A stretch of DNA of 49,300 nucleotides from NCBI RefSeq assembly GCF_024521635.1, contig NW_026250434.1:372001-421300 (forward strand), given 5' to 3'. The notes beneath the pieces are model-generated. The model made no database searches and had not been told where the DNA came from. It was given only the letters and a program-made list of their open reading frames with translations. How positions within the stretch are numbered: the stretch's first letter is position 1; each line of letters starts with the position of its first letter. A program made the position numbers and the translations under genes. The stretch is from Tricharina praecox. Taxonomy: Eukaryota. Shown in pieces: positions 1 to 49,300 of this stretch.

Positions 1-145
1 CGCGGGTAGGACTGTGAAGGGGATACTACGCCTGCCAGCGAGCAGGATCGCGAAGAAGTGGAGGGATGGATGGGAGCGTATGACAGCTACGGCTTTCGTC
101 CACGGGTTTTGTTTTATTTTACGCCAACCGTCGTAGAACAACAGA

Positions 146-180
146 CCACCACCACCACCACCACCACCACCAACACCACC
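146..180 (+). repeat. (ACC)n microsatellite
   Basis: Run of accaccacc... with one interruption. Confidence 0.9.
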
Positions 181-785
181 AGCATGACCTCGCCAATCTC
201 GGACCCCATTCCGCACCCACCAGCGACACAAGCGAAGGGCAGATCCAGATCATCTGCCACTTAACCGAAAGCATCATTCGCCAAATTATAGGGCCTGACG
301 GCTAACAGCGGCAAAACCCTGCATGAGTGGAATCGGGCATGTGACGATTGCGGCGGACGGAAAGAAACGAGATCCCAGCGATGGGATTCCGTGAAATCTT
401 TGTTACCTAGTACCTAGGCCAGGCCACTCGACTCGATGAGGGGGATGGGAAGGCGCTGGAAGGAATCTCGCGGGGAACAGCATCTGGATAGGTGGGAATC
501 ATACGGTACCGGTACTCGATGCTGGAATGATATCGAAAGGGGAAAGAAGTCGTCTTGATCTCGAGGGATGGGGATAGGGATGGGAATGGGAATGGGATGG
601 TGGGAGGTCGGAAAATTGTTATATCAGCCCCTTCCTCTCCCTCGGCCGTCCTGTTTTCTTTCTTCTTCATCGTCTACCTATCGACAAAGAAGCTCTCTAA
701 AGCGAACTCCTCCGCCAAATATCCCTACTTATTTCCCGCAACTCCATTACCCTTCAATCTCCAACAGTGTCCTCAAGCCTCAAAG

Positions 786-899
786 ATGGGTTGGCGTTGC
801 CCGAAATGCGATGTTATCCTTCCCGACCACTACCGCATCTGCATGAGCTGTGGCCAAGCTCCGTTTGTCCGTCGCTCCGGTAAGCAATGCGCTCCATGA
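786..899 (+). CDS. 37-aa micro-ORF with RanBP2/NZF-type zinc finger
   Basis: MGWRCPKCDVILPDHYRICMSCG fits W-x-C-x2-C-x10-C-x2-C but lacks the usual Asn. Preceded by a pyrimidine-rich leader. A possible GTAAGC donor near 880 could extend it. Confidence 0.4.
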   Translation: MGWRCPKCDVILPDHYRICMSCGQAPFVRRSGKQCAP

Positions 900-1626
900 G
901 GAGGAGGAGAAGGAGGAAGAGTGAATGAGCGTGGCTGATGTTTCGTGGAAAGAACTCCGCAAGCACTGCTACGGGCAGGATCATGAAGAGCTTGCATGGC
1001 TTTGCTCCCGGCGGACTTCCACCTACCTGTCGACGAGTGGTGCTGCGAGGCTCCATGAAGATTCCTGACGTGAGGGGATGAGAGGGGGACTTACTCGAAG
1101 TCTGATGGTAGTAAAAGTTGGTCAGCGGGGAGGGGCGGTGTATGCTCTGAATTCGGATTCTGATATCTATTCTTCTTTCGAACGTGGCCGAATGCGGGAG
1201 ATGTGTACTGAATGCACGAAGTAATACGGATATTTGTTCTCATCACACCCCGCTCATAGGCTCGTATTCGAGTGTGTTCCCGTCCCTCCCGTGAAACCCT
1301 ACCGGCGAACGGGCGGGCGCAGGTCTCCTCCTCGGTTTCCTTCGTAGGAATCCATATGTAGGCGAAGAACTCATATCGCCGGGACTCGTGAGGTGTGAGG
1401 TGTGCTCCGCAAAGCAGCCTTTCAGTCGGAGACTACATAGAGTGACAAGCCAACGCCTATATCTGGGTAGATTGAGGGTGTCCTCCTTCCCCTCTTCCGT
1501 CGACATTATGTACAAACAATCACGAAGAGCGGCACGGTTTTTTTACGTTTAAATTTTTTCTTCTGGATTTTATATTAAAAAAAGAAAAATTGATGACAAA
1601 TATTACGCCCTTCCATGGTCTCCTCG

Positions 1627-2427
1627 CAGGGCTGTCAACCGTCCGTCCGGACTAGTTTCGTCCCGGGCAGGCTTTCCAGCGGATTGATCCATTCCGTCCG
1701 GAGGATGAAAAGCCCGGATACCCGCCAGGTACCTATCATAGGTACCTGATAGCACTAGCGTGTTATGCTGACTACTACTAGATGATTTCATTAGTACTGG
1801 GATAGGCTGAATCTTGGCGCTGCAAGATGAGGCTGATGACAGTGAGAGGGTCTCCCTCTCATCACCCAACAGTCCCAACCACCACAACTATCATGATGAC
1901 AATGTCAAAAAATGTTTGAGGGAAAGAAAAGGTCTTGAACAGTGGTTGTGGTGATAATTAAATCGCTGTTTTGAAGAAAAATGAGAAATGTATGAAGGTT
2001 GCACAACAAGGCTGAGCCCCTGTCGTCAGCCTATCCCAATACTAATGAAGTCATCTAGTAGCTTGCGTAGTAGTCGCGCGGTGGCTTTCAGCCTTGAGCA
2101 GAATTTTCAGAGTCACAAAACAATTCAATTGGGCTCAGGGGATAGACAGTGCTGGAATTAAGATCGAGGATTGTGACAGTTCTATATGTACCGTGAGAGA
2201 CACTGGGATATACAGCCGTACAGCCACACGTGCTCACACCGGCGCCACTGTGTGGCACCACGCCACTAGCAGTGTCCTAGTGTCCCAATCCATTCCGGGC
2301 CCTACAGGGTATCGGTCCTCATTTTTCCAGCCCGGAAGACTGTAGTCCTTGGTCTCCTCAGCCCGACTAATTCTGTCCCGGGCCGGGCAACCTCAAAGAC
2401 GGACGGGACGGACGGTTGACAGCCCTG
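1627..2427. mobile_element. hAT-type MITE, copy 1 (inverted relative to copy 2; contains nested MITE)
   Basis: TIR CAGGGCTGTCAACCGTCCGTCC at both ends. Body is homologous to 18429-18964 in reverse orientation. 8-bp flanks tctcctcg/tcttccag match at 5/8 (degenerate TSD). Confidence 0.9.
1778..2058. mobile_element. Tc1/mariner-type MITE nested in hAT MITE
   Basis: 33-bp TIR CTAGATGAYTTCATTAGTAYTGGGATAGGCTGA with 2 mismatches. TA at 1776-1777 and 2059-2060. The empty site (gactactagtttgcg) is present in copy 2 of the host MITE. Confidence 0.9.
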
Positions 2428-2965
2428 TCTTCCAGGTCAGGATCTGCCTGAAGGCTCCGAGCACCTTCGTCTTCTTCGGCTTCGCCAGATCCGTCCGCGT
2501 ATCGGCTATCTTCTTTATCAGCCGGATCTCGTCTGCTAGCCGTGCGACAGCCACATCATCTCCCTTCCGCCAGCAATCTTGGGCGGCCACAACGAGCTCT
2601 TCAGCTCGCTTGACCAGGCCCTTGTCGCGCAATGAGGTCAAGGCCGTGGGATAAGGGGAAGGGGCAGGGGCAGGGGCAGGGGGAGGCGGAGGATGAGGGA
2701 GAGGTAGGGAAAACCCAGAGGCCGGCCGGCGTGTGTTCTCAGCGTGCGGCAGCTTTGCCCCGTCCGGATCCTCGGTCGCCCGCCTCTTCGACCTAGTGCT
2801 AGCACCAGGAGCGACGGCGTGACCGGGACCAGGAACGGACGCAGGTGCTGGGGGGACGGGGGGAGGAGGAGGGGGAGGAGGGGGAGGGGGTTGACTTCCC
2901 GTCCGGGACTTCCGCTTTACGGGTAGAGCTCCTTCAGGTTTGTCGGTCGCTCTTCTTTTGACCAT
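2393..2965 (-). CDS. Orphan basic/Pro-rich protein, 3' end interrupted by hAT MITE
   Basis: ATG at 2965 after a CT-rich leader. Two KRRAT-x-x-P-[ED]-GA...polyPro repeats and a helical C-terminal part. Last 11 codons read into the MITE TIR. Confidence 0.55.
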   Translation of the reverse strand: MVKRRATDKPEGALPVKRKSRTGSQPPPPPPPPPPPVPPAPASVPGPGHAVAPGASTRSKRRATEDPDGAKLPHAENTRRPASGFSLPLPHPPPPPAPAPAPSPYPTALTSLRDKGLVKRAEELVVAAQDCWRKGDDVAVARLADEIRLIKKIADTRTDLAKPKKTKVLGAFRQILTWKTGLSTVRPVRL

Positions 2966-3239
2966 TGTGGGAGTGGGGAAAAAGTAAGTGTGGGAATGTG
3001 AAGATTGTAGCAGGAAGTGGAGGGGGAAGTGGTCGAAAGAAGTGCGATGGAGAGAAAAAAGGAAAGGAGAGGAGAGGTGGGGATGGGTCATTTTATAGGT
3101 GAACCTACTATCGACGGAAACCGGTTTTCGACCTCAACTAGCCGTTGCAGCCCTTCATATGCTGTCACTCGCCACTTGGTAACTATTTGGCCGACAGTCA
3201 GATGGCCGAGGCCGCGTAGGGCAAGGTCTCCATACCCCA

Positions 3240-3795
3240 AACAGTACCGAGTACTACACTGCACTACCATCAACACAAGTTTTCATTCCAGCCCGTTGCC
3301 CACAGCCACAGTGTGTACTTGCCAGTACTGTCAGCGGCAAGACGTCGATTGCGGTACTGCTCTGCACTGCACGGTTATGGTGGTTTCGTAGGTATACAAC
3401 TCCATGTAACGTACCAGCTCTGGCTGCAGCCAGTACTCGCCAGTCCAGTACTCGGTAATACATATGGCAGTAGCGTTCTGTACTGAGCAGCACTGATGAC
3501 TGCAGAGCTGTACCACCGAATGTGGCCTCCCCGCGGCCGCCGCAGCCAGTAGCCGTCAGTACCGCGTCCAACAATGCGGGGGTAGCGGTACTGCACAGTA
3601 CCCAGCAGTACTGACCGTTTCGCAGCTGTACCGGTATCCTGCCTGTGATGGCCGCAGCCGGTACGCGTCATTACCAGACCCGCTGATGCGGTGATAGCGG
3701 TACTGCTCTGTACCGTGTGGTACGGAGTGTTTGTACTTCCTATGATAGTGACATAATGATTCCGTGAAGGGTATGTAGCGTGCGGCGTATGTACA
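3240..3795. repeat. Degenerate GTAC-core repeat tract
   Basis: About 20 GTAC sites in ~550 bp; recurring GCGGTACTGC/CAGTACT motifs in both orientations. Confidence 0.6.
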
Positions 3796-5146
3796 GGGTG
3801 CCAGGATTAGTCGTGGCCACCTCCATTTCGCCGTCAGTGCCAAGGGCATTTGATCTCCACACAAACGTTCATTATATCTCACTCATTTTGCTGCGGTCGG
3901 CTAGGGTATGAAATGGAGGTGGTCATGACTTAAGGCTTCCTCCTTGTGCATAGAGTACCTTGTATGTATGTGGACACTTTAGGCTTCACCCGGCGCCCGC
4001 TCGCTTACAAATCCCGACCGAGCCTCCCGCCGCCTGGCGCATCCTTGTACAATCGGTGAACCATCGGGTCGGTGGGCGGGCGACACGGGCGAAACGGGCG
4101 GTGATTCGGTGTCTGTCGAGAGCGTTATCATTCCGTCTTGTGTCTTTAGTGGGGAAAGCGGCGAGAATTTATGGGTACATAACAGTCGCATAAACGGGAA
4201 AAAGAAACAAAAACGTTATCGTACATACTCTACCGGAGCTTCGACGGAAACATTTCCCCGCACAGTCGCTGGCCACACACACAGCACCTCTTTTCATCAT
4301 ACATTGAATACCTACGGTACTGGGTTTACTAGTAGAAGCACAGAAGGATTCGATATGAAATCTCACCAGCCCTATGTATGGAGATCTTGCATGCGAAACT
4401 TTCCGGTGTGTGGAACACTATGTGACCAATCGGGCTTTCAGGTACATATCACATTTCGGATTGTAGGTATCGTGACTCGTGGCAACTTCGCAGGCAAAAA
4501 AGCTCACATTGACGATTGAAATCTTCAGCGAAATGCTACGTATCGTGATCCGGATGCGACAGCAGGTACTCTACATACGAGTAAAAGCGGCTGAACTTTG
4601 AAGCCTGGACGTTCTGCAACTACTCTGGTTAGCCCGGACTGAGGTAATCCCGGTGTAACTGAATAACTTGGTCCCTGCCCCCCCCCCTTCCCCCCGCCCC
4701 GCACCGGCTGCTAGGTAGAGATCCATGAGAGCTCAACGTCGCGATCCGCAGCTGATAAGGCGGTTTCTCCGAGAGGAATACCTATGGGATGTCACGAGAC
4801 CAATCGCTAATGCGCCGATTCGCCAATTCGCCGATTCACCGGAACTTCCTCGGCGTGAGCACTAGCCGTCCGAATCCATTCAGTCCTGCCTATTCCATTC
4901 GGAGCCAGCTGAAAGATGAGGCGCAGGGGTACGTGTCGTACGTCATGTCGGCTGGGCCAATCACCCCGCAAGTGATCGCATCTCATCTGGCAGGAATTCC
5001 ATCCCCCCAACACCCCAACACCCATCATCCGCTGTTGATCCCTCCCGCCCATCGTTCATCCTCTATAATAGCCCCCCCTCTAGCAAGGAAAGAACGGAAT
5101 CGACAGAATTTTTTAATCGCTAGCATAGCAACACGATACCGTAGCT

Positions 5147-8100
5147 ATGGGCAGATCTCCCGACCGTCGCTACCGTCGCGAGAAATCCGACGAGGAGGAG
5201 GACCGCCGCCGCAGCTCGCACAAGGAATCGCGCCGATACCGCAACAGATCCGACGAGGAACGGAGCGACGATGAGTACGAGAAGCAGAAGAAGCAGCGAA
5301 AGAAGCAGGAGAAGGAGCTGAAGAAAAAGAAGGAGAAGGAGAGTCGCGGGCACAGAGCCGAGGAGTATGATCGCGACAGCCGCAGGGGAGGCTATGAGGA
5401 TCGTGAGCGCGAGGGCCGCCGGGGAGGCCATGAAGAATATGATCGCGAGGGCCGCAGGTCAGGCTATGGGGATGAGTACGGTCGCGGCGGTGAACACTCT
5501 GGCCGCGGCCAGGTGGAGTATGTTTCCTCTCATGCGCCGCCGCAGCCGCAGGGACAGTATCAGCCTTACGGCCCAGGTCCTGCTTCCGGTTACCGTGGCG
5601 AACATGAACGGTCCGGACATCATCAGCCCTATGGCAATGGAGACTATCAGAGAGGACCGGAACCCGGATACGAACAACCACCTCCGTCGCAGTACGCCCC
5701 CTACAATTCTCCGTCTCCGTACGGCCAACCCCCTCGTTCTCCCTCATACGCTCACGTTTCCCCTCCGACCGCTCATGGATTCCAGGGTCAGTACCAGCCC
5801 CCACCACCTCAAGGTGGTTACCAAAACCAATATCCACCGCCGCCTGGTCCTCCTCCTCCACTCCAGGGAGCGTATCAAGCCCAGTACCCACCGCCATCCG
5901 GTCCTCCTCCTCCTCATCAACCCCAGGGAGCTTATCAGGGATATCCCCCACAGCCACTCCAGGGCGTCTATCAAGCTCAGTACCCACCACTCTCCGGTCC
6001 TCCTCCGCCCGCACAAGTCTACCACGGCCAATACCCTCCTCCTCCTCCCGCACCCGCTTTGGGGGGCTCGATGGGTGCCCCGCCAGCCCCAGCCTCAGCT
6101 GGCGGAGTCGCCGGTATAGCCGCCGGTCTGGCTGCTGGCCTCAGCTTCAACTCTCGTCCTCAGTACGCTACCGGGGGTACGGTCACTGCAGGATACAAGC
6201 CTCAAGCACACTCCACTGCCCAGGAGGCCGGCGAGGGAACCGGCAATACCTTCTTCTCCGGCAGGCTTTCGACACCCTCGACACCGAACCAAGGCGGGTC
6301 CGTCCTCGACACATTCTCCAAAGGATTGAACAACGCATTGCACGGATACGCGCGAACCCTGTTTCCCGCTACCTCCTCGTTTTCGAATACGGGTCAGGTA
6401 AACTTTGCGCCGGAAGCTCATACCGGGGAACGATTCGAGAGTTTTGCGCCAGTGCGCAACGGCAATGCCGCCAAGTGGTATGTCGATGGCAAGGATTACA
6501 TGTTTGCCGTCTCGGTAGCACTAGAAAGAGCTCGCGAATCGATCTGGATCTTGGACTGTATGTTGATTCTCTCGATGACTGGAGCGAGAAACCCGATACT
6601 GATGACCGACACTCAGGGTGGTTGAGTCCAGAGCTATACTTACGCCGACCGCCGAAATATAATGAGCAGTATCGATTGGATCGTATGCTCCAGGCCGCCG
6701 CAGCGAGGGGAGTTCTTATCAATGTCGTCGTCTACAAGGAGGTTACTCAGGCTCTGACCCGTAAGGATTCTCCCCTTCTCCATGGTGGACGCTCTGCAAC
6801 CAGCAGACTGACTCGGTGTATGTTGTAGTTGATTCCCATCACACCAAGCACGCTTTGGAGGACTTGCATCCCAACATCTGCGTCTTCAGACATCCCGACC
6901 ATTTACCGGATCGCGACAACGTCATCCGTGACACATGGTCGAAGATCAAGTCTGGCAATTACAAGCTTGGCGACGGACTCAAAGGGTAAGTTCAGGGCGG
7001 AGGATGCCGCGTCAACTCAAATGGTTGCTAAACGATTACAAGGATCTACGGCTTCAAGGATGACATCACCCTGTACTTTGCTCACCACGAGAAGCTTTGT
7101 CTCATTGATGGCACTATTGCTTTTATGGGAGGCCTGGATCTGTGCTTCGGACGAGTATGGATTTTCCCATTACGCCTTCCGTACCCGGGATCTACTGACC
7201 CATCATGTGTAGTTTGACACGAATGAACATCCCATTGCTGATGCCCATCCAAGTGATATCAGCACGGTCATCTACCCCGGGCAGGACTACAACAATGTAA
7301 GCATGGCATGTCGTACCGAGGGTGAAGTACTGACAATCGCGATCAGGGTCGATTTTTGGATTTCCAGCATGTCAACAAATGGGAGGAAAATGTTGTGTCC
7401 CGCCTCGAGCATTCAAGGATGGGCTGGACCGATGTCGCCATGTCATTGGTCGGCCCAGGCGTCGAAGACCTGAAGACGCACTTCATACAGCGGTGGAACT
7501 TCATCTACGATTCCAAATACGATGCTCGCGGCGTCGTCAAATACAAACGCCTGGACGATTCCGCCATCAGGGGTGGCCACGGCTACCACCGCCGTCACCT
7601 CAAGGAGAAGCTCAAGGAGAACCTCTACGAGGATGGTGACTACCCGGAGGGTGATTACTACGGTAGACCACCTCCCAGGCGTGAGGAGCCCGAGGGCGTT
7701 CGGATCCAGATCTGCCGTTCGATCAGCAAGTGGTCTCATGGCACAATCGAGACGGAGCACTCCGTTGCGAACGCGTACATCGAGATCATCCAGGCGGCCA
7801 GACATTTCGTCTACATGGAGAACCAGTTCTTCATCACTGCTACCGACCCTAACCAGAAGCCGATCCTGAACATGATTGGACGCGCTATCGTGGACAGGAT
7901 CATTCGTGCGCATCACGATGCCGAAAGGTTTAGGATCGTCGTGGTCATCCCTGCAATCCCTGGGTTCGCGGGAGATTTACAAGGCGATGATGCTCTTGGC
8001 ACCAGGGCGATTATGGAGTTTCAGTACAGATCGTGAGTTCATCTTCCCCGAGTTTAGGTGATGTTCTGTGAATACTGATTACGTAATTGGCAGTATAAAC

Positions 8101-9267
8101 CGTGACCGTGGATACTCCATCTACGAGCAGCTCAAAAAGGCCGGCGTCGATCCGAAGGAATACATTCGCTTCTACAACTTGAGATCGTACGACAGGATCA
8201 ACACTGCTGGAGCGAAGATAGGAGGCGAGCAGACGGGTGTCAACTACGAGGCTGCCGCCCGAGCTCACGACGAAGCCGTTGGCGGTGGTGTCGGCTACGG
8301 TGCCCAAGGCGGCCAGGCAGGGCAATACGGAGCACCTGTCAGGGGTGACGAATATACCCGCTATCAAAAGAACGCACCTAACCTCCGCTCCAAGGGGGAA
8401 TGGGACTCTGTTGCCAAGTGTGTCATGCTCGGCGGAGGCGATATCCGCCAGGTCCCGTGGGATGGAAATCCTGACGAGGAGATCAACGCTTTCGTCAGCG
8501 AGGAACTATACGTGCATTCCAAGGTACGTTGAAGCGCTTCGTCTCACTGTTTTCTAGCTGACCCGAATCCGTAGCTTCTGATCGCCGATGACCGTATCGT
8601 CCTCATGGGTTCCGCCAACCTCAATGACCGTTCGCAGCTCGGTGACCACGACTCGGAAATCGCCTGTGTCATCGAAGACCCGACCCCTCTGCCATCGCAC
8701 ATGAACGGTCGCCGATACACTGCAGCACACTTCGCGGCGACGCTTCGGCGGCAGATCTTCCGCAAGCACCTCGGTCTCATCCCCGCGCAGAACTTCCACA
8801 CAGTGGACGAAAACATGCAGCCCGTTCCGGTGCCCAACATCTACGACTTTGACTCTCCGGAAGACCGACTCGTCGAGGACCCGCTGTCGGACGAGTTCTG
8901 GGGCTTCTGGAACCAGACGGCAAAGATCAACACGGACGTCTTCGCGAAGGTGTTCCACTCCGTGCCGCACGATCTCGTCACGAACTGGAAGCTGTACGAC
9001 GAGTACTGGGGTAAACACTTTGCGACGCCCAAGCCGGCGAAGAAGGAGGCTGGCGTCGAGCCCGAGAAGCCAAAGCCCGCTGAGCCGTGGGGTCACGTGG
9101 TGCGAAGCGAGTTCTCGCCTGGCGCGCAGGGCGCAAGGGAGGTTAAGGAGATACTTAGTGCTGTCAGGGGTATGTTGGTGGAGATGCCGCTGGATTTCCT
9201 TAGTGAGGAGGATATTGCCCAGGAGGGGTTGGGACTCAATGCCCTCACTGAGACGCTTTATACTTGA
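5147..9267 (+). CDS. Phospholipase D (two HKD motifs, no PX/PH), multi-exon
   Basis: Motifs AKWYVDGKDY, DWWLSPELYLRRPP (spliced after 6557), HKD1 AHHEKLCLIDG, GGLDLCFGR, YMENQFF, HKD2 YVHSK|LLIADDR and GSANLNDRS. Long R/E/K-rich then P/Y/Q/G-rich N-terminus. Canonical introns. Confidence 0.95.
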
Positions 9268-9867
9268 TGGGATATACACGGGGGATAATTCTTTTTCTTT
9301 CAACGTTTTTCCGACTTTTTTTAAGGTCTACGATGTATAACGAGTACAATGTATGTCTACGGGGAGGTTCTTCTTTTACTGTTTTTTGTGGGTTATCGTA
9401 TTTCGATTTCCGCACACGACACCTGCCTGCCGCACGTGAAATTGATATCCGTACATAACATATAGGCCGGCATTTAGCCCCAGCCTCCAGCCCCACTGCA
9501 GTGGCTCACCATCCTGCCGCATGCAGCGATTTTCCGGCTCGGTGCTCAATTCAGCCACTTTGAGATTTACCGTCCGCCGTTGTGGCACCACAGGCGAGCA
9601 GCAAGCTCCCGCTCATGGGATGCATGGGCTGGCAGGGCGGCAATCTCGTATGTACCGATGCCTGCCGCATGGATGCGGCCATGGATGCGCGCCATGGCCA
9701 TGGGTATATGGCTATGTATGCTGCTGCTGCTGCTGGTGTCCGGCAGTAAGCACGCACGCACGCACGTCGCAGACTGTGTAGAGTAGGTAGAGTACAGTGG
9801 AGAGTATAAAGCAGGTTGATCCGCTCCCCCACCTCAACGGGTCCCGAATAGCACATTTAGCCTGGAG

Positions 9868-9926
9868 ACACACACACACACATAAACACATACACACACG
9901 CACACATACGTGCACATATACACACA
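9868..9926 (+). repeat. Imperfect (CA)n microsatellite
   Basis: acacacacacacataaacacatacacacacgcacac... Confidence 0.85.
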
Positions 9927-9979
9927 CTCTCAATTACTCACACAGTGATAAATTACTCAGACGCCGGAAAAGAACAGGC

Positions 9980-11967
9980 ATGATGTCTTCGCACCCTGCG
10001 GCGGGCCACGGCCACGGAAACGGCCACGGAAACATCGAGGTCGACCCGATATGGGATAACGACGACGACTCGACATATGAATCCGCGGGGTATCACTCTC
10101 CCCTCTTAGCCCTCCCACCCCTCCCCTCCTCATCCTGGGTGTGTGTGTGGGGATTGACGGGAGATGTGGAACGAAGCTCTGGCACCAGCATCGGGAGCAT
10201 CACGCACAGCATCCACGAGTACGTATTCGAGAACGGCCGCAGGTATCATACGTACTTTGGCGTGGATAAGTATATCATTCCTACTGATGAGGTACCCCAC
10301 CATCCCCATGCGTCCCCGCCGCACGGTTGCTGAGGTTTCTGAGCTGACGGGTGAAGTAGCAAGAGCGGGATCGGTCTGTACACCTTTTCATAATGCATGC
10401 GTGGTGAGTGGGTGCTGATCGTGGAGAAGACTCGACCTCAACCATGAAGTCCTGCTGCAGCAGCTGCGCGGCGAGCTGCACGGTGCGCCGGCGCCGAAGG
10501 AGCCGAAGCGGATCCTGGACGTCGGCACGGGTAGCGGGATCTGGGCCATCGATATGGCCGAGAAGTACCCCGACTGCGAGGTTTTGGGGATTGATCTTAG
10601 GTGAGTGCGTGAGTGGGTTGGTGTGCCGAGTGATGGTTAAGGATTAAGGATGGCTGATAGGGGAGGATAAATAGTCCGATACAGCCGAATTGGTGAGTGA
10701 GAGTGCATTGGATTGGCCTATGAGCGGTACGGATAGACATGACGGGACCGAGTGAACTGAGATTCGCAGGGTGCCGCCGAACTGGTATGTCCCCCGCCTC
10801 CCTCCCCAAGTAGCTCTGTGCGATACCGTACTCAGCTCATTCCGGTACTAGTCGCTTCGAGATCGACGATGCCGAAGAAGAGTGGATCCATGTGGACGTG
10901 AGTTTCCACGGAGCCTTCGGTCAAGACTTTGTGGCGCTGACCCGTGGGGACGGTCTCAGAACTCGTTCGATTTCATCCACATGCGGAATTTGAACCAAGG
11001 TTGTCTCCTCCTCCTCCCCAGCGGCAGTGATGGAGGACCGGCATTGACCGCGCAAAGGGATCTCACACTGGGATCACGTCCTGTCTGAAGCCTACCGGTA
11101 GCTTCTTCTCCTGCTTCTCCCCAAGCCCCCCAAGCCCCCCAAGCCCCCCTCCCCCCGAGTACCCCGGTCGTATTAACACCCCACCAGCTGCGCCAAACCG
11201 GGCACGTACCTAGAGCTTTCGGAGAGCGGGCAGAAGTTCTACAGCGACGACGGCAGCATATCCGGCAGCAGCGCGATGCTGTCGTTCACGCAGAAGCTGG
11301 GCGAGGCGATGTTGCGGATCGGGCGGCCGCCCATGAGCGACGGAATGCAGGAGGCCATGCTCATGCGCGCAGGATTCGTCGATATTCACTCGTTCACCTT
11401 GAAAATGGTCATGGGGCCGTGGCCGAAAGATGCTGTGAGTGCGCTTTCCGATGATCGGGGGGAGAGAGGCAGGGGCAGAGAAGGAGCGGGGTTGATGATG
11501 AGACATGCCTACGCAGAGGATGAAGAAGATTGGAATAATGAACTGGGCGCAGAGCGAGTCTGCGTTTCAAGCTTACAGTACTCCCACTTCCCTTCCCCCC
11601 GCTCTTCCTCCCGGCTGACAAAAAGAAGGCATGGCCGCCCTAACACGGATTCTCGGCATGTCCTATGAGGAAGCGGACAGGATCTGCCGCGAAGCGCTCG
11701 ACGAGACAAAGAACAAGAGCAAGCACGTGTACCTGAAGCAGTGAGTTCCCAGTTCCAACTTCCAACTTCCAACTTCCCATTCATTTCCAGGACGAGGGCG
11801 GTTTTGGGACTTGGCTGATGCGTGGGAGCGGCAGCTATGTGGCGTACGGACGGAAGCCGGCGGGCGACGAGAGGAATACAAGGAAGAGGAAGGCGCGTGA
11901 GGAGTCGCCGGATAGTGGGGATAGTGGGGATAGTGGTAAGGGGAGTACGCTGCGCGGAGTTCGGTAA
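9980..11967 (+). CDS. LaeA-like/TAM class I SAM-dependent methyltransferase, many exons
   Basis: Motifs ENGRRYH, PTDE, RILDVGTGSGIWAIDMA (motif I), GIDLSPIQPNW, VPPN, FEIDDAEEEW, FDFIHMRNL, GPWPKD and YVAYGRKP; stop TAA at 11965-11967. Confidence 0.9.
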
Positions 11968-12946
11968 TCCAATGTTAAAGGTTGAACTGAGACTTGAGAC
12001 TTGAAACTGGAAACCTGAAACTTGAGGGCGCGACGTGATTTGGTACGGCGGTATGCAAGATACTTGGGTTGAACTTTTCACTCGGGAAGTATGGAAGTAT
12101 GGAACTACGGCCGTTCCGTGGATAGGTAGCTACAAGCGACGTTGGTTGCTTCCGGAGGATGTAAAGACTGTAATAGCATCGCGACTAGGACTTGCGCTCG
12201 CTCCCATCCGCAGCATTGGCTCCAGATCGATAAGCGCCCGCACTGTAGTCATGGCCGGTGAGCGCTGATGTAACATACCATCAGTGGCTACTGTATACTC
12301 GCAAAAAACCTCGCTGATTCATCTGCCCTGTAGCATTGACACGATGGCCACAAATTAGCTTACTACTACCGATGACTATCGGCATCTCACGGTCAGTTTC
12401 CGTCTTGCTGCGAGTCGATAAGCTGTGCACGGAGTTTCACAGGAAATCACTCACTGACCGAGTGCTGCGACGTGATGCGGTCGGGCTTGGAGCAAGGTAT
12501 GGCATCCTCGTGGCTCTTTCTGGGGAAGGGCGACTGTCTTGCACTTGGTTATTTTCCCGTATGATCGGGCTCTTAGCTATCTACGCTGGCTATGCTGGCG
12601 ACTAAGTGGTCTCGGACGCTGGAAGGCGGAAAAAGTAGAAATACTAGACAGTAACAACAGTTGTTACTTCTCAAAATATGCTTGCGACCAATATAGCCAC
12701 CGGTGTATATCCTCGGACGATTGCAGAGTTCAACGAATTCCATCAGACGACAACCAGACATCGCACACACGATGTCACTCGTTTATTGGAAAGTTCGTCC
12801 TGACAATACGCACTTGACTGGGACGTGAGACCGTCGAGTACTACGGTTTCAACGGTGAGTACGTCTCTGTCCAGTTCATGTATTGCTGAGGACTTCCATT
12901 TATCCACCCCGCCCCGCGACTGTTAATCATGCCCACCGCATCCCAT

Positions 12947-15550
12947 CTAATGTTCCTCCGCCCACTTCCGGTACCAATCCAGCACCTCTGGATCCTCCAC
13001 ACTAGCACTGACCTTAACATCCCAGCCAGACAATATCTGCTTTACCGCGACCTCGACCTTCTTCCCATTAGTCGTAAGCGGGATCTTCGGACACTGTTCG
13101 ATGAACGCGGGCACATGTCTGCTACTGAGCTCCCTAGCAACGACCTGCGTGATCTCCTTCATCAATTCGGGTGTAAGCTCGTGTCCCGGCGCCATGAGCA
13201 AGAAGAGCACCACGGCCTCGTCGGTATCGGTCGTGCGGCGACGGCCGATACACAGCGCGTCGCTGATGGACGTGGGAAAGTGCGAGAGCAGGATATTGTA
13301 GATCTCTGCGCTGCCGAAACGCACGCCGGCAGGCTTGAGTAGGCCGTCGCTGCGCCCGAGCATTAGGAGGCCGCGCGTGGTCGGCGAGATCTTGACGAAG
13401 TCGCCGTGGTGCCAGATTCCCGGGAAAGTGGTGAAGTAGGAGCGCTCGTAGGCGGCGGCGCCGTCCGCGCCCCAAAAGGATACGGGTTGGCCTGTCAGGT
13501 GGTTAGCGATGCCGGAGGGGTTAGGGGATGCGGGACGTACTGGGAAACACCGCGGTGCAGACGAGGTCCCCGGGTTCGTTAGTCCTCTCGCAGTTCTTGC
13601 CGGATATGTCGAAGGCTTCGACTTTCATTCCCAGCCCGATGCACTGGATGTAGCCGCTGTGAACGGGCACAAGAGGGTTTGGCGCTCCAAAAAGAGAGAT
13701 GATGTCGGTTCCTGTAGCGAACAGTTCAGAAGAGAGAAAGCGGAGGCTCATAGCTGGGGAGATACGCACCACCGGTAATGGAGCCTAAGTTGATGGCGCC
13801 GAATGCCTGGTAGACATATTCGAAAGTCGATGGAGCCAATACTGCGGCCGTCGAGTATATTGCCTTAAGGGATTTCAGCGGGTATCTGTCTCCTGGAATA
13901 TATTTAGTAGAAGGGACCACATTCGTGAAGGGAAATATGAGTCTGGATACATACTGGGCTGAATATTCTTCTGTTCGAGTATCGACAGATATTTGGCGGA
14001 GGTTCCAAAATGCGTCACGCTGGTAACCAATAAGCCAAGTGGGTGTGAAGATAACCAATCGGTGGCTCACCCGAGTTCCTCGATCAATCCCGGCATCGCC
14101 GCATCTCCATTCCCGTCGACGAGCGGCCTGAATGGAGAACCATCATAAAGGACAACTGTCAGACCACTGGCCAGACCAGAAACAAGCCAATGCCACATCA
14201 TCCCTATGAAGTCAGCATGTGCGAGGGACTGCGAGTTACGTGTAGGCACTCACAGGTGACGGTGGTGTACTGGAAGAACACGTCACCCGGCTTCATGTCG
14301 CAGTGCAGCGTGTGCTCCTTCTTGTGTTGGATCAAGGTGCCAATAGCTCCATGGCAGATACATTTGGGCTCTGTAGGAACCGTCAGTCACTATGGGCGGG
14401 CCAGGGAACTCTAAAAGAAGACAGAACATACTGCCGGTGGTCCCGGATGAGAACAAGATGTAAACCGGCCAATCCGGCTCGAGTTGTAAGAATTCAAGCG
14501 GCCTCCGGGGGTCCTCTGCCGCCGCCAAAAACTCTTCCTCTAGCCATGCTTTGCCGTCGCTTGATAATGTCAAGATACTCAAGTCGACGGGAATGGCCGG
14601 GAACTTCTCCAGCACGACGACATGTTTCAGCGACGGGAGGCCCTTCAAAATCTCAGCAAGCTTGGCTATCGAGTCGTGGGCTCGTCCGTTGTAGAAGACG
14701 GCATTATCGGCGAAGAGGACAGTGGGTTCGAGCTGCGTCCACCGGTCTAAGACAGCGGTGGAGCCGTTATCCGGGCTGCGAAGAATTCAGCGCGGGAGGA
14801 TGACGTGTGCGGGTGCAACGAGCCCGTACCTGACACCCGACCAGATCGCACCCAGCGAGGTGGCAGCCAACATAGCCACCAGTGCCTCGAAATGGTTCCC
14901 CACGAATCCTGGATGAAACAGACATCAGCGCTACTTAAGCCCATGGCCACCTCAGGGTTCAAAGGGAAAGTCCGTACCGACAACTCGATCCCCTGCCTGC
15001 ACCTTCCCCGCCATGGCCGCAGCATAGACCCTCACGCGCTCCCGGAGCTCCTTCCACGTCTTGCGATCCCTCGTCTCCTCCGTAGCCGCAATGATCGCTA
15101 TCGCATCCTCGTGCGGGGGTTCGGCTACCTGCGGAAACAGCAAGTTTTCCGCGAAATTAAGTTTCGCGCCAGAGAACCACTTGGGGCGCGGAAACATCGG
15201 TGCGGCGGGATCCACAACCTAATAGATCAGCCCTGCGTCTAACTACATCCCTCCTGGCGAATGGATGGGTATCATACATTGTCGAACCGGCGATTGGCGC
15301 GGATCCCGCACGCATCCCACACTTCGGCCCAGAACTCGGGAATGTTGTCGACCGACCACCGCCAGAGACTCGCGGACGCGTCGGTCTCGGGGCCAAATGT
15401 GATGCCGTATCTGCGCGAGATGTCGGTCTTGAAAGCGTGCATTTGCGTCGTTTCAGGCGCCGGATGTGTCCACAGCTCGCGGCCGATCCTGGGCTCGTCG
15501 CCCGAGTTGGGGGAGGTGCCGTTAGCATTGGGTGTGTCGTTGGACGGCAT
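12947..15550 (-). CDS. Acetoacetyl-CoA synthetase (acetoacetate-CoA ligase, ANL family), multi-exon
   Basis: Motifs [37 protein letters not shown] (AMP-binding), [44 protein letters not shown] and [10 protein letters not shown]. Confidence 0.93.
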
Positions 15551-16353
15551 TGTGGGTGGATGAGGGCGCGCGTGGGATTGATCGATGCGGGGAATGTTCG
15601 GGGAGATGTGGGGCTCTTGGTCTTGTCGAGACTCGAGCTTCATATGCTCGCTTCACACGTGTAAAAAAGTGTTCGCTTATCCCTGTGCTACTCAGGGCCG
15701 ATCATGCCGAGTCAGATGTAATCAGGGACAGCCCGGACAGGGACTGCATCTGTCATCGGTTAACCGAGCGTACCCTTCTTGACCGAGCCGAGACGAGCCG
15801 AGCTCACCAGGTACCTCCGGAACCCAACGGACTTCAACTTTATATTCGCTTCGGCCTCCGAATCTCACGTGATATTTTCGTTTAGATGCCAGAAACTTTC
15901 AGTTACATATGTAGACTGGGTGAATCTGCGATACGAGCGTAAACCGCAAGAAACTGCATGGTGAAGCAGGACAGGAAAGGGGAGACAAAGATGAAGCGGA
16001 GGGCTGACCGTTCGTCTGAGATGGGGAATACCTATGCTGTGGAAAACCAGAGGTGCTAAAGTGCCGGAGCGTCCCTAATACTGGTAACCACGGAAACCTC
16101 ACTGCTACTCGTTTTTACAGATGCGGATGGTTTGTCTTGACGGTGATGTCTGCCTGCCACCTAATATTGTCTAACGTTTTCATCGACACGCTGAAGATTA
16201 CCGTGATAAGCAGTGAGGTTGGTCGGTATGGAAGATGGAGAAGAGTGTCAATTAATGAGCTACTCCACCTGCCAGCCCACCGCGATCTGAATCACGTGCT
16301 CACGCGCACTGACCAAGGCCTTCAGAGCGCCACAGCATGACATAACCTTAGCA

Positions 16354-16417
16354 CCACAGCGCCACAAGACCATAGCGCCACAAAACCATAGCGCCACAAT
16401 TCCACAGCGCCTCAACG
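16354..16417 (+). repeat. 4 x 16-bp tandem minisatellite
   Basis: ccacagcgccacaaga / ccatagcgccacaaaa / ccatagcgccacaatt / ccacagcgcctcaacg. Confidence 0.85.
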
Positions 16418-17440
16418 CGATATCGCTATGCGACTATTACCAGTAACAGAGTCAGCGAGCTTTTCCGGACTTTATTAGGACATAGATTACCAGAATCACC
16501 TTGTAGGCTAGCCAAAACCAAAATATAATTCATGGTTTCAAACACCAGTCTCTTGTCTCTTTATTCGGTTGAATTTCTGTTTGGACCGTTTAACAAACCA
16601 CCCGTACGGGGATGGTGAAGTGTTTGAATCCCCGAGTTAAACAGCATTGCACGCAACTTATTAAAGCTGGAAGGCACACGACAGCCTGTGAGTAATCTCA
16701 CACTATCACTCGCGTTTTCCGAGAAGGAAGCTCCATGCGTTACCTACGATGTGTCCGACCAAGAGCTCAGGGAGCGTGAAGAGAGGGAGGCGGAGCTGAG
16801 GCGAGAGGGGAAGGATGGTGCAGAAGTCTATGAACCGGGATCACTCTCGTTGGTCTTCCCCACGTCCTCTTTCATGGCATCTCTTGTTGAAGAGACACAG
16901 AGGCGAGGCTGAGTCGGCCCGAGAGGGAGCGGAAGGTGTCTTTTCCTAGTTTCATTACTTCGGTGGGCTCTCAGTCTATTGCTGGCACAGGCTGGGCGGA
17001 GGGCAGGGGAAGACACAGAAAGTTGGGTTTTAGACAGTGGCGTGGAAATGGAGGGTGCATGGGCGGATATTGCGATGATCTACATAGGCCGTATGAAATC
17101 AATGCATGAACCAAAGACAGCCCGGTTGTAAGCGGTTCAGGTTTCAGCAGTCCCGGATACGTTCTTGACGCAGTGTCTCAACTTGGCTCGTCTTTTCTCC
17201 GTCAATAGTAGGCGTTTTTCAGGTGGCTCGATTCCGTCACCAACCACTTATTGTCGAATACCTTGCCGCCGTATGGACAGTAGGCGCGGTAATCCTCAGT
17301 GCTGTGGCGCTTTCGACCCTATGTTGTCAGGTGATGTACTAGCCGACGGGCGTGTTGAGGGTGAATGAAGCCTGAGCAAACGACCCTTCACTACCAAGTG
17401 GAATTGAAGTTGAGGCGACTCGCCGAGGGTCCGCAATCCG

Positions 17441-17448
17441 TATAAATA
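17441..17448 (+). promoter_or_regulatory. Putative TATA box of J-like gene
   Basis: TATAAATA 135 bp upstream of ATG 17576, followed by a pyrimidine-rich leader. Confidence 0.5.
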
Positions 17449-17575
17449 GTTTGACGACAACCATTCTTCCTTTCCTCTACATCTCTCTGGTTCCTATCAC
17501 AACCCAGATAGCAACAATCGACATTACTTTCTTCCTTTTCGCCAACCCTTTCGCAGTTACCAACGAGCTATCACG

Positions 17576-18242
17576 ATGGGTCGAATCAGCTGCTACTATG
17601 CGCTGATCGGTGTTGCACACGATGCAACAACCGAAGAAATAAAGGCAGCCATCGAGCTGGCCTTCGAGGAGGCGGACGACAACGGGATAAGCGTCAAGAC
17701 TGTAAGTTCACGCAATATTCATTAAGATATGATCACCCAGACTGACAGGTACAGCTGCGCACGGCCTCCAACGTGTTGACGAGTCTGCGGCGTCGAGAAA
17801 ACCACGACCGACGGCATGCTCATGGATGTAAGTTGCTTTCCCTTGCGCATACCTACTTCCCTCACTGATGATGTTAGGTACACTGTGCATCTATGCGCCC
17901 GTCAGGCGGAGGCCCGACGTTACGCTCATGAAGCCGTGGGTCGGAAGGCCCAGCGAGTCGCCAATCGTTCGCGAACGCCCCGCACCAAGCCTCTCCGAAG
18001 GTCCAGACGTCACCCAATGGGTCGACGTCTATGGGACTTGCCCACTTCGTGCTCTCTTAGTAGCACGGAGTAAAAGACGGCAGAGGAAACTCGGGAAAGG
18101 TCGTACCTTTCCTCAGCCGCTCTGGGAAGCTGCGGATACGAAGAAGTACGCGGCGAGGGAGAAGCTGGTGTTGGTGGCAGAGGGGGAGACCACGGTGGAT
18201 GCGATCGTCGGACGCATGGGGTGGACCATCGGAGGTGAGTGA
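17576..18242 (+). CDS. J-domain-like protein lacking HPD (3 exons: 17576-17701, 17755-17827, 17878-18242; ~187 aa)
   Basis: CYYALIGVAHDATTEEIKAA...LRTASNVLTSLRRRENHDR parallels DnaJ helices I/II and III/IV. GTAAGT donors with CTGAC/CTGAT branch sites keep the frame. Confidence 0.65.
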
Positions 18243-18428
18243 AGCGACATTCCATGGCCACTGGTTACGTGGTGAGGTTTTTTACCTATGGGTTTTCCTC
18301 TAAAAAAACATCGTCTTCCTGGCCGCTGCGCGAGGAGACGAGGTTTTTGCTTGCTGCTTTGCTGCTGCTATCCCAAACAATCGATGGATGTGCATTCCCA
18401 CCTATGTAGGGTGGACTGTCGGTACGTG

Positions 18429-18964
18429 CAGGGCTGTCAACCGTCCGTCCCGTCCGTCTTTGAGGTTGCCCGGCCCGGGACGGAATTAGTCGGGCTGAGG
18501 AGACCAAGGACTACAGTCTTCCGGGCTGCAGAAATGAGGACGGATACCCTACAGGGCCCAGAATCTACTGACACATTAGGACACTGCTGGCGGCGAGGCG
18601 CCACACAGTGGCGTCGGTGTGAGGATGTGTGACTGGGCAGCTCTATTTCGCAGTTTCTCTCACGGTATAGAACTTTCACACCATCCCCGTTCCTACTTCA
18701 AGCAGTGCCTATCAGCTGAGCATTTGACGAATCTGAAAATTCTGCTGAAGGTTGAAAATCCCGTTGGTAGCTACCGCGCTACTCCGCAAACTAGTAGTCA
18801 GCATAGCACTCTAATACTATCAGGTACCTATAGGTACCTAGCGGGTATCCGGGCATTTCATCCACCGGACGGAATGGATCAGTCCTCTGGAAAGCCTGCC
18901 CGGGAGGGGACGGGACTACAGTCCACTAGTGGACTGTAGTCAGGACGGACGGTTGACAGCCCTG
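18429..18964. mobile_element. hAT-type MITE, copy 2 (536 bp), nested in the TIR element
   Basis: 22-bp TIR CAGGGCTGTCAACCGTCCGTCC; perfect 8-bp TSD GGTACGTG (18421-18428 and 18965-18972). Confidence 0.95.
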
Positions 18965-19450
18965 GGTACGTGATGGCTGGGAGCCTGGGAAAGGGGGGGA
19001 TTATCCGAGAGGACCCAAATGACTCGCAATACGATGCGCAGGACAATAGTTTATTGTTCGATACCGTATTCATATCACGATTCATTTCCACTTCCTCTTG
19101 GTGTCACTTTGACGAAGTCAAGCAGACGGACGAAATGTGAATGATGAGAAAGATGCTGTATTCGCTAGCTACGGACGGAGAATATATACTCTGCTAGCGC
19201 GAGACAGCTATCTGTGTGTGTCAAATATAAGGTAGATAAAGATGATGATAGCACCTATTCGGTACAGCAACAATATGGTGAGCAGCGAGCTCTCTCTATA
19301 CAACCTTCACAACCAGGAAGTATCCACATCGATCTCTTCGGAGTTCTGTGCTCAGATACCCCACTGGAGTACGCTAAGGACATCGTTATCTCCGGACGTC
19401 CCATAATCTGACAGAGAGTGACAGAAAATCTCATATCCATATTCCGACAG

Positions 19451-19503
19451 AGAGACATCTTCCTGTTTTATGTCGCATGCAGCCTATCTAGACTATGGCG
19501 AAC
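19451..19503 (+). repeat. Dispersed ~55-bp repeat, second copy at 38526-38582
   Basis: agagacatcttcctgttttatgtcgcatgcagcctatctagac-tatggcgaac vs agagagatctccctgttttatttcgcatgcagactatctagactaggtatggcgaac. Confidence 0.8.
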
Positions 19504-20159
19504 TATATTCTGACAGTATGCAACACAAGCGACAGTGTCATAATCTCACGAACTTTCGTGTACCGCGTCAATTCCGCGGACAAGGTCATGAACGATCACT
19601 CGATATGCCGAGATACTTCGGTTATGCGTTCTCACGGAAGTGGCGAGCGGCAGCGTGCGGCCTCTATCCTAGGGACCCCCGCGCCTTCCAGTATATATGC
19701 CTTTCTTTCTGTCGTGTCTGATACACTGTGCACTATCTCACGATACCACGTTTCTTGAGAGAAAGACTGTGCCTGCGAGCGAGTGACAGCAAATGCAATC
19801 GTACGAGTGACAGCTCATTCACTTGCGTCGTACCCAAAGGGTGACAGCACTGAACCCGCTCGGGAGAAAGGTTGCACTGCGAACGGTATAATCGAGGGAT
19901 GCAGAGCTTTCTTTGTAATCTAGCCGGATCTATATTCAGATAATAATGGCTCTGACGAGTTGATTTTAGGGGTCCGATAGTGAATATAACGCAAATACTA
20001 GTTTCTTTATGCTCGGTATGAAAAGCGATAGCGCACGGATTCTTTTGGTATTGGTATACTATATACTTTTTTTCACGCCACCTTCCTCCATCTCTTCGGT
20101 CTCTCCGCTACTCCTTTCACTTCCTCGGTCTCGAGGACCTGCTTGGAGGAGTCGTCACC

Positions 20160-21756
20160 TCATTCGAGGTACGGCGCAACTTCCAAGTCTTCCACGGCGG
20201 TGATATACTCGATCACCTTCTTGCGAAGGTGACACGAGGTCTCAACCACCGGGGAACGAGGGTCTGACGCCAGCCTTGCACGGAGATGAGGAGCCAGCTG
20301 CGCGGGCGCAGCTGGTGGTCTGGGCTCGGCGCTCTTCGGAATCTTCTCGGAAGCCGACCGCTTCCCGGCAGTCTCCTTGTCGGCGATGGGGGACTCGGCT
20401 CTCCACCTCATCTCGAGGGAAGAGTTGGCCGTAGCCTGCACCTTCTACATCCTTTCGGCATACATAGCGGTGTTCGCCTCGACGAGATTACCCCATGCCG
20501 CGATGGCCAACTGCCGGGAGGGATCTGTTTCCGCGCTGGGTGGCTGCACTCTTCCGAACGGCCTGCTGCTCCGCTGCCTGGAAGGTACGGCGCCTCGACG
20601 AACGCTACCAGGATTACTGGGTTTCTTCGCGCCAGTTTCTCCGGTGGTAGTGTTCGGAAGGGTCATTCTCTGACCCTCTGCCTTCTTCTCCCCGGTTGAG
20701 CGGAGCTGTAGGTGCTCACACACCAACGACTGTGTGTGGCCGTCGGCCTTCAGAAATGCCTCCCACAACCTGCGGTCGTTAGCCTTGATCATATGTTTGG
20801 TGAAGTGGTAGAAAACTCACGAGTTCGCGTTGAGTTCTTGTTGCGCTTCACACTCTTCCCGCTCCAGCTTTGGCAGCATGGTTACGGCCTCTAGTGCTTT
20901 AGCCTTGACGCTGCTCGGCTTCCGAAGCCTCGCTCGTCGGGCGGCATGCGCCTCCCCTGACGTCCTACAATTTCTTTCAGTTATTGCATTTCCGTTCACG
21001 TAGAATGAATACTTACTGCTTCTTCCTTCCCGAGGAGCAGCTAGCCAAATTGGCTCCAGCTGCTCCCGGTTCAAGATCTGCGTCGCAGGTGTTCCTTCTG
21101 GCCCCTCTGCCCGCCTTCATAGCTCTCTCGCGCAAGCGGCGACTATCGTGTCAGCACATCCACACTAATAATGATTGAAGGTTTAGCACTTACATCTTTC
21201 GATTCGGCACGCTTGTGGGAACCGAGCCACCGGTCTCCGCCGTGAGCAACACTTCTGCACCCGTAGGTGCGCCGTACGCCGTAGTAGTGACGGCAGAAGC
21301 AGTCACAGCAGAGCCCCTTGCGGCTTCGGCCCCATCGTGCTCCGCGGCTGACTCTCTGGTCGTATTGCTCGATTTGATCAGCATTCATTCCCGAGCAGTC
21401 GGAGGTACCAGCAGTTAGTAGTTACTCACTTGATCTTCTTGACGACCTTATGCTGGTTCATCCCAACAGCGCTTCGCACCGAAGAAGTCTGCTCGCGCAG
21501 ACATTCTTCCACTGCCGTAGCAGTGGCCGCAGTCGTACCGGTCGCATTCAAAACGCTCTTCAGTCCACCAGGAGCTTCTAGCTCGGCGGCGATGCGAGCA
21601 AGTCTATATGCCTCACGGCGTCGGCGCTGCTGTGGGTTCGGCCGCCTGCGATGAACTTAGCAAAGTCCAGAACCCATGCTGGAAAAGAGCCACAGACTTT
21701 TGCTTGGGCTTCTTGGCGAGATTGTGGGAAGTGGGGGAAAGTTCCGACATTTCCAT
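20160..21756 (-). pseudogene. 6-exon orphan cargo gene in the TIR element, in-frame TAG at 20445-20447
   Basis: ATG at 21756. Five GT-AG introns, all phase 2, join one frame (MEMSELSPTSHNLAKKPKQK|RPNPQQRRRRE...). The frame continues past the TAG to TGA at 20160. Could alternatively be an intact gene ending at 20445. Confidence 0.65.
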
Positions 21757-23779
21757 ATCGGGGCAAGGGTTGTGTCGTCGGAAATCTGTTGCGGTGAAGG
21801 CTTTGTGTTGTCGAATTGTTGTTTCGGCCACAGGGTCGTGTCTTCGGATGGTTGTTCAGGAGAAGGGGGATCGGATGGTTTTGTAGGACAGTAGGAGACG
21901 TGGAGTCGTGATTGCTTCGTTGACGTTTGTGGGTGTGGACTAGCACATCATAGTTTGCGTCGCCACGTCTGCTAATCACCTGTCAGGACCTATCACAGGG
22001 TCATAGCAAGCAATTGACACTTGCCTTGTTCTTTAAACCAACCTAACGCGCTTCACTACAAACATCAACCGGCGGCTCCTAATATATGGTCACGCTGTCC
22101 CCCATCCCTAACGAGTATCGCCAGCAGCCCCATTCACATCCACATCGTTCGAACACGCACCTAGTGATGGTGTATGAACTTTGCTCGCTCGTTTCATCTG
22201 ATGAGCAAGTTTTGGTGGGTCTAGCAGGGCGTTCAACCCGTCTCCGACAGTTGGCGTCACGTTTGCTCGCTCGTTTCATCTAGGAAGCACCGGTGAACAT
22301 CACTAGTAGTGCGGTCAGCAGAAGACATCCCGTATATACCAATATTACCGGTGGTATAGCATCCGAGCATAATGTAGTATTTCGTGAGCGGGGCCAGTAT
22401 AGGTGGGAGAGGTTGGTGGACGCCGAACATGGATACGGCCGGGCGGCGCCGTGGCGGCGGGATGTCGGTTTCAACATTCATAATTTCGAATTCGACCGCT
22501 GGGTCGGATCATGATGGCTTTGAAATTTTGAATACACACTATATCCTAGTCTCCCCCTAGCCTTTGGTCTCGCTGGAGAGTCGGAGACGGCTGTCGGAGA
22601 TGGGTATGACGGAGAGGGATATGTTGGATGGACGGGTGGTGAGCGGGAGATGCACGTCACCTACGTGTTCAATCGTCGTTCGGTACTCTACGTACTACGT
22701 AGCAGGCTCGGGACCTACCTTCTGAAACACCCACGACCGGGTACGAGAAACTTTCCGGTGTGGGGTTGCGAGATCTGCACATCCACGGGCGGCCAGCGCC
22801 GGAGGCAAGGAGGGAAGGAGGTGGGGGCTGGGCGGACATAAGACCTCGCCCAGGTATTGAGCCTGACTGGATTGACAGCAATGTCATCCTCTCTCGCCTC
22901 GGTGTGTCTCTTTAGGTTGGCTGGTGTCGCAGCTTCAAACAGTACATGCCTGCGCGTGGGAGTGCTTCGTGTGGAGAGTAGCAAACGTGCTGGCCACCGC
23001 ACCACGTTTGTCGCTATTCCTCGTTGTAGAAATGTGTTCATTGGTGCCCACTCGTACCCTCGAGGCAGAGCGGAAAAGATCCAAGGACGGGGTTTTCTCT
23101 TGCGCTGCCGGCATAAGTTTCTTCCCCATTCCTCTGGGAGTCCAAGTCGGGTGAGAGCCGACTTGCTCCCGGTGGACGGCCTCTCCGAAACTGGGTGACA
23201 GACGGTTTCGTATTGACGAGCATCAAGAAAAAAACAATCTACTCCATTGGGCAGCCGACTGCGTATTAGTGAAGTGCTACGGTGGAGAGTTGAGGGAACC
23301 GGTCGGTCGAGGGAGAGAGCACGGAAGAGCTGAGAGAGCGAGGCAAGGCCCTGGGAGAGTCAGATGGCGGAAGAATCAGGGCACGGCATGGAAGAGTAGA
23401 GGGAGCGGATGGGGTGTAGATACTCTCATTGTTCAGATAGGCCACATGGAAGCAATGAATAACACAAAAATCACACTCATTTCTGGTTATGTTTTGCCCA
23501 ATAGCGTTCCAACGAACGTTCCAACAGCCAGTGGACGACGTTTCCAGGGAATATGGTGGCGTGGGTTCGTTCATACGCTTCCCACTCACTGGACGTGTCG
23601 ATCGTCGCAAGTTTTATACACGCAACCCATTACGTTCATAGAGAATTGTTTTTTCTGATGGATAACCGCATAGCAACACCAAGAACCTCGTCCCCTCGCG
23701 CAGCGGCCAGGAAGACGATGTTTTTTCAGAGGAAAACCCGTAGGTAAAAAACCTCACCACGTAACCAGTGGCCATAGAG

Positions 23780-23930
23780 CCCTCAGTGAAACCACGCAGT
23801 ATTCAACCTTGAGGTCTTCAAGATACGCAAGACATCACTCCATTGACGATACAATTTACCCAACACAGCGAATGCCGTGTCTTAAAGGAAGTCTCCGCAT
23901 CTGAATCCCCTCAGTGAAACCACGCGGTAT
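23780..23930 (+). repeat. Direct repeat CCCTCAGTGAAACCACGCRGTAT (near 23780 and 23908)
   Basis: ~23-bp near-identical pair; the core CAGTGAAACCACG recurs at 25071. Confidence 0.8.
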
Positions 23931-23963
23931 GCACTGATGGCTGTGGTGGCGGTGCCAAACGCC

Positions 23964-24813
23964 CTACCACAACCAGAAGCCGACCGCTACCACCATAGCA
24001 GCCACCACGACCGTCCGAACGACACTCCCATCCGGCTGCGAGGCCGCCATCCGCTCCGCGAGAATTCTCTGGTCGACCTCCTCCCGGTCAAACGGAGCAT
24101 CCCGTTGGACGTCGGTGGCCATGCCACCCGCAACCGTCCGCAAATGCTCAAGAGGCATGCCAACGCGAGGGCATGGCGCTACGCGCGCACGCGCCGCGAG
24201 GCAAGCATCGTCTCGCTTCCGCCGGAGCTTCTCCTGGAAAATCCGCCGGGCCTCCTGCTGGGCAATGACCTTCTCACGCTCAAGGCAGCACGCCTTCCGG
24301 CGACGCCGCACCGCCTCCTGCTGGGCCAGCAGCTGACGTTCCGACGCCAGACGCTCGTAATTCTGCCGGATGTGCTCCGCCACGAGGGCCTACGTGTCCT
24401 TGCGCTCCGGCAAGGAGGGGAGGGGCTTGACTTCGATCTGGGCTCCGGTGTGAAGTTCCGCCTTCGCCACCATCGCCGCCCTTCGAGAAATGCGCTTGAC
24501 TGCAGGAAGCGTCTCGCTACTGGTCGAAGTGGCAGGCTAGGGGGAGGGTCAAGGGTCTCGGTGTTGGTTGGAAACGGCAGCGTAGGGGGAGGCGGAAGGG
24601 GCTCGCTGATGGTCAAAGGCGACGGCGCAGTGGCACGAGGAAAGGTTATTCTGCTGGCCAAAAGTTGCAGCGTAGGGGGAGGAGGACAAGTTTCGATGGT
24701 AGTTGTAAACGGCGGTGTAGTGGCAGCAAAAAAGGGCGCGCGCTGGTTAGCCTTGGGCTGGACATTCTCGCGTTTACTTTCCGGTCGGTCTTCGATGTGT
24801 GTGGTGGTGCCAT
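23964..24813 (-). pseudogene. Decayed tail-anchored coiled-coil protein gene, paralog A
   Basis: N-terminus MAPPHTSKTDRK; C-terminus ...AERMAASQPDGSVVRTVVVAAMVVAVGFWLW*. Frameshifts plus a TAG at 24390-24392 where paralog B has CAG. Confidence 0.75.
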
Positions 24814-25054
24814 CGTAGGGATTGGTGTCGAAGGCAAAGTTGTCGAGAGGAGAAAGACGTCTGGGTGTTCTGTGTGGAGAGAGTGGGGCAACAGAAGATG
24901 TGGTGCAGTGAAGAGGGAAGGAAGAGGAGAGACGGGAAGAAAGAAAGCAGCGGGTAGGTTGGGGGCGCCAGAATCAGGGTAACATTTCGATGTGATTCGT
25001 GGGGTGAGATAGGTCTATAACATTAGGGTATTTGCTGTTTGACTTGTGTGAAAA

Positions 25055-25090
25055 CTAGCTGGAATCCGTGCAGTGAAACCACGTGCACGG
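25055..25090 (-). mobile_element. Helitron-like 3' terminus (hairpin + CTAG|T)
   Basis: Minus strand reads CCGTGCACGTGGTTTCACTGCACGG-ATTCCAG-CTAG|T; degenerate homolog at 43065-43092. Confidence 0.45.
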
Positions 25091-25241
25091 CGAGTCATCA
25101 CAACAACTCTTCAACCTTCCCCGAAGTCTTATCCGTCTATGCTTCCTCGGTCTCCGGTGCGTTTCGATAGGGACCGGAAGAAATTATAACATCCGAGTTA
25201 TACGCGTCTAACCTGGGGGGGTTGTATGGTCTACTACCGCC

Positions 25242-25265
25242 CCACGTTATACGCGTATAACGTGG
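25242..25265. repeat. Perfect 24-bp palindrome within GTTATACGCG repeats
   Basis: CCACGTTATACGCGTATAACGTGG; GTTATACGCG also near 25197 and 25282. Confidence 0.9.
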
Positions 25266-27125
25266 TTTACTATCCCCCCATGTTATACGCGGAGGTCGTC
25301 TTCCATTCAGAGCAAAGGTTTTACCTCCTGGTCATCGATGAGTGAGATATATGCGCGATTGGCCAAATGCTGTTGGTCTGGCTGCTGTCCGAGAGGATGA
25401 CATCGGCTTTTTGATCGACTACAGTCTACACTCTCAATCCACGGCTGCTTCCCGGCGTCTCCCTGGCTATTAATCTTCAGATATACTGAGATCGATAGGA
25501 GGATAGGTAGGAATATGTGACTGTCTTGTTGCTTGCTGCTTCGTCTACAGTCTACTACGGGCCGATACCCTTCTATATAAACAGAATATATCTGCCATTG
25601 GGAGATAGACCCGACGGCGAGACCCGAGAGTAGAACATATCTCCCCCCCGGATCCAGTTCTCATGAGTGCGCCCTTGACTCCTTCAACACAGTGCTTCTT
25701 GAAACTTCACCATCGCCAGCGCCTTGCAGCGGACATGAAGAGATATCCTTCATGTGCTCCGGACGCCGACGTGATCCCCGGCCAAGCTCACTTAAGAGAA
25801 AGACGGTCAGCCCCGTCTCTAAGGGATGACAGATGAAACAACCGGGCGAATGGCACTCACCCTTCTCTGGATACTCCTTTCCCGAGGTTATATTGGCCTC
25901 TTTTATTCCTTTTCCTATACTACCAGGGCCCCGCCGGCATTAGTGTTCACGAGCAGGCCCCGTCTACGGTCTTTTGGAGAAGTTGAGATGTAGTTCACAC
26001 ATCTCTGTTCCGTTATTTTGACACCGTCAACGCCTGGCCCCACATGACGTAATTGGCTGTTCTCGCATCCACCTCATGCCGATCTTGGATAGTGTTCGTG
26101 ATTCATCTTGACCTTTTGGCAGCACCAGCTCATCTTGCCCAGCATTTCGTAATGATGTTACGTAAAAGACCGTGTGTGGATCTCCTGCCTTCACGTGTTG
26201 GAATAGTGAGGTCACGGCATCGCTCGCATTTAGGCATCGAGGCCTTTCGCTTTTACACCGCGCGTAGTCGGTAGACTCACCGACATATCCGGGCGTGGCT
26301 CTGCCACGTCCTGTGCGAGATTAGTGGAAGGTAAGAGGGGTTCGATGAATATTGTCAAAGTAGACGTTCGGAAGGCTCTAGAAGGCACACGGATATGTCA
26401 ACACCCTCGAACGACCGTCCCCATCTCAAAACCCGTTACCCGAAGGATATTCGTTTTACCTACGTAGGAGTATACTGCCTTGGACTTGACGAGTGTGTAT
26501 ATAGAATGACTCTCTAGCCCGAAGAGATGCATGAGAAGCGACACACAAATATCTTCACGTAGGTACTATCCATCTCGCCAATATCCTTGATCACTATTGT
26601 CTTGTGTTGTCCTAGTATTCGCACGTCAGGAAGTTACGGTTCGACGATGCTCTTCCCAAGAACAACTATGCGCAGAGTGGCAGAGGATTCCCACTCAGAT
26701 GTCGTCGCGGGATGCCTTTGCTCTTCATGTTGAACGTTGCATGTGGAAGTATCGAGTAGGTTGACCAAACATTCTCGAAAGCATCAGGTGGACCTGTTCT
26801 GGGGTGGAGTAACCTGGAGTAAACGAGAAATGCAACATCACCACGAGGGTCCTACCCAGGCTGTCTCGAAGCAACTCACAAGAGTCAGCTTGATTCTGAT
26901 CACAATCGGAAAGTGTCGCCGGACGACCTTTATATATAGCCCGTGTACCAAGATGAAGTGGATTGCTTCCCATTACACACAGATATGATTACACACATGG
27001 TGCATGTTGAGAGTATGCTCACATCAAACCATGATAAAAGGCGACAACTCCCTACGTTTGTTTGCCCTCCATTTACTATCCTGGTTTCGACCATCATTCC
27101 GATCTCAACAAAAGAAAACACCAAG

Positions 27126-28028
27126 ATGGCTACCTACATAAACTGTACCTGCGGAGATCCTTATTGCGACGGAAATGGCCCCCAGTGCTACCATCCCTAT
27201 AACCAGGTCCAAGGAGCTCCTGATATCGAGGTGGTAACAGTACCGGATCCCGTGTATGGCAGTCTGACATCATGGCCGGCAGGCATTCCTAGGCCAGTTG
27301 GGTACCCACCTGCAGCTTATCCAGGAGTTGAGTACGTTCCTGCGGCTTATCCACCAGTAGGCCCCCGCTACCCGCCAGTGCGTGGTGATCTATACAGGAG
27401 GCGTCGTGGATCTAGAACTCCAGACGACGATGCCGCGGTTCAGTTGGCGCTACTGCAGTCCACCGAAGATTTCGGGGGGTCCAGTGATTACTCGTCTCCG
27501 TACACACCACTGGACTCACCTATCAGCCGAAGCCCACTGCGTGGCGGCGAAGACGACTTCGAAGAGCAGCTACGGCGAGCAATCTCCGAGTCCGAACGCG
27601 AAGCCGCTCGCGCAAGACGGACCCGCCGCAATCCGCCCTCTGCGCGGCAGCATCCCCGACGCTATCCAACACCACCGGCTACTGCCGACGATTATGAGCA
27701 GCAGCTTCAAAGAGCTCTCGAGGAGTCTGCAAGGGACGCCGCTCCACCCCCTCGGATACGACCGAGTGAGCCCGCGGCACACCATCCTCGGTACGAATCG
27801 CCTCCTCGACGCGGCGGTGGGCCGCAGAAGACGTGCTCGATCTGTATGGAGGATTTCCCGGCTTCCGAGTGCGCCCGCTTGCTACCTTGTCAACACGATG
27901 ATTTCTGTGTGCCTTGCATCACGATGATGTGCAGAGGTGATACTCCTAAGACCTGCCCCTTGTGTAGGGTACCTTTTCATCAATACCAGAATGGTAGGCA
28001 AATCGTGGACTCGCGAATGCGAAGGTAG
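27126..28028 (+). CDS. RING (C3HC4) E3 ligase candidate with three UIM-like motifs, intronless, 300 aa
   Basis: C-terminal RING CSICMEDF...LPCQHDDFCVPCI...CPLCR. UIM-like DDAAVQLALLQSTE, DFEEQLRRAISESERE and DYEQQLQRALEESARD. TATA-like TATATATA near 26930. Confidence 0.85.
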   Translation: MATYINCTCGDPYCDGNGPQCYHPYNQVQGAPDIEVVTVPDPVYGSLTSWPAGIPRPVGYPPAAYPGVEYVPAAYPPVGPRYPPVRGDLYRRRRGSRTPDDDAAVQLALLQSTEDFGGSSDYSSPYTPLDSPISRSPLRGGEDDFEEQLRRAISESEREAARARRTRRNPPSARQHPRRYPTPPATADDYEQQLQRALEESARDAAPPPRIRPSEPAAHHPRYESPPRRGGGPQKTCSICMEDFPASECARLLPCQHDDFCVPCITMMCRGDTPKTCPLCRVPFHQYQNGRQIVDSRMRR

Positions 28029-28551
28029 CTTATGGAATAATTTTGGCTACGGAAGGGAAGTGGACAGCGGTGATTGTGTAAGCTCACTGCATTTTGTTTA
28101 TCTTCAGTCGTGGGGGAAAACGGAGGAACTATATCGCCAAGTGAAGACTACCGTAGTAATCACAGCGTCCGGGGCTCAGTGCGTGATACGTGGATATCGT
28201 GAGAGTGACCTCGGCAGGAGAGGAATGTTCATGAAATACAACGGTGGCTACGATGCACCCTGTAGAAAACAAGTTGAACGCCACCGCGAGTTGCCGCCGT
28301 TGTATTGAGCGTAGGACTATAAGTTGTGGCCAGACCAGCGGTCTTTCCGGCTCACTCATCCCCACCAACGCCGGCGAAAATAAGATACGACTCAATACTC
28401 CTAATACACTACGTCCTCCAGAGTCACCAGATTTTTCTCGGTCGATCTGGTTTGATCGTTCCAGAAGCCCCGCCGCTCACATATCTCCTCGGGTCTCCAC
28501 TCCACAGCACGCCCTCATCGTCACATCGACCCAAACCAAAACACGGCGAAG

Positions 28552-29154
28552 ATGCCGGTCGGTGGCTTCATTGAGATCTTCACCCACCCTGAACTACCGA
28601 ATGAGAGAGAAGCGCAACAGCTCCTGGAGCGGGTCGCGAGAATGGTGCGGCCAGTAATGCTCTCCAACCGTCTCTCCGGAGAGTCACTGTACGAGGGAAT
28701 GGACACTGAGTTCGCCGAGATTTCTGACGACGGCGTCGCCGATGACAATATTCTAATGGGTATGCACACGTTGAATCTGGCAGGGGAGCAGCAAATATTT
28801 CTGCGCCTACGGCATCCTGCCAACATATCCTGCTTTGTGGACGAGGTGCAGATTTGCGACACGTTGCTACACGAGCTGATGCACAACATTCACAGGGACC
28901 ACGAGGCTCCGTTCAGGGCGATGTGGCACCGTCTGAGACTCGAATTCCTCGATCTGATGAATAGGGGTGCCGTCCATGTTGATGGATTCGGCCCGAACGA
29001 CCCGCCGCAGGTCCTACCTTGGCAGCCCATCAGTGACCATCCATACGAGTATGTGTTCCACGGCTCAGTGCGACTTGCAGGGCCTCATGGTCCCGGTAAC
29101 CATCGTAGCCGTCATCACCCTCCGCCTCGTATCCGCAGGCGCAGGTACTACTAA
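28552..29154 (+). CDS. WLM-domain (Wss1-like) zinc metalloprotease, catalytic domain only, intronless
   Basis: LPNEREAQQLLERVARMVRPVM...IFLRLRHP...DTLLHELMHNIHRDHEAPFRAMWHRLR (HExxH plus downstream His). Confidence 0.85.
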   Translation: MPVGGFIEIFTHPELPNEREAQQLLERVARMVRPVMLSNRLSGESLYEGMDTEFAEISDDGVADDNILMGMHTLNLAGEQQIFLRLRHPANISCFVDEVQICDTLLHELMHNIHRDHEAPFRAMWHRLRLEFLDLMNRGAVHVDGFGPNDPPQVLPWQPISDHPYEYVFHGSVRLAGPHGPGNHRSRHHPPPRIRRRRYY

Positions 29155-29558
29155 TTATGAGCTGGATGAGACTGCGCGCCAGTTAGATCCGAGAGGGACA
29201 CGCCGCTGCGATTGAAGTCGCATATGATAGTGGGTGTTCGGCAGATGTGGGGTTCATATCTCGAGGGAGGGTAACCCGGGTCGAGTTGGGGTCGAGAAGT
29301 TGGGGTACTACATGACGAACTCCTATAGATGGACTTTCCTCTTTAGACAGCACGTTTACATCTAACGACCACCACCGTCTCTCACATTGATAGCAACACT
29401 CTGTGTCTGTCCGGTTCTAAAAATCTACGTTCCGGGTGAGTGGGTGCACCTGAAACTCCGCGAGCACGACCTTTGAAAAGATCGCTGATAAACACCGAAG
29501 CTCGAACATGCCGACCGCTGGCCCTGCCGGAGATCCGCTGCTCTAAACGAGCGGGTCC

Positions 29559-31069
29559 ATGCTCGACGCCGCTACTAGGCTACACCCGCACTTCGGTCGG
29601 TTACCGGCTGGTTCGTCCAAGCTCCCGACGAGCACAACGGGCCAGGAAAAGGCGCCCGTCCTAGATTTCGGAACCCCGGCGCAGCCAAACTTGAACTTCA
29701 ACTTCCAGGATATTCCCAACGACCAGCGCACGACGGAATTCTACAAGTTTCAGTACGATACAGTCTGCATGAGGTTCAACATGCAGACCGACCCAACCAA
29801 GATTAGTGAAGAGGACTTGCGAATGAACGTCCTCTACAACGCTGCTCTCGCTGACATGGTACGCGACGGACTTTACCTTGTTGATCGCGAAACCGCCTTG
29901 CGCAGACATGCCGAAGATGAACTGAATAAGGCAAAGGAGGAAGGGGATGGCAAGACACAGGAAGTGACGAAGGTGAATGTCGAGCTCCTCGACCTATACT
30001 GCCAACTGCGGCAATCGAACCACGTTCTCACCAGATCGGACCCCCGAATCTTCCGTGTTAAAGACATCAGCTTGCCTAAATATGATGGTAATACAAGCGT
30101 CGCCGCCATCAACGATTTTTTGACCGCTATGGAGTGTAGCTTGCGCGAAGCTAGCACACAGTCTCTGGGGATTGAGGTACCGCTCGATACCACAGTGTGG
30201 TCCAGCGCCGCGATCATGCAGCTGCGCAACCCGATTCAGGCGGCGTACCCCGGTGCCCTCAGTGGGCCAACAATAAGTGGATCCCAGGCGATCACACCAC
30301 TCCCACCTGGGAGACATTTTAAACAGGATCTGCAGGATCGTTTCATCCCCTGGTCGGCGACGCAGCATGCAGTCCGTGCATTTGACGATCTAGCAATCGG
30401 TAAAGCAGCGAGAATGGACTCTTTCAACCAAGAATTTCTTCGCTTGGTATCCAATGTCAAGCTGGCGACTGGCAAGGATCCTGCAAATATGCTCGGAGCT
30501 TACATCAAGAAACTTGACCGTGCGGCTTCAAAGCAGCAACTGGCTATCAACTGCGACATGTGGTTGTTTGACATTGAGCAACGGGGTGATCAACCTCCCG
30601 ATCTAGCAACCACGATGAACTGGGTAGAGCGCCTGGATGAGAGAATCTACCATCGTTCTTCCCGTGATTTTTTCGCAGCGGCTCAGGTCCTGGCCCCTAT
30701 ACCACAAGTAGCTCGCCATCTGCGGGCCCCGATGCTATGGATTGGCAGGCGTACCTGACTCGGTTGGCCAACGAATCAATGGAAGCGAACTTCACGAAGA
30801 TGGGATTCAACAGAACGTCTGATAAGAAGAAGCCTGGAAACTCGACCGCCGGTCCCAACCTCAGTTCAACTGCGCAACAGGCGTATGACGCGACCCAGGA
30901 ATGCTGGGGCTGCAAAAAGGTGGGCCATATTCGAAACAACTGCCCTCAGAAGTCTATCTACAGGAGTAAACTTCTCGACCCCAACTCAACCCGGGTTACC
31001 CTCCCTCGAGATATAAACCCCACAGCAGAACAGACTGCCGTTTCGCGGCGGTCGGAGGTTTGGAGTTAG
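29559..31069 (+). mobile_element. Ty3/Gypsy-like gag (capsid + CCHC knuckle) without pol
   Basis: Motifs LPKYDG and FKQDLQDRF; GPDAMDW and CWGCKKVGHIRNNCP lie in the -1 frame (30737-31069). No protease/RT motifs downstream and no paired LTR seen. Confidence 0.75.
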
Positions 31070-32084
31070 GTAGTTTTTCTTTGATACATTTCTGATTTCT
31101 TTTATACGCGTTTGCCAATGTGGCCCTGTCCTTGGGATTGCTGTTATACCGGCCTGATATCTGCGTTTTCAATTGTTGATGTAAATACTCCTCTAGAGTG
31201 ATTTCCGGCAGCAGTAATAAACCCATTGAGCCAGATGTCTCGCTGATAGCCACGTGAAAGATATGTGGGAGGATACATCGACAAGTCCGATGGTAACGAA
31301 ATAGGATTAAATATCCAACGAAATGTGACGAATACGGAATCCCCGGCCATCTAGAAACCAGTGAGACTGGCAAGTGCTCAGCGAGTGAGAATTAGTGAAC
31401 ATAGTTTGAGCAACGAGTGATGGCATAAGGGACCCGTGGAACACTGACATATCTAGGCTCATGTAAGCCTCCCAAGAGCTGCTGTCTCGGTATATTGTAG
31501 GTAACAATTACCTTTTATGCTGCCTGGGGAGCATGGCACCAACGTAGGTAGGTAGTTCTAGGCAGGTGCTTGTTGGAAGTGAACTACTAAATCCGCGTCA
31601 AGGGGTTTTTTGTTTTTGTGGGGCCGGGGCCAGTCTTGCACTTCTACAGTCTCTAGAAGTTTTTATTTCTTTTCTTGCGTGTGACCTACCTAGCAGCTAA
31701 AGTATTACACGCAAACTCGGTTTCCACGTCCACAGCCTAACTCGAAGGTGTTTCTGTCGAAGATGATCACATGACGCTTATATCGTCCGGACTTGCAGTA
31801 GTCGCTTCAAAGATGGCTGTCACGCCGAACATTGAATACGATGTTACTTGGTGCGACAGCTCTCTCCATTGTATTGCGATCTACGTATCAAAGAATAAAA
31901 ACCCCCGGTCTACCGCATCGGATTTTGTTGCAGTCCTATTACATGCATCTATCATACATACCAACAACCCCAACGAACCTAACGAATACCGCTCCGACTT
32001 CAGCACCTCAACTTTTCGTCACCGAAAGAACCAATCCGTCGAGCCACCGCCCTACTTCGACTCCGCACACTGTCATCCAGAAAC

Positions 32085-32279
32085 ATGCCTATGCCTCGTC
32101 TCGATGCTCTGCAGTGTGTTTTCTGCAAGCAATGGATCAACCCCGGCACCCGCGGCCAATTGAGCAACTGCGGCCATAAGGACTTCCACCTCAAGTGTAT
32201 CTACTACATGGCTAAGAATGTGGGCGGCGACTATCAATGCCCGACTTGCTACAAAGTCGGTATAGCGCTGAGCGGGTAA
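32085..32279 (+). CDS. 64-aa stand-alone RING-H2-like protein
   Basis: CVFC-x14-CGHKDFHLKC-x13-CPTC: all eight Zn ligands present. Confidence 0.7.
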   Translation: MPMPRLDALQCVFCKQWINPGTRGQLSNCGHKDFHLKCIYYMAKNVGGDYQCPTCYKVGIALSG

Positions 32280-33892
32280 TCTCAAAGCGAGGCGGTGGAC
32301 ACGCCTGCGTGTCAAAGGGGGTTATAGAGGTTCCAATTTGCGCATTCTTCGTGTTTGGCTAGTGCGCTACATATCATAAATGCTTATATTCCTCTGTCGG
32401 GTGAACCGGGATTTTCTTTCATGGTGCTAGGGACTCGTGGAGAGATTCAAATTACGTGTAAATGCGAAGGGAGCCCTGCCGGAACGATCGATTCCAAGAT
32501 GTTGAACGCAGATTCCCTCAATTACTTTTATCGTCGGTCAATCGCCCGCTGTTGTAGACGCCGTTTCCACCTTTCGTTGTGGCCACTGCGCGCCACTTGC
32601 ACAGGCTACGGGGGGCTTTTTCCGGATGAATCAATGCTGATTTCTTTCCACGCGAAATCCTGGGTGCGGTGGTGCAGTCACGGCAGTGTGTGGTGAGATG
32701 ACTGTTTCCGGCACGAGGTGGTTCATCGACGTGGGGGAGCGGGCGCCGGGATTCCCCTCCTTGGAGCGTAGCGTGGGGATCCTCGGACGTCTGGTTAAAC
32801 TTTTCGGCTGGGTGGCCACGGGTTAGGTTTTCCAGGGTGATTGTGGTTTGCGAATACGCTTCACGGACTCCAAATCACGATATACTCGTCGCGTCTCCTA
32901 AAATATTGACTCACATGTTCGCAAGTAGAACGTCTCATTATGGTGACTGGCAGAAACAATTTTTAGTATCAACCCCCATCGGCCCGCTCCTCCACATTTC
33001 GCATTCACTTCAAACTTCTAGCCTTCATTCAGCCACTGCGGCGGCAAACCGGCAGCGTCGGCGCCATTCTTTTAAACTGCGCCCACCAGCACACCTTATA
33101 TGAAGAAAGTGTACCTATGCAGTCCCGCAAATTGTCGGATGATACGGAGCACCGATCTAGAGATCGGTCGCCGTTGTCTCCTCCTCCTCTTCATCCGTAT
33201 TTTCGCGCCTGGGTTCGTCGACCGCGTGGACATTCAGTTGCGAGACTAGAAGGGGGTTCCGGGAAGCCTCAATGGCCGAGCACACACTTATAAAGTGCAT
33301 TCATAAAGAGAAGCGATTATCCGTAAATAAATCAAGCGTAATCAGCAGCAGATACTGGATCTATTCCTATAGGGTATGTGTAGATTTGGAGAGGACCCCT
33401 GGTGGTTGTTGCCGACCGGGTTGGTGCGGCTGACGTGGCGGCGGCGCTCAGCTGTTTGCATCGGTACTATTATGGTCGGGCGACCAGCAGGGACCCCGCA
33501 CATGTCGATGTCGACGGCGATTGACCGTCGCTCGGCGACGTGGCATTCGCGGCTGAAAATCGAAATCTGCGTAGTATGTAGGATCGTATAATAGATTCTG
33601 ACAATTCTCTTTTCAAAGCTCTGGCAATGTAAATTGTGTCGACTACAAGGCCTATCACTACAACGTGGGTTTGAGGACAGATGTTGGAAATGAGGTTTTG
33701 CCAAATGGTTGATCTTCCGAGAAGCTGCTCTCGTGTGGCTCCCTCGAGTCACTGATTTTCTCAAAGCGCGCTTGAACTTTAATTCTGCTCCTGGAGCGTT
33801 ACCGCCGTAGACTACAGCATACATCCTAATATATGTGGTTCATATGCGTAGCGAGGTATCGTACGTTCGTCTGTAGCATGGTATCGTACACA

Positions 33893-34657
33893 TCAGACTC
33901 CCAAGCAAAGCTCATCAAACAACTGCTCTCCCCAGCCTCTCTCTGAATACCTCAAGCACCACCTCAGCCCCTTCTCTTCGTCTGCTCCCCATGCGATAGC
34001 CTCCACCGTACCATCTTTTCCAGGATGACTCGACATCACTCCGGAGAAAATGCAAACATAATGCAGCGCGTGGGCGATATTCGCGATCTCCTGCCACCAC
34101 TCGCACCACTCTTCCTCTCCGCGGTTGACAACGACGAACCTCCAGTCGTCCATTCCCCTCCACCTCCACGCGGCGGACTCCTGCACTTCGTCGGGGAGAA
34201 TGCACGTTCGGTTCGACATGCGCCGCATCGACGGAATCAGCCCGCAGCCGTTCTCAAAGTTCATGTGTGCGGGCGAAGGTAGGAGCGTGCAGCCGTAGCT
34301 GGGGACTCGGCGTTTCGGCTTCGGCTGCAGCACGAGCTGTTGCAATCGCTTGACGGCGGAAGTTTCTAGAGTTCCGTCTGCGCCGTGCTGGCCGGCGGTG
34401 GCGGAGGAATGCGGCGCCAGGAGGGCGAGCGGGCTCCGCGGAGGGAATTCACAGGTGTAGTCGTTTTCGGTAAAGAGGGGGTCCCACCGTGCGCCGTAGG
34501 TGACGGTCGAGGTGCGGTTGCAGTAGCTGGTCGAGTTGATGGGGAGCGGCCCCGCGAGCGTTGGGACACCGCGCATGCTGTGTGGTATGGGCTCGCCCGA
34601 GGAGCAGGAAGAGACTACGAGGAAACCGGGTATGAGCAGCTTCGCATGCACCATCAC
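33893..34657 (-). CDS. Putative secreted Cys-rich protein with Kex2-like pro-domain
   Basis: Hydrophobic N-terminus (KLLIPGFLVVSSCSS), dibasic AVKR and PKRR, then a ~135-aa domain with 7 Cys; intronless, 254 aa. Confidence 0.6.
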   Translation of the reverse strand: MMVHAKLLIPGFLVVSSCSSGEPIPHSMRGVPTLAGPLPINSTSYCNRTSTVTYGARWDPLFTENDYTCEFPPRSPLALLAPHSSATAGQHGADGTLETSAVKRLQQLVLQPKPKRRVPSYGCTLLPSPAHMNFENGCGLIPSMRRMSNRTCILPDEVQESAAWRWRGMDDWRFVVVNRGEEEWCEWWQEIANIAHALHYVCIFSGVMSSHPGKDGTVEAIAWGADEEKGLRWCLRYSERGWGEQLFDELCLGV

Positions 34658-36503
34658 GGCCGAATCTTCGAGTACCGTTCTTTTCGGATCGTGAGGAGGG
34701 CACTAGAGGTCGGGAGTACGGACCAAGGGCGTAAGGGCACGAAGGTTCGGCAATTAGGTGTTCGAGGGACCACCGTGAGAAGAGAAAGCTTGAAGCTAAA
34801 GGACAAAGAAGAGTGATGATCGTAAGGTCGTACTCAGCTCTCCTGCAGCTCTCCGCCTGGCTATGGCTTTTAGCCAAGTTACCAAGAGTTCAGCCCTGGG
34901 ACAACCCATGACATCCTGCACGTCCGCCACTGTGCTCCAAAGAAGATTAGCCTCATCCTGCATCCACGCCACCACGTTGGTACTAGCCACTGTGTGCACC
35001 GCCACATTTGTTGGTGGCTCGTAAACTACTACATGCGGTTGGAGAAACGATATGACGTCTCGATGAACCTGTAAGTCGAAACGAGGTTTGGCGGGAGAAC
35101 AGGCAGAGAACTCACCAGTGTCCGCTCGATGCTCACATAATGGTGTGTGTTTGGGTTTACTTAAGCCATGGTGCCATTGTAAAATACCCTCATTGAAGAA
35201 GTTTAGATTTTTACTACTGCACTTTGTGAATCTTCTTGACGAGTGTTCTTTATCCCCTGGATCGTAGATATGCTGTATCTGGGCCATCCGGCCCGTTGTT
35301 GAACGTAAGTGGATCTACAACTCAGCAACCATATGGTTACAACCAAACATGATCTGTTCAAAGTTCACATATCCTGGTACCCAGTGATGATTCTGGCGTC
35401 AATTTAGGTGTTCCCATTCTAGTTAAGGAGAGAAATGCCGTCAAGATGCGAAAAACAATATGCTGAAATATCTCAAAACTTTGGGAATACTTCTCATAAC
35501 CCCTTATCATTTGGGGCTCATCAGAGGATTTTCAGTTATCGGAGTCAGAGATGTTGAAGATTTGGTATTACATGAGTTGCGGCTGTTCAAAAATTCGGGT
35601 TTTCGTCCAAAACTGCGATGTTGAGGGAGCTGTGACCACCCACAGGAAAGGCCAACTAATGAGCATTACGTAGAGCCCATAGTACAGTAAGTTGGAGATT
35701 ATCCGAGGTTCTCGAGACTGTAGAAAAACATTTGAGCTCATAGGTGAGCTATTAATGGCCAAAAATCGGTTACAATCGTATCGTCCGAAAAGCTTGTCGC
35801 CAATCACCCACCAAGGGACATCACCAAATATTGAAAGGATAATCATCAGTAGGAGATCACAGAGAAGAGTTCCATCTCATTATTTGCGGGGTAGCTGGCT
35901 AACTAGAGTGACTGTCAGAGCTACACAATCCGTATTTGAAGGATACATCGACCGAAAACGAGCTACGGTCGAGGGGATACCAGTAAACTACACTCGTGCT
36001 TTTGTAAAAGAAAGCGGGTCCTAAACCTATTCGGGGCATGTTGTCCAAATCCAGGTCTATTTGTCTTCTATTCAAGTGATGTGGTCAACTGCATATGTGC
36101 CTAGATCCTTAGCAATCCCCATTGCTAACCACACCACTTCCTATTCATCTTCTATTCGCAGCACGTGCACCCCAGTATTTTTTGTCAGTACTGCATGATT
36201 AGGGGCTACCACTCCAAACCTGCGGTTTGGCAACCGAGATGAGGAAATTTATCTACCATGGGTTCCGAACTTCACGTATTCCGTCGAGAAGGATCACAGC
36301 GAAGCTACTCGAGTTTCCATGAGTGATGGTTGACCATTCAACTTGCGTATACCGTCCGTTCATCCTGTCATTCGAGCCGTCCCCATATAATAATCCCATT
36401 TGACAAGCCCCAATCCCATCCTCAGACCACCATCGTGCAGCTAAATAAACACCCGTTTTGGACCTATTAATCACAGCAAATTCCATACTACGTATACCTC
36501 AAC

Positions 36504-36689
36504 ATGTGTAATTTCATCAACTGGCTTTTCACATGCGGCCATACGAAGTTGACATTCGACTCGCAGTGTCCGCATTACCACAGGTCCTTACAAGGTATCT
36601 GCCCAATGAACGCCGACAGCTCAAAAATCACCAATGCCGAATGCGGTGGCATGTGCAACCGATGTATAAAGTACACCGCGACACTGTAG
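36504..36689 (+). CDS. 61-aa Cys-rich (MC...CGH...C...CxxC) putative Zn-binding microprotein
   Basis: MCNFINWLFTCGH...C...C...CGGMCNRC; TATAAT ~120 bp upstream; caacATG context. Confidence 0.6.
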   Translation: MCNFINWLFTCGHTKLTFDSQCPHYHRSLQGICPMNADSSKITNAECGGMCNRCIKYTATL

Positions 36690-37054
36690 ATTCCGTTGTT
36701 GGGATCGGTACCGCGTGTGCTCGACATGCATAATGTACACTACCTATGCCCTATAGGCTAGCGGATCTCCTGGTTCATAAGATATACGCGCTAGGAGGTT
36801 CGGGCGAACGTGACGAGTGATAACGGGTGGCGCGAATGTGGCGACAGTCACGCAAGGTGGCGAATATCAGGTTTTTTCGGGTGTATGGTGCTTTGTAGAA
36901 GAGATCGTGCTTAAATGGCGACGAGAGTATTAGCAGTTACGTCCATTGTGTCTGTACTGCAGTACAGGGCCTCGCGGAAACCAATCGTACCCGGAAATAA
37001 TAAATAAATCACGGTGGAGCCTACATGTCGGTAAAGGAATCCTGTTGAATGTCC

Positions 37055-37290
37055 TCGAGACACAGCTCTCGAGTCTCCTACGTGGGGTTCGAGGCTGCGC
37101 ACATCATTCCGCTCACCCTGGAAGAAAATACTGGAGGAGGCATAACGACGGTCCGTGCAGGCATTTCAGACAGGCAGTGGTCGCGAATATGAGGGGTGAT
37201 GGCGAGCCTTGCGGCCATCGTGGAGATCCTGGGAGCCGGTACCCGCATCCACAGCGTCGCCGATCAGTGTGACCTGCACACCGACCGAGA
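37055..37290 (+). pseudogene. HNH_2-type endonuclease remnant
   Basis: GFEAAHIIPLTLEE at 37085-37126 resembles the fungal HNH_2 EAAHIIP motif; followed by frameshifted YWRRH and IHSV...DLH. Confidence 0.5.
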
Positions 37291-37485
37291 TCATCTCCGG
37301 CGCGTCACCATCAGATGTCATCGTATGGAGCTAGATCATGGCGATATTGATAGTAAAAAGGTTTTGGTGTCACAGACTAGGTAAAACGTTTTACAGTCAC
37401 GAGTGAAAAGTTGAGATGTTCAACAGCCTTGCTTCATTGAGTACCCCATACAGTTATGTACTGGTAATTTCAATCAGCCGATGCC

Positions 37486-38116
37486 TTAATTGCGATCGCG
37501 CTTCCTAACCAAGCTCCTAGTATCCTTCGGCTTCATCTGAGAAAGAAGCAACTTATCCTCTCTGCCGAGCAACATATCCTTGCGAGAAGGAGGAGTAACT
37601 TTCGAAGCTCCAGAAACTCCAGAAGCTCCAGAAGCACAAGCCGAAGTCGAAACTCCAGGAGTAGAAGCCGAGGTCGAAGCTCCGGGAGCAGAAGCCGAAG
37701 CTCCAGAAGCAGGAGCGTCAATGTTTCCCGCACGATAGAGGCTGACGCGTTCCCCGCAGGCCTTCTTCATAGCCACTCTCCTCTTCTCCCTCAACATCTG
37801 CTCGCGCCTAATACTCTCGGCTTCCTTGGCGCATCTGATCTTCTCATCGTTGAGGAACGCCTGCTTCTTGTTGGTAGTGTCGTCCCTCGTGGCTTTGCGC
37901 TGAGCGAGGAACTCTTTGGCCTTGTCGTCGGTGGTCTTGGCGATAGCGTGCGCGGCGGCGTTCTTGCGGAGCTTTTGAATAACAGTCGGGCCTGGAGAGG
38001 AGGGGAGGTGTCGGAGTTAGTTTGGGGGTCGAAGGGTCGGGCAATTATTAGAACTTACCATTCGGCGTCCTCTTGCAGAGCCTACGGAAGGCGCTGGTGG
38101 TGAATCTTTCGGGCAT
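37486..38116 (-). CDS. Two-exon orphan basic coiled-coil protein (38116-38059, 37991-37486; 187 aa)
   Basis: 67-bp GTAAGT..CTAAC..CAG intron gives a 564-nt open frame; K/R/E-rich helix followed by A/S/G repeats. Confidence 0.7.
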
Positions 38117-38525
38117 GTTGTTTGTCTTGATGAATTGTCTGTGTGGAGTTGTGAGGCGTGGAGATGGATGAACTAGGAGCTGTTGTTGCGAAGGTGGTAG
38201 AGATAATGTGTTGTGGTGAGGAACGAAGAAGGAAAGAAGGAAGAAGGAGAGGGGATGAAGTTGGCTCGACCCCACAGAGGTCGTCGCACTTGCCGTTGGT
38301 GATGAAAAACGGAGGTGAATGAAGGGTAGAAACCGCGATTCACGAATTCCGCAAACACTAGCCTCACCAAAAAAGTAGCTAGTTCACGACGGCAACGCAC
38401 ATTTTCACATGACACACCAATCCGGATTCGCATCCACCGAATGTTTCAAGGTTCATGAATGTCTACAGGTATCTGAACCAGCCAAATCAATCTTGATTCT
38501 GATCGGAAGAGCCATCATGAGAGAG

Positions 38526-38582
38526 AGAGAGATCTCCCTGTTTTATTTCGCATGCAGACTATCTAGACTAGGTATGGCGAAC
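38526..38582 (+). repeat. Dispersed ~55-bp repeat, partner of 19451-19503
   Basis: 4 mismatches plus a 4-bp indel relative to the copy inside the TIR element. Confidence 0.8.
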
Positions 38583-39574
38583 CCACGAACTCTGTTTCCT
38601 GCCCGCCCTGGCCAGTCCAGGTGAAAGCCCCGGAATGTACCGAGCAGTCCGATGCGACGCCCCACTTCCCCTTCTCATCCGCCTCGGGCCGACACAAGCA
38701 AAAGTTAGATTGACAGTAAAGACCGGTATAGGCCTAGGCACATGTTCGCTCCGCCTGTTGCCCCTCGCCTCTCTCCCCCGTCTTCCGCTTCCGCCCCAAA
38801 ACCTATAACCGCGTATCCTCCTCTCCTACTTCCTCGCATCGGCCGGAGACGCAGTACTCTGCTGGGCACTCTTGCTCTGCTCTGCTCGCGATGCTTGCCT
38901 CCTCCTCCTGCTCCTCCTCCTCTAGGTCTGGTGGAGCTTTTCTCCCCACATCTGTCGTTCCTAGAAACTCTAGGATTGCCTAGCTGCACCGCGCGTCGGC
39001 GAACTCCGCTATCGACCACCTCTCTTTTCTTCTCTCCGTCTCCTTCCGGACCTTCACCCACAAGGCTTTTTGTTGACTTCTCCACCGTGAGCAGTTTTGA
39101 ATAGTGCGAAGAGCCATCATGTAAATCCTCATGAAGTCTCACTCGTGATCTAGCGAGTGCTTTCCGGTAAACCGCGCAATTATATAAGGTAGCGCCTGAT
39201 GTTGTGGGTACAAGACACAGATGAGGGAGCATTTATTTAAAAGCTACCCACAGTGGAGGAAAGAACACAAAGGTCTGTAGACGAGGGTCCGTAAAGCCAC
39301 GGCACCGTCCAGGCTCGAGCATCAAAGGCGGGCGAGTGATCGGCGAGTGAATCGTGATTCCTGATTGACTGAGGATCAACTTGAAGATCGACTCAATGAC
39401 CAACTCGTATACCGACTCGGGGACTTGTGATCAAGTAATAATATCATGAGGAGAGATATCATCGTATGACCCTGGAAGATGTATATGACGGAGTTCGGTT
39501 TATGTTGCACTGTATCTATTTCTATACTCTCTCTGTTGCCCGCTCATTCTCTTCCGTATCGAAGTAACTACTTC

Positions 39575-39606
39575 GCTCTCTCTCTCTCTCTCTCTGTTTC
39601 TCTCTC
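39575..39606 (+). repeat. (CT)n microsatellite
   Basis: ctctctctctctctctctctctgtttctctctc. Confidence 0.85.
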
Positions 39607-41404
39607 GTCCACTCAGATGAGGCGCTGTGGCAAAAGGTTATGAGCCAGGTCGAAATCATCTGAATTTCTTCGAAAACAAGAATCCAGAGCACCCAACGAT
39701 AGTTATTCGAAAACAAGAGTCGGCGGTGCCCTCGGCGGTTGCCCGCAGCGAGAACCCCTCGCATACCTCCATACACTGCGGCAGGGAGTCGGTAGTCACC
39801 CCTGGGCGAAAAACTTCAAAATCGGCCGCCGGCCAACAATGCCAGCGAAAGTCAAATCTCTTCAGAGCTTGAACTAAAACGAGTGGACTGTGCGCCTTCG
39901 AGGTTCCAGCATGCTTGCTAGAGCATGGCCAGTGGGGAATCACCTGTGCTGACGCCAGCCAGCCTCCCTGGAAACTTTGGTACCTCTCAACGGCACAATT
40001 GAAGACTTTCTCAGACGATCATGCCAGGAAGGATCTTGAGATGGTATACCCGGAACATGCATAGCTTGGCAGGCCAGCTTGCGGATGGACCAGCCTGCGT
40101 TTAGACGGGACGATCTGAAGTCTGGGCTAGAACATATTAAGTACGTTTCAAAACATCACTACCAAATGAATATACGATAGACGTACAACTTCCACATTAC
40201 TCCACATCTCATTATCAAGCTGAAGATACTACTTAGTCAACGTTGTCCTGCGCAAAGCGCTGAGCTCTTCCCCGGGGTTCATTCTCCTCCCCGCCGTCGC
40301 CATATCGGCTGCAGAACAGGCTCTCTTAGAGTGATGAAATCGATGATGCTGTGCGGGGAAGCGGTGGTGAGACTTCTTCTGAGGTTCGCACGTAGCAGCC
40401 GTGGTGGTGCAGTTCTCCGGCCAGGGACCGACGCTCGAATGATCTCGATCGTGTCATGCGCATCCTCGTCGCATTCGTCGGTCGGGGCACTCAATCCGCG
40501 GTCGGAAAGAGTGGACACACCCACCACATGAATACTGAAGCCACAGTGAGCGGGGTATTTGGTGTGCCAACGCCTGGTCTTGGCATTTGTGGAAGGTTGG
40601 AGTGCTTGTCGGAGGTGTGTGTTGTTCCTGGTTCAGTTGTCACGGGGCCGAATACATTTTCTCACGCGGACGTCAAATCACTGGGTCTACGAGACGGGTG
40701 AGCCCGTCCTTGAAAGGACTGTATTTGTCGGCTGGGCGAACTGTGGGTAGACCATTTGGATGACGCGGCTGGCCCAGGCACAGATTTTCTGCACAGTGGG
40801 CGAGCCCAGTCATAGATCTACTGGTGAACCGGCCTACTGCCAGATTAATTCTTTACAATACGATTATGTTCCCATTTTCAGGATTTCCAGGATAGCGGCT
40901 GGTTTCGCCAAGGTTGTAAATGTTAAATTTTCCCTGCACTTCTAAATTGCAATCGTCGACGAACACATTATGAACGCACACATCATCTTCGCCAAAATTT
41001 TCACCGTTATCCAGCCCAATGATGAATTACATTCCACACGGCCAGTTCACAACTTCACACTCCCGGCTGAGTAGGTAAGCCTAGTCAACCAACACAGTCC
41101 ACCAACAGTCCACCAGTTTGCCAGTCCATTCCATCATAGACCGGTTCACCGCCCCACAGATGGGTCGACCCATATAGGCAGAGTGATCTGGCGTCAGGGC
41201 TACATTAGGAAATAGCACAACTGTGATCTGTGATTGAAGGTCAAAACTTATCGCCACCTGCCCCCTAAGGGTACACTACTACACCGCACATGTAAACCTC
41301 CCGAATTCAACAACCACTCAATTTATCAAACTACAAAAAAAGGGGGGGTGCCTGGACTCGGCTCACCACCGCCTCCCCTCCTGCCCTGCCTTGCCCCCAT
41401 CCCC

Positions 41405-42806
41405 CTACCACAACCAGACGCCAACCGCTACCACCAGGGCAGCCACCACAACAGTCCGCACCACGCTACCCTCATCCGGCTGCAAGGCCGCCATCCGCTC
41501 CGCTACGATCCTCCGGTTGACCTCCTCCCGGTCAATCGGAGCGTCATAGTGGGCAGCGGTGGCATTGCTGCCGGTATCCATCTGAAGATGCTCAGGGAGC
41601 ATGGCGGCGAGACGGGCGGCGGCGGCCTGGTAAGCGCGCTCTGCGAGGTGCGCAACCTTAGGCTCGAGCCGGAGTGGAGTGCCTCCCGACGACTCCGCTC
41701 CGCCTCCCGCTCCGCCAACGCCTGACGTGCGTGCTTCTGCCGGAGGTGCTCCGCGACGAGAGCCTGGGTGTGCTCCTCGTGCTTCCTCGCACTCTCCTGC
41801 TCAGCCAACGCCAGGCACGCGTACTTCTGGCGGATGTGCTCCGCCACTAGAACCTTTGTGTGCTCATCGTCCTCCCTCACTTCGCCATCCGCAATCTCTT
41901 CGTCTCGGCGCGCCACGCCGCCTCCCTGACCCTCTCCTTCGCCAACCGCCTCCTCTTCTCTTCCTTAAGGTCATGCCCGTGACCGCTTTTCTTGGAGGAA
42001 TTGTTCCCCTTGGAGTTGCCGGACAACTGCGCGGGGTAAGCTGCAGATGGATTCGAGCGTGTGTGGTTCGACGAATTCTGGCTTGTGGAGCTGCTTGACG
42101 GCTGCGCGGCCGGAGCGGAAGAGCGATTTACGTTTATATTGGTCGACGCTTTCTTGCTTGTAAAGCTGGCGGACGGCTTCACGGACGGAGCGGGATTCGT
42201 GAGTATATGCTTCGAGGAATTGCTCCTCTTACAGTAGCTTGATAACTGAGCCACCCAATCGGCAGAGCGATTCGCGGCGGTATTGGACGACGCATTCTTG
42301 GTTGTAAAGCCACCTCATAGCTGCACTACCGGACAGGATGAGGGATTCACGACTGTATTGATGGGCTCATTCTTCCTTATAAAGCCACCGGACAACTGCA
42401 CTGCGGGAGCGGTAGAGGAATTGGGGACGGTCTTGATGGACTCATCCTTAGTTGTAAAGCTACCGGACATCTGCAGTGCGGGAGCGGAGGAGGGAGTCGT
42501 GACGGTATTGATGGAAGCATTCTCGGTCGTGAAGCTACCGGATTCTGCAGTGCCGGAGCGGATGAGGGATTCGTGACTGTCTTGGTCGACGAATTGCTGA
42601 TCTTGGAGGCGCCAGACAACTTAGCGACCCAATCGGAAGAAGGATTTGGACAGCTACCGGAGAACCGAGAGGCCGGAGCGGGAGTAGCATTCGTGGCTTT
42701 CGTGGATGTCAGCGTGCTCTATGTTTGGTTGAAAAGGCTACTACATACCTGGGTTCGTCCTAGGCTTCGCCTTTCTCGCGGTCTTCTGGGTGTGTGGAGG
42801 TGTCAT
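41405..42806 (-). pseudogene. Decayed tail-anchored protein gene, paralog B, with 25-aa tandem repeats
   Basis: Exon 1 MTPPHTQKTARK (42806-42749) and intron 42748-42697. Frameshifts and an in-frame TGA within the repeats. C-terminus ...GSVVRTVVVAALVVAVGVWLW*. Confidence 0.75.
42010..42700 (-). repeat. ~75-bp coding tandem repeat (about 8-9 degenerate units)
   Basis: Anchors gtaaagc/ataaagc/gtaaagc/gtgaagc near 42304, 42379, 42454 and 42529; unit ~SGSFTTKNASINTVTNPSSAPALQL. Confidence 0.85.
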
Positions 42807-44097
42807 CTTTACAAACTCGGCAAAGGTTATTTGGAAGAGAGACAGAAGAGTGTGTGTGATTTGCTGTGGTGACGGCACAGGGAAGATGAGCGAAGGAATT
42901 CGAAGGGTGGTGTGGAGTGGTGAAGAAACAAGGAAGAGAAGAGAAGGAAGAAGGAAAGCAGCGGTTTTGTGGTAGACCATTTGTGGCTTTGGTCAGTGGG
43001 GTGAGACCGGAGCAAACCGTACGGCTATACCCTAGGGTTATTTGCTGTTTGGCCTGCACTAAAACTAGTGTCCGTGCAACGAAACCACCCGTAGATCTAG
43101 TCACCAAACAGGTGAACGCATAGACCTGTCACCTGCGAGGTGTCGGGATAATACAGTAGATTTCAAATTTTCAGTCATCGCCTAACCTCCACATCGGTAC
43201 TAGTATCGACACGACGGGCGAATCTATCCCCCATCCCCCTCACGCCTGAGTTCATCCGATGTGTATGTCTATTGCGCGCTGCTCATGTTCCCGCAGCACA
43301 GCTTCCACCTGTTGAATTTCCATTCGACTTCCATGGACTGGAACTTGAACCCCGCACGCCGGGACAAAGACTTGAGACACTCAATGGCCTGGATGATGAA
43401 TCATGATTTCGTCCCTCAGAATCACTTGCTGATCACTATTATTTTGTACCAATGCAACGTCCACCGTGGTCCGTACAGTTACGATACGAGATGGAACATA
43501 TCCGCCAGCTGTGAGCCTTTGCTTTGCGTGAGGCGGGCGAAACTTCAAAGTTCAATACTGGCTGTACACCATATCGGTGTCATGGCGGCGCCAGCCGGTA
43601 ACTACAAGCCGGTAGTAGGTACACACTGGTGCCTACCGAATGTTGAACCATGATAATTGAATTCCAGCACCGCTGTATTGTGAGCTGCACTGTAACTGTT
43701 GCTCCGGTGCTGTTTGCTCACGGAGTCACGGTACCGACGTCTAGTCACGTGCACTGTACTAGCCGGCTTGTACGGTCACGCTCATCAAAATACCGCACGT
43801 GACCTGCGAGGTCGGGTACTGTACGTTCCTTTGCACCTGATGGCAGCGCCGAAACACTCTAAGTAATGTAAAGCGACAGTATGCACTTCGGTATGGGTAA
43901 TTCATTTCAGCCAGCAAAACGAGTCCACCCAACCACCCAACCACCCGAAACATCTTCCAAGTCCCAACAAACACATGGCAATCATCCACCCCCCCCCTTC
44001 CCTGCCAGATCACTTGCTCCCCCAACCACCGACACCTCGCGCAAAAATCATAGATATCGCTCTCCAGCCCTCCCACTCCCATCGTCTGTCTGTCCGT

Positions 44098-45464
44098 CTA
44101 GTACTTTATCGTCTGCGACAGCCGCTGCACCAGGTACTGGCCCGCATTGATCCCGGGAAAGTGCTTCTCCTCCTCGGTAGCGAAGGTTCCCGGGAGCGCC
44201 TCGATGTAGGCGTCCGTGTTTGGGTTGCAGAAGTAGCTGAATCTCGCACGTCAGTTCTGATCGATGGGCGATATGTGGGGGTAGGTGGGAGGGACATACG
44301 CGCACGAGTACCTAGCCGGATACTGACCATCGACCGGCTCGCTGGGCGGCTCAACGACCTGATGCTCCGTGCTCGCAATGATCCTATTACTCCACCTCGC
44401 GAGCAGATCCCCCGCATTGATAACAATCGTGTCCTCAATCGGAGTCGCATCTACCCAGCTTCCCTGCGGACTTCTGACCTGCAGTCCGCCACGCAAATCC
44501 TGAAACAGCAGGGTGACAGTACCATAGTCGCTATGCTTGCCCAGCCTCACCTGCCCCGCATTCCTCTTGAACACGGCCGCAGGCGTCGGCGGGTAGTGCA
44601 GCAGCCGCAGGTTGTTATCCGCCGCGTCGATGAAGCCGTCAAAGAACGCCTCGTCCAGCCCGAGGCCGAGCGCGATCGCCCGCATCACTTGCACGTGTAA
44701 AGCCTGGCACGTGGAAAAAAACGTGGTCATTGTGGAGCGGAACTCGGGGTCCCCAAAGGGCCAGTTGTTCGGCATCGTGGGGTGGTCGTCCCGCCCGATC
44801 TCGATGGATTCTTTTAGGTCTGGTGCGCTGCTGCGTAGAGCATCGATCGTCGCTGCGCTGTCCGTCACTTGAGACGCTTTCTCGCGCCCGGCAGCGACGT
44901 AGCCGCGGTTGGATTCGGGGGTGAGCTACGCTTCCTGTCAGACCGCCGGCATCCCACACCACCAGCACCCGGGGGGAATACCCATTTCACCGCATCCTTC
45001 TCCTCCTGCGGCCGCGCAAAGAAGTCGGCGGAGGTGGCAAAGACCTTGTCGACAGTTTCCTTCGGGATTCCATGATTCTTGAGGTATCTATATAGAAGCA
45101 ACAGGTCGCGTTCAGCTCTCGCTATCTGCCATAACCGGGTACGTCATCATGCATGGTGGAGGGCGAGGGGAGTTGGGGTTACACACAGGAACCCCGCATT
45201 CTTGAAGCCGTCGATAACTCCCTTCACGGCCGCTGCCTTCTCGGCTTCGTCGCCGTGTAGGAACATGCCGAAGTCAATGAGCTACGGACGGACGGACGGA
45301 TAATAGGTGAGTACGGACGGGTGCGGAGACCCCCCGCCGCCACCGGGAACGGACGTCCCGGGGGAGAGGAGGGGAGAGGTATGTCGGGTACTGGTACGTA
45401 CCGGGATGAACAGCCCATCCTTGGCGACGCCGGTTGCGACAGCTTCTTGCGCGGGGGGAGACAT
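44098..45464 (-). CDS. Thymine-7-hydroxylase (thymine dioxygenase; 2OG-Fe(II)), multi-exon
   Basis: Motifs DGLFIP|LIDF, NRGY, PDLKESIEIGRDD, DNNLRLLHYP, GQVRLGKHSDYG (HxD), STEH and RYSCA|YFCNPN; very similar to the N. crassa T7H sequence as recalled. Confidence 0.9.
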
Positions 45465-46312
45465 TGCTGTGGTCGGAGGAGAAGAGGAGGCGGAGGCGGT
45501 GGAGAGGCGGTCGGTTTCGCTTTTCTGAGTCGTGTGGAGTGGGCAGATGTTGATGTTTGGTTCCGCGACGGACACGAAGACGGATCAACTGTACCACTCT
45601 ATGTAAATAGGTAGTCGCTCCTTTAAATGCATGATCTGCCTGCGGGGGCAGTACGGGTGGGATGATACAGTACTATACAGTCCTCGTACCCGAATCCCGG
45701 TATACCCAGTACCTGGCAGGTATCGCAAGGCCGGTGACTATGGATAGAAAATCCATCGTTCGGAATCCCGATTGATTACTGATTATCTCCATAGTTACAT
45801 CGGGCGGTTTCAACCTCCCCAGCTTCTCTTCCCGTCATAATCATGGCTCCTTGCCTTCCCTATCGGGTCTTGCATCCTTTTGTACTCTATCGATAAGCAC
45901 ACTCAATCTGCGCGTCGCTGCCTGCCCTGACTGCCGTCGGCGAATGCCGCGACTCCGAGAGTCCGAGGCGCGTTGTACCTATTTTTTGATAGATACCTAC
46001 ATTCCGAGTCGTACACCCGTGTAAGTACGAATATAGAAGTTATGGAATGGGAGTCGAGTAACTCTCCGTCGAATGCATATCACGAAAAGTGCTTCAGACC
46101 GCTGTCGTGATGCAGATCCCGCCCTGTCTCGATTATGCAGTAGTTACATACAGGAAAGGCGCCGACACTAACAAAGCAACCAAACACTTCCGGCGGCATA
46201 CGCATCTACACATATTTGAGCTATAAAGAGCGCGGGGGAAAGTACCAGTGACCACAGCCAGCCAGTCCATTGCGATACCAAGTATCATACTTTTCTTCTC
46301 CCCGAACCATCA
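45465..46312. promoter_or_regulatory. Bidirectional promoter region between T7H and IDCase
   Basis: Divergent ATGs 848 bp apart; TATAAA near 46222. Confidence 0.55.
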
Positions 46313-47641
46313 ATGTCAAAAATCGTCGATATCCACACGCACGTGTACCCGCCCGCCTACGTGGAGCGTCTGTCACCCTCCCCCTCAATTCCCGCCCTTC
46401 TTCCCGCCCTTCCTCCCGCTAACATCTCACACCCCAGTCCTCAAATCCCGCACAACGGTGCCCTACATCCGCGTGTTCCCGCCATCCCCCACGGCCCGGC
46501 TAATAATCCTCCCGGGGGAAGACGACGCATCGACGCCGTCGACGTCGCGGGGGCGACCGCTCGGGGCCGAGTACTTCGACATCTCATTGAAGATCTCGTT
46601 CATGGACACGCACGGCATCGGGATCTCCGTGATCTCGCTCGCGAACCCGTGGCTGGACTTCCTGCCACCGAGCGAGGCCGCGGAAGCGGCTGCCGCCATC
46701 AACGACGATATCGATGCAATGTGCAATAGCTACCCTGGGAGACTGTACGCGTTCGCGACGCTGCCGGTTAGTGCGGGGCAGGAGGCATGTGTAGCTGAGG
46801 TTAGGAGGCTGGCCGGAATGAGGTGGGTCAGGGGAGTGGTACTCGGCACGGGGGGAATGGGAAGCGGAATGGATGATCCCCGCTTGGACGACGTATACAC
46901 AGCCCTTGGGGAGATGGATTTGCCAGTGTTCTTGCATCCGCATTACGGCCTGCCGGCGGAGGCGTACGGGCCACGCGCGGACGAGTATGGGCACGTGTTG
47001 CCGTTGGCGATGGGGTAACCTCCCCCTCCTCTCCCTCCCTTCCCTCCTCGCCCCCGCCCCCGCGACCAGCCGTACTGACCACCCCAGCTTCCCCATGGAA
47101 ACCACCATCTCGGTCGCGCGGATGCTTCTCTCCTCGGTTTTCGACCGGCACACTCAGCTCACCCTCCTCCTCGCGCACAGCGGCGGCACGTTGCCATTCC
47201 TTGCCGGGCGCCTGGAGTCGTGCATCCTCCACGACGCGCACCTCCAGGGAACGGGAAAGCTGCGGAACCGTCGCGATGTCTGGGACGTTCTGAAGACCAA
47301 CATCCTCCTCGACGCGGTGGTCTACTCCGCTCTAGGACTCCGCGCTGCGGCAGAGGCGAGTGGGGCGGATAGGGTGCTTTTCGGTAGGTTCCTTCGGGCG
47401 ATCTGTAGCTTCCTCGTTTAACAAAACAACTTTTCACGGGATGTACCGATGTACTCTAGGCACGGACCACCCCTTCTTCCCACCCCTCACCAACGAGGAC
47501 GAAGAAGACGGCGGCGGTGAGCCCCAGTGGCTAAGCGTCACGACCAACTATGCGGCCATCGACGCTGCTTTCGCCGGTGACAAGGCGAAGAGCGCCGCGG
47601 TGTTGGGTGGGAATGCGGTGAGGCTGCTGAAGCTCGCGTAG
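46313..47641 (+). CDS. Uracil-5-carboxylate (isoorotate) decarboxylase, amidohydrolase family, 4 exons
   Basis: Motifs DIHTHVYP (HxH), ISLANPWLDF, FLHPHYGLP, LPLAMG|FPMETT, LLAHSGGTLPFLAGR and F|GTDHPFFPP. Confidence 0.92.
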
Positions 47642-49036
47642 AGTAGCGTCGGGTTTGGCCGGTACCTAGTTTTAGGTAGTTGGCCCTAAATATGAATAGC
47701 GAGTGGAATGCGGGGTTGCGGGGGGGTCACGCGTGCTCGTGAGCTTCATCAAGAAAAAACTTTGAGAGAGAGAGAGATCTTCGTCTACATACGCGCTGCT
47801 GTTGCATATGGAGAGGACGCACCTCGTCGGTCCGAGTTTCAGTGTGGATGTGTCTTAATCTGCGTGCGCATACTCTATGGAGCAGAGCACTGGAGCGGCC
47901 TGGCGGTTCCATTACATACTCGATCGACATCCAGACGAGCTGACAGTGAAACACGGAGACGTCAATAGGTTGCGCGCATTTGGCCCAGTCCGCCCAAGTT
48001 CTCGGATTACATCCGATGCGTAGTAGGTACGATGCGATGGGCACCTCGTTCGCGATCGCGATCCGTTGAACGGTGGTTGACGGTGAGACGTCGCCCGAGT
48101 TAACATTCCCGGTAGAAAAAACGTTCTAGCTATAGGCAGGTTTAATGAAGATTTCTTCCATCGAACGTAGCAGCGGCTTCCACGTAGTTTCTACTCTAGA
48201 CTGAAGTATAATGACTGGTAGTGACGATTGCTTTTGTCGACCTCTCCTCGTCGAGTCGTTGAGGGTTGGGTGCGAACTTCGATGGAAGGCAGGAAGGTAC
48301 GAATATGTACGTTGCAGCGCCGACGTCGGCGACCACTTCTACAGTTCTACTTCTTCCTTGTAGCTCGCTCAGTAGCTGTAGTTAGCTGGAGTACTTTCTC
48401 GGCACCAACCAAGCTCGCTGCTCAAACTCCTCCAGCCAGCCAGCCAGTCATCATGTCACCCACATAGATACATGGCACTAGCAGACTCCAGGCCTCCCCG
48501 CATTTCGGTAGTGCGTCTGCTGCTTGCACTCCTACTGCTGCCAGTGCTTGCATCATTCCCGCACGCCGTGAATCCGTGATCATGGGTCGACTCGACAGAC
48601 ACCTCCGCGGAGCCGCCTCATCCGCTTCGCTGCCACCCTTCTCTACCACCCTTCCCTACCGCCCCTTCGTTTTTTTCCCAGCCCACCTGCGGCGCACCCC
48701 ATCTTTCCCAGAGCAGTGTGAGCACTTCCGCTTCGAGGCGCGGCAGCAAGAATGCCACACACTCACGTCCGGATCGCACCGTGCCGTTGGGACCGGCTGT
48801 GAATGGCTGTGACCTGCAGCTGGCGCGCAGTCGCTCGAAAACCTTTTTATGTAGAGTAGGTATGAGAAGAGTTTTGGGGACTGAGGGATCGTGGTAATGG
48901 TCGACTATCGGAGTATGTACTCGAGGAGTGGACTGGAAACTTGTGGACTGGAGCAGGCGTGATGATGATGTCAGACCAGTCGCGAGCGACGGCGGGGATT
49001 ATTTCCTGCCCTGATGGGTCACGGAAGGGGGGGGAT

Positions 49037-49225
49037 CTGGCGATGGCGATGGCGATGGCGATGGTGGTGGTGATAGAGTTCATGAATTTGCTGGAGTCGG
49101 GAGTCTGGTCGGGGGAATCGAAGCTTGGAGGAACTGGAGGTCTGCGAGCTGTGGCTATCGCTGTGGCTGGTCGTGGCTTGCGGCTGTGGCTGGAAATGGA
49201 TGTGGCTGTGGCTGTGGCTGTGGCT
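49037..49225 (+). repeat. Hexamer microsatellites (TGGCGA)n and (TGGCTG)n
   Basis: tggcgatggcgatggcgatggcga; tgtggctgtggctgtggctgtggc. Confidence 0.8.
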
Positions 49226-49300
49226 TCGCACTATCCTACGCACCTCATGCACGCACGACACCGTGAACCGACAGCTCTGCGCGCATAAGAGGATCGGGCG

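Follow-up and report, generated by a model that had tools for sequence, protein, structure and literature searches.

A terminal-inverted-repeat element enclosing a spliced gene in Tricharina praecox, probably a non-autonomous DNA transposon or its relic

Plant Pack-TYPE elements (Pack-MULE, Pack-CACTA and others) are described as non-autonomous transposons (Gisby and Catoni 2022, PMC8903248). The capture of genes by transposons is already documented in fungi as well; in the Dothideomycetes, histone H3 has undergone hAT-mediated capture and amplification (Dhillon et al. 2019, PMC6710886). A PE-type TET gene is carried by EnSpm and Plavaka, among other transposon lineages, and occurs in Pezizomycetes and Agaricomycetes (Kojima 2025, PMC12730594).

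According to Kojima (2025, PMC12730594), the CMC/CMCT group (EnSpm/CACTA, Mirage, Chapaev, Plavaka) has CA..TG termini and target-site duplications of 2-5 bp, with CAC..GTG termini and a 3-bp duplication in EnSpm, and hAT duplications are usually 8 bp long. Han et al. (2015, PMC4482050) give a 3-bp TWA duplication for PIF/Harbinger, a 3-bp ANT duplication for Pangu and an AT duplication for ISL2EU, whose terminal inverted repeats (TIRs) start with GG, are 6-259 bp long and sit in the target A|AT|T. In that survey, ISL2EU was recorded in 14 animal species and in animals only.

We analyzed a 49.3-kb stretch of T. praecox DNA (the window), in which two long TIRs enclose a spliced gene and a nested MITE (Table 1). 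Proteins encoded in it agree with those of T. praecox in every letter. The first-pass annotation of this DNA had described TIRs of ~95 bp around 5.5 kb with no recognisable transposase, a 6-exon gene and a nested hAT MITE, and our analysis recovered all of this anatomy. The repeat search placed the two arms at the outer limits 18251 and 23778; the gene, on the minus strand, has six exons separated by five canonical GT..AG introns and encodes 343 aa; the MITE has a perfect 8-bp duplication; and none of the 91 inner stop-to-stop frames (at least 40 aa, 18300-23730) reached E<=0.01 against a transposase family. The sole match of any family to these frames was Prolamin_like, with an E value of 0.0082 that is below its cut-off. 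Of the 77 long ORFs in the window, 58 were scanned, and none of these contained a transposase domain; searches of the window with Rfam and for tRNAs gave no matches. Weak Pfam matches to R3H-assoc, PRP4 and DnaJ (E 0.02-0.04, all below cut-off) were discarded. The right inner ORF (22718-23359, minus strand) had no relatives among 359 candidates, which covered near lengths only.

Table 1. Positions in the window of the element, its ends and the features in and beside it
Feature	Coordinates	Strand	Details
Inverted-repeat arms	18251-18349 and 23680-23778		Repeat search: 99 nt, 95% complementary, 5330 nt between
Whole element, AT reading	18256-23773		5518 bp; GGCC ends
Whole element, alternative CACTG ends	18259-23770		GC duplication
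Whole element, alternative ACTGG ends	18260-23769		4-bp GGCC duplication
Left TIR	18256-18349	+	Repeat search, arm alignment, 22-mer count
Right TIR	23680-23773	-	Repeat search, arm alignment, 22-mer count
Candidate left target-site duplication, AT	18254-18255		Partner AT at 23774-23775
Nested MITE	18429-18964		536 bp, 22-nt perfect TIRs
Part of a short, unrelated high-copy repeat	19446-19503		Second copy at 38521-38582
Neighbour gene BZA05DRAFT_422086 (P0005)	17576-18242	+	189 aa, 3 exons, TGA stop at 18240-18242
Cargo gene, T. praecox BZA05DRAFT_448680 (P0002)	20160-21756	-	P0002 rebuilt exactly from the window
Cargo introns	21697-21646, 21429-21356, 21193-21143, 21016-20965, 20820-20770	-	
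In-frame TAG	20445-20447	-	Gln in relatives P0001 and P0003

Alignment of the two arms showed that the match starts at ATGGCC and extends toward the interior; counted from GGCC, the 94 nt contain 4 mismatches, all of them transitions. Weaker similarity continues for about 20 nt beyond the 94 nt, and at their outer ends the arms stop sharply against unrelated flanks. Within the 49.3-kb window the two element ends are the sole sites of the terminal 22-mer, and none of 100 shuffles contained two matches.

Three end registers fit the sequence equally, namely GGCC ends with an AT duplication, CACTG ends with a GC duplication, and ACTGG ends with a GGCC duplication, and AT, GC and GGCC are the only target-site duplications readable at the element ends. 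The first-pass annotation had given two readings of the ends; both are correct from the sequence, but the third, with ACTGG at 18260/23769, had been overlooked. The AT duplication is so short that it is insignificant when taken alone, and because every candidate duplication is 2-4 bp long and palindromic, none is by itself evidence of an insertion. The AT reading predicts the empty site ttccATagag, and the GC and GGCC readings alike predict ttccatGGCCatagag.

A 3-bp direct repeat is absent at every register (CAT vs ATA, ATG vs CAT, GGC vs GCC). Pangu is excluded because no register offers a 3-bp ANT duplication, canonical Harbinger because none offers a 3-bp TWA duplication, and 3-bp EnSpm because the ends read GGC vs GCC. 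Tc1/mariner and pogo are ruled out by the absence of TA at every register. There is also no MULE-type 9-bp duplication; the two sides share AGTGAA 12-13 nt out, beyond the inverted repeat. The label ISL2EU/Pangu-type, which the earlier annotation had attached to the GGCC reading, was therefore loose: under one of the three registers the candidate AT duplication and the GG-initial TIR would fit ISL2EU, whereas the target does not, and the Pangu duplication is missing. As a rough division of the superfamily question, we lean tentatively toward a CMC-like element (CACTG, 2-bp GC), give somewhat less weight to a PHIS/ISL2EU-like one (GGCC, AT), and leave the rest to a 4-bp GGCC duplication or another kind.

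The contig evidence came from soil-metagenome runs, as short Logan contigs, and from one small run. The summed depth of such contigs, which pools organisms and differs from copy number, was 83.7 and 81.7 in the two bins of run X1 that hold the element ends, compared with 28.8 and 21.2 in the outer neighbour bins and 28.5 in the inner right neighbour. At both element ends, contig depth was thus 3-4-fold above the flanks. In the same run, 22 contigs fitted two places of the stretch, and together with the raised end depth they hint at a multi-copy family. Two contigs depart from the stretch where the left TIR ends internally, at 18347 and 18348, and return to it at 19110 and 19263, and this pattern, which is expected of copies with different insides, is a further hint. 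The central part of the element (19937-22873) had a depth of 6-20, not above the flanks, so that nothing points to several copies of the gene-carrying form. In run X5, one contig spans 18109-18328 without a gap at 90% identity. Since this contig crosses the left junction, a relative or a paralogous locus has that junction too, which is a mark of age and not of recent movement.

None of the 15 contig joints listed, out of 49, skips the element, which does not speak against an empty site. The terminal 19-mer was found at 5 loci in JGI metagenome contigs, each of which has at most 21-30 nt in common with the element, and at no locus in viral contigs. Loci L001-L004 represent a single unrelated sequence, L005 agrees over only 21 nt, and we attribute all five to chance.

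These data bear on whether the two arms belong to a transposon at all. An inverted repeat could be left behind by a local rearrangement or inverted duplication, and such an origin would suit a locus with no readable second copy or empty site and no transposase in the 91 inner frames. We nevertheless consider it very improbable, because the rise in depth is confined to the two arms, the outer arm ends are sharp against unrelated flanks, and the surroundings hold other inserted mobile repeats.

The arms could also be two short members of one TIR family that flank resident, gene-bearing DNA in opposite orientations and have lost their inner ends, so that the whole was never mobile as a unit. This arrangement equals the starting state of the capture route proposed for plant Pack-TYPE elements (Gisby and Catoni, PMC8903248). 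It agrees with the metagenome depth, which is raised only at the ~100-nt ends and not over the gene-bearing middle, and a target-specific family would give identical 2-bp flanks at each insertion, so that the two ends are not tied to a single event. No inner terminus is present, however: the terminal 14-mer, searched with up to 3 mismatches, is exact only at the two outer ends, and the other three of its five matches have 3 mismatches each, with a chance expectation of 3.74. Moreover, arm similarity ends at about equal length on both sides, which would require a matching truncation. We therefore judge such a composite unlikely, and keep to a single element bounded by its two TIRs.

On the two sides of the nested MITE, at 18421-18428 and 18965-18972, stands the 8-bp direct repeat GGTACGTG; judged by the length of this duplication, the MITE is hAT-like. 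A second MITE copy at ~1627-2427 is 82-96% identical and has an imperfect duplication (5/8). Metagenome contigs have loose ends exactly at the MITE ends, at 18429 (8 contigs, X1) and at 18964 (X3). For the short repeat, summed depth reached 932 in the bin 19403-19669, and loose ends were seen at 19449/19467 and 19502/19503.

The TGA stop of BZA05DRAFT_422086 is followed after 13 nt by the GGCC end of the element. The protein of this neighbour gene, P0005, has a diverged paralogue, P0006, that is 81% identical. Both share the C-terminal ...GWTIG-x-E, which places the element just past an intact coding end and not within the gene. Insertion into an intron was considered and rejected, since the TGA within the GTGAG that precedes the element is the genuine stop codon of P0005, and P0006 ends alike. 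A paralogous empty site was not found in the window: the right-flank paralogy (23955-25105 vs 41396-43110) ends 180 nt before the insertion point, and a 26-nt repeat at 23780 and 23908 fails to extend across that point.

The frame of the cargo gene runs from ATG at 21756 to the TAG listed in Table 1. The public model, with 7 exons and 383 aa, includes an extra intron at 20603-20445, an in-frame 'intron' of 159 nt that takes this TAG as its acceptor. Read from the sequence, the public model BZA05DRAFT_448680 thus appears to mask a nonsense codon within the in-frame 159-nt 'intron'. The nonsense codon suggests that the cargo is probably a decaying copy.

We searched 1.84 billion representatives by phmmer with P0001, a paralogue of the cargo protein, as the query, and obtained three matches, P0002, P0003 and P0004. 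The cargo family is a small, fungus-specific and lineage-restricted orphan family, with only two members annotated in the genome. P0001 sits on another contig, and its alignment covers aa 1-447; it is 78% identical to the last coding exon in the window, and for P0003 the match to the window is 75%. The family has no Pfam domain. The Atlas model has a pLDDT of 0.39 and a pTM of 0.20, and on this account disorder is predicted. In the Atlas structure search with P0001, TM was <0.3 throughout.

The existence of P0001 does not by itself make the cargo a captured host gene. Because the family is a lineage-restricted orphan, the cargo could equally travel with such elements. It would then be an accessory or hitch-hiking orphan of the mobile family, with its paralogues in sister elements. 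The tiny size and lineage restriction of the family, its lack of a Pfam domain, its predicted disorder and the mutual divergence of its members are consistent with this, and the neighbour gene likewise has a diverged paralogue. On the other side, TIRs around P0001 and P0003 are only hypothetical; just two members are annotated in the genome; and depth is not raised over the gene-bearing middle. We regard a family-borne gene as rather unlikely, if less so than the composite of two insertions.

Taken together, these data suggest that the element is probably a class II (cut-and-paste) DNA transposon of the non-autonomous type, or what is left of such a transposon. A transposase encoded elsewhere would bind and cut the two ~94-nt TIRs. 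The element lies in intergenic DNA just beyond the stop of a small gene, and is old enough to have taken in both a hAT-like MITE and part of another repeat, and for its ends to differ by four transitions. Its cargo is one member of the small fungus-specific family of disordered proteins and, given its nonsense codon, is probably decaying. The first-pass annotation had called it a gene-carrying non-autonomous transposon. The anatomy (long TIRs, no transposase, nested MITE, spliced gene) stands, but movement as a unit and capture of a host gene are putative; neither a second copy nor an empty site nor an autonomous partner was readable. As matters stand, it looks like an ordinary unclassified non-autonomous kind. 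It is improbable, in our view, that it represents a fungal ISL2EU-like member of PHIS, marked by an AT duplication and long TIRs starting with GG, which as a Pack-type carrier would spread copies of complete, intron-bearing orphan genes through a Pezizomycete genome, with the cargo and neighbour paralogues as its products.

If other copies confirm the family, a transposase-less TIR element with a near-complete spliced gene would be documented in a Pezizomycete, and a possible origin of lineage-specific orphan paralogues would be at hand. In practical terms, the public 'gene' BZA05DRAFT_448680 is probably a decaying cargo copy.

How the element compares with described superfamilies depends on the register. 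Read from 18256/23773, it resembles ISL2EU, as described by Han et al., in its candidate AT duplication and GG-initial 94-nt TIR, but the rebuilt target is C-AT-A and not A|AT|T, and this copy is without a DDE/THAP transposase or a YqaJ ORF. Read from 18259/23770, it resembles the CMC/CMCT group of Kojima in its CACTG..CAGTG ends and candidate 2-bp GC duplication, but it lacks a transposase and the 3-bp duplication of EnSpm. Neither the TGT..ACA ends of PlavakaA nor the CATCA..TGATG ends of PlavakaB match it.

As a carrier of a gene, the element resembles the hAT that captured histone H3, as reported by Dhillon et al., in that a fungal DNA transposon carries an inactivated copy of a gene present elsewhere; that system, however, involves an autonomous hAT with hundreds of copies and RIP, whereas here one copy is readable. 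With the plant Pack-TYPE elements of Gisby and Catoni it shares the lack of a transposase, the bounding TIRs and, between them, coding DNA that is paralogous to a gene at another place in the genome. It differs from them in that its host is a fungus, its parental gene and movement are only putative, and its cargo is not a shuffled fragment but a near-whole intron-bearing gene with ~1.9 kb of upstream DNA.

The inverted-repeat search of the window recovered two 99-nt arms, 18251-18349 and 23680-23778, which are 95% complementary and spaced 5330 nt apart, so the paired terminal inverted repeats (TIRs) of the first-pass annotation are real. Aligned from ATGGCC inward, the arms are identical except for four mismatches in the 94 nt counted from GGCC, all four being transitions, and a weaker similarity extends ~20 nt further. 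The terminal 22-mer is confined to the two element ends within the 49.3-kb window, and two matches to it occurred in 0 of 100 shuffles. The left and right flanks outside the ends are unrelated to each other. The same arrangement could arise if two independent insertions flanked resident DNA that was never mobile as a unit, and two flanking insertions are indeed the first step proposed for Pack-TYPE capture (PMC8903248). However, inner termini are absent from the element and the similarity of the two arms ceases at the same length, and we consider such a composite origin less likely.

Coordinates of features in and around the element (window positions)
Feature	Position	Strand	Details
BZA05DRAFT_422086 (P0005)	17576-18239	+	three exons; TGA stop 18240-18242; protein mapped on window
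Nested MITE	18429-18964		perfect 22-nt TIRs; perfect 8-bp duplication GGTACGTG
Fragment of separate short repeat	19446-19503		second copy 38521-38582, ~58 nt, 85% alike
Cargo gene start	21756	minus	ATG
End register 1	18256/23773		AT duplication, GGCC... ends
End register 2	18259/23770		GC duplication, CACTG... ends
End register 3	18260/23769		GGCC duplication, ACTGG... ends

In the soil-metagenome run X1, in which contig depth is summed over organisms, depth was 83.7 and 81.7 in the bins with the two ends versus 28.8 and 21.2 in the outer neighbour bins, and 28.5 in the bin immediately inside the right end. This restriction of raised depth to both arms argues against an inverted duplication of non-transposon origin, which would also give an inverted repeat but is unlikely. 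Twenty-two X1 contigs align to two places in the stretch, and two track the left end as far as the repeat's inner edge (18347 and 18348) before resuming at 19110 and 19263. Depth and contig pattern are as expected for a family sharing only its ~100-nt ends, but in contigs of this origin they only hint at one. The gene-bearing middle (19937-22873) has a depth of 6-20, not above the flanks, which counts against a multi-copy element. A second result in that direction is a 223-nt contig from the small run X5 that spans the left junction (18109-18328, flank plus 73 nt of TIR) without gaps at 90% identity: the junction is thus present in a related species or at a paralogous locus as well, and the insertion is old. 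In JGI metagenome contigs the terminal 19-mer hit five loci, all judged to be chance matches (four are one unrelated sequence, and none shares more than 21-30 nt), and it had no match in viral contigs. X5 contigs other than the one across the left junction are 100% identical to nearby parts of the window.

A search of the 91 stop-to-stop frames (at least 40 aa) inside the element gave no match to a transposase family at E<=0.01, in agreement with the first-pass annotation. The element probably behaves as a non-autonomous TIR transposon. The nested hAT MITE described earlier was also found. Because its 8-bp duplication is the size given as usual for hAT elements (PMC12730594), the label hAT-like is fair. 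A second, longer copy at ~1627-2427 (801 bp) lies in the opposite orientation with ~300 extra bases; the two copies are 82-96% identical in pieces, and the 8-mers flanking the longer copy agree at five of eight positions. Metagenome contigs break exactly at the two ends of the nested MITE, those of run X1 at 18429 and those of run X3 at 18964. The short repeat fragment probably represents one end of a highly abundant repeat family: its bin has the highest summed X1 depth of the stretch (932), many X1 contigs break at 19449/19467 and 19502/19503, and most copies diverge past 19503. At 23056-23220, which has no second copy within the window, contigs break at 23056, 23113 and 23220 and summed depth reaches 257.7 at 23177, where all 16 X1 contigs carry T in place of C; this may be another embedded repeat.

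The spliced six-exon gene proposed for the element was recovered as well. Five introns (51-74 nt; donors of the GTRAGT or GTCTGT type, YAG acceptors) yield an open frame of 343 codons that ends at a TAG (20445-20447), past which the same frame is open for 94 codons more. When a sixth intron (20603-20445) is added, the window reproduces BZA05DRAFT_448680 (P0002), the 383-aa protein in the public record, without a single difference. This intron is 159 nt long and in frame, its donor is GTTCGT, and its acceptor AG is that of the TAG itself. The same stretch is coding in two relatives, P0001 and P0003, which read through with Gln at the TAG position. The simplest reading of these sequences is that the TAG would be a C-to-T nonsense mutation around which the gene caller spliced; the sixth intron looks like an annotation work-around. 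A concrete by-product of the analysis is this nonsense codon, which the public model conceals.

P0001 (BZA05DRAFT_442813, 584 aa) is a longer paralogue of the cargo and is encoded on a 1.54-Mb contig. When it was used as the phmmer query, only three proteins were recovered from 1.84 billion representatives: P0002, P0003 (168 aa, Logan contig) and P0004 (149 aa, JGI metagenome contig). P0001 is 78% identical to the last cargo coding exon, and P0003 is 75% identical to the window. The window aligns to residues 1-447 of P0001, whose final 137 residues have no counterpart. Since P0003 terminates where the window copy does, the extra tail may be peculiar to P0001 or its gene model. No Pfam domain was found in the family, the Atlas model of P0001 has a pLDDT of 0.39 and a pTM of 0.20, and a search with that model found nothing structurally similar. 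The cargo family consists of lineage-restricted, disordered orphans with a few diverged members. Capture of a host gene would explain this, and so would a gene that moves along with such elements.

The element starts 13 nt past the stop codon of its left neighbour, a + strand ORF 100% identical to Tricharina praecox P0005 (189 aa). The GTGAG before the element was ruled out as an intron donor; it is the natural coding end, because the P0005 TGA maps there and P0006, a paralogue on another contig (81% identical), likewise ends in ...GWTIG-x-E. The P0005/P0006 homology also reaches upstream of the gene (17365-17430). A minus-strand gene starts ~190 nt outside the right end and has a diverged copy 17.4 kb away in the window (23955-25105 versus 41396-43110, 65-67% nucleotide identity). 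Young lineage-specific duplicates are thus common in this region. Other genes of the window are ordinary fungal ones (AMP-binding, RING, WLM, 2OG-Fe(II) oxygenase, amidohydrolase); among the 58 ORFs scanned of 77 of at least 130 aa, eight had matches, none to a transposase. A further candidate TIR-bounded element has 56-nt arms (29246-29301 and 30969-31024; 96% complementary, 1667 nt between them).

The junctions form the palindrome ATGGCCAT, and as a result three end registers yield a direct repeat, including both proposed in the first-pass annotation; the GC and GGCC registers imply an identical empty site. There is no 3-bp repeat at the junctions in any register, which excludes canonical Harbinger (TWA) and Pangu (ANT; Han et al., PMC4482050) as well as the 3-bp EnSpm pattern (PMC12730594). 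Of the ISL2EU/Pangu-type ends suggested earlier, the Pangu part thus falls. On the AT reading the element would share three ISL2EU hallmarks described in PMC4482050 (AT is duplicated, and the TIR begins with GG and measures within 6-259 bp), but its target is not A/AT/T, and ISL2EU appears only in animals in that survey. The GC reading agrees with the general CA..TG termini and 2-5 bp duplications of the CMCT clade, but matches neither Plavaka end type described in PMC12730594. If the AT reading is right, the CACTG that lies three bases inside the end is there by coincidence; if the GC reading is right, coincidence or target preference must account for three extra flank positions that are palindromic.

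The element resembles plant Pack-TYPE elements, which are defined by having a parental gene elsewhere in the host genome; here such a parent is putative. Gene capture by fungal DNA transposons is already known, as in the capture of histone H3 by a hAT element (PMC6710886).
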